The notes under the pieces are model-generated. The model made no database searches. It saw only the letters and a program-made list of their open reading frames with translations, and was not told the DNA's origin. This document shows, piece after piece, positions 1 through 64,000 of a stretch of 64,000 nucleotides of DNA (the stretch's first letter is position 1; every line of letters begins with the position of its first letter). The stretch lies in assembly GCA_035084275.1 (NCBI GenBank), contig CM068744.1, positions 4,774,001 through 4,838,000 of the forward strand, given 5' to 3'. Source of the stretch: Hydrolagus colliei (lineage: Eukaryota). The translations under genes and the position numbers were made by a program.

Positions 1-40
1 TTAATTTTCAACTGAACAGTTAAACAGAATCTTATAATAA

Positions 41-289
41 TAATATTAATAATAATCCTTGCAGTATTTGTGGGTGAAACGCGGCAGCCAATTGTGCACA
101 GCAGTGTCCCCCACAAACAGTCATGGATTGAAATGACCAATTTTATTATTGTGTTTTTTTTTTCGCGATTCATTATTAGGCGTGTGGAGCAAGGAAACTT
201 GCCCAAGGTTTGGCCCTGACCTGCCGGGATTCGAACACAGGTCTCACGCTTGTAAGGCGAGTGGTCTAATCACTGAGCTACAGGAGCTC
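41..289 (-). mobile_element. tRNA-derived Deu-type SINE, internally deleted
   Basis: A box TAGCTCAGTG, B box GTTCGAATCC, core CACTGCTGTGCACAATTGGCTGCCGCGTTTC, (TTA)n tail. Confidence 0.85.
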
Positions 290-352
290 TTGACATAACT
301 TCTCATCTGAAAGACAGCAGCACCAGGCCTGGGCATTTATGTTCACCCAATG

Positions 353-540
353 CACGACTGTTTGTGGGACGCTGCTGTGCGCAATTGGCTGCCGGGTTTC
401 GCCCACAATAGATACACAGTCAATTTACTTTACAGTATGTTCTGTGAAGCGCTTTGCGATGTCTTGAAGACATGATTAGGTGCTATACAATAATAATAAT
501 TATTATTATATCAAACGCAAGGATTGTTATATTATTATTG
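353..540 (+). mobile_element. SINE, 5'-truncated
   Basis: Core TGTGGGACGCTGCTGTGCGCAATTGGCTGCC and tail GCAAGGATTGTTATATTATT. Confidence 0.8.
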
Positions 541-1099
541 AAGAGACAACTTTCACTTAGGTTGAACGGCATTATTTTCAGCCCCAGTGTCCTCAGAAAT
601 AAGCCTTTGTGTACCTCTTTGTTGTTTGAAGCAAGCTACACGTCAACTAATTATTCACATAACGGTCACAACCCAGTTCTTTTCAAGGAGAAGGGAGCAA
701 AACCTTCAGTTTTACACAGGAATTATGCAGCACATTATTTTGAAGAGCAAACATGCTTATTATTGTGGAAAAAAGTACCAATTGTTCAAATGTTGTGCCA
801 CTTGCTATTCTTCATATGGTAAAATTGGCCTTGGAATACTCTGAGGCTTGTCAAACCTGCCTGATAATGTGGCACCTTCTTTGTTATGGAAATCTAACTA
901 GAATTGCAGAGATTCTCTTGAAAATTACATTGCATCAAAAATATACTTTGTGAGGCTAAAGTTCAATACGCATGCAAAGTATTTTCTGCAAACTAGAAAG
1001 CAATTATATAAATATCACAAAAGCATGGTAATATACCTGCATTATTACTAGTTATGGTTGCGTGTGGGAGTGAAAGATTAAGAGATAGAGAAATGGGAA

Positions 1100-1230
1100 G
1101 GATATATTGAAGCGCTTTCAAGTCTTCTAGACATCTCACAGACTATATTGTAAAGTGAATTGTTCGTATATATGTAGGCAAAACACGGCAGCCAATTGTC
1201 CACAGCAGTGTCCCACAAACAGTCGTGGAT
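1100..1230 (-). mobile_element. SINE fragment
   Basis: Reverse copy of the same core and 3' region. Confidence 0.75.
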
Positions 1231-1317
1231 TTTAGTTTGGTTTTGGATACTCCTAAGCATAGTGTAAAGGTGCAGATTAAAGATGTATCACCTGCCTTCC
1301 AGCATTACAAACACAAA

Positions 1318-4079
1318 TGATATAACAGCTTACTTTATTTGCTGTTGATCTGATGATAAAATACATTTCATACAGGAGCTATATTACTAATTTACAATCT
1401 CCAATATAAGAACAGACATTTAATTTTTTTTAAACAAGAAAAATATAATCTGTAACAAGACATTTACCAGAAATAAAGAATCTATGTTCTTTACAAGTGG
1501 CTTCATGTATCAATTATTCAAATGCTTATATGGCAACGCTAGACCATTTACTGATACATTTAAGTGTATTCTCAATGTTACTGATCATGCATTTTGCAAC
1601 ATGTCAGTGGGTAAATCCATTTGCATCACGATTGAGGGAATTAATTTTAAATATATTACGCCACATAAATTCCTTTTAACAAAAAAACATGATGCACAAC
1701 CAATGTAAAGTAAAAGAAACATTGTTTTCATTGTTTAAATTCTTCAAAAGTTCTTTATTTTTAAAAAATAGTGATTTCTATATTGATATTTGTGAAAAAA
1801 ATATTACTGTTCATTTTTAAAACTATATATAGACCTAATATATTTTTACATAATCCTCCTTTATTAACTCAAGTGTCCCTCAAAATTGCAACATAAAGGC
1901 AAAATATTAAAAATGTCTTAAAAGACAACAATAAGCGGTGAGATTCATGCTATTTGTACAACCCTTTTTAAACCAAAACACTACAAAAATGCTTGGTAAA
2001 ACTATTACGTATCATGTATTATCTGGTGATTATGTTGTACTCTTTGAGACATTCATTTATGAAAGGCGCTATACATGTGCAAGTCGTCGTTACTCTTTTT
2101 CTGAGAGATGAATTAACATACAGCTCATGGTACCCAGTTCAAGATCTGTTCCCGTTGCATTAAAGGGAAAGAAGAAAGACATACTCTACCATGATCAAAT
2201 ATTCATGTTTATTGGCCCCTTAAGCAAATCACTGACTGCAATGATCTCCAAACTTTTAACCTTTCTAGCACAGGATCTCAGTCTCATGATCACTCCCACC
2301 CCCCCACCCCCACCACCCCAATCCAAAAGCACTATTAAATATCGTGTGCATGTAATTACTGTTCAACAGATTTCACTTGTGTTCACAAGATAACTAGGTA
2401 GGAGAGGCTGAAGAAGGCACTCTAGCCTTTTGATAAAACTCCACTCCACCACTCCACCAGTTTGTCCATTACAGGTGGTTTCTTAAATGAGTCCATTGTA
2501 CTAGTGACCAACCTATTCCTCTTGTAACCTGTCAGATTGTGCACAGAAATACTTCTTGGCGAATATCTAAAAATTGTCCTCAATAACCTTCTTGTCCTAC
2601 TGTATTTGTGTACCTGAAAACACAGTATTCCAGGGTTGCGTCTGGCTGGGGGTATGGGTTGGAGAACACAAGAGTGTAAGAATTTTGAGTGAAGAACTGC
2701 CACTTGGAATCGACTTAAGAACCAGATCTTGCACAAAAGAAGTGGAGATGACTAAGTGTGGCTATCCGAAAATAGCAGTCTGTAGTTTGACGCACCAAGA
2801 TTGGGTTGCCACACTTTCCTAGGAAGAGGATCAGTAGTGTTATGAAGGAGTGACTGCCTTGTGGTGACAAGTGACACTTTTGAATACCTTCATTAATTTT
2901 CTTGAAACTAACAATCCGGATATCTTTCAACACCATAGGTCCTACTGTTGTTCCCGGAAATGGAGGAGGCAAAATCCTAATGCAGTCTTCTTATTCTTCC
3001 TTGCACTGAACTCTACAATGACCTTAGCTTAGAATGATCATGGAAAGCAAACATACGGCGTGATAATCATGAGCTTTACAAAGGTTGATACTGTGACACT
3101 CTTAACAACCGCAGTTCAGTATTAACCATTGGCAAAGCTGCACTTCTTTGGAGTTTCATAAAACAATTCCCCTGATCTTGAAACTGTCCAATGGAGTTTC
3201 TTTGCATTTTCGTCCAATATGGTAAAGTTTGCATTGCAATGTGCTCATGTCATCACCTGCTCTAGGTCTGATACCAACAAAGTACAGACTTGTGATCGAA
3301 CTGCATCACATTTTAAAACTGCAGTACCACGAATTCCTGTAACTACTGCTTGACAGACACCAAATCATGCCAACTTATCCCACGATAAGTAATGAATGGT
3401 CACGATGCTGCTGCGTGGAGCTGGAAGTGAATTAGCCAATCCATTAGCACATCCTGCATTAGCAGCTTCAGGGGGAAGAAATGACTGCTTTTCACATCTC
3501 AGTAAATGTGGCTGTTGTTGGCTGTGTAAAATGGCACGAGCAATCAAATCAAGAGGAAATACTGCACTTGTGTTTTCACTGACTAGAGCAGAGGTGGCCA
3601 ACTTGTGGCCCATAGACCACATTACGCATGTGTAAAATAGTCATTCCCGGACTAGAGTATGAATCATGTAATAAACTCAGGAACAAGGGATACTGCACCT
3701 TAAATAGCCTTCAGTTACAAATAATCTTCAAGATTCCTTCCTGGGTTAGGTTCCAGAAATACTCCTAATATGTTCGTTAACCTCAATTTTGTTTTGTTAT
3801 TAAATGTGAGGGTCACAAATAAAAACTAAAATACCTGGGGCAGCCTGGTTATATTAAAACAGACATACCAGTACAATTCTGTTACCAAACAAGACTACCA
3901 TTTACCCTGTTTGCTTCCGACATTTTGTTTGAAAGCAAAACAAACATGATCGTTTAGTGCAACCTCTGTCTCTTACAAACACATACCAGTCACTTAAGTC
4001 TAGAACAAGGTGCCATTATTCATAAAGTCTGTACAAACATTTTCCTTGATACGTGTTTTACAAGGGAAGCCATCTTCAC
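1318..4079 (-). other. ASXL2: ASXL2 3' UTR (about 2.75 kb)
   Basis: Follows the stop codon, is almost free of repeats and ends AT-rich at AATAAA plus a GU-rich element. Confidence 0.6.
1334..1339 (-). terminator. Polyadenylation signal AATAAA
   Basis: Minus strand reads AATAAAgtaagctgttatatcaTTTGTGTTTGT: hexamer followed by a downstream GU-rich element. Further AATAAA at 1754-1759 and 2208-2213. Confidence 0.55.
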
Positions 4080-6629
4080 TTATCGTACCACTAGGCAAGA
4101 AACACATAATTTAGATGGTCCAATGCAGTCATCATGGCAAAATGCCCCACATCCTTTGCATATGATCATGGCTTTAAGCCTGCAGTAGCACTTGGAAGGA
4201 GCGTCCTCCAGGTTGCCGCCTTCGGGGAACATTTGGACAGAGTTGCCGTGGCTGCCTGTATTTATGGACTGACCAGCGGGAAGTGTCGTAACAGTCACAG
4301 AAAAGGATACCATATTTCCAGAGCTGTTTGAGACTTGGCTGTACACAGACATCTCTGTGACAGCAGAGCAATGGTTCATCTGTGGCGTAGAAGGAACGCC
4401 GATGCCGCTGCCGTGAACGGGCTTAAATGCGAACTGGGAACTTGCTCGGTTTCCGTACGGGGGGAACTTTTGTTGGTGCAATGGCTGAGAGGGTTGTTGA
4501 AAGCCTACAGACAGGTTCGGTAACCTGTAAGAGTCTGGATAGTTTGGATTTAGTTTGCCACCAGTCTGAGCAAAGTTAGATTGCAGTCCCTGGTTGAACT
4601 CCTTTGCCACTTGTGCGGCAGACAATAAAGGCGTGTTCTCCTTTTCAGTTTGTCGATAATCATGCATTGGAGCTTCTACCTTCAAATATCCACTGGACAA
4701 ACTGTCCATGCGAGCGCAGGCAGTATTGTCACCCATCTGGGGAAAGTCGTGCGAGACTGGTTCGGTTTTGATTAATATAACCTCAGGATGACAGGACTTT
4801 GACCTGCTGTTCAGTTCTGGTGTGTGCTGAATGCTGCTATCAGCTGTTTTCGTGTTCCACTCCTTGATTTCCTTCTCGGCCGTGTGTGCCAGACCATTCA
4901 TACGAACCCGCGTCTCAATGTCTTGAACATAGGCACGTTTCCAGCTCTCTGAACCCCTTCCGTAGGTGGCTATGTTGAGCAGGTAATGACCAGATACAGC
5001 TGGCTTCAGGGCAGACTTTGTCCCCATCAAACCAAACCTCGACCTCTGACCAACGGAAACCCCTCCAGAGGAAAATCCTGAGCTATTCACTCCGTGCTGT
5101 AAAGATTCACAAACAGGACCCAAGATTTGACTCTGGGCGTTGCTGCTGCGGTCCTGAGTGGGCCTGGTTGGCATTTCTGGTTCCACGTGTCCATGTTCTG
5201 CGTTTGTGCTTCTCCTCTCTTCGTTGGTACAACTGTGCTTTGAGGTCTGTTCAAGCTGTTCCCATTGATCAGTAGATGCAACAACTTGTCCTGACATTGT
5301 CTGAGATTGTGTTCTTCCAATAAGGTCAGCAGTTACCTTACACAACTTCTGCATTACAGTGTTGTCATTTCTGACCGTCACCGTTACCGCTGTCCCTTCA
5401 TCAACTGATGTCTTCACCACATCATCTGGCACGGCTTTAGAAATCTGATTAACAGGTTTAAGCTCTACTTTGGTCAGAGGCTTCGGCAGGAATTGCACCA
5501 GTGGCACTTCTTTCCCTCGGAGTAATTGTGCAACCAGTGGATTGTTAGCCGGGATGGAGGAACCCGACTTCACTACGATTCCACAAACAGATCCTTGTGG
5601 TTTAAGGCTGGGTACATCGTGCGGAGTGCAAAGCGACTGTGCAGATACAGCAGAAGTTACTGCAGGACTTTCTAGATTTGAATTTGCTGAGGGAAGTGGG
5701 GAGGCCACTTTTAGAGTTCCAGCTGTGCTCCCAGATGTTACAGAAACAGAACCAGCTGTTGCGGCCACCCCACTGGTTGAAGATGGAACTGGAAAGTTGC
5801 TTTGTTTATTAATGGACGTGGAGGCCAGCTGGGGATCAAAGGACAGCTTTCTCCCCACATTTGATATCCTAACATTAGAGTCTGTGGAGGGTTGTTGGTT
5901 CGTCACTCGACCTTGCTTACTATGCACGGTGACATTTCCTGAGCTTTGAGTTACTGCATTTGCAGTCTCGGAGTTTCTGAGGACCGATACAGGTTTCAAA
6001 GCCTCTCGCAAGGTAGGATTGCAAGTCTGCTTCACAGTTTGTGTCTGCAACGTAGCAGGAGAGGCCTTTGTTGTACTCATATTTGTTATCATTGGACTTG
6101 GCTTTGGGGACACAAATACAGTCACGGAGGGTGCTATGTGCTCACTCGATAATGTCAATGCTGATTTTGTGACCGCTGTAACTGACGCTGTGCATCTGTT
6201 GGGGCTTGCGGTGTGGGCTGCAGACACAGATTGCGCCAGGGTGGCTTGCTGTAATTGTGTTCTTGAATCCAGATTGGTTGCTGGCTTGATCGTAGCCTCT
6301 TCCAATGGTTTGGACAGTTGTCCTGGAGAATCAGACAAGGACCCTCCAACACCTCGCCTGCCTCCAGTTCTGTCCATTTCCACTGCACCGCCTGGTGGCC
6401 TGACTTCGCCCATTCCGCCCCCTCCTCCCGGGCCAGGGCCTGGCACGGCTCCGCCTGCAGCTGCTGCGGCGGCTGCTCTCTGGGCTTTGGCAAGCTGAGC
6501 TTTTGCTTTGATGTCTGCGAGAGTCCTGGCTCCGGTTCTCCCTGGACTAATGACGAGGGGTGAGAAAGTGGCCCTTGGAGAGACCTGACCACTCGGACTA
6601 GGGATGGATCGGATTCTTGAGATTGGAAT
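4080..6629 (-). CDS. ASXL2: ASXL2 last coding exon (ASXM1, ASXM2 with LxxLL, C-terminal PHD finger)
   Basis: Acceptor ttacag|ATT at 6629. Encodes IPISRI...[25 protein letters not shown] (ASXM1), [20 protein letters not shown] (ASXM2) and [36 protein letters not shown] (PHD). 2550 nt, phase 0. Confidence 0.97.
6155..6580 (-). CDS. ASXL2 TF overlapping +1-frame ORF (putative ribosomal frameshift product, 141 aa, EHNY motif)
   Basis: The +1 frame is open from the slippery site to a stop at 6155-6157. Encodes [10 protein letters not shown]...[12 protein letters not shown]...QNQH*. Confidence 0.75.
6579..6586 (-). other. Putative programmed frameshift site AG_GUC_UCU
   Basis: Zero-frame codons CAG GTC TCT (Q-V-S) give the RG_GUC_UCU motif reported for ASXL2 and for arterivirus -2 frameshifting. 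Confidence 0.7.
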
Positions 6630-7157
6630 CTGTAAGGCAATTGAAATTGGGAACAAAATTAAAATACAAATACAAATGTTGGTATTCTCAACCGAATGTA
6701 GTTTTTTTTTAAATTTAACAAATCACGTTTGGATTTTATTATTAATGTAGTTTGGGTTTTTGGCATTTACAGCAATCTAAAGGGAAATTGTAAAGAACGT
6801 GATCCCGAATTCGTTTTCGGTAACAAACGAAAACGTTTGTGTGCATTTGTGTGGTTACTAGGTAAGGAAGGATTGAGCCAAGCTGTGACAGTCACTCAGA
6901 CAAGGTTTCAGAGGGTGCCTGGCAACCATTAGCTCCATTTGAAGGGAAACTTTCAAGAGAGAAGGGAGGAAAACTGTGTTTTCTTTAAATCATTCCACCA
7001 CCACCTTGTAACTATTCAATACCTAGTGTTGAAACACGGTCAGATCAACCCACTTTAAGGAATCTCTATCAAGGTAATAGTGCAGGTGAGTTATATTCCG
7101 TAGGAGATTAACCTCTTTGTATATTGTGCACCGTGTCAGAGTTTCGCGTTCATATAC

Positions 7158-7920
7158 CTTGAGAGGTGGGACTTTGGGTTCTGGTGTTGGAATTTTGTTT
7201 TCAGGAATGTGCTTTGGTGGGGTCCGAAATGACTGCTGGTCCATGACCCTGGGTTTTTTCTCAACAGTGAGCAGACCCTCTCCTTCATCGTCGCACTTCC
7301 TCTTGAGTCCCTCTGCGGTAACTTCCATTTTTTCTGTAGAACCTGCCTTTGTCGGTGGCTCTTGTTTGCAAGGTTCAGATGTATTGTTCTCCACCAGTGC
7401 TGAAGCCTCGGGTCTTTTGCTCTCTAATACTTTTGCACTCTCTTCCTTCAGCTGTGGTTTGGGCTCATTTAGATCTAATTCTGGCTTAGCAAACATTGCT
7501 TTAGCCTCAGACTCTGGAGAGGTTATGTGGCCTACTTTTGCAGTCTCTTTATCCTGCGATACTTTTGCAGTATGAGGGTCAAAGTCTACGACTTGTTTCT
7601 CTGATAGGTTAACCGTCTCCGCGGGTCTGTCTGCTTTAGGGGGTTTCAGATCTGCAGGTGATTCGTTGACAGGCTCTGCTGAAGAATCTGCTGCCTTCTC
7701 TGATATCTCATCCTTTTCTACCACTTTTATTGTTTCTGCTACTTTGGCCACAGCCTTGATTGTGCTTTCTTCTTTTGGCTCAACAAGCGATTCCGCCTTG
7801 ACGGCAATTTCTTGGGCAGCTGGCTGGATAGGGCTCTGTTTGGGTGGATGACATTTACTGTCCTGGGCACTGCCACGAGATGCAGTCAGCTTTTGGGAGT
7901 CTTCCAGACTTATACCAGAA
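7158..7920 (-). CDS. ASXL2: ASXL2 penultimate coding exon
   Basis: ttgcag|T TCT GGT ... AAG|gtatat. Encodes SGISLEDSQKLTA...LKRK...EKKPRV...KVPPLK. 763 nt, phase 2 to 0. Confidence 0.95.
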
Positions 7921-8542
7921 CTGCAACAGAAAATTGCAAAAATGATTTTGTGAATTCTTGTGATATAAAACAAATACACAAATAGATACAGAAAGGAAAA
8001 AAAGTGCATTTTTAGAACGTTCATCTCGTCAAAGCATCTCAAACCCCTTCATAGTTAAAGTACTATCATGCTTAATGACTAGTTGTAGGCAAGCACAGAA
8101 GCCACTTGTATCAGCTGTAATCCACAAACTTCTTTGAGGTAAATTAGAAATAAGATGGAGGATTGTTGGCCAGGTTTGGAGAAGTTCCCATCTCTTCTAT
8201 CAATGTTATGAGATCTTTAACTATCTGGAAACAGGTAGAAAGGTCAACATTTGAAGTATTATCTGAAGGATGGCACCTCCAACAAGGCAGTGCTACTCCA
8301 TTGACAGTAAAGCATTGACAGTCTAGATGCTGATCTTAAGTCCTGATATGGATATAGTTATCTGATGCAAAGATGAAAGTACAGTACTATCAACTGAACC
8401 AAAGTGATCTGAGAGCAGAGCACCAATGGATTAGTTAAGGTAAAGGAAACAACAGCGAGTCTGTCGGCAGAGCATTTGTATGGCTCTAATTGAAGTACTA
8501 CGTCAATTCTGGCCATTGTTTTACAGTTGTAACATCTTGGTA

Positions 8543-8749
8543 CAGTAAAGCCAGTTTATCTGGCACTCGATCAACTGTAACTTCTGTATAACCGGCACCT
8601 CAAAAAAAAGTCTGCATTCAATTAACCGGAATTTATCAGGAAAAATGCAAAACGAAATGCTTTTGTTTTGTGTTTTTGGCCAAATATCCGGCACGCGCTT
8701 TAACCGGCATTGCCAGGTCCCGAGGGTGACGGATAAACGGGCTTTTCTG
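8543..8749 (+). mobile_element. Tc1/mariner (Tigger/pogo-type) MITE
   Basis: TIR CAGTAAAGCCAGTTTATCTGGCAC ... GTGACGGATAAACGGGCTTTTCTG, flanked by TA. Confidence 0.88.
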
Positions 8750-9902
8750 TATTAGATGTTGCTACAGTGAGAGGAAATTAAACCGATGCCTAGAATTAGA
8801 ACACCTGAGTTAAAAGGAGTTAATTGAAGTTGAGGCACAGATCTGCCATGATCTAACAGAATGGTAGAACAGGCTCAAGGGGCTAATCTTGTGGTCCTAT
8901 GAGAGGCTATGAAAATTGGTCACATTTACACTGAAGAAAGGAATTAGCAAAGATCTCAGTAAAGTTTTAGGTCGTCTGTGAACACCAATCACCATGCCTA
9001 AGAGTATCTAAATCAGACAGAGTTTCAGATATGCATTCCACCTAGACATGGACATTTCTGTGGTTTGGAATAGAATGTGCAATCTCTTGGCAGATACACT
9101 CTGGGATCCCTGCATTGGGATCCCTCTGGCATTTAACCAGCTAATACTGTATAGCCTGTCATTGAAAACACACCTTGTCCAGCTGGGACCTTCCTAAAGT
9201 TAAGGATTTGGCTTGTAGGGTCAACAGGAGCCGAGTGGGAAGAATCCCTACCCCCAAAGCTTTCATAATTCTAAGAGTAACCTTTCACCAGAAGAATCTG
9301 TTCCTGCCAGGATTACTGAATAATAATCATTATGGGCAGGAATACTGTAATTGGCAGGTGAATAGGGAGCTATGACATGGCACCTATAATTCTGAAAACT
9401 GAAATCTCAGAACCAAGGAAATTGATTTTGTGCTAATTTAGAAAGGAAATAAAATTCCATTCAGTTTATTCTCAAAAAGCTTGGACGAATGAGACTGGTG
9501 AGAGAAAGGCTGAACAGTTAAATCGGTGGTAGGTTAACTAGAGAATTAAAAAAAAAAAAGAAAAGCGTACTGGAATCCATTATATTTAAACTCTGCATTC
9601 ATTTCATTTCAAATTCACAGAAGGTGACTGAGTGATCATATAAGACAATGTGACACAGGTCACTGAAGCTGTTGTGGAAAGAAATTGAAGGTCAAGATCT
9701 CATTGGCACTCATTTAAATACATTCACAGGTGCTTTTATATGATTCCGATCAACTAATAAAATAATGAATAAATGGGTACAATTCAGGGGCATTTTGACC
9801 AAACGGAAATGAGACCCCCTTGGCGAAATATGATTATTTTATTAAAAACGAAAAAAAATCAAAATGAACCCCTAAGAAAATAACTGGATAAAATGTCCTT
9901 AC

Positions 9903-10008
9903 ATTTGACCATAGTAATTCTCATAAAAATGCTCCTTCCACTGTTCCACTTTCTTTTCCTTTTCAATCTCCTGTCGTATCCTCAGCTGCATCTCTGGAGT
10001 AAATTCCC
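9903..10008 (-). CDS. ASXL2: ASXL2 exon, DEUBAD/ASXH C-terminal part
   Basis: caatag|GG GAA ... CAA AT|gtaagg. Encodes [35 protein letters not shown]. 106 nt. Confidence 0.96.
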
Positions 10009-11126
10009 CTATTGAGAAACAAATAAAAAGCAGGGATTGACAGGATGAACAAAGTTCAGCGTGGACAAGAATGGTGCATTTGATATTCCTTCATCCCCGG
10101 GTGGATAGAGAAAGGCAATAAATCTAAAATACTCTATTTTGTCAGTGTTTCCCCAATCCCAGTCCACAATGTGCAGATAACATTGATGGTTTCAAAACGT
10201 TCGGTTCTATACTTTGATCTTATCTTATGATCTGTGTTATGATTTTTTTTAAACATATGATCTTGGTATTGGTGAACCCAAGACCATTCTGGCTTTGTCA
10301 AGGTTAAACCCTGAAGCGGCTTCCACAAACCAATTGCATGCAATTGGCCGGTCTGCTAGAATCAGCTTCACTTTGCAAAGGGGCCTGGCATTTATTCTAT
10401 CATTTGGTGAACAGGATTCTGCAGGTTATCCAAAGCCACGCAGTCAAACTGTACACGGGTGGAGACAAATGAGTAAAGCGCTGCCTTAGGAGAAACACAG
10501 CAGTGAAGCCAAGCATTGCGCCTTTGAGGTGTACTTGAAAGCAGATTCCAAAAATAACTTTTGCTTGCTGTTTCCATGGCCACAGCCTGCGTTTAATCTC
10601 CATTCACACTACCTCTAAACATGAAAGACTTGCCACCAATGTACATGCAGTACTTTAGTCTTCATGTAGCTACCTGGAGCTTATCATCTTAAAACAGGAG
10701 AAAGGGGACCTCCCCTCTGAAATAGCTTTATCCAAGTTAGGATAGTACACAGTAGAAAGTTGCTTCAAACAGAAATAATGCTCAGAACTGAAACTTCATT
10801 CAGTCAATTGAGTTTGAATCAGATAAGGATCAAATGTGCTCATAAAGAATGCATGACAACATGCTGGGAAAAATTCAATCCAATCTTCTGAGAGCACGGC
10901 TATGTGAACCTCTGAGATAATGCAGGCCAACTCACCACCGGCTGCGTCTCCTGACACCTAAGTGTTAGCCCCAATCAAAAGGAAGACATTTAGCCCACTT
11001 TCCATCACATCATTCCCTCATCATAACGTGTAAAAATAAACACAAATCTCACACTCAAAGCTACAGAAAAAAATCATCTCAATTGGGCAATTTTACAAAA
11101 TGTTTCCTGTGTGCGAGAGGCAGATG

Positions 11127-11148
11127 CACACACACACACACACACACA
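11127..11148. repeat. (CA)n microsatellite
   Basis: Direct reading. Confidence 0.9.
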
Positions 11149-13214
11149 AACATTGTAGCCTATTGCTGTACAACACCAGAAAAGACAATTTTGGTCTTCT
11201 GCCTGGTTGATTATCTAAAGAAAATGCTTTGCTAACTTTCAATCCCACAACCTCCAAAAAACAGACTGTCTATTTAAAATACCCATATACTGTATATCTG
11301 CTGTACACCGGGAACAAGCACTTCGACCAAGGAATGGTGTGTGGAATGTGGACACGTAGTCACAAAAAATAAGGAAAATGAAAACAATTAACTATCCCAA
11401 ATGTCTAAAATAGTTTCCTATTCCTAACATTAAAATAGTGGATACAGCAAAGCTCCATTGACAGGGCACACTAACACCACATTAACGGTGCCTTTAATGG
11501 GCAGTATTCCCAGTTTGTTGGCCGCACTAATGTATATTCAAAGTACAATTTACAGAAGATTTAAATATTTAACCAGCCTTCTGATTCTATATCACATGGA
11601 TGAATAACGTTGTTCTGAAGTTTCTAAACTGGACTCACATCAGAACTCGAGATTGCTGTGACCCATATATTGTGATACATTTCTTCTATGTGAACAGTGA
11701 TACCATGAGACTACATTGATGTGATGTTACCCTCCAATAAGAATCTACCCTTAGAGTGGTCTAAGCCACTCATAACCTCAGAAGACAATATGATCGAGTT
11801 GGGTGAAGAAAGCTATTGTAAGTTCTGAAATCAGCTGATTTGACAATACAAACCAGTGTGCTATTTGCCTTGTTTATTGTTGCCTCACACTGTTAATATG
11901 TTAACATGGCTGAGCGATGAGTCAATCACAGCCCTAGAAAATCAATGGAATAATAAATTCAGTGGGCATCACGAACAAAAAAAAGTCTCATTGTCTCAGC
12001 TTTAAGGTTTCAAATTTTGGGTAATTTCTTTTAATTCTTTGTTTTTCAGGAAAGGCGGAAAATTGGCTTTTAAATGAAAGAATTTTTCCAAAATTCTGCA
12101 CGATCTTCAATTTTAAGAAGCTGCAGCAATGACTTGAGATAGTTGTTTTTAGATAATACAAACTGCAAGGCAACACAATTACACATAACGTTCATTTGGA
12201 CATTTCAACAATGCTTCTCTGGAAGAAATAAAAGAGTCAATAGAAGTGGGTTTTGGAAAGGATCTTACAAATTGTATAAAAACGATAAGGGAGAAATTAA
12301 ACTGAACATCCATCGGTGGAAATTTTTACTAACTGTTACTAAAATGGTCAAATAATGCAGTTAGTTAAATTGGAAAGCAATTCAACGTCTGATGAGAGGA
12401 AATCACTAAGCTATTTTTCTAAGTAAATGCCAACTTATTGAGTTGAATCAGCAGGCTTTACAGATGCATGATACAGATGGTTCCCGGGCTGCTCATTTTG
12501 AAAAGCAATCTGCTGTAAGATGTGATGATGTCACTTATAGAGTGATCTAACTCTCTGATCAGCATTTATGGGGTACTAGAGAAGCAATTTTGTGTTAAGG
12601 ATGACTGGTTGGATTCAAAAAACATTTATAACATATCTGATTTATCGGACAACCAGTAAGAAAATCTTCATCACGTGTGGTGAAAACATAAGAGAATGTT
12701 AGGATATATGTGGCACTCTGTGTTATAGTCATACGTACAAGCACACATAGATATTGAATATCCACAAATAGCTTCTATTTGTAGGAGGGAGAAGGAAAGA
12801 GGGCAGGAGATTTTGCCTGGGGTTGGGCTGGCACAAAAGAAACATGCCAACACTATATTTTACTTTGTACCCAAGTCTTTCAGTTGTTAATTAAGTTAGT
12901 CGAATACCATTTGTACCAAGTATTTCCAATTATAGGCTATGCTAACCCTAACAAAATAGAGTCAGGGTTCTTATATCCAAAACGGTTTTCCAAGTGGACA
13001 GAATAGATCTGGGGATACAGATGCAAAGATTAGAAGGACTGCTGCAGTTGGGGGAAAAAAGTCACATTGGGGCAAATAAGAAACAAGATTGTACATGTAT
13101 ATACTGTACATATGTATCTGTCTATATTTTATATTTACAAAAGTAATGAGGTGGTGCTGAATCAGTGGCAGACATGGGTTAGATGAACAATTGTGGTGGT
13201 TTGGGCACCACCAT

Positions 13215-13590
13215 TACAACAACAACAAAATTACATTTGTATAGTGCCTACTACATCAGAAGGATGTCCTAAGGCACTGAACAGTCAGTGTTTTATAACC
13301 TTTTTGGGGATCGAGGAGGGTGGAGCGAAGCAGGGGGAAGTGGGATGGGGACTGACCGATGGCACGGTCAAAGAGGTGGGACTTGAAGGAGGCTAGGGAG
13401 GGGGTGAGTTGGAGGGAGTGCGGGATGGAAAGGGATTATAGAAGGGATATCAGAGTTGAGAGGAAGTTCTCACTGTGGGACACTGCTGTGCGCAATTGGC
13501 TGCCGCGTTTCGCCCACAAATATACAGTCAAATTAAATTCACAGTGTATTCTGTGAAGCGCTTTGAGATGTCTAGAAGACGGATTATTAA
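13215..13590. mobile_element. L2 3' tail (minus) followed by SINE fragment (plus)
   Basis: ACAACAACAACAAAATTACATTTGTATAGTGCC tail near 13216; SINE core TGTGGGACACTGCTGTGCGCAATTGGCTGCCGCG near 13475. Confidence 0.7.
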
Positions 13591-14492
13591 GTTGTTGCTT
13601 GCAAAAGTGGATTTGTACTCTCTGGTTTAGAGGGGATCTAATCAAATTACTACATCAAATTACAAGAGTTGATGGGGGTGGGGTGGGGGAAGAGAGAAAA
13701 AAGATAATAATCGGCCAAACCTGTCTAAATTACTACCTGAAGCACAAACACTTTATAGAAATAGATGTTTTTACCGAAAGAGTTCATCGGACATGGAAAT
13801 GTTCCCTGAAGCTGCGTCAATTAGAAAAACATAAAAGCTAATTGCTATATATAAAAAGGACATAGAGAAGATGAAATTGGATAATAATAATAATCCTTGC
13901 ATTTGATACAGCGCTCTTCACATCTTCCAGGCATCTCAAAGCTGCAGATGGAATACACTGCAAAGTGAATCGATTGTGATGTGAGTAAGGAAGCCCAAAA
14001 GGGAGTAAATATGACAAAGACAATATAGTTCAAATAGTTTCCATCTGTGCTGAAATTTGTAGTTTACATGAATATGTGTTTTCATAGGTGTCTGAATAAG
14101 GTATCAAAATGGAAAGAAACATACACAGCAGCTCTGTATAGTTGTGTGTTTTTTACAAGGCTTACAGTTTCATGTGGTTTTGGAGACGAATGGAGCTACA
14201 ATGCTAAATAGATCCAGCTTTATGTTTTACTGACATGCTAGTGATAACACTGCAATTGCTGAACACTTTTCTGTAATGCAGACTTACTGCGTTTGAAAAT
14301 AACGGTGATGGATTTTGGTGAGCGGCCAAAGACTTCTATTAGATTTCCTCTTAATCTGTCTAATCCATCTGTAGTTTTATAGGCATTTCATTAGAACTAT
14401 ATTCTCATGTTGATGGCATCTTAAGAAAAGTTTATTTTCCCCCAGTGTCCTGACCATTCATCCTCCAGATAACCAAGCTGTGAAACATTGTT

Positions 14493-14578
14493 GTTAGGTG
14501 AGTATTTGCAGGTTAGGTGAGTATTTGCAGGTTAGGTGAGTATTTGCAGGTTAGGTGAGTATTTGCAGGTTAGGTGAG
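14493..14578. repeat. 19-bp minisatellite GTTAGGTGAGTATTTGCAG x4.5
   Basis: Perfect tandem copies. Confidence 0.95.
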
Positions 14579-15636
14579 ATGCTCACAGATGCTCTTTGAG
14601 ACAACCTCTTGATGTGAAACGTGCTACAGTATAACCAATGAAAGGATCATTTGTATTATTTCCCTTTTCACCATCACAGTGGACCTATACTAGACTGTCT
14701 CCATAGTGAGCAGATCTATTTCTTTCATTTAAAACCTTTTATTTTTGGAAAACACTGAAACAGTTGTCAATGCATCAACCCCTGGGCCACACCTTGAAAC
14801 CTCCCTTGCTGAGAGTTAAACCATCCCAAATTATTTTCTGGTGCTAATAGGTGTAATTCAGAGAGAGTATAACAGCACTCAACCTACTTCTCTTAGCAAA
14901 TTGCACAGGCTTCTAACTGTGGTGGATAAATACACTCCTATCAGTTAGAATTAATTTGGACCCCACAGCGTATTGAATGTCTTGGATATTTAAACCTACT
15001 GTATTAATATCATCTTGTACGGTCTCTGCAATTTTAGTCAAACCTGCTTTTAGCCACTTCCATTTTGTTTTCTCTACTCTGTATTTCTAAATTCACAGTA
15101 AGGCACTTACCCATTTTTTCCCCAAGCAAAACATATGCTTAAGAGTGTGCAGAGAGCAATAATTTTGTTCTGATCAAGTGAAGGTAACTGTGCCGCAAAA
15201 CGTTTCTGAAGTCATATCAGCATCAAGCTGGAGTTGACTAATGTGTGTTCTACAATGTTCAGAAAATCTGACTCCTCAAATGCCTCATTGTCTTACAATT
15301 TTAGAATGTGCAGAAGTTTAGAAAATTCTTAAATTGAGCCTTAATTTGGAAACTTTGCTGCAGTTCTTTTTCAGATCAGTTTCCAAATTGAGACTCAATT
15401 TAACAATTATCTCCAATTTTTGGACAATTAGACATGTTAACTTAATGGTTCTACAGCTGAGAATCTGTGAATGTATAATTTTGGTTTACTCCGTGATTGG
15501 TTGTCTTATTTTGATGTATTGTTTGATTTTTGAAGGCCATCCTGACATTTGACTCCAAAAGTGCTGATCACATTCTGATAACTTACTCAAGTGACTGTTC
15601 TTCATGCATGAGGTTAAATAGTGAGTGCCATCGGGC

Positions 15637-16327
15637 TAGGGAACGGCGATATATCGATATATCGCTAAAGCCCGATATATTTTTCATATCGATATGCCGG
15701 TATAGACATTTTTAAAATATCGATATATCGAAAAAACGATATATCGAGGTAAAAAATCGGGATGCGAGCACACTGAACTACAAGACCCAGAATGCTCATC
15801 TCTTTTCACAATGCACAGACCGAGATGCAAAGCCGCCATATTGTATTCACAGTCCTCGAATACAATATACAGGTATGCAAGGGCTGGGGGGTGAGAGAGA
15901 CGGCTGTGGGTGGGGGGGAGAGAGACGGCTGGGGGGGGGGGGGAGGGAGAAAGAGACGGCTGGGGGTGGGGAAGAGAGATGACGGGGGTGGGGGGTGCGA
16001 GAGAGGGGCGGGGGGGGGGGGGTGGGGGGAGGAGAGAGACGGGGTGGATGTGATAATATACAGATAGATAGAGATGGGGGGGATGTGAGAGAGGAGAGAG
16101 ACACACAGACACACAGACAGAAAAACAGAGATGGAGAGAGTGAGAGAAAGATATTTGCCTCCTGAGAAGATAGGCCCTGAATGCGCGCGCTCCCGGAATG
16201 CGCGCGCACTCCGATGCGCGCGCGCATGCGCAGTACGAAAAACCCGAAAATGTCGATAGATCGGTATATGTCGATATGAGCCAACCGATATATCCATATC
16301 GGGAAATTCCCAGATCGCCGTTCCCTA
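15637..16327. mobile_element. Non-autonomous hAT DNA transposon (691 bp)
   Basis: Perfect 14-bp TIR TAGGGAACGGCGAT / ATCGCCGTTCCCTA. 8-bp TSD CATCGGGC at 15629-15636 and 16328-16335. Subterminal CGATAT repeats. Confidence 0.93.
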
Positions 16328-19300
16328 CATCGGGCTATCTGTCTTAAATGGGTATCATCGCCAAGACAGATTCTGTTTTCACAACACTTTCCTACAGAGC
16401 TCATCACATAATGATCAGAAATGAGAACACTTTTTTTGGCCCTAGTTCAGAAGTATTGTGGCTGAATTTCTCACATGATTTGGGCTTTACTGATTGAGGA
16501 TCAGACGTTACCCATTATTAGGTACATCTTCAAAAAGATACTGCCTCTTTAATGGTTGCTTCATCAACAGTGAGTGCCTCCATATAGTGCATTTCACTGA
16601 CAATGGATCCAGGTTATTAATGAATATGTGCCCACCTTTATGCCAGAGTAGATGCAAAGAAAGAGGAAGAGTTGTATTACATTATTTAATCATGCCCAGG
16701 TACAAAACATCCTATTCTTCACCATTAACAGTAATTTGAGTTGCAAAGGGCAATTTCAGGACAAAGATTAGGAAGATTTTCTCTAGCCTGATTATAGACT
16801 GGAAATATTTTCCAGGAAGGGTGGTTGCGACCAGGATATTGGACTTGTTTAAAAAACAGCTTGATGTGATGATGAGACGGCAGTTGTGTGAGTAATCAGA
16901 AGGGATGAGATTAGATTAGGCATAAAGGGTCTTCCACTGATCCAATTTGTGTCTTGACTTATGATCATGAATTGGGTTTGGAAATTTAACTAACTTTGGA
17001 AGACAATTGACGTTTTTAAAAATTGAACTTATTATTTGGGAGCCAGAAATTAGAATGACTGGTGACTGTGTCGAGGGAAATCTTTATTTCCTTATCTGGT
17101 CTTGGCCCAACTATTTGTAGCCATGCAAAGCTTCCTGTCTATGAGTCAGGCATTGCTGCAGTAGAGTATCCCTAGGAAATGAAAAGGTTATAAAAGAGCA
17201 TTTTTCAAAATTAAATTATGTATGAATACCGACAGACTGGCTTAAGGTGACAAATCCTTTTCTGCAGTGATATTGTAGTGTGAAAAGATTGGCCCGTGTT
17301 AAATATTCAGGTTAGTTTGGACAAATGTAATTTCGAATTACGGGGATGTGAACACAAGCGAAGAAACTTGCTATCTCTCTATCCTCCTCTCAAACCCCCT
17401 CACACTACTTCACATTATATTGATTGCAGCAGCTACGTTGCTATGGGGAGGACAGCAATCTTCTACACTCTAAGGGAGGGGAATCCAACCGAGAATCCCC
17501 CCCCACCAATTACTCCTCATCACCTCCTAAGCCAATATTCTTAAGAGACCAGGAACAATGTCTTAGAATATAAGTAGAGAAGAAGACCATTCAGCCCCTC
17601 GAGCACAATAGAGTACTGAAAGTTGTGTTGCTAAGGTTACCCTACTGGATGTCTGATCAATATCAACGTTGTAGTTTTCTTGCAGAATTGACAATCGGAC
17701 TGAAACTGAGATCATGATTCCTATCAATTGTGGACAGTAAATGAGGTCCTGCCTTCCACTGCTGCTACAGATGGCAGCAATGCGTCAACAGTTTTGACTC
17801 CAGGCCTTTTGTGAACGAAATGAGGAAGCTGCAGCAATCCTGGAGGAAGAGCAGTCAACCGTGAACCCAAATTAGTAACTTCATTGCAGAATAAGCACTG
17901 TGAAGAGACAGTGGTACAGAGATTACAATCATGCAGTGAGCTTTCCTGTAGTAATAAGAATATCCACAGCCTGGAATTCTGCATTCATATAGTGGATCAG
18001 CACTAAATACAACTTTCCTGGTAGTTCAGTCAGTTAAACACCATATTTAGACCAGCGGTTCATTCAGATTTTCAATCTTTTAAGTCATCTAAGTTTAAGT
18101 CATCTAAGAACGTGGACGAGAAAGAGAGAAGTAAATGGAGTCTTGTTGGGGCTACATTTAAATGAATTGGGATTGAACTCGACTGAAGATTCAGTTCTGG
18201 AACAGTCAGACAGGTTTGCAGTAATCTAGTGCATTGTTCATCGATATGGCAGTCACATTAAAGAGACTTTTAACTGGTTCTTAGCTTTGTCAACTGATGG
18301 CCAAATAGCTGAGCCTCGTCGAGATGGACGAGAAAAACTGCAAACCTCATCAGTGCTTCATTTGGAACGTTGGGTGCTTACCATGATATCAAGGAAATTG
18401 AAATGAATTTTCCCCGCAACTCCACTTAACAGTATATTCTGTGAAGCGCTTTGAGACATCTCAACAAAGTGGTAAAACGGTATATCAAATGCAAGGATTA
18501 TTATTATTTTTATAGAAACACAAACTTGTTCTTGTGAAATAGTTAGCCAGGTAAATTGTGGAAACATTATGCGAAAACATCACACATCACACTTCTTCCC
18601 CCAACCAATGCACCACTACATGTGAAGGAGTTGCCAACCATTATATCCTAACCTTTTTTTTTAAATCAAAAAAAGCAGATGGCTTGTGGGAGTATCTTTC
18701 ATCTTGCTTCCAACTACAATGAAAGCTTTAGATACCAGTTAAGGTTTCTTCTTAAAATATAGTCGATGACAGTTATGAATTCAACACGTTAGCACACGAT
18801 GTTTACGCAGGACTCAGTGCCCTGCAGTACATCCCACATGTAACTAAATCAATCATCTAAAATAATAACATAACACAAGTTTACTGTTTCCTTATGCCAT
18901 ATGTGTGGGCTGGAAAGTTTGGTAATGTTTTGGTTACCATCATCATTAAAAAATTACCATTTTAAATGTGTGGTCACCACAATATTTTTTAAAAAATGGA
19001 ATGATAATTCTTTGTCTCTTAAGCGGGGTCTCCTTGAAGATGAACTGGCTTCAAGGTGTCTGGCAATGGAATGTCGGAATCGAGCCTCTGTGGTCTCTAG
19101 TCTGGTTCTTGAGTTGTGCGGGTCTGTGGTATTCCTGGGCACTGCTGATAACAGCACAGCCAGCCCAGCTCATGAGCCAGGTCAACAGAAAATTGCGTAA
19201 ATATGTGCCAAAAATTGTGGGGATATTTTTACAGAAAATTGTGAAGACTTTTTTTTCACAAATTTTGCAGAAAATAGCAGGGAGTTGATGGGCTATTGAA

Positions 19301-20099
19301 AGGTACATTTTTACTGCCAACCTACATTTTTCTCTCTATTGATGCAAAGTAAATATGAAGAAATAACATATTAGATTGTTAGAAAATAATGCTTTCTTTA
19401 ACAAAATCTGTGTGGGCCAGCGGAGTGGGAATGGAGGAAAAATACCAGCGTGACTACGGGGTTCCAGGAGATCTGGAACCGCCTCCTGCCTCTCGTCACG
19501 GAGGAGGGTGTTTGTAGCAAATCCGTGGAAAAATTGCAGCCACACTTTTCTACTGCCACACACTCTGGGGTCCCAACGCCTTGGCTCTTGCCAATCTGCG
19601 TCTAATATTTTCCGGAATTAGGTAAGATGGATACTCACCTCCAGGGTGAGTGTTCATTCCATTCCAACAATCTCCCCCAACCACTCCATCACACCCTTGC
19701 TTTTCTTCCTTTCTGTCTTTAAGTCCCACCTCAAATCCTATCTCTCTGAACACACCAATGGCCAACACCCCTTCCTCCCCTCCCCCTTCCTTTCTCAGAG
19801 TCTACCCATGTCCCTGTTAAGCACTCTGAGATATTTTCCTATATGAAGGACTCAAAAAAAATCTAACTTGTTTAAGACTGTGGCTTAAAAGTACTTTAAT
19901 TCATGATGTCAGTCATGGAAATATTTTTCACAACACATCGCCAAATGTGCATATCCTCTGCATCTGCATACAAATTACCCTTCTGTCAGTTTAGATTAGA
20001 CTTTAATATAGACCACTGTGATTCTCATTTTTCAGCAGAGATAATGCAGACGAGCACTATTCTTTTTTTAAATGTATAAATTGGATAAAAATTACTCAC

Positions 20100-20196
20100 C
20101 CTCTGATAAGCGTTCCTTCCAGCCCTGGGCCGCAGAAGTGAAGAATTCATTATTCAGTGCAGAGGTACTCAAACGCATCAAACCATCTGTACCCAC
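20100..20196 (-). CDS. ASXL2: ASXL2 exon, DEUBAD with NEF motif
   Basis: tgatag|GTG ... GAG G|gtgagt. Encodes [32 protein letters not shown]. 97 nt. Confidence 0.96.
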
Positions 20197-22200
20197 CTAT
20201 CAGAAAAATTCAAACAAACATTAGCAAAAGTGTCACGAAAGCAGCTTCTGCTACAATCCCTACAAAAAGATAACAACATGTACGCACCGCATTTAAATAG
20301 GATAGAAACAAGATCATGAGCATACAATTTCCTTTTAATTTACATGTGTTAATCACATTTTCAATCCAGTTCTTTCACCCTGTGTTGTTGCTTTCACGCA
20401 TCCTCTTCCTGCCACCATGGCACAGCAAGAAAACATTGTGTTGCCAGCAGGACTCATATGGGGGAGGCTGATGCCCCAGACTGGAACTTCATTGGGTGAT
20501 TAAAAAGTATTTTGGAATCAACAATGAGGCCATTTGTGCATGATCTCTAGAGAAGCTTTTTAATATTCCATACTAGCCTACAAAATTCACAGTTACTACA
20601 CATTACAGTGGCTTTATAGCATAAACTACTTGGATGCTCAAACTGGCTGAGCCAGTGCACAACCTCCATGGCCTTGCCCCACTATACCTTTACAACCTCC
20701 TCAAATCTGGTTTCTCTGTCCGCTCAGCAAAAACTGACATCCCCCACCCCACTCTCGGTGGTCAGGCTTTCAGTGTTTCTGCTCCCACTCTCTGGAACTC
20801 CAGCCTGAATTGACTTTGGCTCACCCCTTCCCTCGCCTCAGGTCCTTGACTTCACTTTTGGTGTTTCTCCTGCCTCACCTCCCACTCCCTCAGAGCAACA
20901 CAACAACAACAACTTTGATTTATATAGCGCCCTCCACGCCGGACGGAGTCTCAGAGCGCTTAAGATCGTCTTAAGACAGCGTCTCAGAGCAAGCACTGTT
21001 GCACACAACAAAATCCCACAAACAGTATTCATATGCTTAAAATGTAACTGCTATTGGTAAATCATAGTTCTGAATCTGGAGACAAGACGATGTACATGGG
21101 AGCCATCTTATATTACATTCATGATTTTTTTGACATAAATTCTTCTGGCTTATTTACAACCCGGTTAATATGGAACCCTTTTAACGTCAGTGTGAGATTT
21201 GCCAACGCAGGTTGGCAAAATGACAGAGGTCTACATCTCTGATCAGAAGCAGTAATTAACTTGTCCATTAATGCTTCCTAGGTCAGAAAATGTATTAACA
21301 GGTGCAGAATGTCCTCAATTATATGGTGTTGCCACAGCTCTCACATTGATACATGATGTTATGCACTCTTATATACTGTACAGTAAAGCAGAATCTTAGG
21401 AAATCCTCTGTGTGAAAAGCGCTACATAAATTAAAATGTGCATTGTACATTTACTTTACTGGTTTATTCAATCATATTCACTTACATTTTTTTCTAAACA
21501 AAAAGTTTCTTCATCCAATCTTAGTTTGTTCATTTTAACCTATGTTTCATCTGTTAAACATGCACCTAGTTTAGGCATGTCATATTATTACAGGTTATGA
21601 CAAGTAGAGAGAGTTCTAATTCACTTCATTTTGTAGGTAATCCTCTTAATCCCACTTCCTTTTGGGGGTTTTCTTTTATCTCATGTGCTTTGTATCTGTG
21701 AGTCCATCAAACAGTGCATGCACTTTCATCTACACTACAGAGAATATAAAGGGGTTTGAAACTGCTTTGTTCATTAAGACGAGTCACCTCATCAAGGGGA
21801 AGTCTGTGCAAATTCTTGCAAGGACGGACAAATCAATTTTTCATATAGCAGGTTTACATCTGTGCGTAGTATCACAGAAATTACACCACAGAACAAGGTT
21901 CACTCAGACCTTCAAGTTTATTTATGCTGGAACTAATTTCTCTACTACCCTGACCCCAGTTTCCTGCTTTTCCCTCAAGAAACCTTCTAAACTGGCACTT
22001 TGGCATTGCTTCCCGACGTGAAAGGCACTATACAAATGTAATTTGTTGTTGTATATTATTCATCTAATAATTTATTTCTCTTACCCCAATTCAAATTCCC
22101 TGCTCTTTTTCCAAGGACCCTTTTATACTGTACCTCAAATATTTATTCAACGTCTTTACTGTCCATTAAGTAACCCGAGTTATGTAAGTAATCAATGTCA

Positions 22201-22557
<357 letters not shown>

Positions 22558-24628
22558 TTATCAACTGTATTCAGACAAATAGTCACCAGGATCTGCACAG
22601 TCCAGCTCTACTGTTATCTTAAATGCTTAGAATTCTTACATCAGTTTTTGTTTAGCAAAAAGCTATCTGTCTTCAAAGAAAAGCAACTTCAAAATTAAGA
22701 CTCTAGTTAAGAATTTGCTCGATTCTGGAATGCATCAAATTTCCAAGGGTATAAATTTGACCCTAGAGTTAGTCGCAATTTATTTTCCAGTACTTACACC
22801 AAAGATTGATTTTAAAATCCAACATATCTTATTTCCATATTTTCATAATTTTACGATGGAAATTAACGTTGTTCCCCTCAGCGTGACAGTTGAGTGCAGA
22901 GGAATTGGGTTCGCATGAGTAAGATGTACATTCAACTGAGGTACAGCTCAACATGTGAGGCTTTGACCACCCTCTCGTCAGCAACTTTATTGTGCAGCAG
23001 TTAAAATATTTCCATTTAATACCAACCAACTTAATGTATCCTTAACGAGTCTGCAAATTCACAAGATCACAGAGGTTCAGATGAAGAAGGTGAATCAGCC
23101 ATTTGATCTCTCAATTACAGGGCAGTTTTACATTGTGGATCTGGGCTCATTTGGAAATGAGTTGGTGCTGCTCAAACTCATTACTTATTGAACACTTGTC
23201 GTGGTGCAGCTAGTTAGCACAGCAAGGAACCTGAAGTGAATTCACCTCAGAATGATGCCATTAAAGTGTTTCTCTGCAAGTTGAAAGGATCCAAAGGAAA
23301 GTGAGTTTGCTTAGTCTTAACCCCTTGAGTGCTGGAAAGTCAAAACACTCCAGTCTAGCATAACACCCAGGTGCAAAAATCTAATTTAAAATAAAATATG
23401 AAAGGCTTCTAAAACTTCTAACTGTCGTCAAGTTTTTGTTTTCACAATTTTTATTTTCTCTTCAATACAATACACAGTTTAAAATGTTATAATATCTCGC
23501 TGTACGCAGGTTTGACCGTTTCAAATCAGAATCTTCCAGAAATGAACTCTGCCAGACAAAAAGCAGATCTTTTACTCCCAATTGCAAAATTCTGCTCGTC
23601 AGTTACACATCTCATGATGAGACACGTTTTTGTGCATCACACGTACTTTAAAATAGTCATGGAGAAGAAAAGGAGTTTAAAAACCTGACATGAGTAAGTT
23701 ACGTCAAAATTTCACCCACTCCCATCATGAGCTGCACTAAGCTTTGCATGCCCACTGCCCCCACCCTTGTCAGGCTGCTAGCTCCCAGTGGATTGACTTC
23801 CATATACTCAAATCTCATCATCTTGGCAAACCCTCTTGATGTGAAAGGTGCTATATAAATGTACGTTTGTATTGCATTATATTGTAAAAGGTTCTACATC
23901 AATTCAAATTCTTGTTGCTACTATCTGCTGCCAAAGACAAGCTGTAGCATCTGGATACTTCAGTCATGTAGGAGGTACCTCTAGAATACTTCAAGTAGGT
24001 GTTTTATTGCTTACTTGATCAAGAGAATAACTCCCCAATCATTTTAATTAACAATCTTTTTTTCTGATGTGTGAAATGTCAGGTACTTGACTAACTGCAG
24101 AATTTGCAGGAATCAGCTTTATTGCAGAAAACAAAGCAGTAGTTGCATTTTTTTTCCAGAGTTAAATTTAATTTCCAGACAGTAATTAAATTGGATACAC
24201 GGTAATTTGAAAAATACAACACTGAACAATGAACGCTATCTCTGTACAGTAACATGTTACAGGATATTTCTACCTGGGCAGTGACCCATAATTAAATATC
24301 TTCAATTCAAAGTCAGGATCTGAAGTTTTACACCCCAGTCCCTTTCATTCTTAAAATCAATTTCTGGAGGATTAGGCTGCTGTACTCTTGCCACTCTTTG
24401 TTCTGGATTCCCGCCAACCAGCTGAACCACAGCCACAGTTGAGATAAAGTAAGTCACGTTTTCTTGAGACTCACGCCATTGTGAATACCTGAATATCTTC
24501 AAAATAAAAGCCTCTCCCTGTTTTTATCACCTCTCCTCTAATTTTAAGCATGACAAAAGCTGGGGTGTATACTGCAGGATGCCAGGCCCAATTTCAGCAG
24601 ATCTTGATAGAAAGATCTCTATAAGTAT

Positions 24629-24944
24629 ATAATAATAATAATAATCCTTGCATTTGATATAGTGCTTTTCATGTCTTTGAGATGTCTCAAAGCGCTTCAC
24701 AGAATATATTGTAAAGTGAATCGGTTGTGGATTCGTGGGTGAAACGCAGCACTCAATGGAGCACAACAGTGTCCCACAAACAGTCATGGCCGGAAGTGAC
24801 TAATTTATTATTTTTTTTCTTGAGGGATTATTATCAGGACTGTGGAGCAAGGTGACTTACCCAAGGTTTTGCCCTACTGGGAATCGAACCCAGGTCTCTC
24901 ATTTGCGAGGCGAGTGCTCTAAACACTGAGCTACAGGCCTCCAC
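24629..24944 (-). mobile_element. Full-length tRNA-derived SINE
   Basis: A and B boxes, Deu-like core, ATATCAAATGCAAGG(ATT)n tail. Confidence 0.9.
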
Positions 24945-25073
24945 ATGTACCAATTTGCCTTGTATGTATCATGAATGAATGCTACATGGAACTGTTGATC
25001 ATAGAAATGATTGTGCTGGCACCATGTGATTCTGGAATTTTGCATGTCAGTCTATTAATTTGTTTTGATTGTC

Positions 25074-25108
<35 letters not shown>

Positions 25109-25118
25109 TAGATAGATA
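25074..25118. repeat. (GATA)n(GACA)n compound microsatellite
   Basis: Direct reading. Confidence 0.9.
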
Positions 25119-25714
25119 AATTCCTGATGGTACTGGAGCTTTATAATCAATTACCTGTATAAGAAACAGACTCCTGAATTCTAAGTAGGAGGGAAAAATA
25201 TTTAGGTTTTTCTTTCAAAAATGAATCCATAAAAATAGCTTTTTAACAAAAACTATCACCATGAGGTCGAAATGTGAGATTTATAAAAGGATTTGTAAGT
25301 TGAAACTCCAGATGTGTTTCAAAGTAACTCAATTTGAGAACCAATCTCATTTGTGACTTCTGTCGAATAAGCTTATAACATTTCACTGTTTATAAATGAG
25401 AGTTTAACGCAATTTAGAGGCCACTAATTTACAATCTTTTTTTTTTATCAGTTCCAAACATAGATTTTTAGTCCATAGACTCCACACATATATAGTACTT
25501 CTCTGCTTGGTTTCCAGCAGGATTGTTCACAGAGGAACACCATTTCACACAGCTGGAAGACAAAACTAATTTTCTGCCCCTTCCATCCTGCTGTGGGTCT
25601 TGCAACCGACGGATGAATGAATAGCAGGACTGGAATAGGGATAATTCTTCTGCACTGATGCAGGAGTTTATGTTCTTTCTAAGCTTCAAGCTTTCCACAT
25701 CATCAATATAGAAT

Positions 25715-26040
25715 TTTATAGAATCATAGAATTTTACGGCACAAAAGGAGGCCGTTCTGCCCAACTAGTCTGTGCTGGCAATATGGCAGAGAAGCTTGCT
25801 CGTTTCTCCTTGAATGTATGGGGTTTAGGTTGCCAATAGATCAAAAGAAGAAGTTAGGATTTTTTTTCCCGATAAAACACTTTGAATCTCTACAAAGATT
25901 GAGGAGGACAGGTTTGCAGAGCTATGGGGAGAGAGTGGGGGACACTTGATTAGGATTAGGACAGCTCTTTTCAAAGAGCTGGCACAGACACGATGGGCCA
26001 AATGGCCTCCTTCTGTGCCGTATAAATCTAGGATTCTATT
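25715..26040. mobile_element. CR1-type LINE 3' ends (minus tail about 25715-25780; plus about 25850-26040)
   Basis: GATGGGCCAAATGGCCTCCTTCTGTGCCGTA...ATTCTAT tail typical of CR1 3' UTRs. A similar copy lies at about 40590-40725. Confidence 0.7.
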
Positions 26041-26658
26041 AATCAAATTAACTCACAGCTGGCCCCCAAAAATGCAGCTGGCCGTTTGTAGACTTGACAC
26101 ACAAATGATAGGATGTGAGGCAGCAATTCCTCACGCAGAGGGGATGCCTTGCTATTGGTGGCTGATCAGATGCAGAGTTGAGGCTGAGTACTTGCCCACA
26201 GCTAGAGAGGAAATGAAGTAAAGCTGACACGCTGAATCGCCCTCAGGCCTGCACTCCAGCACTTCAACGCAGAGTAACACAGGCAGTTCTGGGAGCAGAA
26301 AGTGGTTTATAACTTTGTGAAGACCTAAGGGCGGAGAACTTCCATGTTTTAAAAAGAAATAAGGACTGTGTTAGAGGCAGCTCTATTAAACATTTTGAAC
26401 TTGCAGGCTCTGACTTGTCAGAAACACAAATGAAACCAGTTCGCAATTTATCTTACCCTCCCTCCCCCACTCTTTTCCGTTTTGCTAATGTCCTGCACAA
26501 TGGGGTTTGACCTTTTGCCTCGATTCATCACTAACAAAAACAACTCTCTCTTTCAAATAAAAGGCAAGGCAAGCACTTTTTACTGAACTGCAGAAGTTCT
26601 CTTTTTTTTCACAGAATGTAATAACGTGTACAAGTTTGCTGACTTTTTAAAAACGTAC

Positions 26659-26802
26659 TTGCGTTGAGTCGTTCTGACCTCTGGGAGGGTTTCCTAGTCA
26701 GTGCTGGCAGGATGGGCTCCATTTTACCTGAAGAGGAGGATGTGCTTGATGTTGAATTCTGAGGACTTGCTGAACGTCCATCTGATTGTTTCGCTTCCCA
26801 GC
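26659..26802 (-). CDS. ASXL2: ASXL2 internal exon
   Basis: ccacag|GC TGG ... GCA A|gtacgt. Encodes WEAKQSDGRSASPQNSTSS...RKPSQRSERLNA. 144 nt, phase 1 to 1. Confidence 0.93.
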
Positions 26803-26859
26803 CTGTGGAGACAACACTCCCATTACTATCAAGACCCTCCAATTAGTCCTCCAAAAACT

Positions 26860-27030
26860 AAACAAATAATAATTTGGTCATTGAATCCTTGACTGTTGGT
26901 GGGACACTGCTATGCGCAATTCACCCCAAAATCATACAGTCAATCTACTTTTAGTTTCTTCTGTGAAGTGCTTTGAGGTGCCTTGAAGACGTGAGAAGGC
27001 GCTATATCAAATGCAAGGATTATTATCATT
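26860..27030 (+). mobile_element. SINE, 5'-truncated
   Basis: Core plus GCGCTATATCAAATGCAAGGATTATT tail. Confidence 0.8.
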
Positions 27031-27224
27031 ACTAAAACTTGGCGATTTGCCCAAGTCAAAGGAGAAGATGGGTGGAGCTCACAAACTGATTTTAAACATG
27101 CAGGAATAATTATCTTTCCATCAGAGTTTAATTTTGTGGCTGGAGAAAACTTCACCTGGTCCCTCAGCCAGAAGCTCTCCTTTCAGTCAAGCAGACCATG
27201 GATTGCGAAATTCTAAACCATTTA

Positions 27225-27447
27225 CAGTAAAAACCCGTTTATCCGTGACCCGATCAACCATAACTTCCGTATAACCGGCACCTCAAAAGAAAAGGTCCGC
27301 ATTCGAGCTAAACCAGAATTTATCCGGAAAAATTTATTAAAAAAAAATAATAATTTTTTTGGGGGGTGTTTTCAGCCAAATATCTGGCACTCGCTTTAAC
27401 CGGCATTGGCCAGATCCCGAGGGTACCATATAAACTGGCTTTTACCG
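27225..27447 (+). mobile_element. Tigger/pogo-type MITE
   Basis: TA-CAGTAAAAACCCGTTTATCCG ... TAAACTGGCTTTTACCG-TA. Confidence 0.88.
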
Positions 27448-27709
27448 TACCTTCCTTCTCAGCTGAAGGTGGCTTTGTGGGCATGAGCACAAAGGACACA
27501 ACTTAACATATGCTGTTCCACTTAATGCTTTGTCTTTACAGCGCATTGGACAGTGATTTGTCACCAAATATACTGGTGAAACAAGGTGTCACACAGACAA
27601 ATCCATTGGAATTGCGTTCCTGAGACCACCTGAGGGGATAACTCAATAACTGATGCAGTAAAAACATGACAGGTGAAAATTGCAATGGACTTACTCCCTA
27701 ATTCTATCT

Positions 27710-28950
27710 ACAACAACAACAAAATTACATTTGTATAGCGCCTTTCATGTCAGGAGGACGTCCCAAGGCGCTGGACTGTCATTGTTTCAGACGCGAGCTG
27801 AGGTTGGGGACGGGGAGGGTGGAGGGAAAGGGGGGGTGATTTGGGGCGACTGATTGAACTGTCGAAGAGGAGGGTCTTGAGGTAGGACTTAAAGGAAGCC
27901 AGGGAGTGGGGCGAGGCGGAGGGACTGTGGGATGGAGTTCCAGAGTTTGGGGTCAGAGTGGCTGGGGGCAGGTGGGTCGGGGATGTGGAGCAGTCCGGTA
28001 CCTGCTGAGCGGAAGGGGCTGGCAGGTTGTTAGGTTGCAGTGGAGGGTGGGCTGGGGGGAGAGGCGGTGTAGGACGATGGAGTGGTGGACAGTGTTGAAG
28101 GCAGTAGAAAGTTCAAGGAGGACAAGGAAGGCAGAGAGAGCCATGATCACAGATGTTTAGAATGCCATTGAGACTTTGAGACTTTGACCAGGGCTGTCTC
28201 TGTGCTATGGGCAGCACAGAAGCCGGATTGCAGGTGTTCAAAGAGGGAATAGCGGAAGAGAAAGCTGGTAAGCCATGACTTGTTTCAAAGCCTTAGAGAG
28301 GAATGGGAAATTGGAGATGGTGCGGTAGCTGGACAGTAGGGATAGGTCCATTGAAGGCTTTTTCAGGATGGGGGGATGACAGCTGTTTTTAGAGGGGTGG
28401 GAGAGTATCAGGTATTCTGCATTAGGAAAGCTGATGACAGGAGGTGGAGCTGGGAGATAATAATAATCCTTCCATTTCACTTAACACTTTTCACGTCTTC
28501 TAGACGTCTCAAAACGTTTCACAGAATATACTGTAAAGTGAATTGACTGTATATTTGTGGGCTAAATTCAGCAGCCAATTAATTGCGCACAGTAGTGTCC
28601 AACAAACATTTGTGGATTGAAATGAACAATTTATCACAGGTTTTTTTGGACGATTATCAGGCGTGTGGAATAAGGAAATTTGCCCAAGGTTTCGCCTTGC
28701 CTGGATTTGAAGACAGGTCTCACACTTGTAGGGCGAACGCTCTAACCACTGAGCTATAGGACTCAACGATGAGGAGATGGAGGGAAGGGGTCGAGGCAGC
28801 GGGTGGTGGGTTTAATTTTTCAGATTAGAGCAGGGAGGGCGGTGGGGGGGAAAGCGAGATACATTCAAAGGTGTTCAGTGGGCGGTGGGAAGGGGGGTGA
28901 ATCCTTGGGTAAAGGTAATGGGGAGATAGTGGTGGACGGGATAGAGGTGG
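27710..28950 (-). mobile_element. Degenerate L2 LINE (3' tail plus RT remnants) interrupted by a SINE
   Basis: (TTG)n tail after GAAAGGCGCTATACAAATG. RT-like peptides LVLLELSTAFNTVHH and PILKKPSMD...YRTISNFPFLSKALK. Confidence 0.8.
28457..28764 (-). mobile_element. Full-length SINE nested in L2
   Basis: tRNA head to (TTA)n tail, with L2 sequence on both sides. Confidence 0.88.
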
Positions 28951-29459
28951 CTGAATGATCCCCTAGATTTTTGATAGAATATTTTTGATATGTGTATAGA
29001 GGTTAAATAAAATGGAGGAAGTATAATGAGATTAAATATATTGAGATTAAAACGTAAAAGAGATTTAGAAATTCTGTAAATGCCCCCGAATAGGTTTTTT
29101 CCCCCATATGCTAGTCCTGATTAAAAGTGAGATGAAGTAGACAGGAAAAAAGCAGTTATACTGCCTGGAGCAAAGTGGAGTCGACTGGCTGCATTTCCAT
29201 AACATTAGCGAACATGGAATATAAGTAATTGTTTTTCCATGGCACCAATTTCCTCCATTTTATTTAACCTATTTGAAGAGCTAGATTTCTCATTTGGGTA
29301 CAGGGTAAGGCGAATCACAGGCTGGGGGAAACAAGAGAAGACACCTTAGTAGATTTTGGCGAGAATTCAAATTTTATTCTGGATGAAATCCGGGTGGGGT
29401 GGAGCCATTTTTCCAAATTCAAAGCAGCACTACCACTACCACCTCCACCACCACCACAG

Positions 29460-29830
29460 TGTGGGAGCAGAGAGGCTGAAAGCCCGGCCGCCGATGGTTG
29501 GGTGGTTAGGGCAGTGGTCGCGGAGCAGGCCTGAGTCTGCTGAGCGGAGGGCGCGGGCAGGCTGATAGGGAGACAGCGGGTCAGAGAGATAGACGGGGGC
29601 AAGGCCGTGAATGGCCTTGAAAGTGAGGACAAGGATCTTGAATTCGATCCCCTAGGTGATGGGGAGCCAGTGGAGACGGGCGAGGGTGGGAGTGATGTGG
29701 TCGTGAAGCCCGGTACGGGAGAGTACACAAGCTGCAGAGTTCTGAATGATCTGCAGCCTGTGAAGGGAGGAGCTGGGGAGGCCGACAAGAAGAGAGTTCC
29801 CATAGTCGAGTCTGGAAGTGATAAAGACGT
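29460..29830 (-). mobile_element. L2 LINE ORF2 C-terminal fragment
   Basis: Reverse strand resembles the L2 ORF2 end (LQ..QNSAA, LHWLPIT.RIEFKIL, TIGGRAFS), with frameshifts. Confidence 0.8.
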
Positions 29831-32800
29831 GGATGCCAACCAGAACCTGGAATACAATGGGTCCTCTGAAAGCCTAGATAAGGTGCTACAATCCAGCAAC
29901 GTTGCCAGAGGGAAGGGCTATTCAATATGGAGAAGAGCCATTGATCCCTTCAGAACATCCTGTTCTTTTCAGATAATAAATAATAGTCCATCCATTTGAT
30001 ATAGTGCCTCATCACATCTTCAGGGCGTCTCGAGTGCTTAACTGAAAATACTGTACATCGTAGTGTGAACCTCACAAAGCTGTTGTTCTTTTAAGATTGC
30101 ACGCTGCTTGCGGGCAGGCACATACATGTGCTAGGAGCAATCCGGGTGGGAAAGAATCACAACTGTTATGCTCCCACCTCCCCCCCACACAACTACTTCA
30201 GTTTTACAAGCTCAATCTCTCATCAGCAATCCAAACTATTCACTTCAATTCATTTAAACCACAATTCCCATTGGAGCTTCAATCCTCAATTCAATGAAAG
30301 TGAGATTTTCCTGCATTGTTCAGCCAAATACAACAGTGACGCCCTTTGAATGTGATATGGTCAGTGCTTTTTTTTTGTTGCAAATAATAATGGTGCAGGA
30401 CATTTACAATGCCTCACGTCACAAATTTATTATGCAGTTAAAACTGATTTTCCATTGCAAAACACTTTATAGCTTTGTTGTAGTAGTTACTTCATTGCTG
30501 CTTTACTGAAATACTAGTTTGCAGCACACACTTAAAATTAATTGTTCGAAACAAGGCATTGAAAATTCACCATGAATATTTCACCTAAAAATAATACAGT
30601 GGCTCATTTTGTTCCATTCCTTTTTCAGATTCCTCCCTCATTTGAGACAAAGGCTTGGATCCAGGCGGCCTCTCCTCAGACATTTTTCCTGCTAACTTCT
30701 CTCTCACTCTGGGGAAGGAACTGAGCTCTATTTAACACCCTCCCTTCCCCTAACACACACACACCCACATCTTTGGCACAGTCAGTGCTGGGACTTAGCT
30801 GGTTGTGAAACTGTTAAACGCACATTCTGTGCTGGGAGCTTCAGCACACAAGAGGCCTTAAAGGGCTGTGCTTTTCTATCAGAATTCCATCTGTTGGAAT
30901 CCTGTACACATTCCATGTCAATCAGATTGATGCTGGAATTGTATTGGGATATAAACACTCTCCTAATTTTCAATTACATAAACATTAAACATGTTGTTAT
31001 TTGATCAAAGCTAACAATACAATTGTTAGCTTTGCGGTTCAGTGAGTCTTTTTTTAACACAATCTTAATTCTCCAGCATATCCATAATGAACTCTAAGTA
31101 AGATGTACACATCTATTACTTTCACCTTTACCAGGCTATACTAGCTCCCAAGATCTTACTCTCAACATTCAAATCCCTCCATGATCTTGCCACTCCCTCA
31201 TAAGAACATATGAATGCTGGGCGAAACGAGACCAAGGGCCACCCAGTTTGCCTTCCACCATCCTGGCAGTCGCATGATATATCGTGTCGTGTCCCAAACT
31301 ATATATTATATCCAGAGATATTATTCCCTAACAGAAATTTCCCTGCAATCTCTTCCAACTCTATTCTTCTGCCCTTGTCTTCCGCTCTTCAGACTCTGGT
31401 CCACTGTCATCTCACTACTCATGTGGGGGTGCAAACACTCTGCACCCCCCCGCTCTCTGGAACCCTCTCCAAATTGACTTCATTCATCTGTGAAGACCAA
31501 ATAATTTTATCCCACATGACAGCCACTATACAAGTGCACACTGTACTTTCTGTACAATGTTTGGTTTCGATTTCATTACTTTTCTGAAGGGCAACCTATT
31601 ACTTTGAGGTTCCTCCGTTGGTACTGTTCAATTCAACCTGACATTAACCTGACATTGAAAGAAACTGCTTGAAAACGCTGGGAAAATAACCAACATGATA
31701 ACAAGCTCCAAAAGAGTTAATGATAGCTTATGGGCATTTAAACAATTGTGCTCAGATATTCTGCAGGAGGCTCTCAGATTCCCTCGAACCATCTAACAGG
31801 TTGGAAGCAGCACTACCAACCATAACCTGACATACAATGGGTCCTCTGACAGCCTAGATAAGGTGCTACAATCCAGCAATGTTGCCAAAGAGAAGTGCTA
31901 TCCAATATGGAGCAGAGTCATTGATTCCTTCAGAATACCGTGTACTTCTCTGATAACAAATAATAGTTCATCCATTTGATATAGCGCCTCATCGCGTCTT
32001 CGAGACATCTCAACTGATACACAGAAAATACTGTCAATTGAATTGATTGTATTTTGTGGGTGAAACGCCACAACCAATTGCACACAGTAGTGTTCCACAA
32101 ACAGACGTGCACCAAATTATCATTGTTTGTTTAAAGGGATTATTACGTGATATAGCGCCTTATCAGGTCATTCAGACGTCTCAAAGTGGCATACTTCACA
32201 GTATGTAGAAGGAGGCTTGAGTAACTGATACTCCTGTCTGGATGCCATGCTAAACCACCAACTACATCTCCAAATCCTGACCAGCCCCGTTAAATCTACT
32301 GCATAGTAGCTCTGAACAGTAAAACTTATTTACAGGGTCAATAAACCTTTATTACCCATCTGACCACATTACAGGCTCTCTTCAAAACAAAATGGTTTGG
32401 CTATATCCATTAGTGAAAAATATAGAAAGACAAGTATTAATAGATAGGTGGAATCTACAGGCATAAATATAATTTACCGAGCATATGAAAGTCTCTTAAG
32501 GATATTAAACTTGAAAAGACTTGCAAAGATACTAAATTAGTGGCAAATTAACCTCAAAGAATAAATAATGCTATTAAAACTATCAAAGCCCATATTTTGT
32601 AGTAATAATAAAACATATCCAAGTTTGGCATTTGTGGGAGTTTATAATCTTTCCAAGCTTCTGGTTTTGCACACCATCAATATATCAGAGAAGGTTACCT
32701 CTTTCTCCTTGAATCTGCCAATTAGGCAGAGAAATATGCCATAGATTCCTGTGCCTGGGAAGTCTTTCTGAGTATAATTTATTGTTTTTGTTGTTGTTGC

Positions 32801-33110
32801 ATGGAGTCCTCCCCCCTGCAACCTGCTGCTGCCCTTGGCAGTATTGAAAGAGGCCATATGTCCCTGGAATTAGTGGAAAGTGCCATTGTTTTGAGCAATT
32901 TCACAGGTGTTATTGTGGGAAAGACATTGGTTTGAAGAATTTTGCACACTTTGACTGGGTGGAGAGCATCTTTACATCTACCACCTCTCCCTCTCACAGG
33001 TCAAAACGGCTTTTTATTCCCAGGCCACACATCTTTTGTTGGAAATGTAACCCCCAAATGCTGTTCTCCACCACTCATCATCTCCTCCGCACATTCCCTC
33101 AAGCACTCGT

Positions 33111-33452
33111 ATAATAATAATAATAATCCTTGCATTTGATATAGCACTTTTCACATCTTATCGACGTCCTAAAGCTCTTCACAGATTATACTGTAAAGTG
33201 AATTGACTGTATATTTGTGGGCGAAACGCGGCAGCCAATTGCGCACAGCGGTGTCCCACAAACAGTTGCGAATTGAAAAGACCAATTTTTATTATTGTGG
33301 TTTTTTAAGGGATGGATTATTATTTGGCATAATTACTTATTATGTGGAGTAAGGAAACTTGCTCCAGGTTTCGGCCTGATCTGCCTGGATTCGAACACAC
33401 GTCTCACACTTGCAAGGCGAATACTCTAACCACTGAGCTGCAGGAGCTCCAC
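33111..33452 (-). mobile_element. Full-length SINE
   Basis: A and B boxes, core, (TTA)n tail. Confidence 0.92.
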
Positions 33453-33479
33453 GCTGTAGCTCCATATAACTAATGCCAA

Positions 33480-34470
33480 GTATGAAGAGGTTCTGAACTT
33501 CTTTGTCTCAAAGCTAGAAAGCATCCTCCACTCCATGTCACCTGGAACCTCTCCCCCAACACCTTCTATTTCTCCCAATCGTTGCACCACAGCTCCTACC
33601 ATGGCCCCGCCCTACATTCCTTTGTTTCCTTTTGCCTTCCTCCCTCTCAACCATTATCACCAACATAAAGCCCACCACCTGATCCCCTTCCCCATCTAGC
33701 TGCTGATCACTCAACTCCAACCGTAGTCAATTAGACCTTCTCCTAAAGCTCCACCCCAGATTCCCACAAAAATCACTGTCATTTCTCCCGCCCTCAAAAA
33801 AAAATACCCTCGATCTCTCTAACATTGCAAATTACCAGCCCATTTCTAACTTGTCTTTGCTTGATAAAATTCTCGAATGTGTTGTTGGAAATCAATTTTG
33901 TTCACAGCACTCCTCACTCAAGCCTCTCCATTCCGGTTTCCACCCTGTCCACAGCACAGAAACAGCACTTGTCAAAATCACAAAGGACGTCCTCTCTCTC
34001 TGCGAACAGGGCTGCCTCTACTTTCTTGTCCTCTCTGCTGTATTCGACACAGTTGAACATGCCATCTTCCTCCACCTCCACTCTGCCCTCATCCACCTCA
34101 CTTGTCTAGTTCAAATCCTATTTAACCAATGGGCATCACCTTGTCTCCCCAAATTACTTTCCTCCCACATCTGCCTGGTTACCTACGACATGGCTCAAGG
34201 CTTCATCATTTATCACCAGTAGGAGAGGTTGAGGAGGTCAGAACCACAGGAGAGAAGACAATGATGCAAGCCAAAAACTATGGCTTCCATCTTGTCGACA
34301 TTCAACTTCAGGAAGTTTTCACTCATCCAAGCTTTGATGTCTGTCAAACAAGCTGACAGAACATGAGTGGACCTGGAGTTGCGGCTGGAAGAGGAGATTT
34401 GGTCGTCATCCAAAAATACATGTGGAAGTTGACCATGTTTCTAGGGCTGACATCACCAGAGGGATCATGT
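33480..34470. mobile_element. L2 RT remnants (plus about 33480-34130; minus about 34260-34470)
   Basis: SGFHPVHSTETALVKIT and VLSAVFDTVEH on plus; DDDQI...CLTDIKAWMSENFLKLNVDK on minus. Confidence 0.82.
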
Positions 34471-36337
34471 AAATAATCAAGCATCAAGTTGCTTTAATTT
34501 TAGATGGGGATGCATTATTTTATTCTCCAATTACTGTAATTAACTTTACAAACGGTAAGATGGAATTTTGTGCAACCTAAGCTCCTTGTCCTCTGGGCTC
34601 ATGGGCTTTGCTGGTTCATTGCAGTAAAACCTCCAACATGGGCTCTCACCCAAATAACTTCACAGTTGGAAATTTAGATTTTGCTCTTTATTCTGCTCTT
34701 CACAGAGAAATAATTTTTTGATAGGATTGCTTTCCATTTCTGCCAATTGATTGGAGCCAGAACACTAGCACTCAAGAGTCAGACATCTTAGAAAGTTTAC
34801 AGCTAAGAAGGAGAAGATTCAGGCCATTATTTATGTGCTTGTGTTACCTCTCAACCCCAAAACAACCTCGCTATTCTGATACCAACGTCTGATCTGTCTC
34901 CATGCCCTTACATATCATTTTTCATCAAATACTATATTTATTCAATTCCTTTTCAAACGCAGTGATGGACTCATCTTTAAAACCCATTTGTGGCAAAATG
35001 TTTTATGATAGCGAGTTTAAGTGGAGAGAAAATATTTAACCTCCCACTTTTCCTTCTATTGATCAATTCTCAGTTTTGTTTTAAAGGCAACAATCAATGG
35101 AAAGTCTCTATTTATCCTATTAAAACATTTTTGAAAGCTCCTCGTACACTTCATGTGAGTACAGTATCCTTTCCATAATAGATGAAATAATTTAATTGCA
35201 TCTTAATCAATGTTTTGCACAAATTTAGCACTACCTTCTTCATATGTAATGCCCTCACACAGGGTGACCAAAAAGTCATGGTAATGAACCTTTTATCTTA
35301 AAAATATATAATCACTTCTATAAGACTTTTAAGACAATGTAAGGTATCACAATGTTTGGTTTCCCTGTATATGAAACCTACAATCCATTTCCATTTTTAT
35401 AGCCATATCCACTTGCACTCCAACCTCTAAAGACCTGCGTATTTTTACTCAGATGAATACATGAATGTACAGCACTGAAAAAGAGCATTGCAATGTATCT
35501 GACTGCTCCTGAAGTTAAAAGAAAATCTACTTCAATTTCCCCTCAATCAAATTCTGTGCTAAAATTCTATGCAATTACCTCTTGAACATACTAACACACT
35601 GTCTCCCTGAGTATTCAATTCCATATTTTCATCACACTCACTCTGTGTAAAATAGCCAAATTGTCTGTTCACCTTCCCTCGTCTGAATGTTGAACAGCTT
35701 CTACATCTCTCCTATATGCCTTTGAAAACATTACTATTGACTGTCTGCAGCCAAGCCTTTCAGGAGCTGGTGACAAACAATCGTTTTCTTAGTTAATTCT
35801 TTAGAAATTCTGATCCTTCCGCCCTTCATCATGACCTTTCATTCTGTTATTGTTAGAAGCATACTCTGCTTGTACTCACCCTTGTCACGAATGCAAAGCT
35901 CTGTAAAACGGAGTTCATCTCGACTTGCTGATATTTATTACCAGTATTATTCTAGGGTATTTCTAACTATACCCTGCTTCATTGATACAGATGGTATTTA
36001 TATCAATCTACACACCACACCATTGTTCAGGCAGAGACTGCACTTGCAACCGTCCCACAGCCTACTCAATTGTTCTGAGATTGCACTTGCATCAATTTCA
36101 CACACTGCTCCATTGTTCAGAGACTATAACGTACGACACGAGTTCAGTTAATGTACTTCATTTTGCTGCATTGCCTCTCTAAAATATACATAAAATATCC
36201 AGTTAAAAAAACCTGACATTTATCTATTTAAAAAATCTTCTACCTTAATTCGAACATTTAAAAAAAACTCATACATAACACACACACACATACTATACAT
36301 AAAAAAAGCTAAGAAAATTCCCTCTTACTGTGCATAC

Positions 36338-36455
36338 CAGTTTTGCAGGCTGTCTGATCTGCAGAGGCCTTTACTGACTTCAGTAACAGTCTGGGGTTTG
36401 AAGACACTGGCAAACCCGTTCGACACTGCTTTCTCTGTTGCTGCTGTTTCAAGGC
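36338..36455 (-). CDS. ASXL2: ASXL2 internal exon
   Basis: ccacag|GCC ... ACT G|gtatgc. Encodes ALKQQQQRKQCRTGLPVSSNPRLLLKSVKASADQTACKT. 118 nt; an alternative in-frame donor would end it at 36329. Confidence 0.92.
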
Positions 36456-39400
36456 CTGTGGGTTGCAAAAGCATTTTCTGTAGTCAAGTGAGAAATGCCT
36501 ATTAATAGGAGCAGGCATATAGAAAAGCCATTTAATCACACCAGCTGATTTGCTTTTTTTCCACTGGGACAGTGAAATACCATAAACGTGACAGATTTAC
36601 AGAAGAGATTCAGCAGACCTCAAGGTTTCCTTAATCATTAAAAAAACAATATGGCCAAGAAAAATACATTGATGGAAAAATGCCAGCGTAAATGGTATTG
36701 TAGTACCATAATAATTGATTTGCAGATAATAAACATTTACATGTTATAGCTTATTAAAAGCTCATATTGTGACCTCTCTATGGAGTTTACATTTTAGCTT
36801 TTTTTAAAAATTATACTCAAACAGCTTCAATTTAATTTTTTTTACTCTACAGGTGACTAATATTAAACGGTAATGTTCAGCAGAGCTGAATGGCAGACAC
36901 GTTATTAGGTTTGCTGTAGACAGAAAGCTCTATTGCTTTGGGGGTTTTAATGCCCTTTACAGAATGCAGCTTTAAAAACAAAATTACTCCTCGAGTGCCC
37001 TGCAATTCACATCATTCCCAAATTACAGTATAACAAAATGCAGCATTTGTTAAGATATGTTCCAGATCAAGAACTCTGTATAATTGAAACTGTAAAATGG
37101 AAATTATGCCTGTGTCAGCAAGTTCACATTTATTAAGCATTCACTGTAGCACACTCTAGCAGCAGGATTTTTATTTTGAAAATTCAGTGAACACGCATAA
37201 ATTTTTCTCTCCACATCTTTGGATTTGGCCTCTGATGGCCGATTCTAATAGTACACAGAGCATTTTGGATTAGTACCAATACAATTTACAGTTATATAGT
37301 GCCTTTCACATCAGGAGGATGTCTCAAAGCACTTGATGCACTGTGCCAAAGTCAAGTGGCTCAGAGATCCTATTACCTGAACAATGTGTCTCTGAAAAAT
37401 TATTTTTGTGGCCTCCCCACCTTGTTCCCAAGCTATTTGCCTTCATGGGCTATTTGAGCGAGATTGCACAATTAGAAGCAACTTGATCACATTTCATTGC
37501 ACGTTTCTGCTATGACCTTCTATCTACTTGATTGCAACACAAATTTGCATGACTCTCAATAGCAGCCAGGACACTGGACTCATTTAAAAAAACAATTTGC
37601 ATGATATTCTCCAAATGAGACTGCTTAAAAAATAGATGCTGTGACGAGAAGGCAACAATGGTAGGTTGGATATTTTGCAAGGATGAGATCAAATGAGCTG
37701 AAGTGCCCTTTTTATCCAAACCAATTTTGTGATCTTGTGCGATCACAAATGAAACACGAAACACTGTACTACTAAGTACCCAGTCAACATGTGCTGCATA
37801 GCACTTATGCTAAAAGGGCAGGGTTTTCAACAAAATATTTTTGTGAACAAAGCAAATAAAGTTAGCAAATACAACACAATACCTAATGGTATCACAGTAT
37901 GTCACTCCTCATTTAGAAATGAAGATACCAAAGATTAAATTCAGGATAGGGCTTTTCTTGCACCAATCAGAATCGCTGCTGAACATTTTACAGCTATGGA
38001 CAACAACAAACTACTACTTCACAATTTTCCTTGTTGTAAAGTTTCTGTCAACTCCTCAATAACAACAATTTGCAGTTATACAGCACCTTACTGCAGGTTA
38101 GCATTTCTTAGTGCTGAATAGCAGTGGGGGGTGGAGGGGTGGGGGGTGGAGGGTAAACAAAGCAAAAGAGAAGGGAGAGGGTAAGGTGACCGAGGTTCTG
38201 TCTTAAAGTGACATTTAAAGATAGAGAGCGAGTTGTAGGGATTGAGTCAGACAGTTCAAGAGGCTACGAGAATAATGGAGGGATCAGGGGATGTGTAGAT
38301 GGTCTGTGCCAGCCGAGTGTAAGGGGCGGGCGACAGCCCAGCAACAAAATTATAATTGTACAGCGCCTTCCACGTCGGGAGGCAATGGAGTGGGGCACAG
38401 ACAGGTCAACAGCAAACAATAACAACTTGTATTTGTGTAGCGCCCTTGACTGTCAAGACAGGTGCTCGTGGTGAAGAGACCACCTGCAACAAGAGCAGCT
38501 GAAACCCTGCCCCGTTGCCACCAATGACTCACATTCAGATGCAATGGTGTTGCCTGAATCCCCAGGTACAGAATTTAAGGGGGAAAACAGGAACTTTTCC
38601 TTGCGTAAAGGATAAAATAATAATTTTGTGTCGATATTGGTACTGGTCAGCTAAACATCTTCCGCTCCTGTATATTCCTGTTATGTTACTCTTTGAGCAG
38701 ATTATAGTAATAATAGTAATACTTGCATTTTGATATAGCGCTTATCGACATCTCAAAGTGCGTCACAGAATATACTGTAAAGTGTATATTTGTGGGCGAA
38801 AAGCACTGCAGGTGAGACCAGCCTGAGATTCCGTTTAATAATAATAATCCTTGTATTTGATAGTTTAGTTTAAAGGATGGACAGGAAAGACAGTGACCAT
38901 TAAGTCTAGACAACAATGTGCAGAATATTAAAAGCACCTCTTGTCTTCTAGCAATCCCCCATTAGAATTATATTAAAAACAAAGCAACTGTGTTTGAATA
39001 TGCTCTGCCCATTGTGTAAAATCTATACACAAACATGAATGGTGAATTTGTGAAACATGCAATTCAAAGAAACAATGAGTTATCTGTTTTTAGTACTCAG
39101 ATACATTGTTCAGATACATTGTTCATTCCCTCGTATATCCTCTTTTTATATATGCGTAGGGAAGTGGCAGTAAACCAATAACTACCAACACAAGTGTCTC
39201 TCCAAGGGCAAGTTTCAGTGAACACATGAGAACCTTTTCACAGCTTTTCACTTTGTTGACTTTGATTACGTTATTGAACTGAAATGCAATAGGAGATCGG
39301 CTGAAGTACCATCACACATGAGAAAGCGAATTCACTCTGCCTGCCAAATCAAGCTCACTGATCTTCTAAGCATGTAAGATAGGAGAGAATATGTCCAACA

Positions 39401-40889
39401 ACATTTTTTTAAAAAGCCTCGAAACGGATTCATTTTTTAATGACCATTTTGCAATGCTGGCGCACATATTCTCTGCTCTCTCATAATGTTTGAAGTGCTG
39501 TAGGATGGGTGCAAACATATTGTCTGGATTGTGTGTGTGTGTTGTGTGTAGAGGGGGGAAGGGAGAGGTGATGCTGCAGCAATTTGCTGGCAGATTGTGG
39601 AATGTATTCAATGTCATCAACGATCACCATTCTACACTGACAATGTAATATTAAATGTCGCTTTAATAGAACAGCAGCAATCGACTAAAACATTAATGAA
39701 GACAACCATTAGGGCTTAATATCACGAGATTGAATTTTTTTGGCATTAACAATGTACAAGGTCAATTGGGGTTTCTGATATCTATACACAGATGCTACAA
39801 TTTTGTTTTCAGGAATCTGAAACATATGATGAGAGCTAATCTTTTACATCTATAGCATCCTCTTTATGTTTCCTTGCAGGGTCAATACCAAACATTAATG
39901 TGTATGGAAACAGCATTAAACGTAACCATTCTTAATGTAAGACCTGCAGGACTTGGTTAAAAAGGCTCCTTGAATTTAGATTTACAAAGCCTTCAAATTG
40001 TTTTGTTTTTAATTCAGAAATTTTCAACAGATTCCACTTGCGTTCATATAGAGAGTGCCCTTCATGCAGTTCCCTGATCAGGGAGGGGATTGATGTCGAG
40101 ATTCAAGAGACAATTTTGGGGGATGCTAAAATAGACAGAACATTTTCCCCATAATAAATTGTTGAGACCAGCCTATGCCCATCATTCCTTCTGAAGCACA
40201 CTGCTCCTGCTGTTTGGGGATTAGATGCTACGCTCTCGACTTCACCACTTTCATGCTGGAAGCCAATCGTGTCAACAAAGGTTAAGCAGGATATTAACTG
40301 CAGCTAAAATGGTAAATTAGCAGGATTTTATTTGACTGTTGGATATCTTAACTCATCACCATGGTAATTACCATGTGAAATTGAAGATTATACTGAACTC
40401 CATGACACGCTTATAGACTAGCAGTGCGGTGTGTATATATGCACACCATGACCAGAAATGCCCCTTTGAAGTACTGTACAAAGATTTGAAAAAAAATTAA
40501 TCAAATAATCCAGGCAATTGATACAGCACTTATCACAATATTGAATATCTTCTGGTGCTTCACAAGATTTTACCATAAGAGTATAGTAATAACGTTTATT
40601 TGGGGAGGACAGGTTCGTGCGGTTATGGGGAGAGAGCTGGGGAGTGGGATTAAATTGCTCTTTTCAAAGAGCCGGCAGACTCGACGAGCCGAATGGCCTC
40701 CTTTTGTGCAGTAACATTCTATGAACTTGTAGGAACACGCAGCAAAACCAACTCGGGCACGGTAATGTCCCAAAACAAACGTAAAATAAATGCTCAATTT
40801 TGTGTGCAGAATAATTGCTTAGGATACCGGGGAAAAACTCAATTTGCCCTTTGAAAATTGTCATAAGTTCACCTGAACAGGCAGTCAGT

Positions 40890-41070
40890 GACCTCAGTTT
40901 GACATCTCAAGGGACAGCACCTCTGACAATGCAATGCTCCCCCAGCACTGCACTGGAAATCAGCTTTGACTGTGAGCACAAAGTCTCGAACCAGGGCTTG
41001 AACACCCAACCTTCAAAGGCAGGAATGTTATCCTTGGGAGGGAGGAGTGCTATTTACTGAGCCAGGCTGA
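40890..41070 (-). mobile_element. Older shark-type tRNA SINE fragment
   Basis: GACAGCACCTCTGACAATGC...CAGCACTGCACTGG...GGGCTTGAAC core. Similar decayed pieces at about 8150-8410, 43500-43800, 51600-51870, 52260-52520, 57590-57750 and 59200-59450. Confidence 0.6.
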
Positions 41071-41764
41071 CATCTGGCCAAGGAGTATAATGCAATACAA
41101 TTTACATTTACAATCATGTAACAGTGACATGACCTACATGTAAATAAACATTGCTTCTCCAGTTACATAAGGGGCCTCAATGTACAAAATGCTCATTTAT
41201 TTTTCAGCTGTGTTCTGTGTGCTATCAAATTCTCAGTTCAATAGTTCGATCTCACTCAACACAGTGTATATTTGCAGAATATTAGTTTGCAACCACATCT
41301 TTAATACATGCCAAATAACATAACAGTACAACAGAAGCTGTACCAGTGAATCTAATAAAGAGTTAGACCTTGCATCACAGATGTCATCAATCAAAACACA
41401 TTGCCACTTTAATAAAACAATACAACAACAATTTCCTCCTAATTAAAGACCTGACAATCTGAAATCAAACATTGGGCTACATTTCACTGTGGATTGGGAT
41501 AATAACACACAGGTTAAGCATGTTCAAGCACAAACTGGTGCTTTTCATTATGAATAAAATGCCATTAATAATTTATGAAAAGAATTGCGTCTCATATGAT
41601 TGTGTGCGTCATGAGCTGATGAAAAGAACAACTTCAAGATTTCAGCAAGGATTTCTTTAAGCAGAGAATAATTAAAGACTGAATTTGTTATCTACCAGGA
41701 AGGGAGGTACAGGCAGGAATGCGAGAATCATTTCAGCGAGATGTTGACGGAAAGAAAGTGGGTA

Positions 41765-41972
41765 CAGTAAAAGCTCGTTTATCCATGACCTGATCAACCG
41801 TAACTTCCGTATAACCGACACTTCAAAAAAACGGTCCCCATTCGATTAACAGGAATTTATCTGGCACAATGTATTAGTATTTTTTTGTGTGTGTTTTCGG
41901 TCGAATATCCGGCATGCACTTTAACCGGCATTGGCCAGGTCACGAGGGTGCCGGATAAACAGGCTTTTACTG
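41765..41972 (+). mobile_element. Tigger/pogo-type MITE
   Basis: TA-CAGTAAAAGCTCGTTTATCC ... GGATAAACAGGCTTTTACTG-TA. Confidence 0.9.
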
Positions 41973-42023
41973 TATTTTGGAACAATTAATTAAAATGAGC
42001 CATAGGACCCTACACTACTACTA

Positions 42024-42279
42024 CTAATAATATTAATAATAATAATCCTTGCATTTGATTTGGCGCTTTTCACTTCTTTGAAACATGCTACAGCCAATTG
42101 CGCACAGCAGTGTCCCACAAACAGTCATGAATTGAAGTGACCAATTTATTATTGGGGGGTTTTTCTTGAGGGATTATTAACAGGCATATGAAGTAAGGAA
42201 ACTTGCCTAAGATTTAGCCCTGACTGGAATTTAACCCAGGTTTCTCGCTTGCAAGGCGAGTGCTCTAACCATTGAGCTA
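42024..42279 (-). mobile_element. SINE, internally deleted
   Basis: tRNA head, core and tail present. Confidence 0.85.
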
Positions 42280-42758
42280 TCCACTACCTTCTTCATCTAT
42301 ACTTCACTTGCAAATCAAACTGGAAATGGAGCCTAACTTAACAGATTTCAAATTTCTCCCAAAGCATTAAAAAGTAAAGAATTACATGCTAATAAACACT
42401 AATTCACAATCTTAATCCTCTTCAGTTATCTACCACACCAAATCGCTCATCGCCTGTTCATCCCATGATTGGTTTTGGAAAGCAAGTCAACATTTGCCCT
42501 TCTTCATAGAAAATAATTTCTCAAATCTGTCCAATAGTTGCCCATTACCTTCACAACAGCGCTCCCAAGAAACGTGCTCTATTAATACAGATTGTATAAA
42601 CCTGACCAAACAAAAGCAATGGATCATTTTCCCACCAACATTGGCCATGTGTATCATCTAGAATGGCACACCGTATTTTGAAAGAAAATAAATCATTCTT
42701 TATTGGGTCTCAAATAAATTTTTAAACTTTTCCAAGCTTCTATAATTCCCACCAATTA

Positions 42759-42967
42759 TAATAAAAGCCCGTTTATCCGTGACCCAATCAATCGTAACTT
42801 CCGTATAACCGGCACCTCATAAAAAGGTCCACATTCGATTAACCAGAATTTATCTGGAAAAATTCATTAAAAAAAAATGTTGTGTATGTTTTCGTCCGAA
42901 TATCCAGCACGTGCTTTAACCAGCATTGGCCAGGTCCCGAGGGTGCCGGATAAACGGTATTTCACTG
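42759..42967 (+). mobile_element. Tigger/pogo-type MITE
   Basis: TAAAAGCCCGTTTATCCG ... CCGGATAAACGGTATTTCACTG-TA. Confidence 0.88.
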
Positions 42968-44368
42968 TATTTAGCTTGGGCACCTCTACCTTTAGACTTA
43001 ATACCTGCTCGGACTTTAGTCTTGCTATTAAGAAAAAACTCTGCCGACCTTTTATCATAGAGACAAATTACCTCCTGAAAGGGGTGATTTGTCTCTTGCA
43101 ATAAAAGAACAGTCCTGGCCATGATTTTTCATAAAACAACTCCAACCAAATTTGCTTCCTGCCTCTCAGGTGAGATTCTGGCCTACTGACACAACATACT
43201 AGATGCCAATTTAAATTAGGTCATCAAAGTTCAAATTAGTGAGTGCAAATACACTTCCTGCTTGCCAAGTAGAATTTATGTTTTGTACCAAGGTGAACAG
43301 AAATGCCAACAAACAGAAGCAAAAATCCAGTCCATTACATTTGATTCAATTTTTCTGTATTAGTTAAAAAGATTACATCGTTGAATCAAACATTCTTCAA
43401 AATCCTATCCTTCTTCAGAGGCAGCTCTGGTCTTTCCCGTAAACGTCATAAACTCGAACATTCTCATAGTCTGAGCCTCATTAATAATAATATTAATAGT
43501 ATTTGATATGGGTCTTGACACATCAAAATGTGCTTTACAGCAACAACTGTCAAGCATGGCAAATGTACTAGTAGGAAAATTTAGCAAACAATTTACTCAC
43601 AGCGATGTCCCATAAAGTGACAGCAGGTGATTTTTTTCTGTACAAATATTGGCCTCACACCAGGATAAATTCCTTTCTCGTTTTGAATTGTGTCATGATT
43701 GTTTTTAGTTGGTAAACACTGTTTAAGGCTTCAAAGTATGCCATCTCTGACAATGCAGAGATGCAAAATCACCTGCTGTCACTCCAGAGTGCTGAACGGG
43801 TTTTATCAGCCCAGGCTGAGTTTAAGACCATAATCTCAACGATTTAAGACTGTGGAAATGTGGGACTTCTTAAATCCAAATTAAAACTTAAGAATTTTCC
43901 AAAACCTTGCATGATCTTAAATTTTAAGTACAGTACTTTTGACTGTAGCATCAATGCTATGTCGAGCTAAACATGTAATAGAATGAATACAACCCAAGGA
44001 GGCAATGTTACTAACTCCTGACACATTTTATTCCATACTGATTTATCACAAGACACGGATAATAAACTCCACCAGTAGAAATATGTTGATTTTTTCAGAA
44101 GAGGTTATTGCGCTTTGCCCACAAAATGTCTCAATGACTTCATAAGGCTCTATATCAAATGCAAAGATTATTATTACCTAACTACTACAAGACGGCCAGC
44201 TTGTTAGTGCTCATCACATTATTTGGTGAATACTAAACATACACTCGGCCCTTTTGACTAACAAGTAAAGACAAATAGACATTTATCCCAGCACACACCC
44301 TGGGAAAAGGCTTGATGCTTTTCTACAGAAAGATTTGGAGGATTGTTTGAAACAATTAAGCAACTGAC

Positions 44369-44487
44369 CTGTTTGAGGGCCTTCTTGCTGTGCTTCTGGG
44401 ATGGAGACATAACCTTATTCTGTGGGATGGAGGGTGAGGGACAGCTTGATTGAGGTGAAACTGGTTGCGACGACAACCTGGATGACA
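44369..44487 (-). CDS. ASXL2: ASXL2 internal exon
   Basis: ttcaag|TG TCA ... CAG|gtcagt. Encodes [39 protein letters not shown]. 119 nt, phase 1 to 0. Confidence 0.93.
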
Positions 44488-46539
44488 CTTGAAAAGAGAA
44501 ACAGAAAGTTAATATTGGAATCACTATTTTCATTTAAAAAATACAAATATAGTGAATTTTTTTTTAAAAAAACTTTATATTTTGACAATTGTTCCGTTCA
44601 GGTATTCAGTTACTGCGTGTTAACTGCACAAAGTATGATATTTTGTTATGCCTTTACAACGGAAAATCACATCATAAAGATATATGGAAATGATCAGAAA
44701 TTTGGGGGATCAGCATAAGATAGACCTCACGCACTGACAATACATGGTATCATTTTCAGAAAATCAACAAGTTGAAGCCACTATACTAGTACAAATATAA
44801 TCGTAATTACAAAGTAACTCAGTCAGTGTTTGCCAAAGTACCCATCCTAAAACTCACTGAAGTTCAAAAGCTATTATCTAATCCACATAGTGCATAGTTG
44901 ATCAACTTCCAATACAACCATTAATTCTTCAGAGTGAAAGTCTGACAATACCTGGGGTTCCTGCCAGTCACTGCTCTCAATGTCAAACAGTTTTGGCATA
45001 AAAATTGTTCTCCAATTATCTGGTATCGAGAGCCACAACATTTTAAGACAAAAACATCTTAGTTAGGGTGTTTATGCAGGGCAATGAATTGTTTGTGGGG
45101 AATGGGGGGAGCAGTTAAGCAATGACTGCTTAACACCCTCCAATACAGCCAACACACTCACATCAGACAATTTAGGATTTTCTTGCTGTCACCATCTGAT
45201 GTGGGTTTGTTTTCCTCAAATGTCTCACCAAAGTTTGAGCAATGGCCCATAAACACAGCTCTTTGAAGAACATAGTCTCAGGTGACATAAAGGTTTTGTT
45301 TTCTAAAAATTGAATGACGGACTCATTGCCAAGATGTGTTGCAAGACTCAGAAAACTTTAACAGACCTACTTGACCTGCAGAGATCAATATAAATCCTGC
45401 AATGAATGTTACAATAAGAGCAGCTCACATTAGCAGAATATCCAAATGAAAGTAAAAGATCACAGCCTCCTGGCTGATCATATCTTTCTTTCAGATGTTG
45501 ATGGATGGAGTACAATTTTGTTTGAAAAAAATTCAGAAACCTTTCATGCATTGCCAAGATGCCATATTGTACCTCTGATTCCTTATTTGCTGAAAGCTCA
45601 ACTAACTATGTGCTGAGGTCAGCTACATTCATACAAAAAAGAGAGGCAAATGGCAGGGCAAGAGACTTGGGAGCACTCTTTCTGGTAGCTAGTCACAAAG
45701 CAATACTGGCAATGGGCTGAGAGGCAGGTAATGTCAGCCAGGAATTGTGAGGGTGATGGGTGTGGGAGGGGGAAAAGAAGGAAGTAGGGGTTGGGTGGGG
45801 AGAGAGAAAAGAGAAAAAAATAAGAGAAAAAGACAATTATTTTGAAGAAATTGAGTTTTGCCGCGTGCATTGTTGCAACCACAGCCGTCCAAATAGTTTT
45901 CTGCAGGAACACTATCTCCCGGGAGTTGTATTATGTGGACAACTCCTAAACTCCAAAGTCAATCTACACATTCATCCATCACATCTCTACTATTCACCGT
46001 TATCCTCAACCCTTGCAGAGACATTATTATCTACACGCTCCCCACCCCACCCTCCCCCACCACACACACAGTTGGTGCGTGGACCATCTATCCTCACATC
46101 TCCTAGTGAAGCCAATAATAACCTAATTCCTTTTTGAAGGAGGAAATGTGCACAGCATAACTGCTAGTGTTGGAAATCTATTTCACACATACACTGCTCA
46201 TGGGTTATGCATGCAAGTTCAATGACCTAAATTACTTCCTCAGTGCAGTAAATACAGTATAAACTATGGCAGGTTTAATAATACATTTACAGTAACACTT
46301 TCTTCCAGGAAGCCTTCAGTTTTATATTTTGCTTTTTTCTATTTATCTAAATAATAAATGTTGCCTCACAGTCCTCTACCACCTCACTTAATCATCATCC
46401 AAGAAGATTTCAGAGTTTAATTGGGAGTCTTTCTCATTCTATAAATTTCAGTTTCAATAGAGAACTGAAACATGATAAGTATTTGTTTTGATGACTCAAA
46501 AAAGTAAAATGTAGGCATGCTGGAGTCAACTCACTTATT

Positions 46540-46862
46540 TATAATAAATATAATAATCCTTGCATTTGATATAGCGCTTTTCACATCTTCTAGATGTCTC
46601 AAAGCGCTTCATAGAATATATGGTAAAGTGAACTGACTGTATATTTGTGGGCAAAACACGGCAGCCAATTGCGCAGCACAGTATCCCCCAAATAGTCGTG
46701 AATTGAAATGACCAATTTTATTATAGTGGATTTTTTTTGGAGGGAGTATTGCATGTGGAATATGGAAACTTGCCCAATGCTTCGCCCTGACCTTCCTGGA
46801 TTCTAACACAGTTTTCATGCTTGTAAGGCAAGTGCTCTAACCATTGAGCTGCAGGACTCCAC
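46540..46862 (-). mobile_element. Full-length SINE
   Basis: tRNA head, core, (TTA)n tail. Confidence 0.9.
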
Positions 46863-48957
46863 TTACTTCTCCCTCATTTACCTGCACGGATTTATTTTGA
46901 TTCTCCTCTAGGGGGTGGCGGAGGTAAGTGGGGTCTCCTTGGTGCTGAACTGGCTCCAAGGAGACATGCCTGGCAATGGAGTGTCAGTATGGAGCCAGCC
47001 CTCTGTGGTGGTCTCAGTTCTGGTTTCTGAGCCTAGAGGGCCAGCAGTATTCCAGGGCACTGATGATGTCAGCACAGGCAGTTCTTTAGCACGATCTGGA
47101 AGGGTTTGCTTGTGTCCCCACGCATGGACAAGAGCTGGAAACTCGTACACTCACAGGCTTTAAATCGTCCCATTATAAGCTCACAAACACAAAATTTTTC
47201 GACAACAATGTTTGTGGGCTTTGATTCCTGGGCTGCTTACAGCCAAACTGGTTTTGGACAAGTGCACTTTTGCAGAACCTTCACAAAGATCGAGAAGCCA
47301 GGCTAATTTCTCTTCCCTATTATATCACTGTAGTAGCCCCAGTGCCACTAAGGATGAGATTGATTAGCTTGGCACAGACCAGTGAACTCACTTGGGACCT
47401 GCTTGATTTGTGTCTTGGGTATCACTTCACAGCCTCCATTGAGGCTTCAATGTAACAACAGCCTCATCAAGGCCAATGTCAGTATTTGACTAATGGCAAT
47501 GAACATCGGGACTGAGTGTGAGTGAATGATCTGATAAATACCAGTTCCCTCAGTGGAATAAGGTTGAGGATCTGAGGGAACATTTTGTTAAGATGCTGTC
47601 GTCTCCTCAGATTGGGATCAATTACTTTCACATTTTTGAACATAAGAAAGCAGTCAATGAAGAATGAACCATCATTATAACAGCTGTCAAGAGCTATGCA
47701 CGTTGTTCATGTAATGCAACATGAAAAGACTAGGAACAAGGGTCCAGGAGCAATTGGGAGCTTTATAATGAGTATGAGCATACATGAAAAAAGGCAATTT
47801 CCATTTTATTCAGAAAACACTCTTAAGATGTCATGTACAGTTTCACTCTTTCCTCCAATTCGAACTTCACAGCATTTAGCTCTCCAGAGAGCCCAAATAT
47901 CAGTGTTACGCCTGAATTAATCCATTGCAATCTCTTTGAAATGAATATAAACTTCCGCCAAGGACACTGGCCATGCTGGTAGCTCAGTGACACACCCTCC
48001 CTTACCAGATCTGCATACTGAGGGATTTCTCAAGCAGTAACAGCCTCTTAGAAGGACTCATTCAAAGTATTCAAAGTATGCAACTTATAAAACAATCTTC
48101 TTGAAACTATTTAGTTGCATTTTTTAAACACTTAAAAAAACCGGAATCAATTTATTACACATTATATTCTGCCACTTTTAACTTCACTGCTTCTGTGAGT
48201 AGTGAAATAGTTTGCTAGCTTCCCTTTATAGGTCAATGAAGAAGGAAGTGCAATTCTGAGGGTGCCGTGTTCCTTTTCTTGAAATCGATTAGACTGTGGA
48301 TGTGAACCATGATTTCATACAAAACCAGACAATGTCCACTATTGCAACATAAAGAAGACAGGGATTGATAATACAAGGCTAGTGTAAGCCTGATTTTTTT
48401 TCAAAAAAGACAGGTCTGTTGAAGCTGTTGTGGTGCTGATGAACAACATGAGATACTGTATGAAAAAATTAACCAAGCAAGTGGAATGGAGTGGACTGAA
48501 TTTTATGCCATTCGCCAAAAATCACAATTTCATGGAAAATTCTGCAGCAAGACAAAGAGAGATTTCAAGCTGCAGTATCGGTTGTGAGGCAAACTGGTGG
48601 TCACTTTCAGGTCAAGCACATAAATTCAAGACATGAACAATGTTGCTTCATTTAGTCACAACATTTCAAAAGCAGACCTCAAAGAGATGAAGGAAGGAAT
48701 AATGCCAATCTGATTTAGTCAAGAAAGCAAGCGGTTCTGCACAGAAACTCACTGCCTCGCTCAGTTGTACACCTGGAAAACATTGCACTACAGCACGACG
48801 TTGCAAAATAAACTAAGTTTGATTCTGTAGTTAACCCCGACACAAGCCAAGATAAATGGGATAGACTGTCTGTTGAAAAAAAACTACGTTTGCCATTCTG
48901 AACTGAAGGCCGATTTTAAAAAATACCTATTTCCAACTAAATGCCAGTTCCTCTTAC

Positions 48958-49007
48958 CTTTGTACTGAGGTTTTTTATTCAGCATTTTTCTTTCTCTGAC
49001 TTTACCT
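48958..49007 (-). CDS. Candidate alternative first or cassette exon (MLNKKPQYK), in frame with the 44487 exon
   Basis: Strong donor AAAG|gtaaga at 48958, ATG at 48985 giving phase 1, possible acceptor gttcag| at 49007, promoter-like motifs upstream. Confidence 0.4.
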
Positions 49008-50129
49008 CTGAACAACAGGAGCTTTAACTCTCCTGCTTAGTTTTGGTCGTTTTTAAACTCTACATCTCATTGGCTGAGGAGCAAGGCAGTACAGCCTATG
49101 TCAGCGAAACGAAGTGTTTCTTTGAAAAAAAGGCGATGTTTCCGCTTTCTGCAACTTTATTTCTGTACTTATAAGGAAGTGGTTGTTGATTTTTATCAGC
49201 GGCTTCCTGTAGCAAGGAGTATATGAAACAAATGATGTCATATAGCATATACTACAGGCCAGAGTAAATTGCTTTGACACTATGTGAAGACTTTTCCTTC
49301 ATTTCAGGAGCAAAGATACATTTAATGAGTATTGCACCTTTCCACCAGAAATATCTAATGCAAAAATCTGCCGTTGAAAAGTAGTGACGTTGCTTTTTTT
49401 AAACAAAAAACTTCCTTTACTTATGCACACACAAAGTTGCTAAATCTAGATGATCTTCCCTGAGCAGTGAGGGATGGATGGTTCATGATGGACATATTGC
49501 AAGCTGCCCAACATAGACCTCCACCACGCTGAAGGCTGCCGGCCGTTCATCAATAAACTAAATAGGAAACCCCAAAGCTCGAGACGTTCGCTGTTCGAGT
49601 GCTATCTGAATTGTAGGCACACAAACACAAAGTCTGAGACGGAAACCTTGTTAAGAGTTGGGCCCAATGTCTCACTGGGCGTTCTTTGCGAGGCACGGAA
49701 AAATGGCCGACTTCCAGGTTGTCAGATTGCTGCTGACGACATTTCCTTTGTGGATTGACATCAGCTGTGCTTCCTGGGCAGAGTCTGCTTGATCACTGCT
49801 GATCTCATTGCCCACCAATGTACATACTGCAGGCATAGATATTAAAGGGTGCAGTAATGGGATTACTCACTTCCTCTATGAGCAGCTATATTGCTCATTT
49901 TATCAGTCAAATGGAATTCTTGTTACCACTTATCCACCCAACAAGATCCCAAAACAGGACTCATCACTTATCTAATGACCAACCTATAACCTGGATGTGA
50001 GTGTGAAGGGGGTTAGATTAAGTGGACTGCAGTTAACTGACACAATACCTCAAACAGCTAGGTCCAAAATACCAGAGAGCACAAATGATGATGGATCACT
50101 TTGTCTCTAATTATCCTCAAAACCTTATA

Positions 50130-50338
50130 CTGAAAAAGCCCGTTTATCCCTCACCCTCGGGACCTGGCCAATGGTGGTTAAAGCGTGCCAGTTATTTGGC
50201 CGAAAAACCCCCCAAATAAAAAAAAATTAAATGCATTTTTCCGGATAAATTGCAGTTAATCGAATGCGGACCTTTTTTGCGATGCCAGTTATATGGAAGT
50301 TACAGTTGATCGGGTGCTGGATAACCGGGCTTTTACTG
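50130..50338 (-). mobile_element. Tigger/pogo-type MITE (opposite orientation)
   Basis: Same TIRs, internal sequence reversed, TA flanks. Confidence 0.88.
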
Positions 50339-50461
50339 TAATAAGACTATTGGACAGACAAAATGTCTTTCACCAGTAATTGGTGTGGTTTTAGCTAGTT
50401 CAATGTTACAGTACTCCAATGTGCACTGGTTTTCCTTAAGATTTAGCATCTGTAATCAGTA

Positions 50462-50765
50462 CCTGCAGCTCAGTGGTTAGAGCACTCGCCTCGCAAGCGA
50501 GAGACCTGGGTTTGATTCCTGGCAGGGCAAAACTTTGGGCGAGTTTCCGTACTCCACACCTGATAATAATCCCTCAAAGAGAAAAAACAATAATAAACTG
50601 GTCACTTCAAATCCACAATCGTTTGTGGGACTCTGCTGTGCGCAATTGGCTGCTGCGTTTTGCGCACAAATATACAGTCAATTCACTTTACAGTATATTC
50701 TGTGAAGCGCTTTGTGACATCTAGGAGACACGAAAAGTGCTATATCAAATGTAAGGATTATTATC
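50462..50765 (+). mobile_element. Full-length SINE
   Basis: GCAGCTCAGTGGTTAGAGCACTCGCC ... GGTTTGATTCC ... core ... AAGGATTATT. Confidence 0.92.
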
Positions 50766-50829
50766 ATTGTCTATCATTACCAGTTTTCTCCAAACAAAGC
50801 AGGTGTATGCCCCCGGGCCAGGCAGGAAA

Positions 50830-51230
50830 TTAAACGTCTTATTCGATTTCCAACTGTCTTTTCTCACCCATAGCCAAATCATGAAGTGCTCTGCCTTCCC
50901 TCACCTCTGCAACATTGCCCGTCTCCGCCACTACCTGACTCCTCAGGCTGCTGAAACTCTCATTCATGCCTTCATCATGTCCAGGCTCAACTACGCTAGT
51001 ACCCTGCTTGTCGGCCTTCCCAACTCCACCCTCTGGACGCATATCATCCAGAACTCTGCAGCCCATGTCCTCTCCTGCACCAAGCTCCATGACCCAATCA
51101 CCCTCATTCTTGCCCGCCTCCATCATTCAGAGGATTCAATTCCTCTGAATTCCTCTGGTCATGGAGGGCTTTAAAATTGATGACCAGGATCTTGAATTGA
51201 GTAGGGCAAGGGCTTTAAAGGTGATGAATT
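50830..51230 (+). mobile_element. L2 ORF2 C-terminal fragment
   Basis: HLCNIARLRHYLTPQAAETLIHAFIMSRLNY...LLVGLP...QNSAA. Confidence 0.85.
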
Positions 51231-52537
51231 CAGAAATTCTATCCTCCAATGCGTCTATCTCGGCTCCTCCCCGGCCTCCTTCAATCCCTGCCTCAAGACA
51301 TTCCTCTTCGACCATGCCACCGGTCACCCCACTTCCCTTCCTTCCACTTTAGGCAAGGTTTCTTAGTCCATATGCTTCTGTTTAGTAGGAACCCGAATGG
51401 CCGATCTCTTTCCCAAGGTAATAATCTCTTCAAAAAAAATAAATAGGTCATCCAATCTACTACTGTTTGTGGGACACTATTATGCACAACTGGCTGCTGC
51501 GTTTAGCTCACAAATAGTCACTCCACTTTACAGTGTTTTGGGATGTCCTTTCGACATGAAATGCACTATGCAAATGATATTTTGTTGTCGGATCTTGTGA
51601 AGTGCTTTGAGACTTCCCCAAGATGTGATAATGCATTAAGTCAAGTGCAAGGATTATGATGTAGTGACTGTGTATTTTGTGGGTGAAACACAGCAGCCAG
51701 TTGTGCACAGCAATATCCCATAAACAACCACGGAGTGAGTGACAAACTGTATTTGGAAAATTGTTGGCCAGGACACAGGGAGAATCACCATTCTTGTTTT
51801 GAATAGTGTTGTGGCATTCTTTAATCCACCGGAATAGGCAGATGGGACTGTGGTTTTAATGTTTCATCCAATAAAATGATTTTTTAAAAATTTATAAAAT
51901 TTTAAAAAGTACAGAATTGGGAAAAAAAAATTTGATCAGTCAATATGGAAGCCAGTTTTTAAAAAGGTGTTTTTAAGAACTTAAATTTTAAGAGAACGGC
52001 ATTACAGATTTAAAAAAAAGATACCTCTAGTCTCTTTCTCTTAAATTTTCTCTTGCCTTTGTCCCACTTCTGCACAGATACTATGAACGTGCCTGTGATT
52101 AGCATTTTATTATCTGGGGAAGCCAAGGTAAGCATCGCAGGGTTGGATTCACACCTGCATCTCCCGGTGTGTAATAAATTAATCTAATGAACCATGACTA
52201 AATTTAATTGAAATTACTTCCCCTTTGCAGAGGATTACATCGGTTAACCAACTCTGATAATAATAACAATAAAGCTTGCATTTGATATAATGCTTACAAT
52301 GTCAAACCATCTCAAAATGCTACAGAGGGAATTGTTGTAGTCCACAGGCGATTGTTCAGAAGTGACAGGCAAATGTGGTAGCCAACTTGTGCATAGCAAT
52401 GTTCCAAAAACAGCTGTGAAATGAATCATCAATTTCTCTGGAGGAATACTGGCCAAGACACCAGGAGAAATTCCCTTCTCTTTCCAAAATGTGACAGGGG
52501 AGCTTTATGATATCCACCTGACCTTGATTTAATAAAA

Positions 52538-52860
52538 AAATAATAATCCTTGCATTTGATATAGCGCTTTTGACATCTTATCGACGTCTCAAAGCACTTC
52601 ACAGAATATACTCTAAATTGAATTGACTGTATATATTTGTGGGCGAAACTTGGCAGCCGATTGTGCACAGCAGCGTCCCACAAACAGTCGTGGATTGAAA
52701 TGACCAATTTTTATTATTGTGTTTTTTTGGGGACGGATTATTATTAGGTGTGTGGAGTAAGGAAACTTGCCCAAGATTTTGCCCTGACCTGTCTGAATTC
52801 GAACCCAGGTTTCACACTTGTAAGGCGAGTGCTCTAACCACTGAGCTACAGGAGCTCCAC
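52538..52860 (-). mobile_element. Full-length SINE
   Basis: tRNA head, core and tail. Confidence 0.92.
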
Positions 52861-53246
52861 AATATACTTCATACCAGTTGATTAGTGTACTGTATCTTGC
52901 TATTAGACAATATATGTATATTTAACATAGGTTGACTTCGGCTGCTCTTAATTATTTTGATGCCTAAGGAAGTGATTGGATGGTCACTTCACCCATTGCC
53001 ACGAAAGCCACTGCACCATTTGATGGCGTTTTACCCGCTGAGCCATGCAATGGTAGGTTATGGCATCTCTTCAATTTTCATCTTCATTTAAAGTCTCAAC
53101 AGAAGAATAGCATCTTCGATAACGACAAAATTACGTTTATAGAGCTCCTTTCACATCGGGAGGACGTCCCAAGGAGACAAATGCAGCAATTAAATGGTGC
53201 AGTGGAGTGTCAGCCTGGACGGTGAGCTCAAAGTCATTAATGATGT

Positions 53247-53540
53247 GCTCAGTGGTTAAGAGTACTCGCCCTTACAAGTGTGATACCCGTGTTCGATTCC
53301 AGGCAGGGCGAAACCTTGGGCAAGTTTCCTTACTCCACATGACTGATAATAATCCCTCAAAAAAAATGGTCATTTCAATCCACGACTGTTTGTGGGACAC
53401 TGCTGTGCGAATTTTGCTGCCACGCTCACCCATAAATTATACAGTCAATTCACTTTACAGTATACTCTGTGAAGCGCTTTGAGACGTCTAGAAGATGTGA
53501 ACAGCTCTACATAAAATGCAAGGATTATTATTATTATTAA
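53247..53540 (+). mobile_element. Full-length SINE
   Basis: GCTCAGTGGTT ... GTTCGATTCC ... core ... (ATT)n. Confidence 0.9.
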
Positions 53541-54577
53541 TAATGGCCCTCAAAACACAACCTTCTGATCCAGAGATGAGGGCTAACACCTTGGCTCAGG
53601 AGGAGTTGCTTAAATATCAACACCAGCTAAGTTCCCATTGTGCATGTATAACTAAATAATACTCAAGCAACACATCAAAGGAGGCTTCGTTGGTGAGTGA
53701 AAGTACCTTTAATTTGATGCATTCATTTCCCAGTACCATGCAGTGCATTTATCTTATTAATCTTGAAGATATCAGTTTACAGACAGTGCCCGATTATATG
53801 CAAATTACCAAAAAGCAAATAGCTCAAGGATCAAAACGGCAAAATTGCCAGCCACTGTGTTCTCTATTGATCAGATTTTTTTCATTAGGATGTGCTACAA
53901 AAACACAAAGTCAATCCCCACTATGTTCAGCTGATGCAGATGTACCTCAGCAATTCCCTGAGGCTTGCCTGTGGTAAATCCCATTGGTGTGTTAATGAAA
54001 TATTTAACCTTTGTTCAATTTAAACAGTGCACTTGACATGTGTGCAAATCAGTCTTGATTTTATTAAGCAGACTACCACACCAACTTAAACAAACAAAGG
54101 TAGTAATTTTGTTCTGACGTAAGACGTTTTCACCAATTATATAGTAATTAATGTTTTTCAGAATAAACTAAATTGGTGAGACGATAATGGGTCATTATAG
54201 TAAATTGCTGAACAATTGTTTTCTTCATATCCTCACCTTTTCACTGCTGAAGGGAATCAAATAATTTTCCTCCAAAGTGGGCATAACTCTGTGGACACTG
54301 GACTCCCTTTGGCATTTTGCCATTTATTCATAGTTGACCTTTGACAAACAATGAATATTCAAAGGCTTTTTAACCGTATGGAGAATTACAACCAAGCTCA
54401 AATTCAGTCCACATAGCACAAACTCCAGCAGGGGTCTCTAACCAGCCAACAAAGGAAGGAATATTGGCAAATTTTCCCCTCATATGAGCACTGAGGCATA
54501 TTGCGACATTCCAACTAATGCCCTGGCTAATTCAGACCTGGAGTTTAATCAGTAACTTTTAGTCTGTATCATGCAAT

Positions 54578-54900
54578 AATAACAACAAAATTACATTTGT
54601 GTAGCGCCTTTCACGTTGAGAGGACATTCCAAGGTGCTAGACAGTGTTTTAGACCCAGACAAGGGTTGGGATTGGGTGGGAATGTGGAGGGAAGGAGGGT
54701 GACCTAAGGTGCAGTAAGGGGGTGGTGGGGGGACTGCAAGATGGTGGAGGCAGAATGACGAAAGGCCTGCCTACCAAAAGTGGGGCGGGTGAAGCGGGAG
54801 CTCGCTGAGCAGAGGGAGCGGGCAGGTTGGCAGAGGGCTAGGAGGTCAGTGGGAAGAGCAAGGCCATGGATAGCTTTGAAAGTGAGGACCAGGATTTAGT
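54578..54900 (-). mobile_element. L2 3' end
   Basis: ACAACAAAATTACATTTGTGTAGCGCCTTTCAC tail plus ORF2-end remnant. Confidence 0.75.
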
Positions 54901-56825
54901 ACTGGGAGAGCTCATATTATTTTTATTAAAAGTGATAACTTTTACAAACATGTGAGAAACATTCATCAGTCTTCCTTTACCATTCCCTATTTCCTCTCCG
55001 ACTTTCTTTCTATAATATGCAAAATACAGCCAAAGAGGGCATCGGTGAAAGCTAGAATGAGTTAACTCGACTTCCCTGCTTCTGCCAGACACACAGACGC
55101 TCAGATAATGAAAGACCACTTTGGACGTCCTCAGCGCCTTGGGACTTCCACCCGATGTGAAAGGCGCTACACAAATGTAATTTAGTTGTTGGTTGTTCTC
55201 TGTGTGCCTTATGGTACAGGAGCTTCCCTTGATACCAGCGTAACCTCCTTGTCAATGTGTACAGCAAAAACACAAGTGTCGCAACGTCAAGCATTCAGAG
55301 TGGAAACAGACAAAGGGGACTCTGGTGGCTTCTTGTAGCGTTGATGTTTTACAGCAGCCTCAGGGGATCACATGACTAACTTAAGGCTTAAAAAACATTT
55401 GCTGATAAACGGTCCAATGACTGCAGAGTTCACTGAAAGTTTCCAGATACCTCTGGCCATTGGTGTGAATTTGATTGATTTCCTGCAAAGTTGATTATCA
55501 TGAAAATTTTCCGGCACGTTTTGCTCACAGTCACAACTTCAGCGGGAGCCAACAAACCCAAAGGACTGGAAATTCAGCCCCGCTTTTCAATATCTTTTTA
55601 TTGTCAGAGTTGTAGTTGAACCACAAGGATCAGCGCTTTTTTTTCTGGGTAAACAAAATTGCTGGTGATTGGCATAAAGATTACACAATGGCATTTTTGC
55701 TTATTCCCAGACAGCACCATGTATTTTTCCTAAGATATAATGACAATGCTGATCTTACATTGAGTCACAGTGTAACTAACAATGCACACCACATGGCAGA
55801 TATGAAGTCAGGAGTCTCTCTCGTAGGAAGGGAGATAAGAACAACATAAAACCACTCCTTCAATACTAACCTTTAGTGCAAACATACCCTGGGAAGGATC
55901 AGCTCCCAATTTACCAATTGCCAGGTACTCAAGCTGCTCCACATGTAGAAGCAAATTGGCTCAGTATGTTTTCAACTATACAATTAACTCCTGGTCAGAC
56001 TGAGCAATTGTCATGTATTGCACGCATTATCTTACTTTGAGTCGAACATATCTGATTACTGTATATCATTTCAACCTGCAACACATCACGTACACATATA
56101 AATGAAAAAAAAGTACTAAGATGTTTAGATTAGCTTTCTAACCAGTAAGAAGTTGTCTACATACCCTAACCACACTTACGCCTCAAGTTGTTACTGATTA
56201 CATCCTAGTGCCCCAGATACCACATTCAACAGCTACCACCAGCGACAACCAGTCACAGCTGTGACTCACTGTTCACGAACAACAGGTTCCAGTGTCCCGC
56301 AGGAAGTCATTTTCTTAAAGATACATCACCACATTTCTTCTGGGTTAACACAGGCTGGTTTCAAACGTGGAAATGTTTTATAACCTTCACTCTTCAAACA
56401 CAACACCCTGAAATATTTGAGTTGGGGGCAGTGCCATTATTCGCACTCCAGACAAAGACATGAGGGAATCTTTTAGTGTTTTTTTTCGTTTGATAGTCAT
56501 TTTTTTTTCTCTCTCTCTGTCCAACGACTTCCACTCTTTCATAAATACATCATTATTTTTCAAATGCAAGACATTTCCTGGGGCTCGGGGGACAAATAGA
56601 ATCATGCGATCTGACGGTTCATTGGGAAACCAAACATTTATGTTTCTGGTGAGTGATGTACCGAGCAGTTATACACAGAAATGGTGCTGTCCCATTGATG
56701 ACTGGGTTGACAGGGTTGTGGTTACACCCAGGCTAATGATCACTTTGAGCATTTGTTTAAAAAAGAACAACAGTTATGAAGCATAGAGCGGAAAGTCACT
56801 GGAAAGGAAGTTAATTACCATGTTA

Positions 56826-57318
56826 CAGTAGAAGCTGTTTATCCGGCACTTCCGTATAACCTGCACACCAAAAAAAAAGTCCCCATTCGATAAACCAGAA
56901 CTTATCCAGAACAATAGCGGTGGAGCATTTGTAAATGCATAAGTAATAACATAATAACAGAATATTGTATCAGGACTTATTGTTAAAACTATTCTCTTGC
57001 GCTTCTCACCTTTTGCTGGTAGATGCTGCGCTTGAAGCCATGATGCTGCGGTTGAGGTTTATAGTCCAGCGATTCTTTTTAAACTGGAGCACGCCAAGCG
57101 GGTGAAAAAAACGGAGCACGACTTTAAAGCCTTACTGGCGGCAAGCCAATAACGCTAGCCAATAACCCACACTGTCGCGCAGGTGCAGTATTTCAGTTTG
57201 CCGCTAGTAGAGTAGGGCTTCAGCTTGCCGCTACTAGTCGCTCGACTTTAAAATCGCGCTGCCGTTTAACCAGCATTGGCCAGGTCCCGCGGATGCCGGA
57301 TAAACGGGCTTCTTACTG
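56826..57318 (-). mobile_element. Longer pogo/Tigger deletion derivative retaining the transposase start
   Basis: Same TIRs and TA flanks as the MITEs. Minus strand 57041-56975 reads MASSAASTSK, then a 1-nt frameshift, then GEKRKRIVLTIS. Confidence 0.82.
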
Positions 57319-57952
57319 TACTCAGAGGACAGCAAACACATTCAGAATTGACTACAACTATGAATTACCAAACACTATACCAAAAATACTTCAGAAATGG
57401 TAGGTTTAAAAGATGCAAGTTTTTTCCACTGTAAAATCTACAACAATTTAACACAAATACTATCAATTTCTATACTTCCAGCTATTTTTCATTATGTACT
57501 CAAACTCAAACCAAAGGTCCAGGCTACATCAGTATTGGGTATCTCTGACAGCCATACTGTTTATTAGTTTCCAGTAAAGGAACTGGAGAGAAACTGTGGC
57601 ATAGTCTAAGATGACACCCAAGTACAGTACTGAAGGTGCACTGCATTGTTGAAGGTGTTAACCTGCGGATGAGACATTAACCGTAGGTTTGGTCTACATG
57701 TTTAAAAATCCTGAACAGAGAAGAAAAGGGAGTTTCTCCCAGTGTCCTAAACAACAATCCCTGATCAAGTTGCTTTTTAAAATGAGTCCAGGGTTCTTCA
57801 TACCTTTCCTAGCAACATGTTCTAGTCATTAATTTCCCTCTGCATGAAGAAAAACCTCACGGTGACTGTCCTAAAATTGCCTTTTACAACTCTAAACCTT
57901 TGTCCTCTTGTTCTACAATCTTGTTGCTTCCAAAATAAATTAATCTAAATAT

Positions 57953-58335
57953 ACAACAACAAAATTACACGTGTATAGTACCCTTCACGTCAGGAGGATG
58001 CCCAAAGGCCCTGGACACTCACTGTTTCAGAACCAGGCTGGGGGTCGGGATTGGAGATGGTGAAGGGATGGGGAGGAAACAGAAGGCATGATCGAAGAGG
58101 AGGGTTTTGAGATGCGTCTTGTCGGAAACAAGGTGGTGGGACTGGGGGCTAGAGTTCTGGCCGTGGCAGAAGGCCCGCCCACCAATGGTGTGGTGGATCG
58201 GACGGGGAACGTGAAGCAGGTCGGAGCCCGCTGAGTGGAGGGAGCAGACAGGTTGGTAGGGGGTTAGGAGGTTGTAGAGATAAGGGGAAGCAAAGCCATG
58301 TAGGGCTTTGAAGGTACGGGCCAGGATCTTGAACT
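57953..58335 (-). mobile_element. L2 3' end
   Basis: KFKILARTFKALHGFASPYL...TIGGRAF...HLKTLLF plus (TTG)n tail. Confidence 0.88.
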
Positions 58336-58907
58336 TTTTCAATCCCATTTAAAATTTTATACACCTCTTCGAGATCCCCGTGACTTGTCTTCCATCAATA
58401 CTGAAGAGCCCTGGTTTGTCTCATCCCATTCTCTGGGTTTGGGCGAGTCTGGTTTGTACTCCCAGGAAGGAATGTGCGTTCTATAACTTTGTGGGTTTCT
58501 CAGATTGGAAATTGTGAAGTATGGCAAATAATTTATTGTTGAATAGCGATGCTTAGCCGTCCAAACAAATTTAAAAAATCATATTATGCAGGAATGTCAC
58601 ATTTAGATTTAATATTATTGGGCAATTTCAGGCAGAGGAAAAGATCCAAATGGTTGCTGGCAAAAACATGGTTGCTTCTGGCCAATTTCTGGTCCCATCT
58701 GCACCAGCAGCTGAAGCATCTCTCATGAGATCCACCCAGAGTTGTTCTCTATCATGGAGAAATTGGAAACTGTGCTAAACATTTCAATTGCTCTGAAACA
58801 GAACCCTTTGTGAAGCGTGCTAAATAAAATAATTATTTTAAATAATTATATATTATTATATTGTGCTCAGCTAACACAAGCCTGCTGCCTGTCCCGTCCC
58901 TCAACTC

Positions 58908-58965
58908 CCACCCACCCACCCACCCAGCCAGCCACCCACCCAGCCAGCCACCCATCCATCCATCA
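58908..58965. repeat. (CCAC/CCAG/CCAT)n tetranucleotide repeat
   Basis: Direct reading. Confidence 0.85.
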
Positions 58966-60409
58966 TTAAATTCCTTAAAAAAGCGATTGCATTAAATCTT
59001 TTTTGACTGTGGCTATGATCACCTTCCCCTCCCCTTTTCCATTGCTTGGGAGTTACTGTGAAATTGTGATTTGCTCTGAGACAATATCCTACATGAAGGG
59101 TGCTATAGAAATGTAAGTTCTTATTGTTGTATAAAGTCTTTTAAGTTCCAACAAGTTGCAAGATGGCTAATCATTTTTATACATGTATTTTTATAACTAT
59201 ACATCTTGAAATGTAACAAAGCACTTCACAAGGAACGACTGGCAACTGTGCTGACTTTTTTTTACGCAAGCAAACAACCATGAGGTGAATGATCAAGTAA
59301 TAGAGGTCGTTGGCAGGGAACCAGGAGAAACTACTTCTTTTTTTGAATAGCACTGTGGAATTTTGAACAGGTCGACAAGACCTTGATGTAACAATATAAT
59401 ATCCAGAGGATAGCACTGCCTTGCGTGTTAGCCTAGGCCAGGAACACAAATCCTAGAGTGCCGCACTGTCAACCTCCAAGATATTTAGCTACTATCAGGA
59501 TTTGCTACTATATTTTCAAGCCCTTTTGTCAATATCTCAAACCAGACCCAGTAAATCACAGGTCACAAGAAGACTGTAGGAATAACACTTGACTACTTTC
59601 TAAAAATCCTTAACAAAAACAGGAGACAGTCAAACATTAATTTACTTTACCAAATCTGCTGAGGTACTTTGAAGAGTCTGCTCTTTAACATACCTTCTTC
59701 TTTTGAAGGCACTTTTCACTCGTTACTGCCTCTTGACTGCTGTAAAAGGGCTTAAACCTAGTTTATACGCACCAGATGAATGCCTTTAAGGTCTAGAATA
59801 AGGTCCGCAAATAACAAGTGGTTTCACTCTCCGATCCCAGTGAATCACCGCTCCGCATCAGGAATTACTGAGACTAAAGACAAGAGAGAGTGCGAGGACC
59901 GGGAAACTCGAGTGCATGGGTCACAAAGCACATCACTAAGGGAACGCAAGAAAAACTAAGCACTGCAAACAAGCACTACCCCTTGCTGACTTGGAAAGAC
60001 TTGATGCTGTCACTGGATATTAGATGGAAAACGCTTCAATTTCCCAGCACCATCATTCCTTATTTTGGTGACATGTCACAGGCTGATCGGTGACTAAATA
60101 AATTCCCAAGCTCGTCATGTTGCTCATAAACAATTATGAACAATGTTAAGACCCCCGCACAGGCACCACACTCAATGAGCAGAGAGATGCCTGGAATGTA
60201 CAACTTCGACCAAAGCAAGTTACGTTTCCACGGCAATACTCCTCCAAGTCCAACACTTGAAAATAAATGTTAAAATATTCCGTTGATGCCAGGGGGGGGG
60301 GGAAGAGGGGGAATTACTTATTTGGGGGGATGGGAACGAGAAGAGATTGGTTTTCAAAATAATAGCTTCTAATCATTTCAAGAAGCTGAAGCATTGTTCA
60401 GATGTGAAT

Positions 60410-60665
60410 TCGATTCTAGGCAGGTCAGGGTGAAACCTTGGGCAGGTTTCCTTACTCCATATGCCTGACAATAATCCTTCAAGAAAAAACAATAATAACT
60501 TGGTCACTTCAATCCACGACTGTTTGTGGGACACTGCCGTGTGCAATTGGCTGCCACGTTTCACAAATATACAGTCAATTCACTTTACAGTATATTCTGT
60601 GAAGTGCTTTCAGACATCTAAAAGATGTGAATAGCGTTATATCAAATGCAAGGATTATTATTAAT
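60410..60665 (+). mobile_element. SINE with truncated head
   Basis: Runs from the B box through the core to the tail. Confidence 0.88.
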
Positions 60666-60736
60666 ATCCTAATTTATAACTGACTTTTCCTCTCAAGCTT
60701 CTTGGATCGAATCCCTTCCCTCGACTCCCCTAACTG

Positions 60737-61079
60737 TGGAGCAATGTAGCTCAGTGGGTTAGAGCACTTGCCTTAGAAGCATGAGAACTGTGTTCAAATC
60801 CAAGCAGGTCAGGGGGAAACCTTGGGCAAGTTTCCTTACTCTACACACACACACTCACACACACACATGCCTAATAATAATCCTTCAAAAAAAAACACAA
60901 TAATAAAATTGGTAATTTCAATCGACTGTGTGTGGGACACTGCTGTGCGCAATTGGCTGCCACGTTTCGCCCACAAATATACAGTCAATTCACTTTGCAG
61001 TATATTCTGTGAAGCGCTTTGAGACGTCGATAAGATGTGAAAAGCGCTATATCAAATGCAAGGATTATTATTATTATTA
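60737..61079 (+). mobile_element. Full-length SINE with internal (CA)n expansion
   Basis: tRNA head, CA run at about 60843-60867, core, (ATT)n tail. Confidence 0.92.
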
Positions 61080-62409
61080 ACTTGCTGCAATTGCTGGGAT
61101 AAAGAAAAGCAGGTCTCGGGACCCCGCTTTCAGTACAGAGGTAAATGTCACTTGGCGCCTTTATGGTATTGCAACATATAGGGAGAGAATCAGATAATAT
61201 CCTGCCAATATGCATGCAGCAATGTACCATTGTTTGTGCAACATAGCTGTGTGCACATTAGCCGCTGCCTTTGACTACAAAATATAGTCACCCCACCTTA
61301 CAGTATATTGTGAAAATGAAATGAAATGTGTCAAAAGGCAGGAATATTACAGGATACGTGGAATCAGCAGGAGAGTGGGATTCAATCAGGAGATTCACAC
61401 GGGAAAAAACAACAGCACAAGCGTGATGAACACAGTAAAGTTTAGAATAATACTTTCCTTGGAACTCCAGAAGGGATACTTTACTTAATTTTTTTTGTTG
61501 TCAAATATTTAGTCAGTTGCAGAAATTAGAAAATGAAGCTGGTTTCATTTGAAACCGATAACATACCAGTCCGATCTTGTCTGGATAACATTCATGGGCC
61601 CATAGTTCAGGAAACTAAGTTAATCATTAAAATTGCAGTGTTGCTCATGTTAGCTATTGCAATATTGACAGCACTATTTTGCAGACTAGGATCTGCATGA
61701 AATGTATGTGCAAAACTCAACTCTATCCATATCAACACTTATTCATTCGTTTCAGTCAATTACAAATTTTCTTCAGTTATTTAATGAATCAATACACCTG
61801 AAAATACCAATTGCTGACTGTCTGGCCAGGATAATGTTTGATTGCACAGATACATTGTCATGCTACAAAACGGGTCTAGAGACAATTTAAAGTTTTCAAT
61901 TTCTGTTTTCTATTTCAAGCTGTTTTAAGCCAGTGTTAACAAGACTTCTTGGTAGCTACCAATCCTGCTCTACCACAAGGTATACAGTACATTGTGTTAT
62001 CATTTTGGTCCGAGTTCACATTTCCACTGAAGTGATGGGCTTTGAGATGGGTCCGTATTTCTGCTCTAAGAAAGAATCTGCTAAGGCAAGCTGGTGACAC
62101 AGAAGACACTGGGCGATAAGAAGTCACAATACATCACTGTCAGCAGACCAAATTACCTGCCCAGAATGGGTCAGTGATAAGTGGAAGGTAGGGAAAAGGT
62201 CTAACGTTTGTCCCATTAATAAATCAGTGGTTTAGTGATCTGAGCCATGCTAAATTGTACTGCCGTTCTAGCTTCACATAAGTTAATGTCAACAACAACT
62301 TGCAAATACATAGTGCCTTTCAGGTAGAATGAACACCTTGATTAGGTTTACAGTGATGATGGGCATCACTGAGCAAGGAGGAAGGGAATTTGTGAGGTTT
62401 TTTTTCACA

Positions 62410-62850
62410 ATCATTATTAACATTTATATAACGACTTTCACATTGAGAGGATGCCTTGAATTGGTTCACAAAGCCGACTGGCGCCTGAACTCGGATGCGA
62501 ACTGAGGGCAGGGGGAGAAAAAGTTGCTGAAAGTGCAGTTAAAAAAGTAGGTCTTAAGGTGGGTTTTGGAGGTGAGGCGGGAGCAAGGTAGAGGCTCCAT
62601 GAAGGGCTAAAGTGGGGCCTGCAAGATCAATTTCTTAAGAGTTTTGAAAGTAGGAAGAGAATTCCAGAGAGCGACATCGTAGCTCAAGGCTCCATCACCA
62701 ACGATGGGGTGAAAGGAGTGAGGAACAATCTGGAGACCAGAGTCAGAGGAACGAAGGCTGCAGGCAGCAGAATATGAATGCAGGAGATGACAGATAAGGG
62801 GGTGGCAACGTGGAGAAGGGAATCTGAAGATCAGTGTGAGGATCTAAAGT
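62410..62850 (-). mobile_element. Old L2 3' fragment
   Basis: Decayed tail and purine-rich ORF2-end pattern like the other L2 copies. Confidence 0.55.
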
Positions 62851-63604
62851 CATTAGGACTCAGTAGATTCCCAATAGCTGGCAAATCCCAGCATCCATGA
62901 ATACTACCTGACCTGCTTTGCGTTCCTTGTGACATTCTGTGTTTATATGGGAATCAGTAGAACCTCATGAGGATGGAATTTATGGACGGATGCAACCTGT
63001 TACAGGAGAAGCTGCTCGCTGCAAAGGTTTGCATGAGTGGAGAACATGAGCAGGAGGATAGAGTGGAGAAGATTGCAGAGATTGGGTGGGAGAAGATCGT
63101 AAAGTGACAGGAGGTCAGAATGATTAATAACAGTGATGAAGGCACCCTCTGGGTGTCCACTTGTATTTTGCTATGGGGGACAACAGATGAAATGTAGAGC
63201 TCTGCTCTTCCTACTCCACCATGTAAAAATTTGAATGCCTTTGCTTTACGCCTTTGTCTGTTCGGATTGAGAGTTCTGAAATTGCAACATCAAGTCCCTT
63301 TTGAGCATCAGAGAGAAATACCTTCAAGTCCACCGCATGGTTGCGGTTGGACTTAGCCACATCAGAAAGTGGTAGGACATCACTATGGTAATGTCAACAG
63401 AGTTACCTAATCTAGAAATCCAGAGCCGATTCTCATTGTGTATATCGAGACTGAATCAGGCAGGTTATAATTGAGTGTTAATTGAGGTTATCAATCTGAG
63501 TGAAGGACTCTGAGCCAGTTCACTCATTCCAAGAGATATGGCTAACTAAACAAGGTTTAACGTCATATTTCAAGTTTTTCATTTGCATTTCCAGTTCCAC
63601 CTAC

Positions 63605-63716
63605 TTTTCTTCCTTTCCTTTCTCTCGATGCTCTCTGTGCTCTGCGAGTCTGATTGGCTGTCGCTGCTGTCATCCCACATCTTGGATAGATCCTTCATTC
63701 CATCTGGGACATCCTT
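63605..63716 (-). CDS. ASXL2: ASXL2 exon following the HARE-HTH domain (donor position uncertain)
   Basis: cctcag|AAG GAT GTC CCA. Encodes KDVPDGMKDLSKMWDDSSDSQSDSQSTESIERKERKK(SRW), resembling ASXL2 KDVPDG...SSD.QSDSQS...KKSRW. The frame-preserving GT donor A|gtaggt at 63605 is used here. Confidence 0.75.
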
Positions 63717-64000
63717 CTGAGGAACCAAAGGGAGAAGCTATGTTACTGCAGTCCGTAGCTCTGCCTTTGCAATTTGTTTTTCCCGTGAGAAAAATCAGCA
63801 GTGAACGAAAGAGTGGGATGCGATAGTAAGAAACACTTACTGTTGGCTGATTTTTATTAAAGATAAAGTTTCTTTCCAATTCCAGTGCATGGCAAGTGGG
63901 ATTTTGTCAAAACACAAACAATAAGACCATTGTTTCTGTCTTATAGAATGCTGGGCTAGCTCATGATTGATAGAATAATCAAAACTATCTTTCTCTTGTA

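Follow-up and report, generated by a model that had tools for sequence, protein, structure and literature searches.

Conserved ribosomal frameshifting is very rare among vertebrate genes, and truncations of ASXL proteins are drivers of myeloid cancer and of syndromes of the Bohring-Opitz family. The window considered here, a stretch of 64,000 nucleotides from the chimaera Hydrolagus colliei (contig CM068744.1), contains the ASXL2 gene with an open second frame, TF, overlapping its last coding exon, and the question is by which route ribosomes might enter that frame. The ASXL-TF hypothesis has a weak point, namely that two paralogues would have invented two unrelated shift mechanisms, and for this reason a 2026 preprint, in its available text, prefers splicing, counting splicing plus duplication as the more parsimonious history.

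The ASXL2 ORF and its -2 site, as stated in the earlier note on this DNA, are already published. The new observation is that ASXL1, ASXL2, and ASXL3 share an influenza-like slippery sequence before an open second frame that ends in a predicted HCF-1-binding motif. A single site common to all three paralogues removes the objection of two mechanisms. We put at about 0.5 the probability that this shared site reflects one ancestral low-efficiency +1 frameshift, and not two separate inventions. What was seen directly is the slippery sequence and an open frame with EH[N/S]Y in each of the three genes, the splice joint of ASXL2, and a Phe-Arg footprint in proteins of other species.

The ASXL2 locus

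The gene in the window is ASXL2 (Table 1): its last exon, which encodes the PHD finger, has 86.6% identity with ASXL2 of Callorhinchus milii, and the locus is present in one copy in the genome. The exons encoding DEUBAD were mapped upstream at 22371-22207, 20196-20095, and 10018-9903. Stranded RNA from a close relative, sequenced in three runs of one sample at a depth of 5-10 per run, covers the last two exons, and the strand of the reads fits minus-strand transcription; among the RNA sets listed, none contained the window itself. A near-identical contig, X1, differs from the window at 6242, 6294, and 7311, and the RNA of the close relative matches X1 at the first two of these positions. The difference at 6242 changes the zero frame and is silent in the +1 frame, while that at 6294 is silent in the zero frame and results in the C. 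milii residue in TF; the differences are alleles or assembly errors. Short repeats that are transcribed and very abundant, and that probably form a SINE family, occur in many introns of the window as well as in the ASXL3 stretch L008:2350-3720.

Table 1. Features of the ASXL2 locus (positions in the window)
Feature	Position	Strand	Remarks
Last coding exon of ASXL2	4080..6629	-	Zero frame, 849 residues, ASXM1 to PHD
TF ORF as published	6155..6580	-	141 +1-frame codons + TGA
EHNY, predicted HCF-1-binding motif [DE]HxY	6251..6262	-	+1 frame; followed by S-K-P-P
LEAGE, conserved ASXL2-TF motif	6353..6367	-	Preceded by W-x-W; also across the TF alignment of the published supplement, as available
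C-rich decamer	6555..6564	-	15-24 nt past the slip site; not the arterivirus stimulator
AG_GUC_UCU, published candidate -2 shift site	6579..6586	-	Matches Dinan 2017
GT-AG intron, phase 0	6630..7157	-	528 nt; 16 joint reads, 3 runs of one sample
Penultimate coding exon	7158..7920	-	763 nt (3n+1); both ends backed by RNA reads of a close relative
+1 frame, upstream site to splice donor	7158..7225	-	Open; alone P=0.26 by chance
UCA_UUU_CGG, candidate ancestral +1 shift site	7224..7232	-	At the position of UCC_UUU_CGG in ASXL1
Exon with the end of the DEUBAD/ASXH domain	9903..10018	-	Upstream boundary approximate; phase-2 donor at 9903

The published site and frame

Early in the last exon, AGGTCTCT is read in frame on the minus strand as CAG GUC UCU (6586-6579), exactly where the earlier note had placed AG_GUC_UCU. 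After a -2 slip the next codon would start at 6580, and the frame ends with a TGA at 6155, which confirms the 141 open codons claimed there, as well as the junction Q-V-S followed by L-Q-G. The product was rightly predicted there to keep DEUBAD, the exons of which end at 9903, and to lose ASXM1, ASXM2, and PHD.

Chance levels were obtained by keeping the zero-frame protein fixed and redrawing codons from their usage in the non-overlapping parts of the same gene. Such redraws carried a mean of 5.7 stops over the 141-codon TF region, which was open in 0.06% of 20,000 draws (P=0.0006; overall range 0.0001-0.0006). Past TF, the +1 frame contains 38 stops in 690 codons, the longest open run being 81. 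The TF frame includes LEAGE and EHNY, both unmentioned in the earlier note, the latter with a chance level of P=0.04 given the zero-frame residues RTQLQ, and no Pfam domains were found in the TF region. For the three codons of CAG GUC UCU the chance levels are about 0.48 x 0.12 x 0.32, or jointly about 0.02.

The frame had been correctly identified as the ASXL2-TF ORF of Dinan, Atkins, and Firth (2017; PMC5644247): RG_GUC_UCU, the +1 ORF, LE[A/E]G[E/Q], and EH[N/S]Y are the same in the available parts of that paper, TF has 138 codons in C. milii versus 141 here, and, compared by eye, the window peptide is close to the C. milii TF peptide of its supplement. The same paper already lists ghostshark (C. 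milii) ASXL2 with the site and the 138-codon TF, and dates ASXL2-TF to the bony/cartilaginous ancestor; thus the jawed-vertebrate dating of the earlier note agrees with it and is not novel. According to its text, RG_GUC_UCU is invariant in 129 species except lizards and teleosts, is identical to an arterivirus -2 site, and lies at the 5'-most peak of synonymous conservation; the published values of ASXL2 synonymous-site suppression cover tetrapods only. EH[N/S]Y is described there as invariant in TF, and the HCF-1-binding motif is defined as [DE]HxY.

No TF-frame AUG for internal initiation occurs in the last ASXL2 exon. A +1-frame AUG is present at 7288-7286 (minus strand), where the TF frame is open, and precedes the UUU_C site described below by 20 codons; internal initiation there was set aside, the codon lying deep inside the coding region. 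In a weak search, none of 510 candidate database proteins of 276-2000 residues contained the ASXL2 TF frame, and none of 625 pattern matches in metagenome contigs was confirmed as orthologous vertebrate DNA.

A candidate +1 site shared by three paralogues

The -2 slip advanced in the earlier note could still operate, but it has a rival overlooked there: 39 codons upstream lies an ASXL1-type +1 site leading into the same frame. The UUU_CGN core of the PA-X/PLEKHM2/ASXL1 class occurs in frame at 7229-7224, within UCA_UUU_CGG, one exon upstream of AG_GUC_UCU, and it is the only in-frame UUU_CG in the 1104 ASXL2 codons examined. The +1 frame starts before the slip site, being open from 66 codons upstream of 7229 and across the RNA-supported intron; the TF tail read from the upstream site, through the intron junction and into the last exon, has 180 residues. 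Two chance levels weigh against +1 entry: the 39 codons between the sites would be open with P=0.17, and UUU_CGN is expected, given Phe-Arg, at 0.30 in ASXL2 and 0.28 in ASXL3. CGG makes up 5% and 8% of the control Arg codons in ASXL2 and ASXL3, respectively. YCC is found in the E site only in ASXL1 (UCC); since ASXL2 and ASXL3 have UCA there, their sites are variants of the YCC_UUU_CG class.

A genome search revealed two ASXL2 paralogues, on contigs 26 and 2. The first is ASXL1, with UCC_UUU_CGG (L009:5271-5263, minus strand) and a 161-residue tail matching the published C. milii ASXL1-TF. The second, near 96.70 Mb, is ASXL3, its best hits all being ASXL3 (95% to C. milii). It carries UCA_UUU_CGG at L008:1415-1423 (UUU_CGN core at L008:1418-1423), followed by a +1 frame that crosses the junction, stays open for 147 residues, and has EHNY (L008:5070-5081) 12 codons before the stop. 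All three paralogues have CAG UCN UUU CGG AC after K-x-P-R, 24-26 codons before the same phase-0 junction, and their +1 tails of 161 (ASXL1), 180 (ASXL2), and 147 (ASXL3) residues stop 12-31 codons past EH[N/S]Y. ASXL3 again has one in-frame UUU_CG, at the shared position, in the 1736 codons examined. Synonymous sites of the paralogues have otherwise diverged, as only 9 of the 32 shared degenerate PHD codons, used as a control, are identical across the three genes. Given the protein, the ASXL3 frame is open by chance at 0.05-0.06 and [DE]HxY occurs at 0.04; together with the UUU_CGN value above, these features are modest singly and have a product of about 0.0006 if independent.

For ASXL1 and ASXL3, the junctions were deduced from splice signals together with database proteins in which the joined sequence recurs, that of ASXL3 matching the C. 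milii ASXL3 protein; RNA gave no junction reads for ASXL3 at an exon depth below 2, with intronic repeats dominating. In ASXL1, a second in-frame UUU_CG follows seven codons after the first, the repeated S-F-R-T being present also in whale shark ASXL1, and is possibly a second entry. In ASXL3, an in-frame GUC_UCU in the penultimate exon, at codon 307 of the stretch examined, 44 codons upstream of its UUU_CG and at a position different from that in ASXL2, is probably a chance occurrence.

In the available text of PMC5644247, a human screen found ASXL2 and ASXL3 to be without an influenza-like +1 site, and ASXL3 is described as lacking a conserved +1 ORF or EHxY. In contrast, in this genome UCA_UUU_CGG is present in ASXL2, and ASXL3 has UCA_UUU_CGG, a 147-codon tail, and EHNY. 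The upstream ASXL2 site, ASXL3-TF, and the exon-skipping route considered below were not found in the literature searched, outside of which lie subscription journals, figures, and preprint supplements.

Footprints in other species

Codon-level data come from the window genome and the published human sequence; the wider ASXL2 survey covered amino acids only, in the best 120 of 365 ASXL2-like hits, among which mammals, lizards, and the coelacanth are absent. In a 30-residue interval anchored on the ASXM1 motif, F-R was found in these 120 in 15/15 cartilaginous fishes, 19/19 amphibians, 50/56 birds, and the single paddlefish (1/1), and in none of the 15 teleosts, against a background of 37/4167 intervals; 12 of the 14 unnamed proteins were too short to score. 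Anchoring on the exon junction instead was stricter and placed fewer proteins of the same set; it gave 13/13, 13/14, 43/55, 1/1, and 0/15, respectively, and in fishes and amphibians F preceded the junction by 24 residues. Related species are non-independent, and the teleost loss is one event. Of the 56 bird proteins in the first count, 54 have R, Q, H, or L after the F.

Over the best 120 of 365, the residue after F is R in 86 proteins, Q in 3, H in 1, P in 1, and K in none, the absence of K being what CGN codons would lead one to expect. As different residues are found at the E-site position (A 52, L 15, S 10, P 7 in the same set), most species cannot have YCC at the site, which is a point against +1 entry, and F-R across species could be a protein motif instead. 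In human ASXL2, CCA_UUU_CAG precedes the junction by 24 codons and lies where the TF frame is open (text of Fig. S4, PMC5644247); the poor A-site codon of UUU_CAG is another such point. The teleosts of the best-120 set retain the V-S of the -2 site in 15 cases of 15, and both F-R and [RG][AT]QL, the footprint of EHNY, are absent from all 15.

For ASXL3, among the best 120 of 625 hits, [RG][AT]QL was found in 13/16 cartilaginous and 0/104 bony-vertebrate proteins, and F followed by R or Q in 9 of the 16 cartilaginous ones, from chimaera and sharks. Six ray/skate-type proteins of this set (one partial) are without the Phe, five of them keeping RTQL, which speaks against the +1 reading. Since RAHL of bony vertebrates is by amino acids still compatible with EHxY, the loss of EHxY from their ASXL3 rests on Dinan et al. 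Stops forced in the +1 frame by Met-[KNTIM] between the site and the motif number 0 in the 16 cartilaginous ASXL3 and also 0/103 in the bony controls, so this test has no power. For an older dating, no jawless or invertebrate ASXL was recognised among 42 representatives, 11 of them named. A predicted lizard ASXL1 of 691 aa and an unnamed fragment switch from the zero to the TF frame and terminate behind EH[S/N]Y, for which assembly indels near the G-rich run are the likely cause.

Alternative routes into the frame

Entry by a -2 slip on AG_GUC_UCU, the A-site tRNA-Ser re-pairing on UCU to give Q-V-S, L-Q-G, and a 141-residue tail, is possible but in our view doubtful; the upstream UUU_CGG would then be a relic or a protein constraint, and the +1 and -2 entries may both work. 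It is favored by the presence of the site in frame, by its reported invariance and identity with the arterivirus site (PMC5644247), and by the codon choice given above. The arterivirus -2 shift, however, requires CCCANCUCC after a 9-11 nt spacer, PCBP, and the viral nsp1beta (PMC4937337). The C-rich stretch proposed as a stimulator in the earlier note has to be rejected, as CCCANCUCC is absent from the 79 nt downstream and the spacer is 14 nt; the available text of PMC4937337 names no cellular counterpart of nsp1beta. RNA structure downstream of either ASXL2 site is no better than in shuffles (z from +0.9 to +1.3, and from +1.2 to +1.3 at the -2 site). Further points against the -2 slip are the retention of V-S by all 15 teleosts lacking TF, the arowana ASXL2 with the GUC_UCU site and an ORF of just 20 codons (PMC5644247), and the absence of AG_GUC_UCU from the TF regions of ASXL1 and ASXL3 here, though both have TF. 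The literature available to us contained no validation of this mechanism.

Splicing offers a concrete rival, since the length of the penultimate exon is 3n+1 and a transcript skipping it would pass from the phase-2 donor at 9903, where the DEUBAD exons end, straight into the +1 frame of the last exon, with no frameshift at all. The exon is 3n+1 in all three paralogues (763 nt in ASXL2, and 844 and 1087 nt by inferred acceptors), the skip would read through to the TF stop with EHNY, dual coding would set in where the last exon begins, close to GUC_UCU, and the parsimony argument of the 2026 preprint points the same way. Nevertheless, we consider this route unlikely. Against the 16 reads of the canonical joint, no skip joint was seen among the joints and loose ends listed, at a depth of 5-10 per run; the weak search of 276-2000-residue proteins gave no match to the TF frame; Dinan et al. 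found no such human isoform, in the text available (PMC5644247); and the conserved UUU_CG inside the skipped exon would be left unexplained. Alternative acceptors of the last exon entering the +1 frame (11 YAG in ASXL2) were rejected, with no read support and none clearly common to the three genes.

That the frame is not purposefully translated at all, the frame and motifs being zero-frame by-products or relics of a slow genome, is most plausible for ASXL3, the features of which are each moderately unlikely, and is consistent with the lack of a Pfam domain and with the zero-frame identity to C. milii, which inside TF (127/139) barely exceeds that in the rest of the exon (607/692), but it is highly improbable given the openness of the ASXL2 frame, the scrambled synonymous sites of the paralogues elsewhere, the published synonymous-site suppression and invariant EH[N/S]Y (PMC5644247), and, in the available text of the 2026 preprint, selection in both frames of ASXL1 and ASXL2 (dN/dS below 1) and one ASXL1 TF peptide in PeptideAtlas.

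Proposed mechanism and history

In the preferred reading, that of an ancestral +1 frameshift, a small share of ribosomes would enter the ASXL2 TF frame by a +1 slip at UCA_UUU_CGG (7232-7224): while CGG occupies the A site, the P-site tRNA-Phe would re-pair from UUU to UUC at 7229-7226. By analogy with PA-X and PLEKHM2, an efficiency of about 1% may be expected, and probably a lower one with UCA in the E site. Such an E site is plausible, since changes of the E-site codon reduce UCC_UUU_CGU shifting in PA-X by 40-70% and do not abolish it (PMC3498833, available text), and amalgaviruses share the UUU_CGN frameshift core (PMC5052127, available text). The predicted product would read Q-S-F and then G-P, retain HARE-HTH and DEUBAD (BAP1 binding), and have ASXM1, ASXM2, and PHD replaced by a 180-residue disordered tail, the EHNY motif of which may recruit HCF-1; these functional steps are carried over from the proposal of Dinan et al. 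As the product terminates within the last exon, NMD is not expected. AG_GUC_UCU would then serve as a second entry, or else result from dual coding, with Q-V-S in the zero frame over R-S-L in the +1 frame.

The site, frame, and motif would be older than the ASXL1/2/3 duplications; teleosts would have lost them from ASXL2, and bony vertebrates from ASXL3. Thus we tentatively suggest, at somewhat less than even odds, a pre-duplication ASXL with one UCN_UUU_CGN site making a short isoform that binds BAP1 and HCF-1. Chimaeras would keep it in three paralogues, cartilaginous fishes would have an unrecognised ASXL3-TF, and ASXL2-TF of most vertebrates, perhaps including humans (CCA_UUU_CAG), would start about 39 codons upstream of the -2 site. 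If so, the predicted ASXL2 junction moves, reporters and peptide searches built on GUC_UCU only would miss it, and an ASXL3 product is added.

Comparison with known frameshift systems

The arterivirus nsp2TF has the RG_GUC_UCU slippery sequence in common with ASXL2, but it needs the downstream motif at its defined distance, PCBP, and nsp1beta, whereas ASXL2 is without the motif and the spacing (PMC4937337, available text).

PLEKHM2 and PA-X share with ASXL2 the UUU_CG core for P-site slippage and no need of downstream structure (PMC12551717 and PMC3498833, as available). In PLEKHM2, UCC_UUU_CGG gives a frameshift of about 1.3% with no extra factor, and the junction, Q-S-F then G-P, is the one predicted for ASXL2 (PMC12551717). 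Both are unrelated genes with a YCC E site, a measured efficiency of about 1-1.3%, and junction peptides, in contrast to the candidate site of ASXL2.

The closest counterpart is the +1 site of ASXL1, itself called unvalidated, that is, predicted, in the available text of PMC12551717. The ASXL1 and ASXL2 sites agree in position before the junction, in Q-S-F-R, in the UUU_CGG core, and in a frame that stays open over the intron to EH[N/S]Y. The ASXL1-TF site is UCC_UUU_CGU, and UCC_UUU_CGG in chimaeras, from which the ASXL2 site differs by UCA in the E site.

Follow-up and report, generated by a model that had tools for sequence, protein, structure and literature searches.

A UUU_CGG site common to three ASXL paralogues of Hydrolagus colliei as a predicted entry to the overlapping frame that carries an HCF-1-binding-type motif

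Introduction

Described parallels to frame-shifted reading of ASXL genes come from a cellular gene and two groups of viruses. In PLEKHM2, UCC_UUU_CGG gives a +1 shift of about 1.3% (PMC11451614). At the related influenza site, changes of the E-site codon cut shifting by 40-70% without abolishing it and CGG halved shifting, UCA not being known to be among the E-site codons tested there (PMC3498833). In arteriviruses, a -2 shift requires nsp1beta, PCBP and a C-rich element (PMC5644247). For ASXL2, Dinan, Atkins and Firth (2017; PMC5644247) described a +1 ORF (TF) with EH[N/S]Y and a putative -2 site, RG_GUC_UCU, along with suppressed synonymous variation across orthologues in the overlap and a PONDR disorder result for human TF. 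The elephant-shark orthologue was already included in their set, and a reconfigured BAP1/HCF-1 complex (PR-DUB) lacking the PHD was proposed. According to the same report, ASXL3 has no conserved TF or EHxY, and neither ASXL2 nor ASXL3 has an influenza-like +1 site.

PMC11451614 describes frameshifting in ASXL1 as unvalidated, and in PMC7660087 the 2017 paper is cited for frameshifting only in the references. A recent preprint (10.64898/2026.05.28.727796) gives two-frame selection (dN/dS) in ASXL1 and ASXL2 and peptides for the ASXL1 frame; it prefers alternative splicing on parsimony, objecting that slippage would call for one mechanism in ASXL1 and another, unrelated one in ASXL2, and its main text contains 0 mentions of ASXL3. 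A second preprint (10.64898/2026.03.19.712392), whose main text leaves ASXL unmentioned, found HCF-1 to be bound by only 66 of 347 human D/EHxY peptides, the binders favouring a hydrophobic residue at H-4, a small x, an uncharged Y+1 and no Pro at Y+2. No frameshift or HCF-1-binding experiment for any ASXL was found in the literature searched.

Results

The ASXL2 gene of the window

The stretch analysed (the window, 64 kb) carries ASXL2 on the minus strand, the strand to which all features below refer. Elephant-shark ASXL2 is the best match (86%), followed by sharks and rays (52-64%), an order of similarity that points to a holocephalan, and nine exons of the window were matched to ASXL2 by tblastn. 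The coding part of the last exon (4080..6629) is supported by its ORF, the orthologue match and tblastn; this zero-frame ORF of 850 codons overlaps the motif discussed below and ends in an ASX-type PHD (PF13922, PHD_3; 4089..4241; E 8e-23), which would be missing from a TF product. It is preceded by the last intron (6630..7157; 528 nt, GT..AG) and the penultimate coding exon (7158..7920), which rests on tblastn and read coverage with loose ends at 7920. Three further exons (9896..22371) correspond by exon matches to elephant-shark ASXL2 residues 276-399, the ASXH/DEUBAD region that a TF product would keep, a label taken from PMC5644247 and from PF13919 on orthologues. The full protein, judged by its orthologue, has about 1,500 residues. 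A zero-frame EHFY lies in the DEUBAD-region exon (9934-9923); it is probably not an HCF-1 motif, an aromatic x being disfavoured for binding.

RNA reads were taken from three runs on a single sample from a close relative (27-30% of the reads of each run, 3-read threshold), and the single junction listed, from 7158 to 6629, is supported by 16 reads across the three runs. Nine of the 19 fixed differences listed for the relative fall within the open +1 run; they create 0 stops and leave the motif and both slip sites untouched.

The EHNY motif and the open +1 frame

The initial annotation had reported an EHNY motif encoded in the frame overlapping ASXL2, and this was borne out: 6262..6251 reads GAA CAC AAT TAC, in +1 relative to the ASXL2 frame. 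Its description of the zero frame as unremarkable linker is accurate for the residues, DSRTQLQQ, but misses their constraint, as [RG][TA]QL, the zero-frame pattern that an EH[N/S]Y in +1 forces, occurs in 109 of the 119 aligned ASXL2 proteins. The rows of this alignment are mutually related, and one of the original 120 was dropped for want of an anchor; the ten rows without the pattern include both teleosts and several seemingly partial or misaligned rows.

Taken alone, the four letters of EHNY are weak evidence and mean little, because [D/E]HxY matches nine times in the six frames of the window, once as EH[N/S]Y. Given the zero-frame residues, EH[N/S]Y arises by synonymous codon choice with P = 0.02-0.04. 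From UUU_C to the end of the motif, the +1 frame is stop-free over 149 codons (5.5 stops expected, 0 seen; P 0.0007-0.004); the codon-resampling null was calibrated by the stops outside TF (observed/expected 28/26.3, 52/56.4 and 63/63.4). The motif is beyond chance once its open +1 frame is counted.

Counted from the -2 site, the TF ORF (6155..6580) comprises 141 codons and a stop, with the motif at codons 107-110; compared by eye, it differs very little from the row given for the elephant shark in the supplement of PMC5644247. In the spliced mRNA sequence, the stop-free +1 frame extends over 246 codons across the last intron (6158..7423). A W-x-W...LEAGEV block in the TF frame (6350..6382) recurs in the published rows, and both the LE[A/E]G[E/Q] upstream of the motif that was noted in PMC5644247 and a Pro about four residues after EH[N/S]Y are present in the window's TF ORF. 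The motif itself is conserved among orthologues, EH[N/S]Y being found in 46 of 46 ASXL2 TF rows when counted by eye in part 9, the one part of the PMC5644247 supplement that the count covers.

A search of the TF peptide against 5.8 billion proteins gave 6 candidates, 0 of them at E<=1, and no Pfam domain was found in the TF frame. Against 1.84 billion representatives there were two matches. One (P0121, 45%) is an ASXL2 TF-frame protein with EHNY, bird-like by eye and not independent of the 2017 set; the other, a repeat protein, was judged spurious. An EHNY in the +1 frame is also present in the metagenome-derived contig L014, described below.

It is very unlikely that the TF frame is never translated and that its conservation reflects an RNA- or DNA-level element. 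Such a reading would suit the state of evidence in PMC5644247, where ribosome profiling was inconclusive and direct protein evidence for ASXL2-TF was lacking, but the zero-frame alternation between R and G and between T and A is exactly the one that a +1 EH demands, and the dN/dS support for both frames of ASXL1 and ASXL2, along with the ASXL1-frame peptides (10.64898/2026.05.28.727796), speaks for translation.

Flanks of the motif and HCF-1

Extended from H-5 to Y+3 (6242..6274), the motif has W at H-4, N at x, S at Y+1 and K at Y+2, in line with the determinants of binding in 10.64898/2026.03.19.712392. Of the 46 published ASXL2 TF rows, 44 have V, I or W at H-4 (by eye), a position occupied by I, W and I in the three paralogues of this genome. 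The flanks of EHNY thus fit the 2026 rules for HCF-1, which adds to the 2017 case, and docking on HCF-1 is predicted. That BAP1 binds HCF-1 through a related motif, as the initial annotation had stated, agrees with the N/QHxY class of 10.64898/2026.03.19.712392; BAP1 of this genome keeps NHNY (L016:1501-1523, contig C20). The further argument of the initial annotation, that the motif independently supports a functional TF, is weak as far as one motif in one sequence goes, and gains its support from the conservation and the flanks.

The upstream UUU_CGG site

An in-frame UCA_UUU_CGG (7224..7232), homologous to the ASXL1 +1 shift site, stands in the penultimate exon as a predicted ancestral entry that would give a 180-codon TF. 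Its UUU_CG core (7229-7225) is the sole in-frame one in the last two exons, which have 20 Phe codons between them, and UC[AC]_UUU_CGG occupies the same penultimate-exon place in ASXL1, ASXL2 and ASXL3 of this genome. The site precedes GUC_UCU by 39 codons, with the +1 frame open throughout. Single statistics are weak here: the chance that the stretch between the sites is open is P 0.13, and that of UUU_CG, given F-R, is P ~0.3.

At the protein level, the site column reads F[RQH] in 110 of 119 ASXL2 proteins (96 FR, 13 FQ and 1 FH). Between KRPR and VPP, the site Phe is the best conserved residue (111/119), and a second nearby Phe is also fairly conserved (89/119). Replacement in the R column of the site is by Q or H in 15 rows, by which a C-starting codon is kept, and by C, K and S in one row each, as against 14 W/C and 2 Q in a comparison R column. 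Zero-frame selection on the protein may be the cause of the kept Phe and of the bias in the R column. Both teleost ASXL2 proteins, from species without TF, have neither the site Phe nor [RG][TA]QL.

In human ASXL2 the corresponding place reads CCA_UUU_CAG, within a stop-free stretch of the TF frame, and there the +1 frame is open for only about 17 codons upstream (PMC5644247 Fig. S4, by eye). To our knowledge, shifting has not been described at UUU_CAG. In this genome, the +1 frame upstream of UUU_C is open over 142 codons in ASXL1, 66 in ASXL2 (7423-7233) and 173 in ASXL3, with chance probabilities by codon resampling of 0.07-0.14, 0.003-0.009 and 0.03-0.04, respectively; in all three paralogues this openness exceeds the codon-resampling prediction, and slippage leaves it unaccounted for.

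The same upstream openness would fit a TF frame reached by a rare alternative splice instead of a ribosomal slip, as preferred on parsimony in 10.64898/2026.05.28.727796, and +1 entry in ASXL2 of the window could be provided by sequences resembling acceptors (6322 and 6541) or a donor (7053). Nevertheless, such splicing is quite improbable. None of these joints is listed beside the 16 canonical reads (at this low depth and 3-read threshold, a minor form is possible), the W-x-W...LEAGEV block lies upstream of 6322, and comparable acceptor scores occur elsewhere in the same exon. ASXL1 and ASXL3 have no splice site of like strength by a crude matrix, the scores being based on approximate frequencies. 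Furthermore, no such isoform is present in the human annotation (PMC5644247), and a UUU_C site common to the paralogues removes the preprint's objection of two unrelated mechanisms.

The sequence at 6322 consists of a pyrimidine run and CAG in +1 phase, 20 codons before EHNY; a joint at this place was not seen in the reads. Many published TF rows have, by eye, a Gln after Phe/Pro/Leu-rich codons at a like place.

The downstream -2 site

AG_GUC_UCU (6579..6586) is an in-frame match to RG_GUC_UCU, the published putative -2 shift site of ASXL2, and is followed by the 141-codon +1 ORF. The C-rich PCBP element of arteriviruses has the pattern CCCANCUCC. It was looked for after AG_GUC_UCU and none was found, and the fold in the 100 nt after the site is not unusually stable (z +1.2). 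RNA structure after the shift sites gave z values of +1.2, +0.9 and -1.4, none notable, with two of the segments ending at the exon end.

In the published model left unchanged, ASXL2 would be entered only through the -2 slip at RG_GUC_UCU, and the upstream UUU_CGG would be an ancestral relic. The presence of the -2 site in the window agrees with this, as does its retention in all taxa but lizards and most teleosts and its position where synonymous conservation begins on the 5' side (PMC5644247), the latter counting against upstream entry; the human UUU_CAG in place of UUU_CG and the occurrence of xVS, a loose pattern, in 117/119 ASXL2 proteins point the same way. Against it, -2 shifting in arteriviruses depends on nsp1beta, PCBP and the C-rich element, the last of which is missing here by its pattern, and QVS persists in both teleost proteins too. 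In three lizard proteins both F-Q and R[TA]QL are still found, though the one lizard of PMC5644247 is without the -2 site. Moreover, given upstream entry, dual coding could hold GUC_UCU constant, as it also encodes Ser-Leu in +1. On this balance, entry through the -2 slip alone is rather doubtful.

The ASXL1 and ASXL3 paralogues

A PHD search of the genome itself gave three ASXL paralogues. ASXL1 (L005, contig C26) has UCC_UUU_CGG and a 161-codon TF with EHSY, the TF agreeing by eye with the published elephant-shark ASXL1 row. In its penultimate exon UUU_CGG recurs in frame seven codons downstream, as AGC_UUU_CGG, a possible tandem entry. ASXL3 (L006:2115-2123 and 5452-5820, contig C2) has UCA_UUU_CGG and a 147-codon +1 TF across the last intron, with EHNY. 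Its identity follows from residues 1-125 of the last exon, which agree at 95% with elephant-shark ASXL3, and from named top matches to ASXL3. The site sits at the same QSFR as in the paralogues, and the motif is flanked by I at H-4 and then by S and K. The ASXL3 DNA is that of one genome, its last-intron junction being drawn from GT/AG and the orthologous protein; in the ASXL3 RNA reads intronic repeats dominate, exon depth is below 2 and no junction was seen.

Under synonymous codon resampling, all three features (site, frame and motif) occurred together in 147 of 200,000 draws for ASXL3, in 0 for ASXL2 and in 1 for ASXL1; as a product of exact terms (0.043, 0.043 and 0.29), the joint chance for ASXL3 is 2e-4 to 5e-4. 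Passive inheritance of the site, frame and motif is unlikely because the codon identity of the paralogues is 0.39-0.52 both in and out of the overlap; a higher identity within the overlap was not clearly seen.

By protein proxy, ASXL3 has [RG][TA]QL in 13 of 16 cartilaginous rows and in 0 of 104 bony rows, and F[RQ] at the site column in 9/16 and 1/104, two of the cartilaginous rows being uninformative there; a loose [D/E]HxY-compatible pattern fits 77 of the 104 bony rows too. Five batoid proteins (P0135, P0138, P0144, P0146 and P0147; skates and rays) are without the site Phe, while four of them keep RTQL and one has RTQS, which suggests that the site decayed in this lineage or that the frame is entered elsewhere.

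The ASXL3 frame and motif could instead be chance, or a dead relic of a conserved zero-frame KHQAR[AT]QL helix, with only the TFs of ASXL1 and ASXL2 real. The motif does overlap a conserved zero-frame repeat, each statistical term is modest, the DNA is that of one genome and the batoid rows are without the Phe. However, the three features are position-specific and predicted by the paralogues (joint chance 2e-4 to 7e-4), the flanks fit the HCF-1 rules, and R[TA]QL is found in cartilaginous rows where bony rows have mostly RAHL or are divergent. Chance or a relic is accordingly unlikely, and even a relic would imply ancestral origin. We consider it fairly probable that the ASXL3 TF is, or was, a true homologue, and likely that it is a new member, contrary to the absence reported in 2017.

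Metagenome scans for orthologous ASXL3 DNA found none. A metagenome pattern search gave nine matches, of which one (L014, 720-1020) resembles the last exon of ASXL1 and has EHNY in +1; its contig presumably stems from a vertebrate host within the metagenome collection. The other eight (L007-L013 and L015), short cysteine-rich ORFs on GC-rich contigs and unrelated to ASXL, contain 10 residues identical to the ASXL motif and were judged coincidence. A forced-stop M[KNTIM] test was non-discriminating (0 in the ASXL2 and cartilaginous ASXL3 overlaps, yet just 1 in 13,890 bony ASXL3 residues), and internal AUG entry was set aside, the +1-frame AUG positions not being common to the paralogues.

Discussion

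From the frame, the motif, both sites and the junction observed in ASXL2, together with the site, frame and motif of ASXL1 and ASXL3, we infer, with somewhat more confidence than doubt, that +1 slippage of tRNA-Phe at UCA_UUU_CGG reaches the TF frame of ASXL2, with AG_GUC_UCU as a possible second entry, an HCF-1-docking tail and one ancestor before the duplications. Most ribosomes would produce full ASXL2, while a few, probably 1% or less, would slip +1 with tRNA-Phe on UUU_C (7232-7224); -2 slippage at GUC_UCU, 39 codons later, may offer another way in. Slipped ribosomes would stop at 6157-6155, in the last exon, and therefore no decay is expected. The resulting product of about 800 residues would keep the BAP1-binding half with the DEUBAD region and lose the PHD, and its tail would offer EHNY to the Kelch pocket of HCF-1, competing with or adding to the NHNY of BAP1. 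The exchange of the PHD for an HCF-1 docking site, as put forward in the initial annotation, thereby keeps its substance, namely a conserved HCF-1-type motif in ASXL2-TF and a lost PHD, but is the 2017 hypothesis (PMC5644247) and not new; the EHNY finding is a rediscovery of that work, to which it adds one more species only.

In the most economical history, the site, frame and motif would have arisen before the ASXL1/2/3 split, GUC_UCU would have been gained later in ASXL2, and the device would have been lost in teleost ASXL2 and bony-vertebrate ASXL3. That the device predates all three vertebrate ASXL genes is likely, the support from orthologues coming from protein proxies only. A wider version is offered tentatively: one +1 UUU_C slip with an HCF-1 tail before the split, ASXL3-TF still made in cartilaginous fishes, ASXL2 of jawed vertebrates, including human (CCA_UUU_CAG), entered wholly or partly at this place, and the conservation of the -2 site due to dual coding. 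Use of the upstream site across jawed-vertebrate ASXL2 is, taken separately, possible but doubtful.

Myeloid cancers and three developmental syndromes are driven by truncations of ASXL proteins. Under the 2017 hypothesis, such truncations mimic the natural frameshift product (PMC5644247). A UUU_C site that a slowly evolving fish has in all three paralogues answers the two-mechanism objection to this device, would date it before the vertebrate duplications and would add ASXL3 as third member; it also names a second candidate site in human ASXL2, distinct from the published -2 site. Neither an ASXL3 +1 ORF with EHNY nor a UC[AC]_UUU_CGG common to ASXL1/2/3 was found in print among the literature matches listed, a coverage outside which most subscription journals and preprint supplements lie. 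The common upstream site is a predicted new variant of the mechanism.

Comparison with known systems

With PLEKHM2 (PMC11451614) and influenza PA-X (PMC3498833), the ASXL sites have the UUU_CG core in common, and the product likewise drops a C-terminal part. ASXL1 of this genome equals PLEKHM2 exactly, with UCC_UUU_CGG and a Gln before the site in both. Unlike the YCC_UUU_CG pattern of PLEKHM2 and PA-X, ASXL2 and ASXL3 have UCA in the E-site, and the ASXL shift is a prediction from sequence whereas those of PLEKHM2 and PA-X were measured. The window's site is hence one that would work like the PA-X/PLEKHM2 type without being a strict member, its E-site codon not being YCC. The slippery sequence RG_GUC_UCU is common to ASXL2 and arterivirus nsp2TF, but ASXL2 lacks both the C-rich pattern after the site and the viral nsp1beta, and no cellular stimulator is known.

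The motif of ASXL2-TF resembles the D/EHxY motifs of KANSL3, DIDO1 and SETD1A and the NHNY of BAP1 in its core anchors, an aromatic or hydrophobic H-4, a small x, a small uncharged Y+1 and the absence of Pro at Y+2 (10.64898/2026.03.19.712392); unlike all of these, it is encoded only in an overlapping frame. Compared with the ASXL2-TF and ASXL1-TF of PMC5644247, the same +1 ORF, EH[N/S]Y and RG_GUC_UCU are found here, the elephant-shark TF having 138 codons against 141. Unlike in that account, all three paralogues of this genome combine UC[AC]_UUU_CGG with a stop-free +1 frame and EH[N/S]Y.
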